Positions 1-42,626 of a stretch of 42,626 nucleotides of DNA are shown here, piece after piece. The stretch lies in the IMG/VR virus record IMGVR_UViG_3300002301_000031, positions 1 to 42,626 of that record; one strand, given 5' to 3'. The translations under genes and the position numbers were made by a program. Below the pieces are notes generated by a model. The model was given only the letters and a program-made list of their open reading frames with translations, did no database searches and was not told the DNA's origin. Position 1 is the first letter of the stretch; every line of letters starts with the position of its first letter. Source of the DNA: a virus. Lineage: Duplodnaviria; Caudoviricetes.

Positions 1-179
1 CTGCAAGTTATCTTACCATAATCACGATTACTTTCTTTGTCATGATAGGTAAAGTTGAAAAAACGTGCTGCTTCTGGATCAATAGTTGGTACGCTCATTT
101 CATCTCCCATAGTAATCTTTGGGAAACGATTGCGTAGTTTATAAAATAAGTCGGTTGATGCGTTACTTAAGTCGGCCAT
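1..179 (-). CDS. Partial phage protein downstream of terL (5' end only; MADLSNASTDLFYKLRNRFPKITMGD...)
   Basis: Hand-translated open frame from ATG at 179 to the window edge; TAAATA motif 5 nt upstream (185-190). Confidence 0.75.
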   Translation of the reverse strand, partial: MADLSNASTDLFYKLRNRFPKITMGDEMSVPTIDPEAARFFNFTYHDKESNRDYGKITC

Positions 180-195
180 AGAATTATTTATCCAT

Positions 196-1755
196 TCACA
201 GCATTACGAACGGCATTGGTGGAATGATGTCAGCGGCTTCCATTGCCAATCCATCACTGATTCTACTATCATATTGGCGCAAATGTAATATCATACGAAC
301 TGCAAGCAATGTTGCCATTACAAGATCATCAGTTTCACCAACTTTGCCTTGATAACTAACGCCATGTGCAACAAATGTTTTTAATTCACTTATTAAACTT
401 TTGCTGCATAGTTTAATTTTGCCTGTTTCCATCCACAGTTTAAACTTAGAACATGCTGCAATCTTGCTTTTTGCAGTTGTATTAAATCCTTTACGGAATC
501 TACGACCACCGCCACCAGGCTCGCTTAGGAAGCTACCAGGTATATTTTCTTCGCCAATATCAGCAATGGCATGAAGAGCCGCTTCACCAATAGTATTATT
601 TTCTACGCTATAATAGATGTTACCAGGATCATTAGTAACTTCTTTAATATATTTGCAAATCTCAGCTAAAATAGCAGCTTGTCGTTGAATAATAGTAAGG
701 TTATGTTGCCATTCTGCTACCTGACGCATTGAGGTTGCATCATATACCTGAATAGCGGCTGGATCGCCACCTGTGCCAAGACTTGGATCAAGTGCAACAA
801 TATAAACATGGTTGCGTTGTGGTTTTTCATACCATCTAACTTGTCCTTGTTTTTCAATTGGTTCCACGCCGCTCAAATCAACTAGTACACCTGGAGCAAT
901 AAGTGTTTCATCATAAATGATAAACTCACAATTATGTTCACGGCGGAAACGATCTATACCAACGCTAGACATTTCACGCTCGGCCCAATCACGGTCGCGC
1001 TCTGGATGACGATCCCATGTAGCAATAAATGGACTAAATCCATTGCGACCAAGAGGAGTTTCATTGCCATGCGAATCAAATTTCTTATTGGCTTCTTTCC
1101 AAATATCAGCAAATTGATCTTCGTCGTTGTTAGGCGTAGATGTAATGATTGCTTTACCACCTGTTGATAGGGTAGGACTAATAGATGTCCAAAATTCTTT
1201 GGCAATAGTAGGTCTAACAAAGGCCATTTCGTCACAGTATAATAATGAGATAGACATACCACGACCTGTTGTTTCGGTTGTGGTAGCACTTACAATACGG
1301 CTATCATTATCAAATCCAAGCGATCCCTTGTTATAATCAACTACGCCTGCACGAATATGGTCTGGGCAGTTTTCATATGCGTATCTGATACGCTGCATAA
1401 TTTCTTGTGCACCAGTATACTTGTTACTTGCTACAAGGATAGTACTATCTGGAATAAACATTGCATACCATAAGAGATAGCCAGCAGCAATGGTTGTTTT
1501 GCCCATCTGACGACCAAGCATGTTAATACTAAATCTAAAATTATGATAGTTTTCTAGCAATTCTTCCTGATAGTCAAATGGAACAAACTTTTGTTTGCCA
1601 CGAGTAGGATGCTGAATATAAAAGAAATTTCTAATAAAATATTCTGGTCCAGTAACAGGATCGGCGCATAAACTAAACTCAATAATTTCTTGTTGAGTCA
1701 TTTGCATACGCTTATGCGGTTTTTTAACTAAATTATTCTCTACGGGTTTTGCCAT
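196..1755 (-). CDS. terL: Terminase large subunit (T4 gp17-like)
   Basis: Walker A GRQMGKTT, Walker B LLYCDE, ITSTPN coupling motif, RNase-H-like nuclease VALDPS...DDLVMA. Start moved to MAKPVE (1755), just after TAAATA. Confidence 0.95.
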   Translation of the reverse strand: MAKPVENNLVKKPHKRMQMTQQEIIEFSLCADPVTGPEYFIRNFFYIQHPTRGKQKFVPFDYQEELLENYHNFRFSINMLGRQMGKTTIAAGYLLWYAMFIPDSTILVASNKYTGAQEIMQRIRYAYENCPDHIRAGVVDYNKGSLGFDNDSRIVSATTTETTGRGMSISLLYCDEMAFVRPTIAKEFWTSISPTLSTGGKAIITSTPNNDEDQFADIWKEANKKFDSHGNETPLGRNGFSPFIATWDRHPERDRDWAEREMSSVGIDRFRREHNCEFIIYDETLIAPGVLVDLSGVEPIEKQGQVRWYEKPQRNHVYIVALDPSLGTGGDPAAIQVYDATSMRQVAEWQHNLTIIQRQAAILAEICKYIKEVTNDPGNIYYSVENNTIGEAALHAIADIGEENIPGSFLSEPGGGGRRFRKGFNTTAKSKIAACSKFKLWMETGKIKLCSKSLISELKTFVAHGVSYQGKVGETDDLVMATLLAVRMILHLRQYDSRISDGLAMEAADIIPPMPFVML

Positions 1756-1766
1756 GCAAATATTTA

Positions 1767-1794
1767 TTGACATATTTTGTATGTGTAGTATTAT
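1767..1794 (+). promoter_or_regulatory. Sigma70-like promoter for the HNH gene, back to back with the terL late motif
   Basis: TTGACA (1767) - 16 nt - TATTAT; minus-strand TAAATA at 1761-1766. Confidence 0.55.
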
Positions 1795-1827
1795 TAAATT
1801 GTCACAAACCAGAAGTAAATAGATTAT

Positions 1828-2337
1828 ATGTCAGACACACTGATTTTAAACGCTAATTATCAACCACTTTCTTGGCTACCGCTAAGCGTTATTCCATGGC
1901 AGCAAAGCATAAAGCTTCACTTCATGGATCGTATCAAGATTTTGGAATATTATGATGACTGGGAAATTCATAGTCCTTCAACGACTATGTTTGTGCCTGC
2001 GCTTGCCATAACCAAAGATTATCATAGCTTTAACAAAGGTGTTCGGTTTAGTCGCCAGAATCTATATCTGCGTGATTTGTTTCAATGCCAGTATTGTGCA
2101 GAAACATTTGAACCACATGATTTGAACATTGACCATGTAAAGCCATTGAGCAAAGGCGGCACGACTAATTGGGAAAACTGTGTTACTAGCTGTATTCCAT
2201 GCAATAGTCGTAAGGGTAATATGTTTAAGCGACCACTTCGTGAACCATTTAGACCAGATTACTGGACTCTAACTGCTCGTCGCAAGCAATTTCATTATGA
2301 TATGAAGCATCCTAGTTGGAAAGATTATATCAACTAG
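1828..2337 (+). CDS. HNH endonuclease (McrA-like, zinc-binding)
   Basis: RD..CQYC, NIDHVKPLSKGG...WENCVTSCIPCN..KG motifs. Confidence 0.9.
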   Translation: MSDTLILNANYQPLSWLPLSVIPWQQSIKLHFMDRIKILEYYDDWEIHSPSTTMFVPALAITKDYHSFNKGVRFSRQNLYLRDLFQCQYCAETFEPHDLNIDHVKPLSKGGTTNWENCVTSCIPCNSRKGNMFKRPLREPFRPDYWTLTARRKQFHYDMKHPSWKDYIN

Positions 2338-2722
2338 AACGACGAGTAGGCACAAACTTAGCAACTGGGCTGACACGATTTACAGCAGGATTTTCTTGTT
2401 TACTATCATATCTATGTGATTTTACTGCTGCGTGTCCGCTCGCTTCACTTGCACCATCTATGATGGATTTTTCAACATCGCCACCAAATGGAGTGATGAT
2501 TAATTTATCACCAAGTTCTGTTTGGTCATCATATGCATCTGGCTGCGGTTCTGGACTACGAGCCATAAGAATACCATAACGATACATTTTATAGAAGTTA
2601 TCACTAGCATCAGGAATTGTATAAGCATTGGCAACTTCACGTGGTTCATGATGTTTATGATCCGCTGCATACTCTCTGTCATATATTTCAGTTTGTTCTA
2701 AAACAAATTCTTTGGCTCTCAT
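2330..2722 (-). CDS. Small paralog-family protein 1, putative head-internal protein
   Basis: Start moved to MRAKEFVLE; shares Y..YR.G..MA..P and N..SPV with the neighbouring ORFs. Confidence 0.75.
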   Translation of the reverse strand: MRAKEFVLEQTEIYDREYAADHKHHEPREVANAYTIPDASDNFYKMYRYGILMARSPEPQPDAYDDQTELGDKLIITPFGGDVEKSIIDGASEASGHAAVKSHRYDSKQENPAVNRVSPVAKFVPTRRSS

Positions 2723-2916
2723 ACTGGTTTTTCTCCTGTCAAATAAGGAAGACTGAACCATAACTGAAACCATTCCTGAGTGCCAGGTTGGATATTATGT
2801 TTCTTTTCCAATTCTCGCTTTTCTGTGCCAGTCAAACTAATATTGATGCCTTCATTTTCAGTAAAGGTATGCTTTTTAACACCAGCAAGAACTTTAAGTT
2901 GAGCAATATTATCCAT
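2719..2916 (-). CDS. Small hypothetical protein (LKVLAGV motif; GTQEWFQLWF)
   Basis: Overlapping start and stop with both neighbours in the same operon. Confidence 0.75.
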   Translation of the reverse strand: MDNIAQLKVLAGVKKHTFTENEGINISLTGTEKRELEKKHNIQPGTQEWFQLWFSLPYLTGEKPV

Positions 2917-3286
2917 TCTTTTTTCTCATTTTACCACTATTTTGAGGAACTGGACTTTTATGATTAACATAATTTGGTTCACTACTTTCTTCTGGTGTTA
3001 ATTGTAACTTTGGTGTGCCAAAATAAGCAGCAGTTGCATCAAGAATTTCTTCTTCTGCGGGAGTATAACTAATCGTTACCATTTTAAGTCCAGTAGGACT
3101 TGCTTTATTCATTTTAATATCAGGCATACCAGCTAACGCAACACCAAAGCGATATGCTTTGTATCCGCTACTGTTATCTAATTCAGGATAAATGTGAGCA
3201 TTAGGAATAGTAGTTAAAGCCTGTTGACTCATTCCCTTAGCACCAGCATAATCTGCTGCTTCGTTTACAAATTCATGCGCTCTCAT
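2909..3286 (-). CDS. Small paralog-family protein 2, putative head-internal protein
   Basis: MRAHEFVNE...YKAYRFGVALAGMP...YTPAEEEIL...VNHKSPV. Confidence 0.8.
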   Translation of the reverse strand: MRAHEFVNEAADYAGAKGMSQQALTTIPNAHIYPELDNSSGYKAYRFGVALAGMPDIKMNKASPTGLKMVTISYTPAEEEILDATAAYFGTPKLQLTPEESSEPNYVNHKSPVPQNSGKMRKKNG

Positions 3287-3636
3287 TTTTTCTTCCTTAC
3301 ACCGCTATTAAATGCTACGGGACTTTTTGTATTATTAGAAGATGGCTCTTTGCCATTTTCAGTTGTAATCCAAGATGCTTTCTTTCCCATACCTTTTACA
3401 GTGGCACTTAACATATCTTCTTCTGCTTGTGTATAAGCTGTCATTATAGGATGATCACGAAAGTGTTCATGATCATGTGCTGCATTTGTTTGTGGATAAC
3501 CAGCAATTTTAATCATGAAACGATAATAATCATAGCCAGGGTCCATGTCATGAACGACCATGCTTGGTTGCATAGTGCCGCTATGTTCTGGATTTGCTTT
3601 ACCTTTGGCTTCTGATACTATCTCATAGGCTCGCAT
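3283..3636 (-). CDS. Small paralog-family protein 3, putative head-internal protein
   Basis: MRAYEIVSE...YDYYRFMIKIAGYP...YTQAEEDML...NNTKSPV. Confidence 0.8.
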   Translation of the reverse strand: MRAYEIVSEAKGKANPEHSGTMQPSMVVHDMDPGYDYYRFMIKIAGYPQTNAAHDHEHFRDHPIMTAYTQAEEDMLSATVKGMGKKASWITTENGKEPSSNNTKSPVAFNSGVRKKK

Positions 3637-3640
3637 TTGC

Positions 3641-4243
3641 TTAGCCTCTTGTTTTTACAGGAAGACTCCAGTATTGTGCAGTATCATTCTTAACACTACA
3701 ATCTACTGATTCAAGAAATAATTTATTACGGTTTGAATCTGCTTTCTTAAACACACATTCAAATGTAACTCGTGCTTCGGTTGCACTTGGGTTACGAGCA
3801 ATTACAGTTACTTCACTTTCTGGAAGTTGATCTGTTTCTACTAGACTTGCACTTGCATGACGCAATTTATAACCTTGTTCTTTCATTGTTTCGCTAATTT
3901 TATTTGCTGGTGCAATGTTACGAACAAAATCTGGAGTAATACCCGCAGCTTCCATTGGAGGCTGATGTAAGAACTTCTTTTGAATTTTTTGACCTTCACG
4001 CTCAAATGTCAAAACAAATTCTGCCATTTGTTGTGCAGCACCTTCACTAAGAAGACGATTGCGGTCAAGCATATTCCACGCTGGATTATCTAGCGCAACA
4101 GTAACACTCTTTTCAGTATGCTCAACAACAGTTGCTTGCACACTCTTTAAGTTGTCAATCTCAATATTAATAATATCACCTGTTACTGGTGCATTATTTG
4201 CTCTTTCTGTTTTTGCAAGATAATCGCTGAAATTCATAATCAA
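3641..4243 (-). CDS. Hypothetical late protein
   Basis: AGGA RBS; tightly packed in the late operon. Confidence 0.75.
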   Translation of the reverse strand: MIMNFSDYLAKTERANNAPVTGDIINIEIDNLKSVQATVVEHTEKSVTVALDNPAWNMLDRNRLLSEGAAQQMAEFVLTFEREGQKIQKKFLHQPPMEAAGITPDFVRNIAPANKISETMKEQGYKLRHASASLVETDQLPESEVTVIARNPSATEARVTFECVFKKADSNRNKLFLESVDCSVKNDTAQYWSLPVKTRG

Positions 4244-4246
4244 TCC

Positions 4247-4972
4247 TTAGTCAAAACTTACTGCTACATGTGTTGGGTTATCACCGCCAGCAACTTTTGG
4301 TGCTGTTAGTTTTGGTCTGGCAAGATCATTTCCACTTGGAACTGCTGCCTTTGGACCTTTATAAATTTCATGTGGACTATTGTTATATGGACGCTCATCC
4401 ATATCACCGCCCGCTGGTGCATCATCCATAGTAACTTCCATATCTGGACCACCGCCGATATTTGGCAGATTTGCACCTACGCTTGGAAATGCTGATGGTT
4501 CACTTGGGGTCATTGCATGGTCGTGAGGAATTTCTGCTGTTGGTGCAGCAAGTTTTGCTTCAATATCACCAAGTAATTCCATATCGTTGTCACCAGGCGC
4601 AGCAGCCATGTCAGGAGCATTAACACCACCAACCATACCAGCAAGCTTTAAAATCTGTGCTAGAACTGCATCATCACCACTAGTCTTGATTTCAATGCCT
4701 TCTTTAACAGGATTTCCCATCTTAGTAGCATTGTCAATTGCACTTGCAATCTCAGGGCTACGATCACTAATTTCTCTTAGCTTTGCAAGAACATCAACCA
4801 TATAAGAACCATTGCTAGTATCTGGCATAGCAGTTGACTTTGTTTCTGCTACCTTTTGCACTGGTGCTTCAATAGCGTTTAGCTTAGTAACACTGCTAAT
4901 AGCACGATTTAGTTCTTCTGGGCTACGACCTTGAATTTCTTGTAGTTTCTTTATTACATCAATCATTTGCAT
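4247..4972 (-). CDS. Acidic low-complexity protein, possibly prohead core or scaffold-like
   Basis: Duplicated motif MIDVIKKLQEI / MVDVLAKLREI; ILKLAGM motif; acidic Pro-rich tail. Confidence 0.65.
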   Translation of the reverse strand: MQMIDVIKKLQEIQGRSPEELNRAISSVTKLNAIEAPVQKVAETKSTAMPDTSNGSYMVDVLAKLREISDRSPEIASAIDNATKMGNPVKEGIEIKTSGDDAVLAQILKLAGMVGGVNAPDMAAAPGDNDMELLGDIEAKLAAPTAEIPHDHAMTPSEPSAFPSVGANLPNIGGGPDMEVTMDDAPAGGDMDERPYNNSPHEIYKGPKAAVPSGNDLARPKLTAPKVAGGDNPTHVAVSFD

Positions 4973-4974
4973 GG

Positions 4975-5541
4975 TTATCTTCCTGTTGTTCCACGTGCTG
5001 GGAGTTTGTTACGGTGTGTTCCAACAGGACTCTTATCGCCTTGTGGAAGTTCATTTGTAGTATGACCCTTAACTGGTTTTACTGCAAATGGATGTTCAAT
5101 TGTTTTTACTTTGAGAGCATTAGCAAGGTCTGCAAGTAATTGAGGTGCTTTTTGTTCAGGATATGGAGTATCTAGAATTGTCTTGCCTTCATTTTCTGGA
5201 AGAATTGGTGCTGCCAAAATTTCCTGATTAGGTGTAATTACCATAATATGACTGAATGGAATATTTGTTGCTTCATGAATTGCTGCCTGCATTTCTGCTG
5301 GTGTGCAAGGATAGTTTACAACCATATCAATGATATAAAGTTCTGTTGCTTTAAGATGACCAAAACCTGTATGATCTTCACTTACTGGCAAACTCTTTGG
5401 CTCACTGATTGCTTCAAGATTCCATCGTGCTAAAACTTTTTGAAGTTTTTCCATAGATTCTTTTGTAACTTCCGTAGCAATTTTTGCACGGAAGCCATAT
5501 TTCTTTTCGTTATCTGTCAAATACTGAACATAGCTTTTCAT
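4975..5541 (-). CDS. Late protein with capsid-targeting-like N-terminus (MKSYVQYLTD)
   Basis: TAAATA plus AAGG RBS upstream; C-terminal KSPV shared with the paralog family. Confidence 0.75.
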   Translation of the reverse strand: MKSYVQYLTDNEKKYGFRAKIATEVTKESMEKLQKVLARWNLEAISEPKSLPVSEDHTGFGHLKATELYIIDMVVNYPCTPAEMQAAIHEATNIPFSHIMVITPNQEILAAPILPENEGKTILDTPYPEQKAPQLLADLANALKVKTIEHPFAVKPVKGHTTNELPQGDKSPVGTHRNKLPARGTTGR

Positions 5542-5562
5542 TGCTGAATACCTTTTAGATAT

Positions 5563-5985
5563 TTATTGTTTTCTAATTGTTTTTAATAGTTCGTTACGAT
5601 CAAAAACATGGGCAGTTACTGTTTCAGTTTCTTCACCCTTGTCTTTATTCATATCATGTTGAAGTTTCTGCGCTCTCATTGCAAGTTCGGTTTGCTTGAG
5701 TTTTTTTTGAACTTTGCCTAGTTTTGCAGTAACTGCTGTTGCTAACATTTTAGCACTTGCTTCAAAGATAGGTGCTGAAAATCTAGCCTCAACATTCATA
5801 CCAAGACTTTGTAAATTCTCAAAACTTTCTACTGCTTTGTCCACCAATTCATCAAGTTCTTTATCCATAGCATCTTCTGGTGCTTCAGGTAAGCTTGCTT
5901 CAAGTTGATTGGCAGTATCAAGTGCCTCAGTCATTTCCTTGCTAGCAGGTGGCAAATCAAATAATTCTTCTAATTTTTGTGTCAT
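5563..5985 (-). CDS. Helical protein, possible terminase small subunit (gp16-like)
   Basis: 140 aa, helical/coiled-coil pattern, position in the packaging cluster; function is inference only. Confidence 0.45.
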   Translation of the reverse strand: MTQKLEELFDLPPASKEMTEALDTANQLEASLPEAPEDAMDKELDELVDKAVESFENLQSLGMNVEARFSAPIFEASAKMLATAVTAKLGKVQKKLKQTELAMRAQKLQHDMNKDKGEETETVTAHVFDRNELLKTIRKQ

Positions 5986-5993
5986 ATATTAAT

Positions 5994-6440
5994 TTATCTT
6001 TTTCGTTTCTTAGTATTTGAGAACATATCATGTTCTGTAATGACACGAAAACTTATGCCATTGCGTTTACAAAATTCTCTAGCCGCTTCCCATTTAGCCT
6101 GATTTACAGCAGCTTGAATTTGATTTCTTTGACTGCGACCAGCAGCTTCTAGGGTAGTTTCTTTATGTGGTTTAATTTCAACCAATTCACCCTTGCGAGT
6201 TCCATTGGCATCTTCATAAATTATAAAGAAATCAGGAACATAACTTTTTACTTTTTTAGCTACAGGATTTTGATATTTTATACTAATACTTTCACTTGCC
6301 CATTGTTTTACCGATGGATGTTCGTCTAGGAAATTCATAAACTTTAATTCCCAGCTACTACGATATCTTATACTGCCACGACCAATATACTTTTGTGAAT
6401 TTTTAGGGGTGAATATTCCCTGACTATATTTTAAACTCAT
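5994..6440 (-). CDS. Head completion nuclease (T4 gp4 / TnsA-N-like)
   Basis: G.F.P.N..KY.G, YRSSWE, WASE, Y.PDF, VEIKP, NQAKW.AA, ITE motifs. Confidence 0.9.
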   Translation of the reverse strand: MSLKYSQGIFTPKNSQKYIGRGSIRYRSSWELKFMNFLDEHPSVKQWASESISIKYQNPVAKKVKSYVPDFFIIYEDANGTRKGELVEIKPHKETTLEAAGRSQRNQIQAAVNQAKWEAAREFCKRNGISFRVITEHDMFSNTKKRKR

Positions 6441-6793
6441 GCAATAATATTTCTAGCAACATTTGGCGTTGTTGAGTTATTCTTTTTATAGCCAATTTTG
6501 CTAGTAGAACCTTTAACACTATTGAAAAAACTAACCAGTAATGATTTAGTATTATTGCTTTGTGGATTAGCTTGGAATTGTTGTATAAGGTCTAATGGAC
6601 TAAGATTATTATTAGTCGTCAGCGTAATAACAGCTTGCGCCATTGCAGAAGCTGCATTGCTGCTGTTAGTAAGTGTTAAAAAATACCCATATACTTGTTG
6701 CCAAACAGCATCACTAACCTGAATAGGTTGACTAAAATAGCCGTTAAAAAATATTTGTGTATCTGTTACTTGATTATTTGGAACATTTGCCAT
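6437..6793 (-). CDS. Hypothetical structural protein
   Basis: Between tube-like gene and gp4; TAAATA 5 nt upstream. Confidence 0.7.
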   Translation of the reverse strand: MANVPNNQVTDTQIFFNGYFSQPIQVSDAVWQQVYGYFLTLTNSSNAASAMAQAVITLTTNNNLSPLDLIQQFQANPQSNNTKSLLVSFFNSVKGSTSKIGYKKNNSTTPNVARNIIA

Positions 6794-6801
6794 ATCAGTA
6801 T

Positions 6802-8322
6802 TTACTTGTTGGCGCTATATGCAATATAACTTTGAGCAATAGGAACAAGATTAGTTCCACTTGGAATATTTAAACCAGCAAAATGTGATTCGGCAATAGA
6901 AATATCGCTTTGACTATATCCCTGAGATGCCAATGTTGCTTGCCAACTATTACTATCATATGTTGGACTTGGTGGACTTGCTGGATCAGAAAAATTAATG
7001 CCACTTGGAACACTAGTTGGCTGTCCATAATTTACTGTTCCGATATTACTCATGCTACTAGGATTGTCAATATATTGCTGAGCAATAAGTGTTTGCGCAC
7101 TAGTAGTACTTGAAAAACCACCATAACTTGAAAGTGTTGATTGCGGCACTGAACTAACAAAACCTGTTGCGCTATTAATCTGATCTGTGCTGTAACCTTG
7201 TTGCCACAGCGTTTGTTGCCAACTGCCGCCAGTATAAGGACTCACAACAATATTATTATCAGATGTACTATCTGGATTCGTAGTATCATTGAGATAAGAA
7301 GGTCTTGAAGGCGGTGCGGTAATAGCCGTTGCAATGGTTGGTAAATTTGTATCAGCAACAGGAAATGAAGTATCCGAAGTAACTTGATTAGAATTGTTGT
7401 TATAAACAATGTTATTAATTTCTTGCGGACTTAATCCTTGATTTGAAGATGGATTATATTGATTTCCCTGATCTAAAAATCCATAAGACCCTTGTTGACC
7501 ATTTGAACTATTGCGATTAGTAAAACTATTTCCCTGTTGTTCAAATTGTCCAGTAATGGGATTAATATAACCGCCACTGCCAACAAATTGACCACTTAGC
7601 GGACTTGGATTTGTATCATATGTTGCAGACTCATTAAATCCTGGTATACCGTTAACAAAACCACTTTCATAAACAACTGCATTATAGCGAATTTGCATAG
7701 TTGCTTCCATTACGCCTTGCGCATCACTATACTCATGAGTATCATGAGTAAAAGCAGTAATAACTGGATTCATTAATGTAATTTTATTTGCTTCGCCGCC
7801 ATACATGCTATAAATTTCAATAGCTGCAAAAAATGGAGCGATAGAACCATTATCTAAGCCCCATGAACTGACATGGTTGCCTATGGTGTATCTGTCATCA
7901 TTATTATACACATCTTGTGGATATAATCCATCTGCATAATAATAGGTATAATAATCTTGCCATAGTTCACGCAAACCATTGTTGTTATCATCATGAAACT
8001 TGATAGTGATTGGTTCATATTTTATACGATCTTGAACATATACATGGCGATTGTATTGGTTAAGGTCTTTTACATCTATCGTAAATTTTGGCAAGTCAAT
8101 ACTCTTAACAAGAACACCAATTTCATTTGAACTGATGCTGTTAAAACCTTTTGTATTGATATTATTTTTTACAAAATTTACATAATAAAGAAATTTGTAT
8201 TTTGGGCTACGAGCGAAGCCACTTGTTCTAAAAACTTGAGAGGCGTGTGCATAATCATGCACACCGCCTTTATTAAACAAGTTACTTGCTAAGCTATTAA
8301 GAAAACCCCAAGAACTGGACAT
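6802..8322 (-). CDS. Tail-tube-family protein (gp19/gp54-like) with long N/S/Q-rich C-terminal extension
   Basis: VKSIDLPKF...NQYN...YEPITIKFHDD...NPVIT.F.HD..Y...ATMQIRY pattern parallels the adjacent tube protein. Confidence 0.75.
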   Translation of the reverse strand: MSSSWGFLNSLASNLFNKGGVHDYAHASQVFRTSGFARSPKYKFLYYVNFVKNNINTKGFNSISSNEIGVLVKSIDLPKFTIDVKDLNQYNRHVYVQDRIKYEPITIKFHDDNNNGLRELWQDYYTYYYADGLYPQDVYNNDDRYTIGNHVSSWGLDNGSIAPFFAAIEIYSMYGGEANKITLMNPVITAFTHDTHEYSDAQGVMEATMQIRYNAVVYESGFVNGIPGFNESATYDTNPSPLSGQFVGSGGYINPITGQFEQQGNSFTNRNSSNGQQGSYGFLDQGNQYNPSSNQGLSPQEINNIVYNNNSNQVTSDTSFPVADTNLPTIATAITAPPSRPSYLNDTTNPDSTSDNNIVVSPYTGGSWQQTLWQQGYSTDQINSATGFVSSVPQSTLSSYGGFSSTTSAQTLIAQQYIDNPSSMSNIGTVNYGQPTSVPSGINFSDPASPPSPTYDSNSWQATLASQGYSQSDISIAESHFAGLNIPSGTNLVPIAQSYIAYSANK

Positions 8323-8334
8323 AGTTTAAATTCC

Positions 8335-8958
8335 TTAGCCAGTTACAGAGGCTCCGAATGTTCTTGTTACAGTCTTGCCAACGCCACTAGTAGTTGGAAC
8401 TTGAAGAGCATTGTCATAACGAATAGTTAATGAAATAGTAGCTGGATCGTTGCTGCTATAATCAAAATTGTTATAGTTTACTTCTTGTAGGAAGCAACCA
8501 TATAGCTGCCAAGTTTCAAGTGTGTTTGGACCATTAGCGCCATTGCCGCCGTCAAGTGCTTCAAATTGTGTAACGAACTTATAATCAATGCCGCTAACTG
8601 CGCTTGCTTGTTCAGCAAAGTCAAATTGCTTTTGAATTTGCTCGCCAACAAGAAGACGAACGCTTCCTTGTGCATCATCACGAAGTTCACAAGTAACTGT
8701 CTGCCACTCAGGTTTACCCTGCAAGTACATTCTGCTGTTATAAATTGGAATTTCAATCTGGTTAAAGTTTACGTTAGGACGAGTAAAAGTCATAACTTGC
8801 TTTGTAAGTTCTGTAGTCGGATTGGTAACCCCGAAATTCAAGAATGTAACTCTAAAGCGGTATTTTAGCAAAGGCATTAATAAGCCTTGATTGCCTGCAC
8901 TTTGGTCACTATTACTAGCAACAGGAACCGTCATGTTGAGTAATGATGCAACTGCCAT
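8335..8958 (-). CDS. Tail tube protein (gp19-like)
   Basis: KYRFRV, G+.EW..VT..LRDD, W.LYGCF, I.LTIRYDNA; directly after the sheath; AGGAG RBS. Confidence 0.88.
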   Translation of the reverse strand: MAVASLLNMTVPVASNSDQSAGNQGLLMPLLKYRFRVTFLNFGVTNPTTELTKQVMTFTRPNVNFNQIEIPIYNSRMYLQGKPEWQTVTCELRDDAQGSVRLLVGEQIQKQFDFAEQASAVSGIDYKFVTQFEALDGGNGANGPNTLETWQLYGCFLQEVNYNNFDYSSNDPATISLTIRYDNALQVPTTSGVGKTVTRTFGASVTG

Positions 8959-8977
8959 CTGTATCTCCTATTAAAAG

Positions 8978-8985
8978 TATTTATA
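8978..8985 (-). promoter_or_regulatory. T4-type late promoter TATAAATA
   Basis: Exact TATAAATA upstream of the tail tube RBS. Confidence 0.75.
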
Positions 8986-9019
8986 ACAATTCAACTAGTT
9001 TTTGAAGGGGGTATAAAAC

Positions 9020-9046
9020 AAAAAAGCCGCCCATGAAGGCGGCTTT
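9020..9046 (-). terminator. Intrinsic terminator after the tail sheath
   Basis: AAAGCCGCC/GGCGGCTTT stem followed by a T-run on the minus strand. Confidence 0.8.
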
Positions 9047-9068
9047 CTTATTATTATGTTATTTTGTA

Positions 9069-12000
9069 TTATGCTACTGGAACAGTAGCAGTAGTATTGC
9101 TTAGACCACCCTGATTTGCGTTTGTTCCAGCAATGGCACCAGTGTTCAATACACGAACTGGGATGTAGATAAACTCTACTGCCTTTGTTGGCTCAATCGC
9201 AATATCAATATGCAACTCATTGCGATCAATTGTTGCTGGTGTGTTGTTTGTAGTATCGCAAACAACTAGATAATCATATACACCACGCTGTGTCTTGATG
9301 TCGTTAAGCAAGGCAGATACTGCATTTGTAGCCTGATTACGAGTTACTGTATCATTTGGCTCAAATACTAGTGGCTTTGCAAGACGCTCTAGATTATAAC
9401 GGATATAGTTGATCAAACGAGCAACATTGATACGATCAAGCGCAGTAGCAGTTGCCTGACGAGTATGGTTACCATAGTTAAGGATACCATCTGTTGGGAA
9501 TACTGCAACAGGGTTGACATTGTTGGCGTATAGAAGATCACGAAGACCTTGGTTAGTTCCAATACTATAGAACTTACCAGTTGTGCGGTCAACATAACCA
9601 ATCTTAGTAACATTGTCAATCTTACCACGAAGAGCGCCTGCTGGAGCAAACCATGGAGCACTTGCCTGATCACTCTTAATGATCATGCGAAGGATAGCAT
9701 GAGTGATTGGAACAACCACTTGTCCATTTCCATCAAGTGCATTAGTATATGCAGCACCTGGATAGAACACAGCAGTGTAACTATCGTTAGTTACAAGACC
9801 ATCTTCGCCAGTATCGCCTGCGCCAGCAGCATTAGTAATATATCTGTTAACAGTTGATGCATCGCTTGTGAGACCCATTGGAGTATCGGCAATAACAAAT
9901 CCAGTATTACGACGATCATTATTAAGGCTATTCAAGTTAGTTGTCAATTCAGGATAACCTGGGCAAACAAGTAAGTTGAAGTTAATTTGGTCTTCGCGAA
10001 GTACTGTATTAATATCAACTGCTTCTTTTAGTGCGCTTACTACAACATTGCGTTGTGCCTTGCGACCAAAGTATGGCTGACCAACACTATTGCTACCGCT
10101 TACACTTGCCCAAGTTGCAGCAACTTGTGGTAGGCTTTGTAGTGGATAGTTAGTGCTGTTGAACTTGCTTGCAATATACTTCTTAACATTGTAACTGCTA
10201 CGACGAGTATTGAATAGAAGCATACCACGAGGATATAGTTGTGGGTTTGGTGCATCTAGATCAGTATAGTCACTTGTTAGCAAGCTAACAATAGTTGGCT
10301 TATTTCCAAGAGCAGGATCAACTGTTCCGCTTGAATCCCAACGAGTATCAGCAAATAGAACACCGTTTTCAGTTGTAGTATCAGTTGTATCTATCTGAAC
10401 CCACTGATCTGTGCCACTATAACGCTGCCAACGATAAATTGCAGGATAATTCTCAAGATTACTTGTATTAATCCAGATATCACCATACACGAGTGCAGTG
10501 CCATCAGTTTGTGTTGTTGGTTTTGCGCTGCTAATAATTGGACCAAGTGGATCAGTGTTAGCAAGATTATAACCACGACTATCGCTAGTTACGTTATGAT
10601 AACCTTTCCAATTAGTTCCATTATTAATCATGATATCAACTTCAAGAGGAGTTGAGTAATACCATAAAGTGCCATCATCAGGTGCTACAATTGGCTGAGT
10701 AGCTTGCTGATAAAGCATATCAGCAGGTTGCCAATAAGTTCCAGTAAATGCAACACCAGCAGTATAACTGCCAGCATCATAGAACACATTAGGAGTGCTA
10801 TTTGGTACGATGCCTGCTGAAACACTTAGTGGTGTACCAACTGTTTCAGTGAATACAATATCACCGCCATTTGTATGACCGAACTGAATATTATTAGTGC
10901 TTGTTAATGTGCAAGTTAGATATGGAATATTCTGAGCAAGAACATTGCTTACGAAGCTTGCTGCGGTAGTGCCAGTTAATGTAACAGTATAAGTGCTACT
11001 CAATGAACTGCTGCCAGGCACAGTAACTTGAATAGTAAATGCATTGCTTGCAGTAAATGTTGGATTAGAAACACTTCCAGTAACTGTTAGTGCAGTTCCA
11101 CTTCCCATCCATTGATAAACTTTGAATGAACCAGTATTATTCAATAGAATGTCATACTTAACAAACAATGTATCGTTAGCAATACCAAGACCACCAAGAG
11201 TTGGATCAAAGTTATAGGTTGCAAGACGACGATGTTGGAATAGAGGAGCAACAATATTGTCCCAATTTGTAGTAGAACTGTTCCAACGATAAATGCTCCA
11301 GTTTGCACCGCTGTTAACAGCAGTTGTTTTTAACCAAATACTTCCACTTGGACGAGGAGCACTATCAGTTGATTTCCAGTATGGAACACTGTAATGAGCA
11401 CTATATTGCAATGCTGGACTATAATATGTACCAGCAGCAATGCCAAGATTTGTTAGAGGAGTACCACTGCTTTGGCTGATGATAACTTTACCATCTGCTG
11501 TCTGGTTATAGCCAGCACTTGCAGCAGCAGCATTAGCAAATAGTTCAAAGTAACCATTGATCAACTGAGCATTGATGCCTGGAAGACCACTGCTATTAAT
11601 TGTTGCAACAAGATTAGCAACACTTGAGTTAGCAATAGTGAATGAATTTCCGTTAATTGTTAGAACATTGGTCAAGCTAAGAGAAGTTGCTTGTGAATTA
11701 CCAACAATTGTTGGTGTTCTAATTGCCCAAGAATTGCTACCAATAGTCTGCCATGAGTTATCATACATTTTTTGATAAACTGTATTTTTAACATCGGTTG
11801 CATTGATTGCATAGCTACCAATTACACCAACATTGCTGTAAGGAACACCGCTAGTGAGTAGTGTTGGATCAGTGATAACTGTTGGAGTCTGTACATTGAA
11901 TACTTGGTTAGTAGCATCCCATTGGAAAATACCATAATTAGTAGTCGCTGTATCTACCCACTGTGTTCCACCTGCTGGTTCAGCATATGGACGGCTGCTG

Positions 12001-12365
12001 CTGCCACTTAGTTGATTAAGATCAACATTAGCGCGTAAAATATAAGCCTGATTAGTTACACCAAGAGTGCTGTGTGCAGCCATAAGACCATACTCAGCAA
12101 GTTCACTACCAAACAAACGATTGCCGCTGGCATCGGTTGGGAAAATAGGAAGTCCATAATTATTAAGCAAGTCTTTCTGACTTGTTAAAAGTTGTAAAGT
12201 GTTGACTGTTGAAGAGGTGGTATAGCTTGCAATACCTCCCGCAGTACTTGTTTTGTTGCTTGCTGTCGCAAGAAGAATAAATGGTACAGTACCTGGTCCT
12301 GTTGGAGCATAATTGCTCTCATCAACGACCGTTACTGAAACACCTGGTGATACTAAAGTTGCCAT
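9069..12365 (-). CDS. Tail sheath protein (gp18-like) with large internal insertion domains
   Basis: N-terminal LVSPGVSV..VDES; C-terminal PWFAPAG..RG, LY...VNP, LDRINVARL, FEPND..TR, P.KAVEFIY. Confidence 0.95.
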   Translation of the reverse strand: MATLVSPGVSVTVVDESNYAPTGPGTVPFILLATASNKTSTAGGIASYTTSSTVNTLQLLTSQKDLLNNYGLPIFPTDASGNRLFGSELAEYGLMAAHSTLGVTNQAYILRANVDLNQLSGSSSRPYAEPAGGTQWVDTATTNYGIFQWDATNQVFNVQTPTVITDPTLLTSGVPYSNVGVIGSYAINATDVKNTVYQKMYDNSWQTIGSNSWAIRTPTIVGNSQATSLSLTNVLTINGNSFTIANSSVANLVATINSSGLPGINAQLINGYFELFANAAAASAGYNQTADGKVIISQSSGTPLTNLGIAAGTYYSPALQYSAHYSVPYWKSTDSAPRPSGSIWLKTTAVNSGANWSIYRWNSSTTNWDNIVAPLFQHRRLATYNFDPTLGGLGIANDTLFVKYDILLNNTGSFKVYQWMGSGTALTVTGSVSNPTFTASNAFTIQVTVPGSSSLSSTYTVTLTGTTAASFVSNVLAQNIPYLTCTLTSTNNIQFGHTNGGDIVFTETVGTPLSVSAGIVPNSTPNVFYDAGSYTAGVAFTGTYWQPADMLYQQATQPIVAPDDGTLWYYSTPLEVDIMINNGTNWKGYHNVTSDSRGYNLANTDPLGPIISSAKPTTQTDGTALVYGDIWINTSNLENYPAIYRWQRYSGTDQWVQIDTTDTTTENGVLFADTRWDSSGTVDPALGNKPTIVSLLTSDYTDLDAPNPQLYPRGMLLFNTRRSSYNVKKYIASKFNSTNYPLQSLPQVAATWASVSGSNSVGQPYFGRKAQRNVVVSALKEAVDINTVLREDQINFNLLVCPGYPELTTNLNSLNNDRRNTGFVIADTPMGLTSDASTVNRYITNAAGAGDTGEDGLVTNDSYTAVFYPGAAYTNALDGNGQVVVPITHAILRMIIKSDQASAPWFAPAGALRGKIDNVTKIGYVDRTTGKFYSIGTNQGLRDLLYANNVNPVAVFPTDGILNYGNHTRQATATALDRINVARLINYIRYNLERLAKPLVFEPNDTVTRNQATNAVSALLNDIKTQRGVYDYLVVCDTTNNTPATIDRNELHIDIAIEPTKAVEFIYIPVRVLNTGAIAGTNANQGGLSNTTATVPVA

Positions 12366-12445
12366 AGGGTCTATTCCTTTTAAGGTTACTAATATTTAGC
12401 GGATAGCCTTAAAAGACCCCCTATTCTAGGAGTTATATATGGATA

Positions 12446-13051
12446 TTATAGTAAACTTTTAACTTTCTCTTCTAATTCAGAGAGTGTTCCATCATTATTG
12501 ATTAATTGGTCAAGATTTTCTTTAACCCATGACCATTCACTGGGATGAATATCTTGTGGTTCTTCCCCATGTTGAACAAGTTTGACCAACCAATCAGGGT
12601 CTTCGCCGCGACGAACGCCCCATATTTCGCCACCAAGACGACGAATCATTTCAATTTCATTGGGGAAACGGGTATCTGGAATAACAATGTTATTATATTC
12701 AAATGGACTGTTTACAATTTTAGAAAGTTTATTCTCTACGCTTGCAATCCAAATATCTTCATGGAAGTTAACACGGCAAACATCGGTTCCCCAATATTGC
12801 AGCACCCAACGAGGCGTTAAATTTTCAATACCAAGTCGTGTTGACCACCATTGATCAACTTGTTCACGCCATTCACGGCTTTCTTTTGTATCGCCTTCAA
12901 GTAGGTGACGAGGCCAATTGAATACATTAGCCACCATATCTTTAAGACTGTCGGCAAAACTTACTTTTTCAAAACCATGTTCTTTAACAAGAATATCCGC
13001 AACGGTTCCTTTGCCACCACCGATAAGACCGCATACACCAATTATCTTCAT
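12446..13051 (-). CDS. Deoxynucleoside monophosphate kinase (T4 gp1-like)
   Basis: IIGVCG..GGGKGT, SFADSLK, R.VLQ.WGT, DTRFPNE, H.SE; TTGACA at 13081-13086 (minus). Confidence 0.92.
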   Translation of the reverse strand: MKIIGVCGLIGGGKGTVADILVKEHGFEKVSFADSLKDMVANVFNWPRHLLEGDTKESREWREQVDQWWSTRLGIENLTPRWVLQYWGTDVCRVNFHEDIWIASVENKLSKIVNSPFEYNNIVIPDTRFPNEIEMIRRLGGEIWGVRRGEDPDWLVKLVQHGEEPQDIHPSEWSWVKENLDQLINNDGTLSELEEKVKSLL

Positions 13052-13089
13052 GTTTTTACTTTAACAAAAGATAACAAGGATGTCAAATA

Positions 13090-13842
13090 TTATCCGATAA
13101 CAAACCACATTGGAGTTTCACCAGTCATGCTATTGGTGATTTCAAGTTCAAGGGCTTCAACCTTAGCCTGAGCACGAGTAATAAGATCAGTTCCATTAAG
13201 GCTAGTTCCACCCTGTGGACCAGGCAATGTTGAGAACTTGCTACGAGCCTCGCCTAACATCATCATGCATTTTGAAAGAGTATATTCTTTAATCCATGGA
13301 TAGCTGTATTGATCAGTTAGCAATGTAATATCAGGTCTATAATTTTCTGTCCAAAGCAAAATAGTTTCTTGTGCTGCTTGTGGACGACGCATGATAGTTA
13401 ATTGTTTGGTAACCGTATTATATTGATAGTTTAGATAACCGCCAAATAGTTTTGAAGCTTCTTTCAAGAACGAGTTATACAAATACCAAGTTGCAAGACC
13501 GCCAACACGACCCGACTGAATCATATAGAAGTTAACGAAACCTGCTTCAAATGGTTCATATTGAGAAGATGTTCCACTGTTTGCACCAATATTACGCTTG
13601 AATACATTGCGAACACTTATAACTTCATTTGGGAGAGTATATGTATTTTGATTTTCTAACAAGTTTAAGAATGAATAACTTTCTTCTGTACTATTAGCAC
13701 TGCGTTGACGATATCTAACAAGAGACTGATTTAATGCAATTTCATAATGAGCAGGATCGAGTTCAACATCAACCATGCCATCGCCAAGTGAATAACGAAC
13801 ATAATCAAATATTTGTGTTTTAAGTTCTTGTAAGGTTGCCAT
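13090..13842 (-). CDS. Neck protein (gp13-like)
   Basis: LG...VDVEL, Y.LP.EV.SV, W.KEY......LG..R.KF..LPGP.GGT.LNG. Confidence 0.85.
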   Translation of the reverse strand: MATLQELKTQIFDYVRYSLGDGMVDVELDPAHYEIALNQSLVRYRQRSANSTEESYSFLNLLENQNTYTLPNEVISVRNVFKRNIGANSGTSSQYEPFEAGFVNFYMIQSGRVGGLATWYLYNSFLKEASKLFGGYLNYQYNTVTKQLTIMRRPQAAQETILLWTENYRPDITLLTDQYSYPWIKEYTLSKCMMMLGEARSKFSTLPGPQGGTSLNGTDLITRAQAKVEALELEITNSMTGETPMWFVIG

Positions 13843-13871
13843 GAAAATATTTATCGTTTAGGAATATCATT

Positions 13872-14162
13872 CTAAACTCCAAATCGCATATAATAATATG
13901 TTAAATCTTCTGGTTCAAATTGTGCAGTCACCGCTACACGATAGTCAAGTGTATCATAGGCAAGGTGGGTATGAAAAGTTACGCTATCTGCAACAGCATT
14001 TTCTCGCACCCAACGATAGTTTTCTTGCTTATGCCACTCTATATGGGCTAATAATATTATTTCTTCTACTTGCCGAGTTTTGGATAATCCATATCGTCCA
14101 TGCTCCCAAGTTGATTGAGGTAAAGAAATTTGATAAACCGTGATAGGTTTAGAAGGGAGCAT
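13872..14162 (-). CDS. Hypothetical protein, C-terminal ..YYMRF motif family
   Basis: Start moved to MLPSKP, overlapping the upstream stop. Confidence 0.65.
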   Translation of the reverse strand: MLPSKPITVYQISLPQSTWEHGRYGLSKTRQVEEIILLAHIEWHKQENYRWVRENAVADSVTFHTHLAYDTLDYRVAVTAQFEPEDLTYYYMRFGV

Positions 14163-14598
14163 CCCCGTATTCTCCTTCAAACCAGCGGTCAGTGGCTGTG
14201 TCTTTATCATCATGCCAGTGGTCTGGTCCTGGGTCTTTTCCATTTACGATAGCCTTTGTCATGCGATCCATTTTACGCTGATCTGTTAATTTCTTTTCAC
14301 GATCAGCGACAGTCTTGTCCTTAAAGCCAAGTACATTCATATATTCACGATGCTTCATCCAACCATGCATAAAATGGATGCAATCTTCTGCGCTGCCACT
14401 GTATATGACTACACCACGAGAATAGATTGGCAATGCCGTACCATCATCGTCTGGTACCGTAAGAGAAAAATCTGCACCGCCATTCTGTTCATAAGCATAA
14501 GAATTAAACGCACCACGATTTGGTTTAATTTCAAAACCAAGATTGGTAGCGAGACCTGTTAGGTCATTGATAATCCGATAGTGATTGTAATTTGTCAT
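14149..14598 (-). CDS. Hypothetical protein
   Basis: Coupled operon arrangement; AGGA RBS. Confidence 0.7.
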   Translation of the reverse strand: MTNYNHYRIINDLTGLATNLGFEIKPNRGAFNSYAYEQNGGADFSLTVPDDDGTALPIYSRGVVIYSGSAEDCIHFMHGWMKHREYMNVLGFKDKTVADREKKLTDQRKMDRMTKAIVNGKDPGPDHWHDDKDTATDRWFEGEYGDAPF

Positions 14599-14876
14599 TA
14601 TACATATCCTACGATAAGTTTCACCAAATCTTCTTCATTCAGGTAAAAATTTGCTCGCCCATGTGATTCGCGCTGATAAAAAATCATGGGTGGTGAAAAT
14701 TCATACCAAGTTGAACTATAATTTTCAAAGTTGTTGACAATATAATAATATAATTTGCTAATTTCCCGAAAACTGTAAACAGTGATACGATGGGTATAGT
14801 GCTGCCGCATTTTATTGCGACCATCCATTCTTACCCAACGAGTGTGAGTATCCAAGTAACCACTGTCGTATTTCAT
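14598..14876 (-). CDS. Hypothetical protein
   Basis: AAGGTG RBS; stop/start overlap with the next gene. Confidence 0.65.
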   Translation of the reverse strand: MKYDSGYLDTHTRWVRMDGRNKMRQHYTHRITVYSFREISKLYYYIVNNFENYSSTWYEFSPPMIFYQRESHGRANFYLNEEDLVKLIVGYV

Positions 14877-14884
14877 AAATCACC

Positions 14885-16057
14885 TTACTTGATTGATTTA
14901 AGAATTACTGTATCACCGTTTAGCCGTCCTGTCAAGGCAATTTCTGTAGCACGAATACCATCCATGAACTTACGAAGTTGGATTTTACCTGCACCCATAA
15001 ATGCCTTCATCTGTTCTTGTGGCTTGCGCAGCGTCTTTGCAACGCTCAGCTTTTCATCAAAGCCAAGAATAGTGCTGCCTTTGATGCCCAATACGCCACT
15101 GCTGACGGCAGCAACATACTTGCCAATCTTACGGGTCTTAGTATTATAAACCCACAATTCGGTTGCACCAATGATATCCACAGGATTGATAGACACAACA
15201 TTAAGTTCTTTGAACTCTGTCATGTACTTGACATTCTTAACCACCTTCTCCTTGCTTGGTGGGCGAGCCTTGCGAACCTTACGCACAGCAGCCTTGACTA
15301 CGCCATAGGTTGTGAGGGCATCAAAGAGTGCCTTATACCAAGCATCATAACGCTTGAACACTGGCTTGGTCATCCAAGCATAAGCTTCACGCAAGGCAGC
15401 ATCGCCCTTCTTGTCTTGACCTTCAAGCAATTCTGCATACTGTTCTGCATACTTTTCACGGATACGAGCAACAAATGCCTGTGGCATATTCCCTTCACGG
15501 AAATAAGCCATGAAATCAGGCAACTCAGCGGTGCCTTCAATCATCGTATCATACATGGCTTCAAGATCACCGATAGTATCAGCCAACTTATCGCGCATAT
15601 GATCTTGTACATTGCGCTTAGCAATTGGCTTTACCACTACTTCTTTCTTTTCAGCAAGACGAGCGTTGCCATAGGCAAGCAATTCTGCAATCTTGTTGGT
15701 GATGAACTCGGCATCAGGAGACATCGGGCAACCACGCAAGATCATCTTAGAGATACTGCCAATGGTAATGCCAACACGACTATCTTCACATTCGGCAAAT
15801 GCAGCGATTTCTGCTTTGCCCCATTTAAGATGCTGCTGACCAAACTCTACCACATACTTGCGCATATCGGCAGCACTCATATAATAATTGTAGAAATATA
15901 GCGCATGAGTAATCTCCTGACGCAGTTTGTCAGGAGACCACTTTTTAACATCAGTCCACACTGGTTCTGGACCAGTGAACTTTTCATCCATAAACTTAGG
16001 TTGACGAACAACCGTCTTTTTAGGTTTGGTTTTGAGCATCAGTGCGGACTTAGCCAT
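14885..16057 (-). CDS. T4-like phage hypothetical protein (390 aa)
   Basis: Long ORF with strong codon bias and GGAG RBS; C-terminal L.SINP..IIGA..LWVYNTKTRK...KTLRKP...TGRLN..T, recalled from T4-like phage hypotheticals. Confidence 0.8.
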   Translation of the reverse strand: MAKSALMLKTKPKKTVVRQPKFMDEKFTGPEPVWTDVKKWSPDKLRQEITHALYFYNYYMSAADMRKYVVEFGQQHLKWGKAEIAAFAECEDSRVGITIGSISKMILRGCPMSPDAEFITNKIAELLAYGNARLAEKKEVVVKPIAKRNVQDHMRDKLADTIGDLEAMYDTMIEGTAELPDFMAYFREGNMPQAFVARIREKYAEQYAELLEGQDKKGDAALREAYAWMTKPVFKRYDAWYKALFDALTTYGVVKAAVRKVRKARPPSKEKVVKNVKYMTEFKELNVVSINPVDIIGATELWVYNTKTRKIGKYVAAVSSGVLGIKGSTILGFDEKLSVAKTLRKPQEQMKAFMGAGKIQLRKFMDGIRATEIALTGRLNGDTVILKSIK

Positions 16058-16059
16058 TA

Positions 16060-16629
16060 TTACTTCTCCAAATTGCGGTCATAGAAACCATAGTGCTGTG
16101 ACACATAACGATCATACCGCTCGTCAACGCCATTATCAAAGCGTTCCCAAGATTGATCGTTAAAGTAGTCATACCCGTAATCGTACTTCGTGTCAACATA
16201 TTTCTGCGATGGTGCTGCTTCTTTTGCTTCTACCAGTTGAGCAGTAGAAACACCATGATGCTCGTAACCTTCGGTGCACATATCATAATATGATGTACTA
16301 GGCGTCATTTCATGATCTTGATCAGCCATGCTATAAACCCAAGCAATATATGCTTCGGTGTCGGTTTGAACCAACACACGCTGACGCAAGTAATATGTGG
16401 GAAATCCTTCAAGACGGTCAAGCGCAATCATATCGCTATCGCTGACTTCCCATAACACACCACTGACAATACTACCTACTTCAATCTCAATGTCAGCATG
16501 ATTACGAAACACAAGACGATAGTCGTTCAGATGGGCAACACCTACCAATGTAGCATCAGGGCAACGCTTTGCCATCTGATCAGGGTGAGTGTTCATTCCG
16601 TATCCGAAATAATAACTGCGATATTCCAT
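16060..16629 (-). CDS. Gamma-glutamylcyclotransferase (AIG2-like)
   Basis: YFGYGMN....M..RCP, V.GVLW, LD.LEG.P..Y. Start moved to MEYRSY behind AAGGAG. Confidence 0.88.
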   Translation of the reverse strand: MEYRSYYFGYGMNTHPDQMAKRCPDATLVGVAHLNDYRLVFRNHADIEIEVGSIVSGVLWEVSDSDMIALDRLEGFPTYYLRQRVLVQTDTEAYIAWVYSMADQDHEMTPSTSYYDMCTEGYEHHGVSTAQLVEAKEAAPSQKYVDTKYDYGYDYFNDQSWERFDNGVDERYDRYVSQHYGFYDRNLEK

Positions 16630-16693
16630 AGTAAACTCCTTACGGTAGCGGGCAGACCTTGCCCAAAAGGGGGCATACATTGCCCCATGACTT

Positions 16694-16721
16694 AAAATAC
16701 CACACCTTAGAGATTTGTCAA
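16694..16721 (-). promoter_or_regulatory. Early sigma70-like promoter (divergent partner has TTGACA at 16758 on plus)
   Basis: TTGACA - 16 nt - TATTTT with TG extension. Confidence 0.6.
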
Positions 16722-16791
16722 GCATTATTTTTAATTATATTATGATTTAAAAAACCATTGACAAACAGCCCAATTATGATAAATTCATATT

Positions 16792-17070
16792 ATGTGGCCA
16801 TTAATTATAACTTTAATCCTCGTAACCATCTTGTTACTTTTTAAGATAGCAGAGGGAATTTGGGAATTGGATCAGTGGATAGCTGACACCGATAAACGAT
16901 GGTCAGAAGAATATGATTATGTTCTGGATAAATTTGTCAAAAAACCAACACCAAATCCGAAACCAACCCCAGAACCTGTCAAATTATTGACACCATCTTT
17001 AAAAAACTTTCCAAAATCCAGTGAAGATGCAAAAGCAAAAATTGCAAGATTGATGAAAAATAACAAATAA
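16792..17070 (+). CDS. Small membrane-anchored protein
   Basis: N-terminal hydrophobic helix; Pro/Lys linker. Confidence 0.7.
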   Translation: MWPLIITLILVTILLLFKIAEGIWELDQWIADTDKRWSEEYDYVLDKFVKKPTPNPKPTPEPVKLLTPSLKNFPKSSEDAKAKIARLMKNNK

Positions 17071-17097
17071 AAAAGGCGGGAAAAATTCCCGCCTTTT
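17071..17097. terminator. Bidirectional intrinsic terminator
   Basis: AAAAGGCGGGAA/TTCCCGCCTTTT between convergent genes. Confidence 0.85.
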
Positions 17098-17118
17098 CTT
17101 TATTCTATCTAAACTAGA

Positions 17119-17760
17119 TTAGAACTTTGCAGTTAGACCAACGGAGAACGCATCTCCAGTTGCATTGTAGCTGGTATCATAGCTACGATAAACTGCTGCG
17201 TTTACGCTATAGTTTGATGTAATATCATAAGTTACGCCAGTACCAAGACGATGACTCTGATAGCCATTTGCATCTACGTCAATCGCAGAACGATAACGAT
17301 ACTGAACTGCATTCCAAGTTAGACCATCCATGACCTTATAGTCTGCTGCACCGTATAGTGCATAATATGCAAAGTTTGAAGTAGTGAACTTCTCACCAAC
17401 ACCAACCTTGCCGCTTAGGGTTACACCAGCAAATGCAGGAAGTGCATAACCAGCCTGTGCTTCTAGGTTCTGAGTCAACTTTGAATCTGGAACCTGAGTA
17501 GTGCTTGCAGCACCACCTACAGAGAATCCGCCGCCAAGATTATGCTTATAGGTTACGCCATATGTGTCGTCAACCTTTGCGCCGAAGTTGCTTTCAAGGT
17601 CTTGACCATATGAAAGTGACAAGCTATCAACGCTTGCAGCAGGAGCAGCAACAGCCGCTACTGGAGGAGTAGGGACAGTCTTCTTGCTTGGTAGATCAGT
17701 TGCACTTGCTGCAACAGTAAGTGCCAATAGTGCCATAGTAGTCGTAATAAAAGTCTTCAT
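17119..17760 (-). CDS. Outer-membrane beta-barrel / porin-like protein
   Basis: Sec signal peptide, ATDLPSKK plus Pro/Ala linker, amphipathic beta strands, terminal Phe (GLTAKF). Confidence 0.8.
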   Translation of the reverse strand: MKTFITTTMALLALTVAASATDLPSKKTVPTPPVAAVAAPAASVDSLSLSYGQDLESNFGAKVDDTYGVTYKHNLGGGFSVGGAASTTQVPDSKLTQNLEAQAGYALPAFAGVTLSGKVGVGEKFTTSNFAYYALYGAADYKVMDGLTWNAVQYRYRSAIDVDANGYQSHRLGTGVTYDITSNYSVNAAVYRSYDTSYNATGDAFSVGLTAKF

Positions 17761-17996
17761 TTTGTATTTTCCTTTTTCAGATGTTTGGTTATATCATAGA
17801 CAACAATTTTTGTCTAATTATTTTTCAACCAATATTATTATTAATATTTGTTGAGGCAACGTTTGGTTTTTACTCCATAGTTTAATTTGACAGTATCGTC
17901 GCCATGCTTTCCGTTACCCACTTGATTTGGAAGCATAGATATTTAGTCTAGAAAATGACTATATTATAAAAAGACGGGTTAATCAATAAATATTTG

Positions 17997-18875
17997 ATGC
18001 TCTTAAATGAATTATACGACGAAGACCTAGTTGAAGGCACAATGACAGATAGGTTAAAACGCCTTGCAGCAGCAGGTGCAGTGGCAGGTGGACTTGGTTT
18101 TGGTGGATATTCTGCCATAAATGCTCCAAAATCACCAGAGGTTTCCACTACTGTGGCCCAAACGCAACAACCTCAGCAAACTGACATTCAACAGAAAACT
18201 GAGCCTGAAAAAGTAGAGAAAAAAGTTAATCCTAACTTTCCAAAAGGATTAGCTGATGTTGATAAGATGCAGCCAAATGAACGAGTTCAAGCATTTGTAA
18301 AGACACTATTGCCGTTTGTACAGGCAGAAAATAATAAGATTTTGAATGATCGCAAACGATTAATAATGGATATAAAAGCCATTAGAAGCGGACATAAGTT
18401 AAGTCGTGAGGAAAATGTTTGGGTTAGTAGCATGATAGAAAAGTATGGCGAAAACAAGCCAGACGAACTATTAAAAAAGATTGATATCATTCCACCAAGC
18501 ATTGCGCTAGCACAAGCTGGCATTGAAAGTAGTTGGGGACAAGACCCAAAAACACAAAGCAGCAATGCTTTTTATGGTCAAAAATCATGGGCAAAAACTG
18601 GCGGAGTAGAAGGACCATATGGCGAGAAATATCGCGCATTTGATTCACCAAATCAAAGCATTGCTGCATATATGACTAATCTTAATACACATAATGCATA
18701 TGATGACTTTCGTGCTGCTCGTGCGCAATTTCGTAAAGCTAATAAACCTATCGTGGGACTTCCACTAGTTCCAAAACTTATAAGTTATACCGATACTGGT
18801 AAGGCATATCCACAAAAACTTAAAAGCATCATACAAGGTCGTAATCTAGACCAATATGATATTGTTAAAAAATAA
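17997..18875 (+). CDS. Bax-like GH73 glucosaminidase with N-terminal hydrophobic segment
   Basis: IDIIPPSIALAQA.IES.WG, N.FYG, F.S...S...Y..NLNTH.AY. Confidence 0.85.
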   Translation: MLLNELYDEDLVEGTMTDRLKRLAAAGAVAGGLGFGGYSAINAPKSPEVSTTVAQTQQPQQTDIQQKTEPEKVEKKVNPNFPKGLADVDKMQPNERVQAFVKTLLPFVQAENNKILNDRKRLIMDIKAIRSGHKLSREENVWVSSMIEKYGENKPDELLKKIDIIPPSIALAQAGIESSWGQDPKTQSSNAFYGQKSWAKTGGVEGPYGEKYRAFDSPNQSIAAYMTNLNTHNAYDDFRAARAQFRKANKPIVGLPLVPKLISYTDTGKAYPQKLKSIIQGRNLDQYDIVKK

Positions 18876-18932
18876 TGCTTGACAGATAATCTTTTTCATT
18901 ATATTCTAATCATATTGAAACAGGAGATTCTC

Positions 18933-19556
18933 ATGCCAAACTGGTGCTATAATACTGCAAAGTTCACTCACAAAGACCCTGCAATGATTGCACGAGTTGC
19001 AAAGGGATATAATGAAGGCAAGTTGTTTAGCGAGTTTGATCCAACTCCGCCAGAATTGTTAGAAGATGTACCAGTTGGCGAAAATTATGCTGAACGCTCT
19101 GCTGCTCGTGAAGCAGAAAACGAAGAAAATTTTGGGTACAAAGATTGGTATCACTGGAACCTTGATAATTGGGGAACCAAGTGGGATGTTAATACCGAAA
19201 ATGCAGATGCTGCTGAATTAATTGACGGTGCTACTGAAATTACTTTATCATTTGATACTGCTTGGTCACCACCGATTGAATTTTATCGCACGATGACGGA
19301 TGCATTTGATTTTGAGGTTGAAGCCTATTATAATGAAGAAGGCATGACATTCTGCGGCAAATATACATCAGAAAATGATGATGACTTTTATGAATATAGC
19401 GACCAAACTGGTGATTGGGTGCAAGAAAACATTCCAACCGATATTCATGAACATTGGGGCATTGCTGATCTGTTAGATGATATGGCAGAAGATGAAGAAT
19501 TAGGCGATATTGACGATGCCGAAGATGGCGCAGATGATGAGGAAATGGGAGAATAA
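18933..19556 (+). CDS. YubB/Api92 ferredoxin-like domain protein (DUF1281-like)
   Basis: MPNWC.N, WY.W...NWGTKW, F.TAWSPP, Y.E.G..F.G; AGGAG RBS; TTGACA at 18879. Confidence 0.8.
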   Translation: MPNWCYNTAKFTHKDPAMIARVAKGYNEGKLFSEFDPTPPELLEDVPVGENYAERSAAREAENEENFGYKDWYHWNLDNWGTKWDVNTENADAAELIDGATEITLSFDTAWSPPIEFYRTMTDAFDFEVEAYYNEEGMTFCGKYTSENDDDFYEYSDQTGDWVQENIPTDIHEHWGIADLLDDMAEDEELGDIDDAEDGADDEEMGE

Positions 19557-19579
19557 TTCTCCCATTATTATATAATTTG

Positions 19580-20191
19580 ATGAACAAAGATTTTAAAAAA
19601 AAATTTAATCTTGGCGAATATAACAAAGTTGTTCATCAAATTTATAAAAGAACAAATTCTGATATCGTTGAAGAAGATGGCATTATCAATGAACAATATA
19701 ATGCCATTAATATGATAAAGAATTTGCAAAAATATGACATTTCATCGTTTATTAAAAACAAAACTGTCGTTGATGCTGGTTCTGGAATTGGTAGATTTTT
19801 AACTTTCATTTCGTTCTATAGACCATTAAAAATTATAAGTGTTGAACAAGATAGCAACTTCATAAACGAGCAAAAAGAATTTATCAAATCAAAATTTTTA
19901 TTTCTGCCTAATAAAAAAATTTGCAAAGATATAGATTTTTATAATGAAATTGTAGAAACATTCGTTGATAAGACGATAAATTATGACACAATTTGTTTCT
20001 TTCATGTATGGAATTTTTTAAGGTTTGAAGAGATTTTAAAAAAAACATCGGCTGATTTATTAATTTTAACGAGATTTAGGTCGTTGGGCAATCTTTATCA
20101 ATTATTAACCGATAATAACTATATTTTTAATATGGTAGATTTAAAAAATGCAGATGGCGACATATTCATAATTGCTAAAAAAAGTGCTTGA
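19580..20191 (+). CDS. Class I SAM-dependent methyltransferase-like protein (very AT-rich)
   Basis: VVDAGSGIG motif I followed by a second strand ending in E (ISVE). Confidence 0.7.
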   Translation: MNKDFKKKFNLGEYNKVVHQIYKRTNSDIVEEDGIINEQYNAINMIKNLQKYDISSFIKNKTVVDAGSGIGRFLTFISFYRPLKIISVEQDSNFINEQKEFIKSKFLFLPNKKICKDIDFYNEIVETFVDKTINYDTICFFHVWNFLRFEEILKKTSADLLILTRFRSLGNLYQLLTDNNYIFNMVDLKNADGDIFIIAKKSA

Positions 20192-20233
20192 CAACCTATA
20201 ATTCTGTGTTATTGTTATAATATAAACAGCAAC
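20186..20233 (+). repeat. Early promoter cassette, copy 1
   Basis: 44/48 identical to 20461-20508; TTGACA...TATAAT, followed by a GGAG RBS. Confidence 0.85.
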
Positions 20234-20243
20234 GGAGAAAACC

Positions 20244-20453
20244 ATGATTACCTTGGAAATTTGGCCAAAAGGTTATGCAGATTTTGGCGGTACTGTTACG
20301 GTTCGTCTTCCTGATGGATGCAATGATGCCGATATTCAAGAAGCTGTTCGTCGGGTTAATCCATGGGCAACGCTGTCATCAGTTCAACGTCCACGGGTGG
20401 TTGCACCAATAACCGAGGCTGAATTAAAATACTGGTTTGGCGATAATAGCTAA
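20244..20453 (+). CDS. Small early protein
   Basis: Own promoter and GGAG RBS. Confidence 0.7.
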   Translation: MITLEIWPKGYADFGGTVTVRLPDGCNDADIQEAVRRVNPWATLSSVQRPRVVAPITEAELKYWFGDNS

Positions 20454-20460
20454 ATTTTTC

Positions 20461-20508
20461 GCTTGACAACATGTAATTTTGTGTTATTGTTATAATATAG
20501 ACAGCAAC
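20461..20508 (+). repeat. Early promoter cassette, copy 2
   Basis: See copy 1. Confidence 0.85.
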
Positions 20509-20522
20509 AAGGAGATTGACTC

Positions 20523-20930
20523 ATGGCTTATATGTCCCAAGAAAAGAAGTCCAAGATTGCCCCAGTTGTTAAGCAAATTCTCGCCAAGTACGGCGTCAAG
20601 GGTTCGTTGGCGGTTTCAAATCATATGACCCTTGTCCTAAATGTCAAAAGCGGTCCTATTGACTTTATCCAGAACTACAATGACACGGTTGGTAATCAAC
20701 CTGGCGGTTTCCGTCTTGGTTCACCTGCAACCGACTATGTTGATGTCAATCCTTATCACTATCAAAACCATTTTTCTGGCAAGGCTCAAAAGTTCTTGAA
20801 GGAAATCATGACTGCCATGAATGATGGCAACCATGACCGCAGCGATGCACAGACCGATTACTTTGATGTGGGTTGGTATGTTGATGTCAATATCGGCAAG
20901 TGGAATAAACCTTACGAACTTACGAATTGA
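20523..20930 (+). CDS. Phage early protein (D.S..QTDYFDVGWY...IGKW.KPY family)
   Basis: AAGGAG RBS; C-terminal motif recalled from phage hypotheticals. Confidence 0.8.
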   Translation: MAYMSQEKKSKIAPVVKQILAKYGVKGSLAVSNHMTLVLNVKSGPIDFIQNYNDTVGNQPGGFRLGSPATDYVDVNPYHYQNHFSGKAQKFLKEIMTAMNDGNHDRSDAQTDYFDVGWYVDVNIGKWNKPYELTN

Positions 20931-20943
20931 TGGAGACGATATT

Positions 20944-21192
20944 ATGGCAAAAGAAATCAAAAATCCAAAAACTATCTTGAAACACTTGTTCCAAGATGAA
21001 TTTAATTTACAAAAAGTAACTGACATGTCACACTATTCTGATGCAGAGATAGCGGCAGAATTAGAAGACTTGGCAAAACAAGCATGGCAAAATGCTTATA
21101 TCAAGGTTGATTATAGCAAAGTAACTCCAAAAATGTTTCGTCTTGCCGCAGAAATCAGGGCAACAGAAATTAAATTATTGGATGATGAATAA
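20944..21192 (+). CDS. Hypothetical protein
   Basis: Start moved to MAKEIK behind GGAG. Confidence 0.65.
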   Translation: MAKEIKNPKTILKHLFQDEFNLQKVTDMSHYSDAEIAAELEDLAKQAWQNAYIKVDYSKVTPKMFRLAAEIRATEIKLLDDE

Positions 21193-21217
21193 GCCTTATC
21201 AACTGATTGGATAACCA

Positions 21218-21559
21218 ATGACCACCAATGCTTACATTTTTATGTGGTGCAATGAGGGGCTTGATAGTCTAGTCCCCATTACACAATACGAAGACCAAAT
21301 GTTGATTGATGCTGTTATGCATGGGAAAATTGTGCCTAGCAAAGTAGATTATATATTGAGTTATATGGCACTACGAGCACGGTTTAATTCGCAGCGAGCA
21401 TATGAAATTTATGCGATGGATTGTAGTGAAGACCTGAGCGAAGATGATCTGCGTCAATGTTTTGACGATGATCCACAGGGAATTGTGGATGTTATTCGTG
21501 AGCGTGGTGTTAAACTTTATAGCGATTATAGCGGTAAAAAAAGCAAAATAATCGCTTGA
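21218..21559 (+). CDS. Hypothetical protein (LRARFN.QR.YEIY)
   Basis: Intact ORF in the early operon. Confidence 0.75.
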   Translation: MTTNAYIFMWCNEGLDSLVPITQYEDQMLIDAVMHGKIVPSKVDYILSYMALRARFNSQRAYEIYAMDCSEDLSEDDLRQCFDDDPQGIVDVIRERGVKLYSDYSGKKSKIIA

Positions 21560-21609
21560 CAATCTTAAAATATATGCTATTGTAAGAATATAAGCAATGG
21601 AGAAGTTAA

Positions 21610-21828
21610 ATGACTGTCAATGAAGCAACTGCTCTCGCCACTCGTATTGAGTCTGTTATCGCACGGTGCAAGCGCCTTGAGATTTCACAGGCAGATACGC
21701 TTGCTGAAATTCATTATATTGCCAACGATCTTCGTGATTATGCGGATAATCTTGATCGTGAAATGTATGAAGAACTTGGACATGCCCTTGAACGGTATGA
21801 TGATGCAATGATGGTAAAAGGAGTATAA
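21610..21828 (+). CDS. Small early protein
   Basis: TTGACA at 21556; GGAG RBS. Confidence 0.7.
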   Translation: MTVNEATALATRIESVIARCKRLEISQADTLAEIHYIANDLRDYADNLDREMYEELGHALERYDDAMMVKGV

Positions 21829-21830
21829 AA

Positions 21831-22025
21831 ATGAGTAAGTTTATTAAAGAAGCTTTCGGTCTAGTTGGACTAATTGTATTTGCTGTAATTATTGTAATCG
21901 CTGGTCCACTCATTACGATTTGGGCGTTGGATACAATGTTTCCTGCTTTGAATATTCCTATGAATTTTCAAACTTGGTTGGCAGCACTCGTTCTTGGTAG
22001 TTTTTTCTCAAAAACAAAGGTCTAA
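21831..22025 (+). CDS. Small two-helix membrane protein
   Basis: AAGGAG RBS; two hydrophobic stretches. Confidence 0.75.
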   Translation: MSKFIKEAFGLVGLIVFAVIIVIAGPLITIWALDTMFPALNIPMNFQTWLAALVLGSFFSKTKV

Positions 22026-22029
22026 TAAA

Positions 22030-22170
22030 ATGAAGCGTTTTACTTTTAAGATGGATAGCGGCGATGCGTTTCTTTGTATCGCACAGGATTTTAAGTCAGC
22101 TTGTTTGCTGTTTGACCAGAACCAGATGGGGTTCCGACCCCAAGATATTCTGGAAATTATTGAGCGATAA
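22030..22170 (+). CDS. 46-aa protein (MKRFTFKMDSGDAF...), below the ORF-track cutoff
   Basis: Hand-translated; fills the gap up to the terminator. Confidence 0.6.
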   Translation: MKRFTFKMDSGDAFLCIAQDFKSACLLFDQNQMGFRPQDILEIIER

Positions 22171-22176
22171 AAAAGA

Positions 22177-22203
22177 AAAATCCTCCGAAAGGGGGATTTT
22201 TTT
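22177..22203 (+). terminator. Intrinsic terminator
   Basis: AAAATCCTCC-GAAA-GGGGGATTTT plus T-run. Confidence 0.8.
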
Positions 22204-22217
22204 ATTAAGTACTGTTT

Positions 22218-23417
22218 ATGCAGTCAATTGAAAAAAATTATCATATATTTTTACCATCGTATGATGGTTATCAATTAACAGAAATGATTAATTTAATAGA
22301 TAAATGCAATCTACATGATAATTTTATTTTTGTCGTAAAATATATCAAATACATCAATCACAATTTTTTTAAAAAAGAAGTTATTAGAGAGCAAAAAGAA
22401 ATATTACTTTATTATAAAAATTATTGTTATAAGAATAATTTAAAATTAAAAATATTAATAGATGCAGAGTTTGAAGCCCCAGCATATCGTTATAATTTGA
22501 CAAAATATTGTGATTTTTTAATTGAATTGCTAGATATTAAATTATCAGATATAATAATATTTGGCGTTGGTGAACATCAATTTGATGATGATATTAATTT
22601 TGCAGTGTCGCATGTTCCAACATTATTAGATGAAATGTTTAATGATTCAACCGAAATTTTATTACCAAATCATCATTTTATTAGTTTGGCAAGGATTGTT
22701 AGGCCGCATAGATTATATTTTACAACTAAGTTAATAGACAAGGATTTAATAAAATTTGGAAAATTAAGTTTGGGCAGTGGCTATTATTTTAACAATTCTG
22801 AAAATGAACTTTTAAATTTTTTACCAGAAAAATATAAAAAATTTATGCCGATGGTCATAGATGGAACAATTATTAATGATGATATAAATGCGTATGTTAG
22901 CATACATCCGTCGATGCAATCTGCATTTATTAATATAGTGCACGAAACTGCGTTTGATCCATCTCTTTTGCCTACTATTTTAAATACATATAATACAACA
23001 GAAGATTCAGTAGGATTTTCTATTTGGAAAAACATCACTAATTCAAAAAAATTAACATGGCAAGTAAACAGTTTTACAGAAAAAAGTATGAAGCCATTTG
23101 TGTGGGGACAAGTTCCAATCTTTAACACTGTATATGATAATTTAAAATATATTCGCAAATTAGGTTTTGATTTGTTTGATGACATTATTGATCATAGCTA
23201 TGATCAAATTAAAGACCCAATAGCAAGAATAGACGCAGCGATTGCACAATTAGAAAAAATATGCAAGTGGTCAATTGAAGATTGTCAAGAATATAAAAAG
23301 AAAAATATAACAAGATTTGTTAGAAATCGTGAAATTGCCCAAGAATTGCATGATCATACATTTGAAAAAATGGCGCTAGATAGCTTACAAAAAGCACTTG
23401 ACAAATACAAAACTTAA
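22218..23417 (+). CDS. AT-rich glycosyltransferase-like protein (GT10-like C-terminus)
   Basis: INIVHET...TEKS.KP....VP, LGFDLFDDIIDHSYD pattern; the GT call is inference. Confidence 0.55.
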   Translation: MQSIEKNYHIFLPSYDGYQLTEMINLIDKCNLHDNFIFVVKYIKYINHNFFKKEVIREQKEILLYYKNYCYKNNLKLKILIDAEFEAPAYRYNLTKYCDFLIELLDIKLSDIIIFGVGEHQFDDDINFAVSHVPTLLDEMFNDSTEILLPNHHFISLARIVRPHRLYFTTKLIDKDLIKFGKLSLGSGYYFNNSENELLNFLPEKYKKFMPMVIDGTIINDDINAYVSIHPSMQSAFINIVHETAFDPSLLPTILNTYNTTEDSVGFSIWKNITNSKKLTWQVNSFTEKSMKPFVWGQVPIFNTVYDNLKYIRKLGFDLFDDIIDHSYDQIKDPIARIDAAIAQLEKICKWSIEDCQEYKKKNITRFVRNREIAQELHDHTFEKMALDSLQKALDKYKT

Positions 23418-23431
23418 CATATAATAATGTT

Positions 23432-23704
23432 ATGAGCAGTCGTGTAATCAGAATTGATAGAACAAAACACACCACAACAGAAGTTGTTCGGTGGTTGGAA
23501 CGCAACGTAGGGCCAAGTATTCCCGATGGGCGTGGTTATGAGAATCCTGATACAGGTCGTGATTGGAGACTTAAAACATCCACCGAAACAAAGAAAAGCA
23601 ATACAGTTGGTATACGGAGACCTGTTGCATTTGGATTATATTGTGAGTTTGCTGACACGGTTGATGAAGGTATTATCTTATATTTCGCATTGAGATTTAC
23701 ATGA
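23432..23704 (+). CDS. Small protein, F.LR[FW] C-terminal family
   Basis: TTGACA at 23398; ends YFALRFT. Confidence 0.7.
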   Translation: MSSRVIRIDRTKHTTTEVVRWLERNVGPSIPDGRGYENPDTGRDWRLKTSTETKKSNTVGIRRPVAFGLYCEFADTVDEGIILYFALRFT

Positions 23705-23928
23705 AAATTAAAAATTTGCTGATTCAACTTAGTTTTCAAGAGTGGAAACTAATTAAACGCGATATCATTAAAGAATATGGATTATCTATTCTTATTTCTT
23801 GGCGGATGCGGCAAGAACTTGGATGCGTATGCAGAATAGTTTGGCAAAATTCAGGAGATGGTGATCAAGTATTTTTAGATTTCTGGGATGAAGCAGACAT
23901 GACAATGTTTGCAATGAGATGGGCATGA
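23701..23928 (+). CDS. Small protein, F.LR[FW] C-terminal family
   Basis: ATGA overlap; ends DFWDEADMTMFAMRW. Confidence 0.7.
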   Translation: MKIKNLLIQLSFQEWKLIKRDIIKEYGLSILISWRMRQELGCVCRIVWQNSGDGDQVFLDFWDEADMTMFAMRWA

Positions 23929-24245
23929 ACAATAATCGTCCTGTTGCTGTTTCAGGTCAAATATGGTATGATACACAATCATCAGAAATAAAAATCTTTG
24001 ATGGAACTGATTGGGTCACTATTAATAAAATGAAACCTATACAAAATGATATTAAAACAGAATATATATGGAAGCGCAAGTTTGCCTTTATGCCACATCG
24101 TTGTAAATTATCAGGCAATATCATTTGGTTAAAATATGGTATGTATAGGGAACACAGCGTGAGCGGTTGGGCAGGTAGTTTAATAATGGAGTATCGTTGG
24201 CACGATGAACACGAACATCTAAATTGGGTAATCGCAAATGCATAA
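23925..24245 (+). CDS. Hypothetical protein (GQIWYD...IFDG..W; W.RKFA..P.RC..SG..IWL)
   Basis: ATGA overlap; start moved to 23925. Confidence 0.65.
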   Translation: MNNNRPVAVSGQIWYDTQSSEIKIFDGTDWVTINKMKPIQNDIKTEYIWKRKFAFMPHRCKLSGNIIWLKYGMYREHSVSGWAGSLIMEYRWHDEHEHLNWVIANA

Positions 24246-24471
24246 AGAAATTGACGTGCCAAATAATATGCTACATAAATGGTTATATTATGAAACTGGG
24301 TTTGAACAGTTGCATCCAGTTCCAGATATTATTCATTGGATGGAAGAGCAAGGTTATGTGTATGGTAGAGATTGGAAAGTAGATACTTTTACTGGCAGAA
24401 ATTATTGGATTGATTTTCCTAATGATGAAATAGCAGCGTTATTTGTAGCACGATGGTCAGCGTATGATTGA
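24238..24471 (+). CDS. Small protein, F.LR[FW] C-terminal family
   Basis: Ends DFPNDEIAALFVARWS. Confidence 0.7.
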   Translation: MHKEIDVPNNMLHKWLYYETGFEQLHPVPDIIHWMEEQGYVYGRDWKVDTFTGRNYWIDFPNDEIAALFVARWSAYD

Positions 24472-24718
24472 TTTAAATTTTGAAAATGGTTTTTGGATTC
24501 CACATCATTGGCCTGATAGAGATTCAACATCCTATTCTATTTGGAAAAATTTTAGCCAATATTGCCGTGAAAAAGGTAGTTTTAACGAAGTTGTGCTTCT
24601 AACCGAGTTTAATGCCAAAGCACAACGATATGCTGGCGATGATGATGACGATGATCAATGGTTTGTGCGATTTAATACACCCGAAGACTATACTTTTTTT
24701 ATAATGAAATTTGCGTAA
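24464..24718 (+). CDS. Small protein, F.LR[FW] C-terminal family
   Basis: Ends RFNTPEDYTFFIMKF. Confidence 0.7.
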   Translation: MIDLNFENGFWIPHHWPDRDSTSYSIWKNFSQYCREKGSFNEVVLLTEFNAKAQRYAGDDDDDDQWFVRFNTPEDYTFFIMKFA

Positions 24719-24948
24719 TGGCTAAAATGAGAGTTCATGAGTTAGGATTGCAACGCTGGCATATGAGCGTATGGTTTCTTAACGACGATAACAGTGTAAA
24801 TTGGGAGTTCAAGAAGTGGATGGCTGACAATTATCCAGATTGCCTTTGCATACACAGATTTAACAATGGCGAACCATATTGGGAATTACGAGGCGGTGAC
24901 CCAATGGACCAAGCATTCATAGCAATGCGTTGGGGCGGCGATAATTAA
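24718..24948 (+). CDS. Small protein, F.LR[FW] C-terminal family
   Basis: Ends DQAFIAMRWG. Confidence 0.7.
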   Translation: MAKMRVHELGLQRWHMSVWFLNDDNSVNWEFKKWMADNYPDCLCIHRFNNGEPYWELRGGDPMDQAFIAMRWGGDN

Positions 24949-24952
24949 TTAT

Positions 24953-25675
24953 ATGCGCAGACTATTCACATTTGGATGTTCGTTTACAAGTTATCATTGG
25001 CCAACATGGGCTGATATTGTAGGCAAAGAATTTGATTATTTTGAAAACTGGGGCATGAGTGGCGCTAGTAATCAGTATATGTTTAATACTTTAATTGAAG
25101 CAAACTTGCGAAACAAATTTACAAGTGATGATACCATTATCATCATGTGGTCAAATGTATCTAGGTTAGATACCTATCGCAATAAAAGTTGGTTCCTACT
25201 AGGCAACATTTATACAACTGATTTTTATGATGAAAAATTCTTAGAAAAATTTACAGATTATCGTGGTTTTTTAATTAGAGACTTATCAACGATTGCAGCA
25301 ACAAATGATTTGCTAAAATTATGGAATGTAAAATATTATAATTTAAGTATGGTTCCAATAACAAGCATAAATCAATCAAGCACTGGTGATATAAAAGATA
25401 TCCTAGATATTGTTGTTCTTTATAAAGAAACAATAGAACAAATAAAACCAAGTGTGTTTGAAAAAGTTTTTAATTATAATTGGCAAGTTGTAAGAGATGA
25501 ACCACCACTGCTTGATCCTTGGTATGATTTTCATCCAAGACCCCTTGAACATTTACAATATCTTGATGCAGTATTGCCAGAAATTGCAATAAGTGATGAA
25601 ACTAGAAATTGGGTTAAAAATTATCCTTACTGGCAAGATAAGAAATTTTTAAACTATCCAAAAATTCGTCTATAA
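24953..25675 (+). CDS. SGNH/GDSL-hydrolase-like protein
   Basis: TFGCSFT block I, N.G.SGASN block II, D.HP....H near the C-terminus. Confidence 0.65.
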   Translation: MRRLFTFGCSFTSYHWPTWADIVGKEFDYFENWGMSGASNQYMFNTLIEANLRNKFTSDDTIIIMWSNVSRLDTYRNKSWFLLGNIYTTDFYDEKFLEKFTDYRGFLIRDLSTIAATNDLLKLWNVKYYNLSMVPITSINQSSTGDIKDILDIVVLYKETIEQIKPSVFEKVFNYNWQVVRDEPPLLDPWYDFHPRPLEHLQYLDAVLPEIAISDETRNWVKNYPYWQDKKFLNYPKIRL

Positions 25676-25683
25676 ATATTCGC

Positions 25684-26817
25684 ATGCAAGTATCAATGAT
25701 CGGTTTAGGCAAACTTGGGCTAGAAGCAGCCAATGTTATCAATAAAAGTTATCCTGTAATAGGATATGATATCAATCCTGTTGTGGCTACATTTCTCGTG
25801 CGTGACACTATTAAAGATGCTGTACAAGATAGCAAGTTTATCTTTGTGGCAGTTCCTACGCCGCATCATCCTGAATATAGTGGCAGCGATCCTACCAGTC
25901 ATTTGCCACCAAAAGATTTTGACTATACCATCCTAAAAAGTGTTTTAATTGAGATCAGTAAACATCTTAAACCTGAACAGCAAGTATGTGTAATTTGCAC
26001 TGTTATGCCAGGCACAACTCGTCGTGAATTGGCAACAATCATTCCTAATATTTTATATAATCCATGTGTTATTGCACAAGGCACTGTAGCTAAAGATTTT
26101 GAAAACCCTGAAATTGTAATTGTAGGCGGTGAACCATCTAATCCAAATCGTGCTAAACTAGCGCAGTTTTATCGCAGTATTAATGGTGAAAGTGTTCATC
26201 TGGTTGAAGGCGAATGGGAAGATGCTGAACTTACCAAGATATTTTATAATACATTCTTAACTTATAAAATTACACTTGCCAATACAATTCATGATATGGT
26301 AGATAAACTTGGATATGGTAACAGCGATATTGTAACCGATGGTCTAGCTAATTGCACTCGTAAGATTAGTGCGCCAGCTTATATGACTGCTGGCATGGGG
26401 GTGGGTGGCCCTTGTCATCCTCGTGATATTATTGCCATGAATTGGTTTAGTCAAAGCATTGATCTTGGTTATGACTTGTTTGGCAATCTAAGTGAAATTC
26501 GTGAAATCCAAGCCAAGAACCTAGCTGATAAACTATGCAGTTATGGATTACCAGTTGTTATATTGGGGCGTGGATTTAAAGAAAATATTGCTCAACATGA
26601 TGGCAGTTATGCGTTGCTTGTTGGGCATTATATAGCCAATGTTAGCTATCATGATCCGCTCAATAACATTGAATATAGTGGAAAAGAACCAGTAGTATAT
26701 CTTGTAAGCTATCATCATAATTGGATTAAATCGCATGATTTTATTCCCAATAGCATCGTGGTTGATCCTTGGCGCAAGAATTTATCCATTGCAAACTGCC
26801 AAGTAATCAATCTTTAA
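25684..26817 (+). CDS. UDP-glucose/GDP-mannose dehydrogenase family
   Basis: IGLGKLG Rossmann motif, FVAVPTP, TV.PGT, AEL.K...N, catalytic GGPCHPRD. Confidence 0.9.
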   Translation: MQVSMIGLGKLGLEAANVINKSYPVIGYDINPVVATFLVRDTIKDAVQDSKFIFVAVPTPHHPEYSGSDPTSHLPPKDFDYTILKSVLIEISKHLKPEQQVCVICTVMPGTTRRELATIIPNILYNPCVIAQGTVAKDFENPEIVIVGGEPSNPNRAKLAQFYRSINGESVHLVEGEWEDAELTKIFYNTFLTYKITLANTIHDMVDKLGYGNSDIVTDGLANCTRKISAPAYMTAGMGVGGPCHPRDIIAMNWFSQSIDLGYDLFGNLSEIREIQAKNLADKLCSYGLPVVILGRGFKENIAQHDGSYALLVGHYIANVSYHDPLNNIEYSGKEPVVYLVSYHHNWIKSHDFIPNSIVVDPWRKNLSIANCQVINL

Positions 26818-26876
26818 AAAGTTCTTGACATTTTCTAAATTCTATTGCATACTACTTGCAAGGATTAGGATTTAGC

Positions 26877-27107
26877 ATGGTCAGAAAAAGCAGTGAAATC
26901 ATTGAAGATTTTATCAACTCGCTAGAAAAACTAGTTGATACGCTAGATGATGAATGGCATCATAATGATGAAGGCGAGTGGCGTATGGCTGATAATATTC
27001 GTCAGCATATTTTGCCGCTTGTTAAAGAAAAATTCAAAGCAGACCTTGACGAATATATTGACCGCAGAATTGAAACCTACTTAGAAAGAACGAAGCACAA
27101 TGACTGA
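26877..27107 (+). CDS. Hypothetical protein
   Basis: TTGACA at 26825; start moved to MVRKSS. Confidence 0.65.
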   Translation: MVRKSSEIIEDFINSLEKLVDTLDDEWHHNDEGEWRMADNIRQHILPLVKEKFKADLDEYIDRRIETYLERTKHND

Positions 27108-27585
27108 TGAAACCGCCCCAAAACTAATTCAATATAAAGTATCAACACGCTATAAGAAGAGTGTTGCAGAAGTTGAGTATTATACCAAAGATGGCAAGAC
27201 CGTTGCTTATACCACTGGTTGGCGATGGGGATATGTTACACTGCTTGTTCCAGAAGGTACGGACCTTGCTGCTGAACTTGATGCAGAAAACAATGAGGTT
27301 TTAGAAATTGATGATCTTGAATATGAGGTCTATGATCGCGAAATGGATGATGGTTGTTGGGATGAATGGGATTATGGCGAACTTGATGATGATGAGATTG
27401 CAGCCATTGACGAAGCCATTGAAGAAGAAGGCGATGCATATAGCGCCCTTGTTGATATTCTAGGATGGGAGCAAAATGATAGTGAGTTATCATTTAGTGG
27501 TCCATTAGATATTGAAAACATGGGCGAATATGTTCCATATGTTTATACAGAAACCAATGAAGAAGGCGAAGACGATAATGTATAA
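27100..27585 (+). CDS. Acidic hypothetical protein (GWRWG, DDGCW)
   Basis: Coupled ORF. Confidence 0.75.
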   Translation: MTDETAPKLIQYKVSTRYKKSVAEVEYYTKDGKTVAYTTGWRWGYVTLLVPEGTDLAAELDAENNEVLEIDDLEYEVYDREMDDGCWDEWDYGELDDDEIAAIDEAIEEEGDAYSALVDILGWEQNDSELSFSGPLDIENMGEYVPYVYTETNEEGEDDNV

Positions 27586-27823
27586 GATTGAAATCAGTGA
27601 CGAAACCGCAGAAAGCATGTTCCGTGATATTCTCGTTGAAGACTATCGCCGTATTCGTAACGATATCTATGATTTGACCAACAAGGCAGTTGAAAAAGGC
27701 GAACTTAAACCTTTTGAACAAGAAGACCTTGAAAACAACAAAGAGTATTTTGAAGCCATGAAGGTTATGCTTGGTTATTACTTGCCACAAACCGATGCAG
27801 ACGCAATTATTGGTGAAGCATGA
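27578..27823 (+). CDS. Hypothetical protein
   Basis: Start moved to MYKIEI, overlapping the previous stop. Confidence 0.65.
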   Translation: MYKIEISDETAESMFRDILVEDYRRIRNDIYDLTNKAVEKGELKPFEQEDLENNKEYFEAMKVMLGYYLPQTDADAIIGEA

Positions 27824-28080
27824 AAATCGTTGAAAAACTTCGTTCTATTGCAGAAGATTGCGAACAAGGTGAGCGTTCACCAGTAAGCGGCATTTCTACT
27901 TGGCCAAAGGAAACTACGGTTGAGTGGAAGGCTGCTGATATTATTACACTGGCAATGCGAGAACTTACTGTTATCAGTGAAATGAATGAAGTGGTGCCAG
28001 CCGAAGCAATTCGTCATAGTGCCAAAATTGCAATTGCTCAATTAATGGAATTAATCAATGCCGCAGACTTGGACAGTTGA
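27820..28080 (+). CDS. Hypothetical protein
   Basis: ATGA overlap. Confidence 0.65.
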   Translation: MKIVEKLRSIAEDCEQGERSPVSGISTWPKETTVEWKAADIITLAMRELTVISEMNEVVPAEAIRHSAKIAIAQLMELINAADLDS

Positions 28081-28258
28081 ACTAGAAGAAGATGCAATGA
28101 CAGGTGAACTTTTATTACCTTTTCCAGAAGATGCGTTAAAACTTTTGGATTGGGAAGAAGGCACTGTTATTTGTTGGAAAATTACAACCGATAATAAAAT
28201 TATCTTAACCAAGAAAAGCGATGACGATGACGACGATGAAGATACAGGTAGTTTCTGA
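28058..28258 (+). CDS. AbrB/MazE/SpoVT-like DNA-binding protein
   Basis: GELLLPFP...L..L.W.EG..I.W swapped-hairpin pattern. Confidence 0.7.
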   Translation: MPQTWTVELEEDAMTGELLLPFPEDALKLLDWEEGTVICWKITTDNKIILTKKSDDDDDDEDTGSF

Positions 28259-29069
28259 TTTACATTTAGAACACGCACTCGCACCAGAAATTAAACCTGT
28301 TGGCGATGTTCTTGTGTTGGGCGGAGATATCTGTTTGGCGCAGCATATCTATCGTCATCCTATTAGTGAGAATGGATTGCCCAATAATGCTGAGCATGGC
28401 TCGGATGCTCAACGCTATCGTGATTTCTTCAAATATTGCAGTGAAAACTGGTCAAAGGTAATTTATCTTAGTGGCAATCATGAGCATTATAGTGGGCAGT
28501 GGGAGCGAACTACGCCAGTGCTGCGTGAAGAAACCCAACGCTATGGCAACATACATTTCTGTGACCAAGACCGTGTTGATATTGACGATGTAACATTCTT
28601 GGGTGTATCGCTATGGACTGATTTTAACAATCATGATCCATTTACGATTATGTCAGCACGAGATATGATGAATGATTACAATGCAATCACAGAAAACCCA
28701 CGACAAGGGCTGTATCATAAACTGCGTCCAACTACTGCACTTGCCAAACATACAAGTGATTTAGGATGGTTGCAGGTTCAGTTGTCACAGTTACAAGACC
28801 GCAAGGTTGTTGTATGCAGCCATCATGCACCAAGTCACAGTAGCATACATTATACCTATAAGCAGCCTAGATATAGCACTATGAACGGTGCTTTTGTCAG
28901 CAACTTGGACGAGTTCATTATGGATCATCCACAAATTAAACTATGGACACATGGTCATGTTCATAATGTGTTTGATTATACTATTGGTGAAACTCGTGTA
29001 GTTTGCAATCCTCGTGGATATCCAGGTGAAAATACAGAATGGGATGCTAATTTGATGGTTGAAGTTTAG
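28236..29069 (+). CDS. Calcineurin-like metallophosphoesterase
   Basis: SDLH, GDI, GNHE, HH.P, HGH.H, NP.GY motifs. Confidence 0.92.
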   Translation: MKIQVVSDLHLEHALAPEIKPVGDVLVLGGDICLAQHIYRHPISENGLPNNAEHGSDAQRYRDFFKYCSENWSKVIYLSGNHEHYSGQWERTTPVLREETQRYGNIHFCDQDRVDIDDVTFLGVSLWTDFNNHDPFTIMSARDMMNDYNAITENPRQGLYHKLRPTTALAKHTSDLGWLQVQLSQLQDRKVVVCSHHAPSHSSIHYTYKQPRYSTMNGAFVSNLDEFIMDHPQIKLWTHGHVHNVFDYTIGETRVVCNPRGYPGENTEWDANLMVEV

Positions 29070-32002
29070 ATATAATTTACAATAACATATGTATTTGCCA
29101 ATGTTCCATCAACACAAATATAATCTAACGATAGCGTTCCTGGTGTAATTGGATTGCCAGGTCCACCATAAGTTATACTTGTAGCACCTGTTGTGCTGTG
29201 CATAGCATTGGCAATACCAAAATTAATAGTTCTATTTGCAGTAAGTGCAACAAGTGCTCTTATATTGCTACCTGCTACAAAGTTTGTTAAACTAAATGTA
29301 ACTGTGCCAGCAGGATTATAAATTAGCACTAAACTATCTGTTGCAAAATTTATAGTTGGTGATGTATTTGCGCCAAGATTACGAATACCATTATTGTTAA
29401 TATTAAAACTTTGAGCCGTTACATTTGCCGTTACAATTGCATTACTTGTTATAGAAATATTACCAGCCTGTATATTGCCGCTATAAGTGGTAAGATAACT
29501 TGCAGTATTAGCATTAGCACCGCTTGCAAGACTATTAATCTGTGTTTGTTGTGTGCCAGCATTAGTGAATAGCGTTGTAATATTTGTATTTGCAGCAATA
29601 ACATTAGCATTAATAGTTGCGATATTATTTGTATTTGTTGTAATTGCGCTATTAGCAGCAGTGACATTAGCATTAGTTGAGGCAATTGCACTATTTGCAC
29701 CACCAATATTTGTAGCGTTAGTAGCAATAGCCGCATTAGCAGCAGTAATATTATTATTAATAGTGGTAATAGTAGGATTCTGCGCAATGTTTAAGAGATA
29801 AGCATTACCCACATAATAACTGCTTGCACTGGTTGTGATATTACCAGTGGCAGTAACACCAGTGGTAATTAAATTATTAACAGTGGTATTGCCACTTATT
29901 GTAACAGTGCCAGTAACTTGTAGTTTATCAGTGCCATTATCAGTGCCACCTAATACCCAACGCTTTTGAGTAATGCGACCTGCTTCATTGGAGGCAAGAG
30001 TTCCATCAGTATGAAATACAATTGCTTTTTGTGTAGTTTGTGTTCCAATGGTAAGATTGCCACCATTGTTATAAAGATAACCATCAAGAGCATGACCAAT
30101 GGTATAACCAGGATCATAGTAACCACTGCTATTGATACCTAAGTCAGTATAATTGCTATTTTGTGCGCCAACATCTGCTGCAACAATATAATCACTGCTT
30201 GCACTGGAAAGATTTGAAATGTTTTGCGTAATTGTTTGTGCATATGAATTAGCATTTGAAGTAAATTGCGCAATGGTATTGTAATCAGCAAGTGGTTGAA
30301 CACCAACATTTATCTCAGTTGATAGATAAGCACTTTGTGCAAATATATTATTCCAATTGCGACTCGTGCTGCCAAGATTTTGAATGCCGCTTGTTGCTGG
30401 ATCAATATCAACGCTGCTTACCCAAGCCTTTTGAGTATCATTATACAGCAGATGTGCATAATCAACATTGCCGATAACAACGCCAGCGCCATCAGCAGCG
30501 GCGCTAGATGCAGCATTTGCAGCAAGCGTAAGCGTTAATCCACTTACAGTCTCCGCCGTGCTAAATGTGGTGGTAGTAGTTCCCTTTACATTAAGGTTAC
30601 CAAATACAATAAGATTGCCAGCAATGCTACTATTGGCAGAACTGGCAGTAGTGACAATGCCATATGCAGAAATATTACCAACTGCAATATTGCCTACATT
30701 ATCACGAGCGACAATAGTAGATGGTTGGTTGCTTGATGTTGCATCGGTGGTTACACTAAGAACACGAGTATTGCCACTATAACCCAACGAAGCAGTAACA
30801 TGGTTACTATTGTTAATAGAACCAATAGCAGCAGTGGTTTGCACACTGCCATCATTAAACGCAAGATTACCAGTGCCAGTAATTGATAACTGATTGTTAA
30901 GGGTCATAGTGCCATTAATAATTGTGTTGCCAATGTTAAGTATGGCACCAGTTGTATCAACATTACCAGTAATATGAACATCACCAATAAGCGTAGTTGT
31001 TCCTTCGGTAGTAGTATTACCAATCATTAGCGTAGTGCCAGTATTGATAGAAGTTCCAACAATGATAAGATTTCCACCAACATTTAAGTTACCACTGGTA
31101 GTAACATTACCAGTCATTAAGGTAGTGCCAATAGTAATGGTGTTACCAACGCTGTATGTATTGCCTACAACCAATAGATTTTGATTGATATAAGCATTTG
31201 CGGCATTGACATTACCCATTGTAGTAATACCATTAGGCGCAATAATAGCAGATAGTGTTCGCACAGTTCCACCATTAGGACTGGTGTAAAATTGCATTTG
31301 AACACCACCATGCGAATCGTTATAATTCTCAGTAGCGACAAAGCGAATATCACTTGCAGCACGACCGCTATTTGTATCAATAACAAAGTTAGTAGTTCCC
31401 CAACCAACCGCAGCAAGACGACCAATTGTATCGCCACTTTGGATTGCAGTTGGACTGCCGCCCGTTCCTCGTGCAGCACGATAAGTTAATGCGGGAAATG
31501 CGCCAGTGCCAAAGGCATCAATGGTTACTGTATTAGAAACACCATCATTGCCAATAGAACGAATTGTTGTTCCACTTACCTGTGGCAAATTAAGTGCAGA
31601 AGCACTATCACCATTAATTAATAATCCAGTTTGACCAACGCCAAGTGTTGGAAGATTGATTTGTGTAAAACCTTGTGTAGTAGTTTCAAATACTGGTCGT
31701 CCGCCGCCACTTGTTGGAAAAACCTGAAACTGTCCAAAGACATTAACATTGCCAGTTCCGTTTGATATTAACCCTAAATCTTCATTGGTATTAAGTGTAG
31801 AAATATTGGCAGCAGTGATAATTAAATCACCGATATTAGCATTAGTTGTAGAGAAAATTACGGGTTGTCCACCAGGTGTATGTCCATCACTGATACGCAG
31901 AACACCAGTTGTTTCATTATAAAACATATGACCCACTTCACCAACATATTGTGATGGGTCTGTCTGTGCTCGGCTAGTAAATATTCTCTGCGTAGTAGTC
32001 AC
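29066..32002 (-). CDS. Tail fibre-like structural protein
   Basis: GTG start; N-terminal GE.G..FY......LRISDG.TPGG (Mtd-N-like); G/N/T-rich beta repeats; ANV.AAN.AI heptad coiled coil. Confidence 0.8.
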   Translation of the reverse strand: MTTTQRIFTSRAQTDPSQYVGEVGHMFYNETTGVLRISDGHTPGGQPVIFSTTNANIGDLIITAANISTLNTNEDLGLISNGTGNVNVFGQFQVFPTSGGGRPVFETTTQGFTQINLPTLGVGQTGLLINGDSASALNLPQVSGTTIRSIGNDGVSNTVTIDAFGTGAFPALTYRAARGTGGSPTAIQSGDTIGRLAAVGWGTTNFVIDTNSGRAASDIRFVATENYNDSHGGVQMQFYTSPNGGTVRTLSAIIAPNGITTMGNVNAANAYINQNLLVVGNTYSVGNTITIGTTLMTGNVTTSGNLNVGGNLIIVGTSINTGTTLMIGNTTTEGTTTLIGDVHITGNVDTTGAILNIGNTIINGTMTLNNQLSITGTGNLAFNDGSVQTTAAIGSINNSNHVTASLGYSGNTRVLSVTTDATSSNQPSTIVARDNVGNIAVGNISAYGIVTTASSANSSIAGNLIVFGNLNVKGTTTTTFSTAETVSGLTLTLAANAASSAAADGAGVVIGNVDYAHLLYNDTQKAWVSSVDIDPATSGIQNLGSTSRNWNNIFAQSAYLSTEINVGVQPLADYNTIAQFTSNANSYAQTITQNISNLSSASSDYIVAADVGAQNSNYTDLGINSSGYYDPGYTIGHALDGYLYNNGGNLTIGTQTTQKAIVFHTDGTLASNEAGRITQKRWVLGGTDNGTDKLQVTGTVTISGNTTVNNLITTGVTATGNITTSASSYYVGNAYLLNIAQNPTITTINNNITAANAAIATNATNIGGANSAIASTNANVTAANSAITTNTNNIATINANVIAANTNITTLFTNAGTQQTQINSLASGANANTASYLTTYSGNIQAGNISITSNAIVTANVTAQSFNINNNGIRNLGANTSPTINFATDSLVLIYNPAGTVTFSLTNFVAGSNIRALVALTANRTINFGIANAMHSTTGATSITYGGPGNPITPGTLSLDYICVDGTLANTYVIVNYI

Positions 32003-32011
32003 AGTAATTCC

Positions 32012-32347
32012 TTATTCTAGATCGGTGTCTTCACTTGAAATTTGTGCTACGATAGGGTGAATTCCTGCATTACGCTTGATAATTGATAGTTCATCTTCTG
32101 GTTCGGCATCCGCGCCATCAAAAGCTGAATCAACGCCAGCAACTTTCTTTAACAGTTCAATCTTTTGCTGTAATGGTGGAACCATGATACCACCAGTTTC
32201 ATCACTAGTATGTTCATCTTCTGGAAATGGATTTTCTGGTGCTTTAACAGCTACAAGCTGAGCATGATTTGGCTGTTGCTGCGAAGATGGCTCGTTAATT
32301 TGTGTTAAAACATCTATTAGTTTGCGGATAAGTTCTGCGGCTTCCAT
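32012..32347 (-). CDS. Late protein (MVPPLQQKIELLKK..G; IKRNAGI)
   Basis: AAGGA RBS; in the late operon with the fibre gene. Confidence 0.75.
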   Translation of the reverse strand: MEAAELIRKLIDVLTQINEPSSQQQPNHAQLVAVKAPENPFPEDEHTSDETGGIMVPPLQQKIELLKKVAGVDSAFDGADAEPEDELSIIKRNAGIHPIVAQISSEDTDLE

Positions 32348-32356
32348 GATTATTCC

Positions 32357-32656
32357 TTAAATGGTTGTGGTTGCTGGACCACTGATTGCACTATTAGCCA
32401 CAAAACCAACATTAACTACGCTAACTTCTGCTGTGCCCGCAGTAGTAACAAACGCAATTTTATTATTAAGACCTTCCATATTAATAAATCTGGTAGTTCC
32501 AGCAGGAACAACATCACAATTGCCAGTATAAGCAGTTGGATTTGAACCTACTGCATAGTGAACGCTAGCATTTGCTGTTACTTTTACCTTTGTGCTGGTA
32601 ATGGCAGTGCTTTGTGAACTGCTTCCTGTTGCGTTAATAATCTGTGCTGATGGCAT
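32357..32656 (-). CDS. Small beta-rich structural protein
   Basis: TAAATA and GAGG RBS upstream. Confidence 0.7.
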   Translation of the reverse strand: MPSAQIINATGSSSQSTAITSTKVKVTANASVHYAVGSNPTAYTGNCDVVPAGTTRFINMEGLNNKIAFVTTAGTAEVSVVNVGFVANSAISGPATTTI

Positions 32657-32737
32657 CTTTTAATCCTCTTGGATTATTTATCTTGACTTATCCTTATATG
32701 ATTGTTATAATTAATCTTAACTATTATAGGGAAAATT

Positions 32738-34051
32738 ATGACCGTTCAAATTCTTAATGGCGATTGCCGCGATGTGTTAAAAACCTTACCTGACAATAGC
32801 GTTGACAGCATTGTTACCGATCCACCATATGAACTTGGATTTATGGGCAAAAGTTGGGATGCCAGTGGCATTGCATATAATACGGATATGTGGCGTGAAG
32901 CATTGCGTGTATTAAAGCCAGGCGGTCATATGTTGGCATTTAGTGGATCACGTACATATCATCGCATGACTGTTGCAATTGAAGATGCTGGTTTTGAAAT
33001 TCGTGACCAGATCATGTGGGTTTATGGTCAAGGATTTCCAAAGAACCATGATGTTAGCAAAGCGATTGATAAAGCTGCTGGTGCTAAAAGAAAAGTATTA
33101 GAAACCAAAACTACCAAAAGTGGCGGCATGGCTCATATTATGAAAACTAATAGCGAGCAAGGATATCGCCCTAATGATTATTACGAAGATAGTGGCAATG
33201 TCATTGAAGTAACAGAACCAGCAACTTTAGAAGCAAAGCAGTGGGCTGGATGGGGTACGGCGCTTAAACCTTCTCATGAACCAATCTGTGTCGCTCGCAA
33301 GCCGTTGGAAGGCACTATTGCACAGAATGTCTTAGAACATGGTACTGGTGCGTTGAATATTGACGCAAGCAGAGTTGGCGAAGGTGGAAAGAAATGGGTT
33401 ACTCCTCGTGGTGGTATTTGGGCAACCGATACCGAAGCAAAGGCAGAACTCGTTGATAATCCATTAGGTCGTTGGCCAGCAAATCTTATTCACGATGGCA
33501 GTGAAGAAGTAGTAGAACTATTTCCAACTGCAAAATCTGGTAGTGGAAATGGAGATGCTAAAAGCGGAGTGTCGGGTGATATAACTCCGCTTCGGCGTGG
33601 AACTCTTATACCAAGACATGATAGCGGAAGTGCCGCACGTTTCTTCTATTGTGCAAAGGCAAGCAAGTCCGACCGTAATGCTGGATTAGATGAGTTTGAA
33701 GAAAAACCAGTAGTTACATTCGCTACAGCGAATGGAACGAGTGGTAAGGCAAGTAGCATTAGTGAAGGTCGTAATACTGCTTATAAGAATACACATCCTA
33801 CTGTAAAACCAACTGACCTTATGCGTTATCTAGTTAAGATGGTAACGCCACCAGGTGGAACTACGCTTGATCCGTTTATGGGTTCAGGTTCTACTGGTCG
33901 TGGAGCAATGTTAGAAGGATTTAACTTTATCGGTATTGAAATGACTGATGAATATATTCCAATTGCCACTGCCAGAATTGAAGATGCAAAACAAGAATAC
34001 GAAAAGAAAAATAATGTTGCATTTAATAAACTATTTGAGGAAGAAGAATAA
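32738..34051 (+). CDS. Beta-class N6/N4 DNA methyltransferase 1
   Basis: DPPY motif IV near the N-terminus; HPTVKP and LDPFMGSGSTG motif I near the C-terminus; TTGACT promoter at 32683. Confidence 0.93.
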   Translation: MTVQILNGDCRDVLKTLPDNSVDSIVTDPPYELGFMGKSWDASGIAYNTDMWREALRVLKPGGHMLAFSGSRTYHRMTVAIEDAGFEIRDQIMWVYGQGFPKNHDVSKAIDKAAGAKRKVLETKTTKSGGMAHIMKTNSEQGYRPNDYYEDSGNVIEVTEPATLEAKQWAGWGTALKPSHEPICVARKPLEGTIAQNVLEHGTGALNIDASRVGEGGKKWVTPRGGIWATDTEAKAELVDNPLGRWPANLIHDGSEEVVELFPTAKSGSGNGDAKSGVSGDITPLRRGTLIPRHDSGSAARFFYCAKASKSDRNAGLDEFEEKPVVTFATANGTSGKASSISEGRNTAYKNTHPTVKPTDLMRYLVKMVTPPGGTTLDPFMGSGSTGRGAMLEGFNFIGIEMTDEYIPIATARIEDAKQEYEKKNNVAFNKLFEEEE

Positions 34052-35001
34052 TGACTGTTCAAATTCTTAATGGCGATTGCCGCGATGTACTAAAAACGCT
34101 GCCTGATGAAAGCATTAACATGTGCGTTACATCACCGCCTTATTTTGGTTTGCGAGATTATGGCGGACAAGAAAAACAAATTGGTTTAGAACAAACACCA
34201 GAAGAATATATCCAACAGCTTGTTGAAGTATTCCGTGAAGTGCGCAGAACGCTTAAAGATGACGGCACACTTTGGGTAAACATTGGCGATTCATATTACA
34301 ACTATCGTAGTGGCACAGCATTTGTAAAACAAAGTGTTGCCAAAACAAATCAAGACTTGCCAACTCATAGTCCAAGTCGCAATAATAAATTAGAGGGTCT
34401 TAAAAGCAAAGACCTTATTGGTATTCCGTGGATGTTGGCATTTGCGTTACGTGCCGATGGTTGGTATTTGCGTCAAGATATTATTTGGCACAAGCCCAAT
34501 CCTATGCCAGAGTCAGTAAAAGATCGTTGCACAAAAGCACACGAATATATTTTCTTGTTGAGTAAGAGCAAGAATTATTATTTTGATTATGAAGCAATTA
34601 AAGAACCTGCACAGAACTGGGGAACCAGAGATCGTAGCAATTTTCGCAGTGGAACCGAAGACCCATTGTTAAAACAGCATGGCCTTAAAGGAAAAGAATG
34701 GGAAGAAAATCCAACAAGAAACAAACGCTCTGTATGGACTGTTAATACTAAGCCATATAAAGAAGCGCATTTTGCGACATTTCCAACTGAATTGATTGAA
34801 CCTTGCATTTTGGCAGGTTCTCCAAAGGGCGGCATGGTGCTTGATCCGTTCGGTGGTTCGGGAACAACAGGTTATCTTAGTGATAAGTTAGGACGCAATG
34901 CAACTTTAATTGAACTTAATCCATCATACATTGATATTGCAGAAAATCGCATTGATCCGCCAGAAAAACGCCTTGACTCAAATTTATTTGAATTTGAGTA
35001 A
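34051..35001 (+). CDS. Beta-class N4/N6 DNA methyltransferase 2
   Basis: TSPPY; IIW.KPNPMPESV.DR; HFATFP; LDPFGGSGTT. Confidence 0.93.
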   Translation: MTVQILNGDCRDVLKTLPDESINMCVTSPPYFGLRDYGGQEKQIGLEQTPEEYIQQLVEVFREVRRTLKDDGTLWVNIGDSYYNYRSGTAFVKQSVAKTNQDLPTHSPSRNNKLEGLKSKDLIGIPWMLAFALRADGWYLRQDIIWHKPNPMPESVKDRCTKAHEYIFLLSKSKNYYFDYEAIKEPAQNWGTRDRSNFRSGTEDPLLKQHGLKGKEWEENPTRNKRSVWTVNTKPYKEAHFATFPTELIEPCILAGSPKGGMVLDPFGGSGTTGYLSDKLGRNATLIELNPSYIDIAENRIDPPEKRLDSNLFEFE

Positions 35002-35029
35002 TGTCATAATACTGTCATAATAGTGTGAT
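35002..35029 (+). promoter_or_regulatory. Pho box (PhoB-binding direct repeats)
   Basis: TGTCAT (35002), TGTCAT (35013) and TGTGAT (35024) at 11-bp spacing, just upstream of pstS. Confidence 0.85.
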
Positions 35030-35062
35030 AAATTACAATTAGCATTCAAAGGAGAAAACCAT

Positions 35063-35992
35063 ATGCTATCTAGGCTATTCGTAGTTGCAGCAGCAACGAT
35101 TATTGGTACAGCAGCTTATGCTGCTGAAATTACAGGAGCAGGCGCTACCTTCCCATTTCCAATCTATGCAAAGTGGGCCGATTCTTATAAGAAAGTTTCA
35201 GGCAATACTTTAAATTATCAATCAATTGGCAGTGGCGCAGGCATTAAGCAAATTGAAGCCAAGACAGTTACATTTGGCGCAACTGATATTCCAGTAAAAC
35301 CAGAAGACCTAGAAAAGAAAGGTCAAGTTCAGTTTCCAATGATTGTTGGCGGAATTGTACCAATTGTTAATATAAAAGAAGTAACGGATAATCAGTTAGT
35401 ATTGAATACTGATATCATTGCCAAAATCTATATGGAAAAGATTAAGAATTGGAATGATAAAGAAATTGCAGCACTTAATCCAACATTGAAACTTCCTGAT
35501 CTTCCAATTATCAAGGTTCGTCGTAGTGATGGTAGTGGAACAACTTGGAACTTTACAAGATTCTTATCAGAAGCAAATGCTGATTGGAAGAAAGATTATA
35601 ATTTTGGTCAAAGCATTGAATGGGCTGGCAGTGCAATCGGCGCAAAGGGCAATGATGGCGTAGCAAATAATGTTTCAGTTGCAAATGGTTCAATCGGTTA
35701 TGTTGAATATGCGTTTGCCAAGTCAAACAATCTTACAACCGCAAAGATGATTGGCAGCGATGGCAAGCCAGTTGCTCCTAGCTTGAAAGCATTTCAGTCT
35801 ACTTGGCCAATGGTTGCTACTTCTTATATCGTAATGTACAAGACACCTGATGACAAGACAGCTTCTAAGGATGCTATCAAGTTCTTTGAATATGCGCTTG
35901 CGCATGACAAGGATGCCGAAGAATTGGATTATGTACCCCTAACTGCTGCTCAAAAGAGCGATGTAAAAAAAGTTTGGGAAACTATAAAATAA
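35063..35992 (+). CDS. pstS: Phosphate ABC transporter periplasmic binding protein
   Basis: Signal peptide; GAGATFP.P.Y.KW, NYQSIGSGAG, FGATD, RSDGSGTT, GNDGVA, IGYVE. Confidence 0.95.
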   Translation: MLSRLFVVAAATIIGTAAYAAEITGAGATFPFPIYAKWADSYKKVSGNTLNYQSIGSGAGIKQIEAKTVTFGATDIPVKPEDLEKKGQVQFPMIVGGIVPIVNIKEVTDNQLVLNTDIIAKIYMEKIKNWNDKEIAALNPTLKLPDLPIIKVRRSDGSGTTWNFTRFLSEANADWKKDYNFGQSIEWAGSAIGAKGNDGVANNVSVANGSIGYVEYAFAKSNNLTTAKMIGSDGKPVAPSLKAFQSTWPMVATSYIVMYKTPDDKTASKDAIKFFEYALAHDKDAEELDYVPLTAAQKSDVKKVWETIK

Positions 35993-36027
35993 TTCTTGAC
36001 ATAATAGGTCAATAGATGTATAAAGAG

Positions 36028-36061
36028 AAGGTGAGAGGGAAAAACCCTTTCACCTTTTTTT
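36028..36061 (+). terminator. Intrinsic terminator after pstS
   Basis: AAGGTGAGAGGG/CCCTTTCACCTT stem plus T-run. Confidence 0.8.
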
Positions 36062-36087
36062 ATTTTTAAAAAAGATAAAAAAAGTTC

Positions 36088-36117
36088 TTGACAAATATTT
36101 TTTATCGTGTATAAATA
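36088..36117 (+). promoter_or_regulatory. Promoter heading the tRNA region (sigma70 -35 plus overlapping TATAAATA late motif)
   Basis: TTGACA 36088-36093; TATAAATA 36110-36117. Confidence 0.75.
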
Positions 36118-36139
36118 GAATTACAAATTGAGAGCAACT

Positions 36140-36220
36140 ATGTCTAACACGCCTAAACACAATGATTATAACATTTGCCGCATGCCAGAAGGTTTCTGGA
36201 TTGAGGGGGCGTGTGCCTAA
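36140..36220 (+). CDS. Putative attenuator leader peptide MSNTPKHNDYNICRMPEGFWIEGACA (26 aa)
   Basis: First ATG after the promoter, GAGAG 5 nt upstream, ends 29 nt before a terminator; overlaps alternative stems. Confidence 0.7.
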   Translation: MSNTPKHNDYNICRMPEGFWIEGACA

Positions 36221-36248
36221 TGTGATCGCACATTAGAGTATGCACTTA

Positions 36249-36280
36249 GCCCCTGAAACGAAAGTTTCGGGGGTTTTTTT
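36249..36280 (+). terminator. Attenuator-type intrinsic terminator
   Basis: GCCCCTGAAAC-GAAA-GTTTCGGGGGT, 11 bp, with a 7-T tract. Confidence 0.88.
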
Positions 36281-36386
36281 ATTTCGGGATGTTGCTCCCC
36301 ACGCATAAGAGCAACCCTTGACTAGTACTGGCTCCAAATGGACGCAGGTGGTTTCAGCAAGGCATTGAAACAATGAAAGTTGTTTC

Positions 36387-36498
36387 TAAATGAGCATCAT
36401 AGCCAGTTGCAACTGGTCCAGTGGATGGGATAGGAGTCTTGTGACTCCAAAGACGGTTCGACTCCGTTAGGGACTGATCAACCCATGATGTTCTTTTA
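36387..36498 (+). ncRNA. Structured RNA 1 with T-arm mimic
   Basis: Closing stem 36387-36400/36485-36498 (13 of 14 pairs); internal hairpins; ACGG-TTCGACT-CCGT. Confidence 0.6.
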
Positions 36499-36518
36499 GA
36501 AGCAATGAAAGTTGTTTC

Positions 36519-36666
36519 GCTTATACAAGAGACTAATAGTGCGGAGTAATTAACCGAAACTATAAACAGATAGTCTGGTGAGAAGGTGCGTCAGGTCGCT
36601 ACGATTGTGGTGGACGGCAATCTGAGGTTGGGTTCGATTCCCATGGTTTGTGTATCTTGTATAAGC
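36519..36666 (+). ncRNA. Structured RNA 2 with T-arm mimic
   Basis: Perfect 12-bp closing stem GCTTATACAAGA/TCTTGTATAAGC; TGGG-TTCGATT-CCCA. Confidence 0.6.
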
Positions 36667-36681
36667 GCAACAACTTTTTAC

Positions 36682-36755
36682 ATCACCGTGGCGTAATGGT
36701 AGCGTAAGGGTCTCCAAAACCTTTGGTCTGGGTTCAAATCCTAGCGGTGGTGCCA
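36682..36755 (+). tRNA. tRNA-Trp(CCA)
   Basis: Cloverleaf; loop CT-CCA-AA; encoded CCA. Confidence 0.92.
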
Positions 36756-36832
36756 ATTATGTCAAAAAATTGACAGTTGACAAACTCTAAATCTGTGTTA
36801 TATTAGTAATATAAGCAGTTTAGGAGAAATTC

Positions 36833-37465
36833 ATGCGCAAGATTGCCTTATTTTCCCATCATCCACAGTGCTCACGCGACTGTGTAAATGGTATGATTTC
36901 CGCTCTCAGCGGCGCATATGATGTAGAGACTTTTCGGGTAGACGATGACTTTGGCGCTATCTTGGGTTCCGCTGATATCGTCGCCTTTCCTGGCGGTATC
37001 GGTGACAGCATGTCATTTGACTATCTGCTTGGCGACAAGGTAGAGATGATCCAAGACTTTGTTGCTAATGGCGGTAAGTATCTTGGCATCTGCATGGGCG
37101 CATACTGGGCTGGCAGCCACTATTTCAATCTGCTTGATGGTGTAGATGCTGTTCAGTATATCAAGCGTCCTACTGCCGATATTGCTCGTCCTTATGGCAC
37201 GGTCGCAGATGTTACATGGAACGGCAAGCGTGACTCTATGTACTTCTATGATGGCTGTGCATTGGTAGGCAACAAGCGTAAGTTTGAAACCGTTGCTGCC
37301 TATGCTAACGGCGATGCTATGGCTATCAAGCAAGGCAATGTAGGTATCATTGGTTGTCATCCTGAGAGCCAACAATACTGGTATGATACATGGCAGTATA
37401 TGCCAGATTACTGGCATGGCGGTCGTCATCATGCAATGTTGCGTGAGTTCGTAGATAAATTATAA
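36833..37465 (+). CDS. Class I glutamine amidotransferase-like (BPL_N-type) protein
   Basis: FPGG, GG.YLGICMGAY nucleophile elbow, GCHPE; TTGACA at 36777. Confidence 0.85.
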   Translation: MRKIALFSHHPQCSRDCVNGMISALSGAYDVETFRVDDDFGAILGSADIVAFPGGIGDSMSFDYLLGDKVEMIQDFVANGGKYLGICMGAYWAGSHYFNLLDGVDAVQYIKRPTADIARPYGTVADVTWNGKRDSMYFYDGCALVGNKRKFETVAAYANGDAMAIKQGNVGIIGCHPESQQYWYDTWQYMPDYWHGGRHHAMLREFVDKL

Positions 37466-37479
37466 TTGGATAGTAAATT

Positions 37480-38103
37480 ATGAAAATAGATAATAACTTT
37501 GTTTTTTTGTTGTTTACTCCTGGTGTGGGTGGAAATCATTTAACAAATTTATTATCTATTTCTTTAAATATTTTTGCAAATCTTCCAGACAATAAAGAAG
37601 ATATTATTAATAGCTATACAACACCAGAAGTAAATTTTAATAGACATAATTTTCGGAAAGAAAATTTTAAAAAAATAATATCAAATAATAAAAAACAAAA
37701 CGATATTATAGTATGTGGGCATTTTTCAGAATATCTATCTTTAGAAAATTTTCTTACAAAAATTATTAAAAATAAAAAATTTATATCCATAACTGAATTA
37801 GATGAAGAATCTATTGGAAAATTAAAAAACAGACTTAAGTTTATTGGAAATATTTACAACGTAATAGAAAACGAATATTATTTGCATGAACAAAGATTAA
37901 TATACAGTTCGCATAATTTGTCTAAATTATTAGATTGTAAAAAAGAAGATATCGTAGAAGTAAAATTAAATGATCTGTTGTCTGAAAATATTATTCCAGT
38001 TTTAAACAAAATAGGCAATAATTTGGGATACACTGAATTTAGTTGTTTAGAATTTTGTCAAGAACTTCATACTATTTGGTTAAAAAACAATAATATAATT
38101 TAA
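37480..38103 (+). CDS. AT-rich protein, P-loop/sulfotransferase-like N-terminus
   Basis: F.PG.GGNHL..LLS; function weakly inferred. Confidence 0.5.
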   Translation: MKIDNNFVFLLFTPGVGGNHLTNLLSISLNIFANLPDNKEDIINSYTTPEVNFNRHNFRKENFKKIISNNKKQNDIIVCGHFSEYLSLENFLTKIIKNKKFISITELDEESIGKLKNRLKFIGNIYNVIENEYYLHEQRLIYSSHNLSKLLDCKKEDIVEVKLNDLLSENIIPVLNKIGNNLGYTEFSCLEFCQELHTIWLKNNNII

Positions 38104-38107
38104 CTAT

Positions 38108-38185
38108 GGGGAAGTGTGCGCGGAATGGTTACGCCAAGGTCTGCAAAACCTTTTTATGTGGGTTCAAGTCCCATCTTCCCCTCCA
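38108..38185 (+). tRNA. tRNA-Cys(GCA)
   Basis: AAGGT-CTGCAAA-ACCTT; U73; CCA. Confidence 0.92.
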
Positions 38186-38193
38186 ACTTTTGT

Positions 38194-38269
38194 GCAAAGT
38201 TAGCAAATGTGGTCATTGCACTGGACTGAAAATCCAGCCAACTTGGTTCGATCCCAAGACTTTGCACCA
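38194..38269 (+). tRNA. tRNA-Phe(GAA)
   Basis: CTGGA-CTGAAAA-TCCAG; CCA. Confidence 0.9.
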
Positions 38270-38289
38270 TTTTTATTAAAGGAAATGCA

Positions 38290-38541
38290 ATGATAGAAGC
38301 AGCATTAGTATTTTTGTCAATGTTTGTGGTTGATATCTTTTATGCGATTTATCTTAAAAGCATTGAAAATAACAAACCATTACATGCATCATCAATGGCG
38401 ACTATCGTTTTCTTCATTGCAAGTATTGCAACGATTGGTTACGTAGATAATCACTGGTTATTAATTCCTGCGTGTTTAGGTGCGTTTGCAGGAACTTGGG
38501 TTGGTGTAAAATATAACATTAAAAAAGGAAAAAACAAGTGA
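38290..38541 (+). CDS. Small multi-pass membrane protein
   Basis: Three hydrophobic segments; GAFAGTWVG; AAGGA RBS. Confidence 0.75.
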   Translation: MIEAALVFLSMFVVDIFYAIYLKSIENNKPLHASSMATIVFFIASIATIGYVDNHWLLIPACLGAFAGTWVGVKYNIKKGKNK

Positions 38542-38779
38542 AACGGGACTGTATCTAGAAACAAAAGATGGACGCATCGTCAATATTACAGTTTATGTAA
38601 TGGGCGGTCTGCATACTTTAACAAAGACATACACCATATATTATGAAGAGGCAGTGGGCGGTTTTCCCGATTTACATAATTGGTGGTTTTTCAAAGAAGT
38701 AAAAGACGAACCTGATGGTCTATACTATGATAAACGAAGCTACTTTATTGAAATAAAAACAAAAGGCTCCATCTTATAA
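38538..38779 (+). pseudogene. Frame-disrupted ORF (would read MKTGLYLETKDGRIV...)
   Basis: GTGA-coupled start is out of frame with an 80-codon open frame from 38540 to TAA at 38779. Confidence 0.35.
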
Positions 38780-38839
38780 TGGCTATTATCCTTGACTGTC
38801 TATCAGGGGATAGGGGTTCGATTCCCCTTGGAGTCGCCA
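38765..38839 (+). tRNA. tRNA-Asp(GTC)
   Basis: CTTGA-CTGTCTA-TCAGG; G73; CCA. Confidence 0.92.
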
Positions 38840-38851
38840 ACACAATTTAAT

Positions 38852-38913
38852 GCTGGGGTTTGCATGGGTGCTTTAACTAACAACCATAGGGTTCGATTCC
38901 CTACCCCCGCTCA
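38852..38913 (+). ncRNA. Truncated tRNA-like element
   Basis: Acceptor-like stem (6 of 7 pairs) and perfect T-arm TAGGG-TTCGATT-CCCTA; no proper anticodon arm; ends TCA. Confidence 0.55.
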
Positions 38914-38921
38914 ATTATAAT

Positions 38922-38998
38922 CCGCCCATAGATAACGCTGGCTATATCACCACCCTTTCAAGGTGAAGTAACGGGATCGACACCCGTTGGGCGGACCA
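38922..38998 (+). tRNA. tRNA-Glu(TTC)
   Basis: CACC-CTTTCAA-GGTG; CCA. Confidence 0.9.
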
Positions 38999-39064
38999 AT
39001 AAACTTTTAGTTGACAATATTTTATAATATGGTACAGTTAAAGTTATGTGAAGGAGTAATACAC

Positions 39065-39586
39065 ATGACGTTAGAAGAGTTTGCTGTATTTTCTGAAATT
39101 GCAAAACCAATTTTAGAAGCGGCGCGAAATGATATTGATTATTATGCTGGTACTATCTATGAAGGTTTTTTAGAATTACCTAATACTGTTCGTGGAAGTA
39201 TTGGTGAAAATATTGTAAGTGCTGATATGGCAAGTCGCGGTCACATAATTAAAGATCGCACTAGCGCAGGTCATGATCGTATTATTGATGGCATTAAAAC
39301 TGAAATCAAACATGGCATCCAAGGCAAAGGCAATCCAGACAGTCATATTATTAATCATATAAGTGCTGACAAAGATTGGGATCGTTTAGTATTTTATGGC
39401 GTAAACCGTCCTCTAGAAAATATGCGACGGATTTGGTTTACCAAAGAAGATTTTTTAGCGAACATTAACAGCGGCATTTTTCGCAGACAACAAGGTGGCG
39501 CAGATTTAGAAAATGATGATTATATGTGTAGTAAAACTCCCTTATTGTTGAACCAACCATGGGTTCATGATATAAGTGAATGGTAA
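39065..39586 (+). CDS. PD-(D/E)XK restriction-like endonuclease
   Basis: GSIGE helix, HDRII, TEIK; own TTGACA (39011) and AAGGAG RBS. Confidence 0.65.
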   Translation: MTLEEFAVFSEIAKPILEAARNDIDYYAGTIYEGFLELPNTVRGSIGENIVSADMASRGHIIKDRTSAGHDRIIDGIKTEIKHGIQGKGNPDSHIINHISADKDWDRLVFYGVNRPLENMRRIWFTKEDFLANINSGIFRRQQGGADLENDDYMCSKTPLLLNQPWVHDISEW

Positions 39587-39589
39587 TAT

Positions 39590-39664
39590 TGGCGTGTAAC
39601 TCAGAGGTAGAGTACAGTCCTGATAAGACTGGAGTCGTTGGTTCAATTCCAACCATGCCAACCA
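39590..39664 (+). tRNA. tRNA-Ile(GAT)
   Basis: CAGTC-CTGATAA-GACTG; CCA. Confidence 0.93.
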
Positions 39665-39670
39665 ATTAAT

Positions 39671-39746
39671 ACCCAAGTAGCACAGCGGTAGTGGCAACGC
39701 TCTCATAAGGCGTGGGTCGTTGGTTCAAATCCAACCTTGGGTACCA
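39671..39746 (+). tRNA. tRNA with CAT anticodon (elongator Met or Ile2)
   Basis: ACGCT-CTCATAA-GGCGT; CCA; identity not resolvable by eye. Confidence 0.88.
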
Positions 39747-39751
39747 ATTAT

Positions 39752-39827
39752 TGGGGAATAGTTCAGTTGGTAGAACGCAACACTCTGAATGTTGATGTCC
39801 GAGGTTCGAGTCCTTGTTCCCCAACCA
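39752..39827 (+). tRNA. tRNA-Gln(CTG)
   Basis: CAACA-CTCTGAA-TGTTG; CCA. Confidence 0.92.
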
Positions 39828-39834
39828 AATTCGT

Positions 39835-39910
39835 GGACCGTTAACTCAGTTGGTAGAGTAGGGGACTCTTAATCCTTTTGTCGGGGGTTCAAATCCCTCA
39901 CGGTCTACCA
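39835..39910 (+). tRNA. tRNA-Lys(CTT)
   Basis: GGGGA-CTCTTAA-TCCTT; CCA. Confidence 0.92.
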
Positions 39911-39921
39911 TTAAATACAGT

Positions 39922-40380
39922 ATGAAGAAAATAGTTTTAATTTGTCTGCTATTAGCAGGTTGTAACTCTCTTGAACCACAAAGCATTGGCGTTGTAGGAA
40001 CAGGTTTATCTCATCATTTGAAAGAAAGATCAAGTCCGCCATATAATGAAACTAATAGTGGTTTGGGAGTAAGATTAAATCTTGACAACGATACTGCTAT
40101 TCAAGGTGGGTTTTTTGATAACAGTTATAACAAACAAAGCAATTATGCTATCATAGATTATTCACCATATAAGTTACTAAAACAAAATGATTGCGGTAAC
40201 ATGGATGTGGGTGGATTTTTAGGAGCAGCAACTGGATATAAAGCATACACAGTGCCAGTTGGCGGTATACAGGGCGCGATTCATTGTGGTGATTTTTATG
40301 TACGCACAAGAGTAACACCAGCACCAGTTGCAGGCGCAGTATTATCCGTTGAAGTAGGTTATACCGTTTTTAAATTTTAA
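39922..40380 (+). CDS. Lipoprotein-signal outer-membrane beta-barrel, PagP-like
   Basis: Lipobox LLAGC; SHH...YNETN.GLG, F.NSY; terminal F. Confidence 0.6.
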   Translation: MKKIVLICLLLAGCNSLEPQSIGVVGTGLSHHLKERSSPPYNETNSGLGVRLNLDNDTAIQGGFFDNSYNKQSNYAIIDYSPYKLLKQNDCGNMDVGGFLGAATGYKAYTVPVGGIQGAIHCGDFYVRTRVTPAPVAGAVLSVEVGYTVFKF

Positions 40381-40381
40381 T

Positions 40382-40456
40382 GTTCTCTTGGTGAAATGGA
40401 TATCACCGAAGTCTACGAAACTTCAGTTCCAAGTTCGAATCTTGGGGAGAACGCCA
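40382..40456 (+). tRNA. tRNA-Arg(ACG)
   Basis: GAAGT-CTACGAA-ACTTC; CCA. Confidence 0.92.
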
Positions 40457-40461
40457 ATTTG

Positions 40462-40623
40462 TTAAGGGCGACCTTGACCACGATATGCTTTAACAGAACG
40501 ACGAACGCTTTTATTTTTAGGGCGACTGGCTTTTGCATTACCAATACTAGTGCGTTTATTGACGCTGCTTTTCTTGAAAGTAACCTTTGCTGCGCCATTT
40601 GCGCCGCCTTTTGCTTTAGCCAT
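40462..40623 (-). CDS. 53-aa basic protein ending KAYRGQGRP
   Basis: Hand-translated; GGAG RBS and TAAATA upstream; YRGQG terminus recalled from small T4-like phage proteins. Confidence 0.8.
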   Translation of the reverse strand: MAKAKGGANGAAKVTFKKSSVNKRTSIGNAKASRPKNKSVRRSVKAYRGQGRP

Positions 40624-40676
40624 AATTGATTCTCCCTAAAGAAATATTTAGTGTTTTTTATATCAATAAGTATCGT

Positions 40677-42236
40677 ATGCGTGTAAAATTCATAGTATCT
40701 CCTGATTATAATTTCAGAGGCAGAATTGTTAATCCAGCTTATTGGTTTCTAAGATCATATTACAAATTCAGTAGTAAAAATTATGACAAGATTACATGGC
40801 TAGATGCGCATTTTCAATTTTTAACTGATAACGATGCAATGATTAATACTATCATTGAAGAGAAAGTTGATGTATTATGCATGAGTATCTATATTTGGAA
40901 TCGTGAACAATATCTTACAATCGCAAAAAAAGTTAAAGAATTAAATCCAAATATTATAATAATTGCAGGCGGTCCTGAATTAGATGCTTATAAAAATCCA
41001 GATTTTTGGAATGAAAATTCTCAATTAGATTATGTAGTTTATGGCGATGGAGAATTTGCTTTTAAAGTTTTACTTGATCATTTAGTAGATGGTACATCAT
41101 TAGAAGATGCTGTAAACATTGTAACTAAAGAAAAAATATACCCATTTAAAATTTTTACCGATAAAGAATTTTCCAAGATAAGTCCATGGCTAGAAATGGA
41201 AGATGATATCATGCGAGTGATAAAAGAAGCCAATGGCGAAACATTATTGTTTAATTGGGAAATGAGCAGAGGATGTCCATATTCTTGCAGTTTCTGCGAT
41301 TGGAGTAGCGGATTACATAATAAAGTTAAACGCCGAAAGGGAAATTGGCGCGAAGAAATAGATTTATTTGCAAAAATAAATGTCAATGTTGGAATTATTG
41401 ATGCAAATTGGGGGCAGTTTCCAGAAGATATTGAAATTCATCAATATGCTGTTGATAAATTAGGTGATAAACTATGGACTCAAAATTTTAGTAAACTTAA
41501 TAAAAAAACAGTTTATGAAATGATAAAGATTCAAGGGCGTGGAAGAGAAAGTACATTTAAAACAAATATATCATTGCAAGATATTAATCCAGAAGTTTTA
41601 AAAAACATTGATAGACCAGAAGTTCCATGGGAAGAACATAGAAAATTTATAATTGAATTATTAGAAAATAATCCAAATATACAAGCAACCCCAGAATTAA
41701 TAGTTGGTTTACCAGGACAAACACCAGATTCTTTTATGAATACGATAACTGAATTGCATGATATCGGAGTAAGTCGCATTACTCATCATGGATGGGTTTT
41801 GTTAACAAATAGTCCAGCAAATAATATTGAATACCAAGAAAAACATAAAATTAAAATAGAAAATTTAATTTGGTTAGCAAATACTATATTTCCAGATAGA
41901 CAATCAGCATTGGTATCTGCAAACAATAAAGATAATAAAACTTTTATAGCAAAAACAATAGTTGGAACATATTCATGTGATCTAGCAGATATTTTAACTA
42001 TGCATAGTTTTGCTGGATTATATAACAGCATAATGCATTTCAATCCAAAGTTAAATCCGTTAAAAATAATTAACAGAAATAGACAACGAATAATTGACAT
42101 GAGTAATCAACATGCAGAAATCATGAATAATGATAAAATATTTGGCATTGAAAATTATACTGGTTTCGTAGATTATAAAAATCTATGGGAATATTATGAT
42201 AAAAATAACTTTAATAGAATGTTAAAAGATATATAA
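40677..42236 (+). CDS. Cobalamin-binding radical SAM protein
   Basis: S.YIWN...A...K...P...I..GGP B12 domain, GDGE, RGCPYSCSFC, DANWG, ELIVGLPG.T; start moved to MRVKF. Confidence 0.9.
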   Translation: MRVKFIVSPDYNFRGRIVNPAYWFLRSYYKFSSKNYDKITWLDAHFQFLTDNDAMINTIIEEKVDVLCMSIYIWNREQYLTIAKKVKELNPNIIIIAGGPELDAYKNPDFWNENSQLDYVVYGDGEFAFKVLLDHLVDGTSLEDAVNIVTKEKIYPFKIFTDKEFSKISPWLEMEDDIMRVIKEANGETLLFNWEMSRGCPYSCSFCDWSSGLHNKVKRRKGNWREEIDLFAKINVNVGIIDANWGQFPEDIEIHQYAVDKLGDKLWTQNFSKLNKKTVYEMIKIQGRGRESTFKTNISLQDINPEVLKNIDRPEVPWEEHRKFIIELLENNPNIQATPELIVGLPGQTPDSFMNTITELHDIGVSRITHHGWVLLTNSPANNIEYQEKHKIKIENLIWLANTIFPDRQSALVSANNKDNKTFIAKTIVGTYSCDLADILTMHSFAGLYNSIMHFNPKLNPLKIINRNRQRIIDMSNQHAEIMNNDKIFGIENYTGFVDYKNLWEYYDKNNFNRMLKDI

Positions 42237-42243
42237 TAATGAT

Positions 42244-42317
42244 GCGGCTATGATGTAGAGGTAACCTGCTTCGTTGCCAACGAAGATTCGCCAGTTCGAT
42301 TCTGGCTAGCCGCTCCA
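42244..42317 (+). tRNA. tRNA-Gly(GCC)
   Basis: CTTCG-TTGCCAA-CGAAG; U73; CCA. Confidence 0.92.
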
Positions 42318-42365
42318 ATTTTTTTCATTGACAATCTGCAAAATCATGTTATATTAATAATATGA

Positions 42366-42440
42366 GCCGTCTAAGTGTTAAAGGTTGCACACGAGTTTGT
42401 GGCACTCGTAGAACTGGATCGATACCAGTAGACGGTACCA
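42366..42440 (+). tRNA. tRNA-His(GTG), alphaproteobacterial type
   Basis: CGAGT-TTGTGGC-ACTCG; G1:U72, A73, A at -1; TTGACA at 42328. Confidence 0.9.
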
Positions 42441-42487
42441 AAAATAATGCTTGACAAAAGAATATAATATGCTATTATAACAATATT

Positions 42488-42575
42488 GGGACGGCTGCTC
42501 AGACGGCGGATGGGCGGCGGGCTGTAAACCCGTTACATAGAAACGGAGTAGGTTCGAATCCTACCCGTCCCACCA
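42488..42575 (+). tRNA. tRNA-Tyr(GTA)
   Basis: GCGGG-CTGTAAA-CCCGT; long variable arm; CCA; TTGACA at 42451. Confidence 0.92.
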
Positions 42576-42583
42576 AAATTTAT

Positions 42584-42626
42584 TGCGGGGTAGAGAAGTG
42601 GTCATCTCGCCAGTCTCATAAACTGG
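42584..42626 (+). tRNA. tRNA-Met(CAT), partial at the window end
   Basis: TGCGGGG 5' end; CCAGT-CTCATAA-ACTGG. Confidence 0.8.

Follow-up and report, generated by a model that had tools for sequence, protein, structure and literature searches.

Why phages carry tRNA genes is a long-standing question that has been argued mostly from gene content; codon supply, replacement of a degraded host pool and escape from anticodon nucleases have all been proposed. The locus described here raises a more specific one: does a short leader at the head of a phage tRNA array let the state of translation decide whether RNA polymerase enters the array? The window, that is, the whole stretch of 42,626 nucleotides that was analysed, is a 42.6-kb fragment of a jumbo myophage that encodes tail sheath and tube proteins. 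The terminase shares 52% identity with those of PA5oct and Paride and 51% with that of Atu_ph07, and by this measure the phage falls in the same group as the Rak2-like jumbo phages. Copies of the leader occur in related ~340-kb jumbo phages, among them a relative with a complete 338-kb record (G001). The PstS protein encoded upstream is ~50% identical to many alphaproteobacterial proteins, a weak hint of an alphaproteobacterial host. The leader sits between a strong terminator 3' of pstS and the tRNA array, of which the window holds 13 named tRNA genes and one undetermined call. The elements from pstS to the end of the leader are as follows.

35063..35992, + strand: phosphate-binding protein (PstS-like; PF12849, phrog_5385), the gene upstream of the leader
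36023..36061, + strand: intrinsic terminator after pstS, a 17-pair stem with a T run
36088..36117, + strand: predicted hybrid promoter, TTGACA-16 nt-TATAAATA, the single pattern match in the window
36130..36134, + strand: weak ribosome-binding site GAGAG
36140..36220, + strand: leader ORF of 26 codons with 17 amino-acid types, 16 of them within codons 2-20; frame open in 20/20 copies
36147..36154, + strand: segment 1 (partner 36207-36214), 119/120 cells paired in 15 sequences, single-side changes only
36185..36199, + strand: small 6-bp hairpin within the ORF, 100% paired, loop different in the divergent clade
36204..36216, + strand: segment 2, 5' strand of the antiterminator, codons 22-26; pair 36205:36254 is G-C, G-U or A-U
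36217..36236, + strand: hairpin over the stop codon, in both states; pair 36219:36234 is A-U in 8 and G-C in 7 of 15 sequences
36242..36255, + strand: segment 3, common to antiterminator and terminator, by position check and pairing in the alignment
36249..36280, + strand: intrinsic terminator, 11-bp stem, GAAA loop and T7, 100% paired in 15 sequences, no double change

The terminator at 36023..36061 would shield the leader from upstream transcription. The architecture that a preliminary description of this DNA had laid out was recovered exactly in place: the 26-codon ORF (36140-36220), stem 1:2 (36147-54 with 36207-14), the antiterminator 2:3 (36205-10 with 36249-54 and 36213-16 with 36242-45), the 8-bp hairpin over the stop (36217-36) and the terminator (36249-59 with 36264-74, T7 at 36274-80). 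Its promoter at 36088-36117 is also present and is of a hybrid type, with a sigma-70 -35 box joined to a T4-type late box TATAAATA. The joined pattern, TTGACA-16-TATAAATA, has one match in the window against 0.01 expected and is absent from the output of a sigma-70 scan. A late sigma factor gene is encoded by G001 (E 1.2e-79). The box TATAAATA shows no genome-wide enrichment in G001 (18 matches, against 37 control matches), so the late-promoter call is based on where the box lies and on the presence of the late sigma gene; the late-type box suggests importance late in infection. The ribosome-binding site is as weak as had been anticipated, reading GAGAG in 17 of the 20 copies and GAGAA in three. 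The small hairpin at 36185..36199 is a possible pause element. A further ORF of 24 codons in a different frame (36162) was discarded, as 6/16 main-family copies and the L010 clade lack its start.

Computed energies were -25.4 kcal/mol for the antiterminator, -19.2 for the terminator, -10.6 for stem 1:2 and -38.8 for stem 1:2, hairpin and terminator together. The leader as a whole folds with z = -5.2, a value equalled by none of 200 shuffles. The antiterminator gain of 7.6 kcal/mol was reached by 31/300 dinucleotide shuffles and by one of 64 unrelated viral terminators that carry the segment-3 word, among the matches listed. The antiterminator alone is thus modestly above chance; since its energy is unconvincing alone, the case rests on conservation.

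The close set comprised at least 20 distinct full elements (the window included), drawn from 110 redundant records, together with four partial hits. The leader was present in 13/13 loci found with the gene at 36833 (one partial) and in 10/41 loci found with PstS, most of the others being more distant phages or ending early. Loose patterns for segments 2 and 3 plus the terminator returned, among the matches listed, only the close family and unrelated terminators, and 64 of the latter served as the controls mentioned above. A scan of bacterial genomes, with at least 120 loci as profile-search targets, gave no leader hit; blastn of the leader region against cultured phages gave only tRNA-Trp and AT-rich chance stretches; and no Rfam family matched the leader at gathering score, His_leader (E 1.9) and trpB (E 5.4) being at chance level only.

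All 20 distinct copies keep the start codon, an open frame of 26-28 codons, the stems and the promoter pattern, the last of which formed part of the pattern that defined them. Indels within the ORF are of 3 nt, with the exception of a 1-nt insertion at the stop that shifts the stop two codons on; among close copies, the promoter spacer and the 5' UTR carry one-base indels. A structure alignment was made from 15 of the 20 close copies. Across these sequences pairing reaches 98.6% in the antiterminator state, where double changes occur at two pairs: 36205:36254 in the outer helix (G-C, G-U, A-U) and 36219:36234 in the hairpin (A-U or G-C). The terminated state is 99.8% paired, and its one double change is the same hairpin pair. 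There is therefore one double change in the outer helix of 2:3 and none in 1:2 or the terminator; covariation is thin because most pairs are invariant and the sequences are close kin. The preliminary description had proposed a search of related phages for an upstream ORF with covarying stems; the ORF and the stems are kept, and the covariation is thin, with no double change in 1:2 or 3:4.

The switch logic was followed by a masking scan in which RNA was hidden up to 9 or 12 bases past the A-site codon and the rest was folded to the terminator loop, with E. coli thrL, trpL, leuL and pheL as controls. In all four E. coli leaders the drop in antiterminator signal lay 0-3 codons from the last regulatory codon. 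In the window the signal exceeded 0.8 as far as codon 18 or 19, after which it dropped to ~0.1, with a later drift of up to 0.5 that reflects other pairings. The drop occurred at the same place (F19/F20) in 20/20 phage copies and was noisier in three L010-type copies; a ribosome past F19/W20 already masks segment 2. The preliminary description had assigned the leader the logic of trp/his-type attenuators, in which a ribosome at the stop masks segment 2 and one stalled early frees 2:3. The masking folds do match those of E. coli attenuators, but the switch point lies at codon 18-19 and not at the stop. The ORF is kept open, the terminator lies downstream, and the antiterminator overlaps the 5' arm of this 3' terminator and can be masked late in the ORF.

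Folding of both states under constraints, which had been proposed as a check, gave mutually exclusive 2:3 and 3:4, but stem 1:2 loses to 2:3 in the naked RNA of 18/20 copies. At equilibrium 1:2 wins in the window and L045 alone, so that its complementarity is kept while it prevails as protector in only 2/20 copies; the antiterminator is favoured in naked RNA (0.79-1.0) in the 18 others and in the 12 distant loci described below. An untranslated leader may consequently read through. When the full-length RNA of the window leader is folded, the terminator prevails wherever the ribosome stands, and the switch must therefore be kinetic or co-transcriptional.

The leader encodes many different amino acids. 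The whole peptide has 17 types in 26 codons, a weak excess reached by 289/9,709 protein windows and 1,063/5,000 DNA shuffles; codons 2-20, a window chosen post hoc, have 16 types in 19 codons, reached by 14/9,961 protein windows and 130/5,000 shuffles. Most amino acids occur once and there is no codon run; Ala, Leu, Gln, Ser and Val are missing from the sensing window. Counted up to the Trp codon, 19/20 copies share one set of 15 amino acids, and none of 9,925 20-mers from the window proteins contains all 15. The L010 clade is identical at 11/27 positions and has a reordered middle, and it still supplies the same 15; one of 10,177 13-mers supplies what its middle supplies. Replacements among the 16 main-family copies fall mostly at duplicated amino acids or past the switch point. 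Across lineages most pairs of peptides share 3-11 identities and the composition is kept. The leader is therefore likely to be a sampler of many amino acids, kept as a set and not as a sequence.

An out-of-sample bait was provided by motif X, a conserved RNA downstream of the terminator that is unrelated to the leader sequence and was used alone. The motif X scan gave 116 matches in 89 contexts, which were filtered for the core word or a tRNA nearby; 23 passed (10 close family, 12 distant and one chance) and the other 66 were dropped. The 12 distant loci represent ~3-4 lineages and are not 12 independent cases. Each has an upstream ORF of 24-35 codons with a ribosome-binding site and a stop 24-30 nt before a terminator, and in each the predicted switch falls within the last 6-8 codons. 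All 12 leaders contain 17-20 amino-acid types, including all of Cys, His and Trp (null 2-5%), and their stems differ in sequence from those of the window.

As a background, 144 terminators from 25 regions were put through a similar test; 13 had a leader-like ORF and four had the switch, namely two known copies, one in GAP32 without the late box and gp469 of Atu_ph07. The GAP32 candidate lies away from the array head and, lacking the late box, was set aside although it passes the switch test. Atu_ph07 gp469, annotated as hypothetical, is a 42-codon leader at the head of the tRNA array (NC_042013.1, 339118-339246, - strand; L646). In Phosso, a 54-codon leader with a GTG start that heads the main tRNA array was found by eye (PV764938.1, from 419754, + strand; L648); the detector reads ATG only and missed it, so cases can escape. 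In both phages the main tRNA array is thus headed by the same arrangement of promoter, leader, antiterminator and terminator, and the amino-acid diversity of these longer leaders is not significant (p 0.16 and 0.20, respectively). Paride, BF and GAP32 have no leader within 700 nt before the first tRNA. The detector found no second attenuator in the fetched G001 regions (~130 of 338 kb), nor was one found near the tRNAs of G002, G004 and G005.

Past the terminator, the following elements would be reached by read-through.

36284..36366, + strand: motif X, conserved two-hairpin RNA, the first element past the terminator, in 18/18 relative regions
36376..36506, + strand: small-RNA cassette 1, long terminal stem and T-loop-like hairpin, duplex -22.0 kcal/mol
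36510..36676, + strand: small-RNA cassette 2, long terminal stem, duplex -28.4 kcal/mol, common to G007
36682..36755, + strand: tRNA-Trp(CCA), first tRNA of the array, by tRNA prediction
36777..36804, + strand: internal sigma-70-type promoter directly 3' of tRNA-Trp, 11/12 consensus
38108..42575, + strand: twelve more tRNAs (Cys, Phe, Asp, Glu, Ile, Met, Gln, Lys, Arg, Gly, His, Tyr)

Motif X (~80 nt) has 10 of its 22 pairs changed on both sides in 17 sequences and matches no Rfam family. It was not found in G002, G004, G005 or Atu_ph07, nor by a whole-record search in Phosso, where there is a weak hit (E 0.08) at the expected place behind the leader. It always lies between the terminator and the first tRNA. 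The put-type RNAs are antitermination RNAs; motif X recalls them in place and shape and, by this analogy, could carry polymerase through later terminators. Cassette 1 has 72-78% identical copies in L025 and L220, and ARAGORN calls part of it as an undetermined tRNA. The terminal stems of the two cassettes (~19 bp in 36376-36506 and ~22 bp in 36510-36676) resemble RNase III substrates, and relatives carry different cassette sets at the same place.

The first tRNA is tRNA-Trp in 16/17 close regions. The twelve further tRNAs are interspersed with ORFs and promoters, and the array continues past the window end, where a tRNA gene is cut off (42577-42626). Several inserts were observed in this part of the genomes. 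In nine of 18 relatives (G001, L010, L009, L025, L376, L377, L208, L220 and L213), a promoter, a ~90-aa ORF and a GC hairpin with a T run stand between motif X and tRNA-Trp. L517 and L004 have an AT-rich ORF of ~230 codons before tRNA-Trp that looks homing endonuclease-like by eye, and a 52-codon basic ORF lies between the terminator and motif X in L045, L005, L518 and L597, which belong to the close family and a distant lineage. The window array itself contains very AT-rich inserted ORFs at 37480-38103 and 40626-42236, the second encoding a B12-binding radical SAM protein. The last array block of L503 (G001), L517 (G006) and L518 (G007) includes a tRNA-Thr with anticodon AGT, which is unusual in bacteria. 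At L739:7343-7438 (- strand; G008) there is a tRNA-Gly(GCC)-like gene with a ~25-nt hairpin insertion in the anticodon loop that ARAGORN missed.

How much of this output depends on the leader is set by the other promoters. In the window family no promoter above 8/12 precedes motif X and the two cassettes; in the window, a 9/12 site (36638) lies inside cassette 2, just 5' of tRNA-Trp. A promoter pattern after tRNA-Trp occurs in 12/17 relative regions, some from the same phage. In 8/12 distant loci a sigma-70 site of at least 9/12 lies between the terminator and motif X, and Phosso has, by eye, two such sites after its terminator. On the + strand from 36281 to 40505 there is no terminator-like site. 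In the window, the unit without another evident promoter would therefore be motif X, the two cassettes and tRNA-Trp, with the other tRNAs partly gated at most. These results bear out the earlier view that the output consists of tRNA-like RNAs and tRNAs and not of biosynthetic genes. They also agree with its caution that only part of the array may depend on the leader, the internal promoters that it named at 36777, 39011, 42328 and 42451 being confirmed as consensus matches. With downstream promoters conserved, the attenuator is best read as a conditional boost over constitutive or early promoters, and its share of tRNA output may be modest.

Taking these observations together, the element is probably a translation-coupled attenuator with a many-codon input and a small-RNA and tRNA output, as judged from conservation and folding models. 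The leader ORF overlaps mutually exclusive antiterminator and terminator stems ahead of the array, and slow decoding of any of ~15 amino acids would let RNA polymerase run on. According to the folds, with the A site at codons 2-18/19 segment 2 would be free and 2:3 could form before the 3' arm of the terminator is made; a ribosome past codon 19/20 would cover segment 2, and the terminator would form. The model supposes that the leader is translated and that a single codon per amino acid slows the ribosome when the charged tRNA is scarce or cleaved. Read-through would then add motif X, the two cassettes, tRNA-Trp and further tRNAs on top of the internal-promoter output, the last being within reach because no strong terminator follows. 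That the phage would thereby obtain tRNA on demand we infer from sequence and modelling.

Whether the leader matches the tRNAs it precedes is a separate matter. Tentatively, the leader may act as a feedback sensor matched to the tRNAs that the phage itself carries, with one codon for each amino acid that the array can resupply, serving as an on-demand counter-defence; loss of tRNA through starvation, host anticodon nucleases or heavy late translation would then switch the array on. G001 encodes tRNAs for Ala, Leu, Gln, Ser, Val, Arg, Met and Thr outside the array, so that all five amino acids missing from the sensing window have out-of-array tRNAs (p ~0.004, post hoc). The L597 leader lacks Phe and Ala, and the L597 array, a fragment that contains an interrupted tRNA-Gly, lacks tRNA-Phe and tRNA-Ala; the absence of tRNA-Phe was predicted from the leader before inspection, and the prediction held. 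Its sister L565, also a fragment, has both the Phe codon and tRNA-Phe. Against such matching, the G001 array lacks tRNA-Phe, -His, -Tyr and -Pro, all encoded in the leader, and Leu, Gln and Ser tRNAs are present in several arrays. The correspondence between leader and array is suggestive only.

The same elements can be read in other ways. The leader could be a general gauge of translation or coupling that responds to ribosome supply, initiation, drugs or dormancy, its single codons being too weak individually; we regard this as unlikely. It would suit the weak ribosome-binding site and the naked-RNA folds of 18/20 copies and the 12 distant loci, in which failed initiation would also give read-through, as well as the contrast between the repeated codons of the four E. 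coli leaders and the mostly single amino acids here. But a gauge of this kind has no need for Cys, His and Trp plus 15-20 types in every lineage, and the parallel absence of Phe and Ala codons and tRNAs in L597, with the Phe codon and tRNA-Phe both in L565, speaks against it. The recurrence of the overlap between the last codons and the 5' arm of the terminator in lineages without shared stem sequence argues, in turn, against a constitutive gene for a small peptide or small RNA that ends in a terminator of its own, in which the pairing would be incidental and the tRNAs would come from downstream promoters. The weak shuffle test (31/300), the conserved downstream promoters and the lack of such a leader at the head of the Paride, BF and GAP32 arrays would all fit a constitutive gene. 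What is kept across lineages is composition and not peptide sequence, however, and the window family has no promoter above 8/12 ahead of motif X and the cassettes; we consider a constitutive gene improbable.

More restricted inputs fare less well. An attenuator specific for Trp and serving tRNA-Trp would explain the one invariant Trp codon of all 20 copies, the Trp that each of the 12 distant leaders carries 2-4 codons ahead of its predicted boundary, and the first place of tRNA-Trp in 16/17 close regions with a promoter following. It is nonetheless very improbable: W20 of the window family falls on the predicted boundary or beyond it, inside a conserved hairpin; the other 14 amino acids are kept too; and the arrays of distant lineages and cultured phages begin with a tRNA for Ser, Asn, Ile, Lys, Ala or Gly. 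TnaC and ErmCL exemplify control by an arrest peptide that responds to a metabolite or drug. Several residues of the phage peptide are invariant in the close family, which would fit an arrest peptide of that type, but its middle has a different order in the L010 clade and shows no relation from one lineage to another, and the invariant Pro-Glu-x-Phe-Trp is explained by the RNA hairpin, which leaves this reading with hardly any credence.

If the many-codon attenuator holds, tRNA genes switched on by slow decoding would show that phages measure the host tRNA state, and the codon list of the leader would tell which tRNAs the phage watches. Attenuation would then also be known with an all-codon input and with tRNA as its output. 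The layout is present in two cultured phages, one of which grows on the non-pathogenic Sinorhizobium meliloti, and this opens the question to direct experiment; the element could also be used as a small reporter of tRNA damage.

Among known systems, the E. coli leaders thrL, trpL, leuL and pheL share with the phage element a promoter, a short ORF, 1:2, 2:3 and 3:4 stems and an intrinsic terminator. The distance from stop to terminator arm (28 nt in the window leader, 23-47 nt in the E. coli controls) and the behaviour in the masking scan are alike as well. Unlike these leaders, the phage leader has no single-codon run and ~15 amino acids appear once each; it is phage-encoded, carries a late-type promoter box and has a 1:2 stem that is weak relative to 2:3 in most copies; and its output is non-coding RNAs and tRNAs instead of enzymes. 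Given the lack of a codon run, the RNAs and tRNAs downstream and the lack of an Rfam leader match, the phage element is not of the amino-acid operon family. The multivalent attenuators of ilvGMEDA and thr read two or three amino acids through repeated codons and have a protein output, and the pheST/pheM attenuator governs an aminoacyl-tRNA synthetase. The phage leader resembles them in that several amino acids would be sensed or the output belongs to the translation apparatus, whereas it differs from ilvGMEDA and thr in that it would read 15-20 amino acids and in having an output that is not protein. Some T-box riboswitches precede tRNA operons in Firmicutes; they resemble the proposed phage switch in terminator/antiterminator control by tRNA charging with tRNA genes as a possible output, but work by direct binding of tRNA to RNA, read one amino acid and have no translated leader. 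Against Rfam the phage leader hits no T-box, whether at the gathering threshold or with E values allowed up to 10, and it is not a T-box; the literature search returned nothing on T-box control of tRNA operons.

The mechanism of leader-peptide transcription attenuators is treated in the relevant part of PMC3082878. The preliminary description knew of no account of such control in phages, and in the literature searched, in part through the opening lines of abstracts, no attenuator came up that controls tRNA genes, be it in a phage or in any tRNA operon. In the main texts of PMC6102473, PMC11242549 and PMC7824862, the strings 'attenuat' and 'leader' do not occur. A further comparison is the tRNA array of the Rak2-like jumbo phage Atu_ph07 (PMC6102473), whose gp469 is such a leader.

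Follow-up and report, generated by a model that had tools for sequence, protein, structure and literature searches.

A predicted leader-peptide attenuator that samples many amino acids ahead of a phage tRNA array

A short open reading frame (ORF) at positions 36140–36220 is probably the leader of an attenuator, in which, to judge from a folding model, delay at any of some 16 decoding steps would raise transcription of the small-RNA and tRNA region behind it. In the proposed mechanism, a ribosome delayed at any of codons 2–20 would leave an RNA segment (segment 2) free to capture the 5′ arm of an intrinsic terminator, and transcription would continue into the small-RNA and tRNA region; a ribosome that has moved past Trp20 would cover segment 2, and the terminator would form. 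The trigger may be any sampled tRNA that has been lost, cleaved or undercharged, or elongation that has slowed. On the sequences compared, the conserved trait is the set of amino acids, with roughly one codon for each, and not their order. Two ideas had been combined in the initial annotation of this DNA. That of a broad multi-amino-acid sampler is upheld, by 16 amino acids in 19 codons, by raised diversity in 40 leader families and by retention of the set in a diverged orthologue (L210); that of a dedicated module for Lys and the queuosine-family codons is not, the run in question being lost in L210 and NAY codons occurring at chance level in the 40 families.

The leader and its surroundings

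The window, by which we mean the whole stretch of DNA analysed, covers 42.6 kb of the genome of a large myovirus-like phage and includes terminase, tail sheath, tail tube and head–tail genes; its terminase is ~52% identical to those of PA5oct and Atu_ph07. One member of the clade, G001, is a complete genome of 338 kb and carries a two-piece tmRNA, which we take as a hint of an alphaproteobacterial host. Upstream of the leader lie two tandem DNA methyltransferase genes with identical N-termini (32738–35001) and a gene for a PstS-like phosphate-binding protein (35063–35992), from which the leader would be insulated by a predicted terminator-like hairpin (36023–36061, plus strand). On the other side, a BPL_N/GATase-like protein is encoded at 36833–37465, and a B12-binding radical SAM enzyme at 40626–42236, within the tRNA array.

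The conserved ORF, with its start signals, sits between a promoter-like site and the terminator. The former, TTGACA-14-TG-TATAAATA (36088–36117, plus strand), is presumably a sigma-70-like −35 element joined to a T4-late-type box; TATAAATA is present in all 20 clade variants, and the box also occurs upstream of the tail tube gene (8985, minus strand). A weak ribosome-binding-site-like GAGAG (36130–36134, plus strand) follows, with GAGAG or GAGAA 5′ of the start throughout the clade alignment. Translation of 36140–36220 (plus strand) gives MSNTPKHNDYNICRMPEGFWIEGACA, that is, 26 codons and a TAA stop, and bears out the initial reading of 17 amino acids without Leu, Val or Gln. Equally correct was the placing of K-H-N-D-Y-N at codons 6–11 (AAA CAC AAT GAT TAT AAC; 36155–36172, plus strand), where AAA and then five NAY codons directly follow pairing segment 1 (36147–36154). 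An alternative frame from 36162 varies in length (19–25 codons) and is not conserved.

Alternative RNA structures

The leader region folds far better than its shuffles (z −5.4), and segment 2 (36205–36216) can pair either back with segment 1 or forward with the 5′ arm of the terminator, all on the plus strand. Helix 1:2 (36147–36214) joins 36147–36154 to 36207–36214 around a hairpin at 36185–36199; seven of its eight pairs are present in 20/20 variants and the remaining pair in 19/20, with one-sided changes only. The predicted antiterminator (36205–36254) joins 36205–36210 to 36249–36254 around a stop-codon hairpin (36217–36236); all six of its pairs are found in every one of the 20 variants, and the hairpin that it encloses shows one A-U to G-C double change (7/20 variants). 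The intrinsic terminator (36248–36280) has 12 pairs and a T run, all 12 pairs being kept in 20/20 variants, with two one-sided U-G/A-U changes. The antiterminator and terminator are predicted to be mutually exclusive and overlap the end of the ORF, and the constancy of their pairs comes with little double-sided covariation. Only a weak hairpin is predicted at the NAY run, so that a strong hairpin as its cause is no more than a guess. Rfam returned nothing above cut-off for the leader, His_leader being sub-threshold (18.7 bits against a cut-off of 49).

In full-length equilibrium folding, the terminator wins at every ribosome position among those listed and no switch is visible; any switch must therefore be kinetic. 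In a cut-transcript model, in which the RNA ends before the last G run of the terminator and the ribosome is an unpaired block, the antiterminator has a probability of ~0.9 or more with any of codons 2–20 in the A site, in 20/20 variants; past Trp20 it is mostly at most 0.1, and up to 0.4 in L210 (20/20 variants). The predicted sensing window, codons 2–20 (36143–36199, plus strand), was thus set by folding and not from amino-acid counts; it holds 16 amino acids and ends in an invariant Trp. Its edge shifts by one codon with the size of the ribosome footprint. If the RNA behind the ribosome is left free to re-pair and two more G residues are added, codons 15–18 lose the antiterminator in many variants, and codons 2–14, the NAY run included, would be left to sense. 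The ribosome-free state is unstable in the model: the antiterminator is at least 0.6 in 18/20 variants at one cut point and ranges from 0.01 to 0.98 at another. The switch is a product of this fold model, and the leader is presumed to be translated.

Amino-acid composition of the leader

Over the whole ORF, 17 amino acids in 26 codons is weakly unusual (P = 0.031 against 10,300 phage protein windows, 0.040 with phage codon usage, 0.079 with base shuffles and 0.10 with a uniform null). For the 19 codons of the sensing window, 16 amino acids give P values of 0.002, 0.003, 0.004 and 0.011 under the same four nulls. Ala, Val and Gln are missing from codons 2–20 (P ~0.03), and no control codons are repeated in the leader. 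The absence of Gln, which the initial annotation had pointed out, is confirmed, though the array in the window holds a tRNA-Gln(CTG).

Variants of the leader within the clade

Scans by terminator, neighbouring gene, promoter–terminator spacing and the pattern of codons 15–20 yielded 20 distinct full variants, including that of the window, after three cut-off hits and one unrelated hairpin had been dropped. The 19 other than L210 are close kin and not independent. Seven variants came from the codon-pattern scan alone, which fixes codons 15–20. The frame is open in 20/20 variants, indels within the ORF are of 3 bases and synonymous changes are present. Trp closes the sensing window in all 20. 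The single-copy residues K6, H7, D9, C13, R14, E17, F19 and W20 undergo synonymous changes only (19/19); the positions of duplicated residues (2, 8, 11, 12 and 15) vary, as do codons 21–22, just beyond the sensing window. K-H-(N/Y)-D-Y is found in 19/20 variants, with codon 8 switching among AAY and TAY only, and the fifth NAY codon (codon 11) is Ile or Met in 9/19.

In L210, codons 5–21 are rewritten and the tRNA order downstream is the same as in the window. No two NAY codons are adjacent and the K-H-N-D-Y run is lost, so that a homologous leader without the run, named in the initial annotation as a finding that would speak against the module, does exist. Yet L210 retains, in new order, 13 of the 14 amino acids of window codons 5–20, as against a mean of 6.8 in phage windows (P = 1e-4, a lower bound, the stretch being still partly alignable). 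On these sequences, L210 is the best evidence for selection on the amino-acid set.

A search with the segment-2/terminator pattern gave five clade matches and no new variant in the 120 of ~560 stretches listed. Distant blastn of 36060–36760 against 50,697 cultured phage records gave no leader match among the best 40 of 258 records, the matches there being to tRNA-Trp or weak and A/T-rich.

Leaders ahead of other phage tRNA genes

Four promoter–terminator scans, three of which took in 120 stretches of ~1000, 270 and 350, respectively, provided, among the matches listed, 77 distinct ones that are followed by a tRNA and 117 that have none in at least 3 kb; short-flank matches without a tRNA and matches with a tRNA inside were left out. 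A short ORF ending 48–85 bases before the end of the match, a slot chosen after the tRNA-linked cases had been seen, is present in 71/77 tRNA-linked and 19/117 tRNA-free matches, again among those listed. The diversity check proposed in the initial annotation came out in its favour: when the leaders are clustered, the 40 tRNA-linked families have a mean of 16.9 amino acids, where base shuffles predict 15.0 (32/40 above expectation, p 6e-6), and the 17 control families have 13.0 against 13.1 expected (tRNA-linked versus control, p 0.0014). Some tRNA-linked families are not diverse (10–13 amino acids). Trp is the most enriched residue, present in 31 families against 12.8 expected (2.3-fold), and His, Asp and Tyr are fewer than expected.

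Leader codons also match the anticodons of the array behind them, another relation that the initial annotation had suggested looking for. In 17 families with at least seven tRNAs in view, the fraction of leader codons read by the family's own array is 0.528 against 0.459 on permutation (p 5e-5; at most 4e-4 on leaving out any one family), and 12 small arrays give p 0.0014; the arrays were taken to 4–6 kb, and kinship and host codon usage are still in this signal.

A leader and terminator precede tRNAs in three of five cultured relatives examined, namely, Atu_ph07, Phosso and Vibrio phage 2.275.O, in which NAY codons number 6/41, 5/53 and 2/30, respectively. These leader ORFs look unannotated (L146 in Atu_ph07, start ~339246, minus strand; L148 in Phosso, ~419754; L153 in Vibrio phage 2.275.O, ~167571), and cultured phages with leaders before tRNA blocks are usable test systems. 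No such leader was seen by eye in the 700 bases before the PA5oct array, and none was found by script in GAP32. Separately, tRNAs with anticodon CTA (amber suppressor-like) occur in regions of the cultured jumbo phages Phosso and GAP32 (L149, 12731; L151, 7273). A further family, L053 (with L026, L038, L045, L088, L093, L112, L117 and L138), has a low-diversity, Thr/Gln-rich leader with a W-C/P-P-x-G-M-S end and a tRNA 3–30 bases behind the terminator, a logic unlike the broad type.

Small RNAs and tRNA genes downstream

The first element behind the terminator is a conserved two-hairpin RNA of ~80 bases with an invariant AGUAC bulge (36286–36362, plus strand), found in 19/19 clade loci searched; 9 of its 22 pairs show double changes over 12 sequences. 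Two long-stemmed tRNA-like RNAs follow on the same strand (36380–36510 and 36511–36676; z −5.7 and −4.2), and are patchy, being present in two and one of 19 relatives, respectively. Rfam gave no match above cut-off for the small RNAs. The tRNA-like RNAs resemble, as we take it, bacterial Y-like RNAs; a Y-RNA/repair-operon reading was dropped, RtcB being found in 0/4 genomes and TROVE/Ro60 in 0/3.

The array itself (36682–42626, plus strand) comprises tRNAs for Trp, Cys, Phe, Asp, Glu, Ile, Met, Gln, Lys (CTT), Arg, Gly, His and Tyr, and a second tRNA-Met cut by the contig end; in all, 13 typed tRNA genes and one tRNA-like element lie 3′ of the leader on its strand. Promoter-like sites within the array lie at 36777, 39011, 42328 and 42451, and tRNA-His and tRNA-Tyr have promoter-like sites of their own. 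By pattern matches only, such a site lies 0.18–0.84 kb behind the terminator in 8/8 loci, and in 5/8 one immediately precedes tRNA-His and/or tRNA-Tyr. From the attenuator to the distal tRNAs no strong terminator-like site was found, only weak ones near 40506–40565 and 41781. Given the internal promoter-like sites, read-through would add to the tRNA supply and not be its sole source; control of the array as a whole by the attenuator may be confined to late infection, if TATAAATA promoters alone are active then.

The claim that the leader codons are readable by the downstream tRNAs stands for the 11 residues named, H, D, Y, I, C, R, M, E, G (GGT), F and W, but 11/19 sensing codons, set against a background of 0.43, gives P 0.14–0.20. 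The G001 array reads 12/19 (P 0.36), and three other clade arrays read 16–18/19 (P 0.02–0.10). The reported Lys mismatch is real as far as the window goes (leader AAA, visible anticodon CTT), but probably arises because the contig stops short: relatives including L009, L012, L014, L015, L018 and G001 carry a tRNA-Lys(TTT) at a more distal point of the array, and arrays of relatives that extend further have Lys(TTT), Asn(GTT) and, in most cases, Thr, Ser and Pro. Within the clade, tRNAs are lost from the arrays and the leader persists. In the complete genome of G001, no match was found for tRNA-His, -Tyr, -Phe or -Pro, and its leader keeps codons for all four residues, along with the H-N-D-Y run; the Ala, Val and Gln tRNAs of that genome are encoded away from the array.

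Two tRNAs may be recorded here in their own right. The tRNA-Gln(CTG) of the window (39752–39827) is absent from 19 related loci, and a Gln(TTG) lies outside the G001 array. A tRNA-Thr with anticodon AGT (A34) is present in L009, L012, L015, L018 and G001 (e.g. L012, 13414–13488), a type rare in bacteria.

Alternative explanations

The Lys codon and NAY run could form a dedicated module, by which cleavage of the tRNAs for Lys, His, Asn, Asp and Tyr, or a want of queuosine, would call up replacement tRNAs; we regard this as improbable. A run of five NAY codons is rare for this leader taken alone (P 0.001–0.008; 0.015 after correction for nine codon classes; 0.024 with only codons 6–15 shuffled), it occupies the part of the sensing window most robust to the choice of model, and it survives as K-H-(N/Y)-D-Y, with codon 8 confined to AAY and TAY, in all variants but L210. 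The nuclease targets named in the initial annotation are also right, as far as the available portions of the papers go: ColE5 targets the Tyr, His, Asn and Asp tRNAs (PMC1635277), PrrC tRNA-Lys and retron-Eco7 tRNA-Tyr (PMC11555353), and AriB the Lys, Thr and Asn tRNAs (PMC12409363). Against this, the 19 variants that keep the run are close kin, codon 11 is Ile or Met in nine of them, and L210 lacks the run altogether. The NAY count of the leader (six) is not raised (P 0.09–0.38), nor is there the enrichment that had been predicted for homologous leaders: over the 40 families, NAY codons number 190 against 188.8 expected, runs of at least three occur in four families against 3.2 expected, and a run of at least four only in the family of the window (1/40 against 0.39 expected), the chance of a run of five in any of the 40 being 0.044. 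Lys precedes NAY in 10/55 cases (0.165 expected), and the NAY share is unrelated to the number of GUN tRNAs (rho 0.29, p 0.26, n = 17). G001 keeps the run with no match for tRNA-His or -Tyr, tgt and queC were found in 0/4 genomes searched, G001 among them, and the His and Tyr genes of the window have promoter-like sites of their own. The run is not needed in L210, and neither NAY enrichment nor control of Q genes or GUN tRNAs, as expected of a dedicated NAY sensor, is seen. Nor does the codon family imply queuosine sensing, since ColE5 cuts synthetic minihelices by their YGUN sequence (PMC1635277, in its available portion), and queuosine deficiency would be a poor trigger on logic, because an extra phage tRNA needs the same host Tgt. 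The clustering may be a lineage trait, in which A/U-rich codons fill a weakly paired loop and G/C-rich codons form helices, and Lys, His, Asn, Asp and Tyr would be five members of the sampled set.

The leader might instead be a codon-blind gauge of ribosome speed or transcription–translation coupling, responsive to antibiotics, ribosome damage, starvation or phage takeover, its diversity just avoiding bias towards one amino acid. The predicted sensing window shows a flat response along its 19 codons, the leader does not track tRNA losses in the clade, and the known analogues, in the portions of those reports available, are antibiotic-responsive attenuators; we nevertheless consider this rather unlikely, given that diversity is above that of random, and not merely unbiased, sequence and that leader codons match their own arrays across families. 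There is only a small chance that the attenuator mainly controls the first elements, namely, the 80-base RNA and often tRNA-Trp, and not the whole array. In 8/8 loci the 80-base RNA comes ahead of the first internal promoter-like site, as tRNA-Trp does in 5/8, and Trp both ends the sensing window in 20/20 variants and shows the strongest enrichment of any residue in the 40 families; on the other hand, no strong terminator-like site was found before the distal tRNAs, many other families have a tRNA within 3–300 bases of the terminator, and the codon match involves many tRNAs. That there is no switch at all, but a constitutive terminator or a small RNA whose ORF is incidental or encodes a peptide, we find very hard to credit. 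It would agree with the equilibrium folding, in which the terminator wins, and with the invariance of most pairs and hence the scant covariation; it does not agree with the filling of the ORF slot (71/77 against 19/117, among the matches listed) or with mutually exclusive helices in all variants, and a reshuffled order with a kept set fits neither a folded peptide nor chance.

Relation to known systems

Leader-peptide attenuators of enterobacterial amino-acid operons include thrL, ilvL (ilvGMEDA), trpL, hisL, pheL and leuL, those of thr and ilv being multivalent. Like the latter, the phage leader places a short ORF over alternative 1:2, 2:3 and 3:4 helices and an intrinsic terminator, and a stall is predicted to favour read-through; unlike them, it has ~16 amino acids once each in place of runs of one to three, and phage small RNAs and tRNAs, not biosynthetic enzymes, lie downstream. 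With no tandem control codons, no biosynthetic genes and Rfam leaders below cut-off, it does not group with the amino-acid-operon attenuators. A second likeness is to the bmrCD, msrD and yxjB attenuators, where, according to the available portions of the reports, the position of the ribosome on the leader sets termination and the output protects translation; the phage leader differs in giving no sign of drug-specific arrest motifs and in the conservation of an amino-acid set and tRNA match.

The trn operon (L-array) of Anabaena is induced by translational stress (PMC8421152 and PMC10272220, available portions), and is thus likewise a tRNA array turned on when translation is impaired, but through a plasmid-borne system with a protein repressor, TrcR, whereas the phage leader is a predicted leader-peptide RNA switch; the available part of PMC8421152 mentions neither attenuation nor a leader. 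Phage tRNA counter-defence supplies a reason to raise the tRNA dose: in the portions of PMC11555353 and PMC12409363 available, T5 tRNA-Tyr counters retron-Eco7, phage tRNA-Lys counters PrrC and PARIS, and rescue depended on promoter strength. Strong promoters, not feedback, are described there, with no mention of attenuation or a leader in the available part of PMC11555353, and none of attenuation, leader, promoter or terminator in that of PMC13015707. In the openly accessible articles covered, we found no leader-peptide control of phage tRNA genes.

Biological implications

Cleavage of tRNA is a possible natural trigger of the predicted attenuator. As their targets are in the sampled list, PrrC, AriB, PtuAB or ColE5-like nucleases should also set off a broad sensor, and starvation or slow elongation would do so alike. 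More tentatively, and at rather less than even chances in our estimation, the leader may let giant phages test their own decoding: it would list the tRNAs encoded in the array, report the loss of any of them, whichever host nuclease is responsible, and boost the array during infection. If true, immunity that works by cutting tRNAs would be countered through feedback, in the cultured phages Phosso and Atu_ph07 as well. A queuosine sensor in the narrower sense would have been of a new type, but is not borne out by the comparisons. Phage tRNA arrays may serve codon fit, or may replace tRNAs destroyed by the host; a leader of this kind would be a reporter with which such hypotheses can be tested codon by codon, and if it does sample many tRNAs and control the array, it would show a phage tuning its tRNA supply by need.
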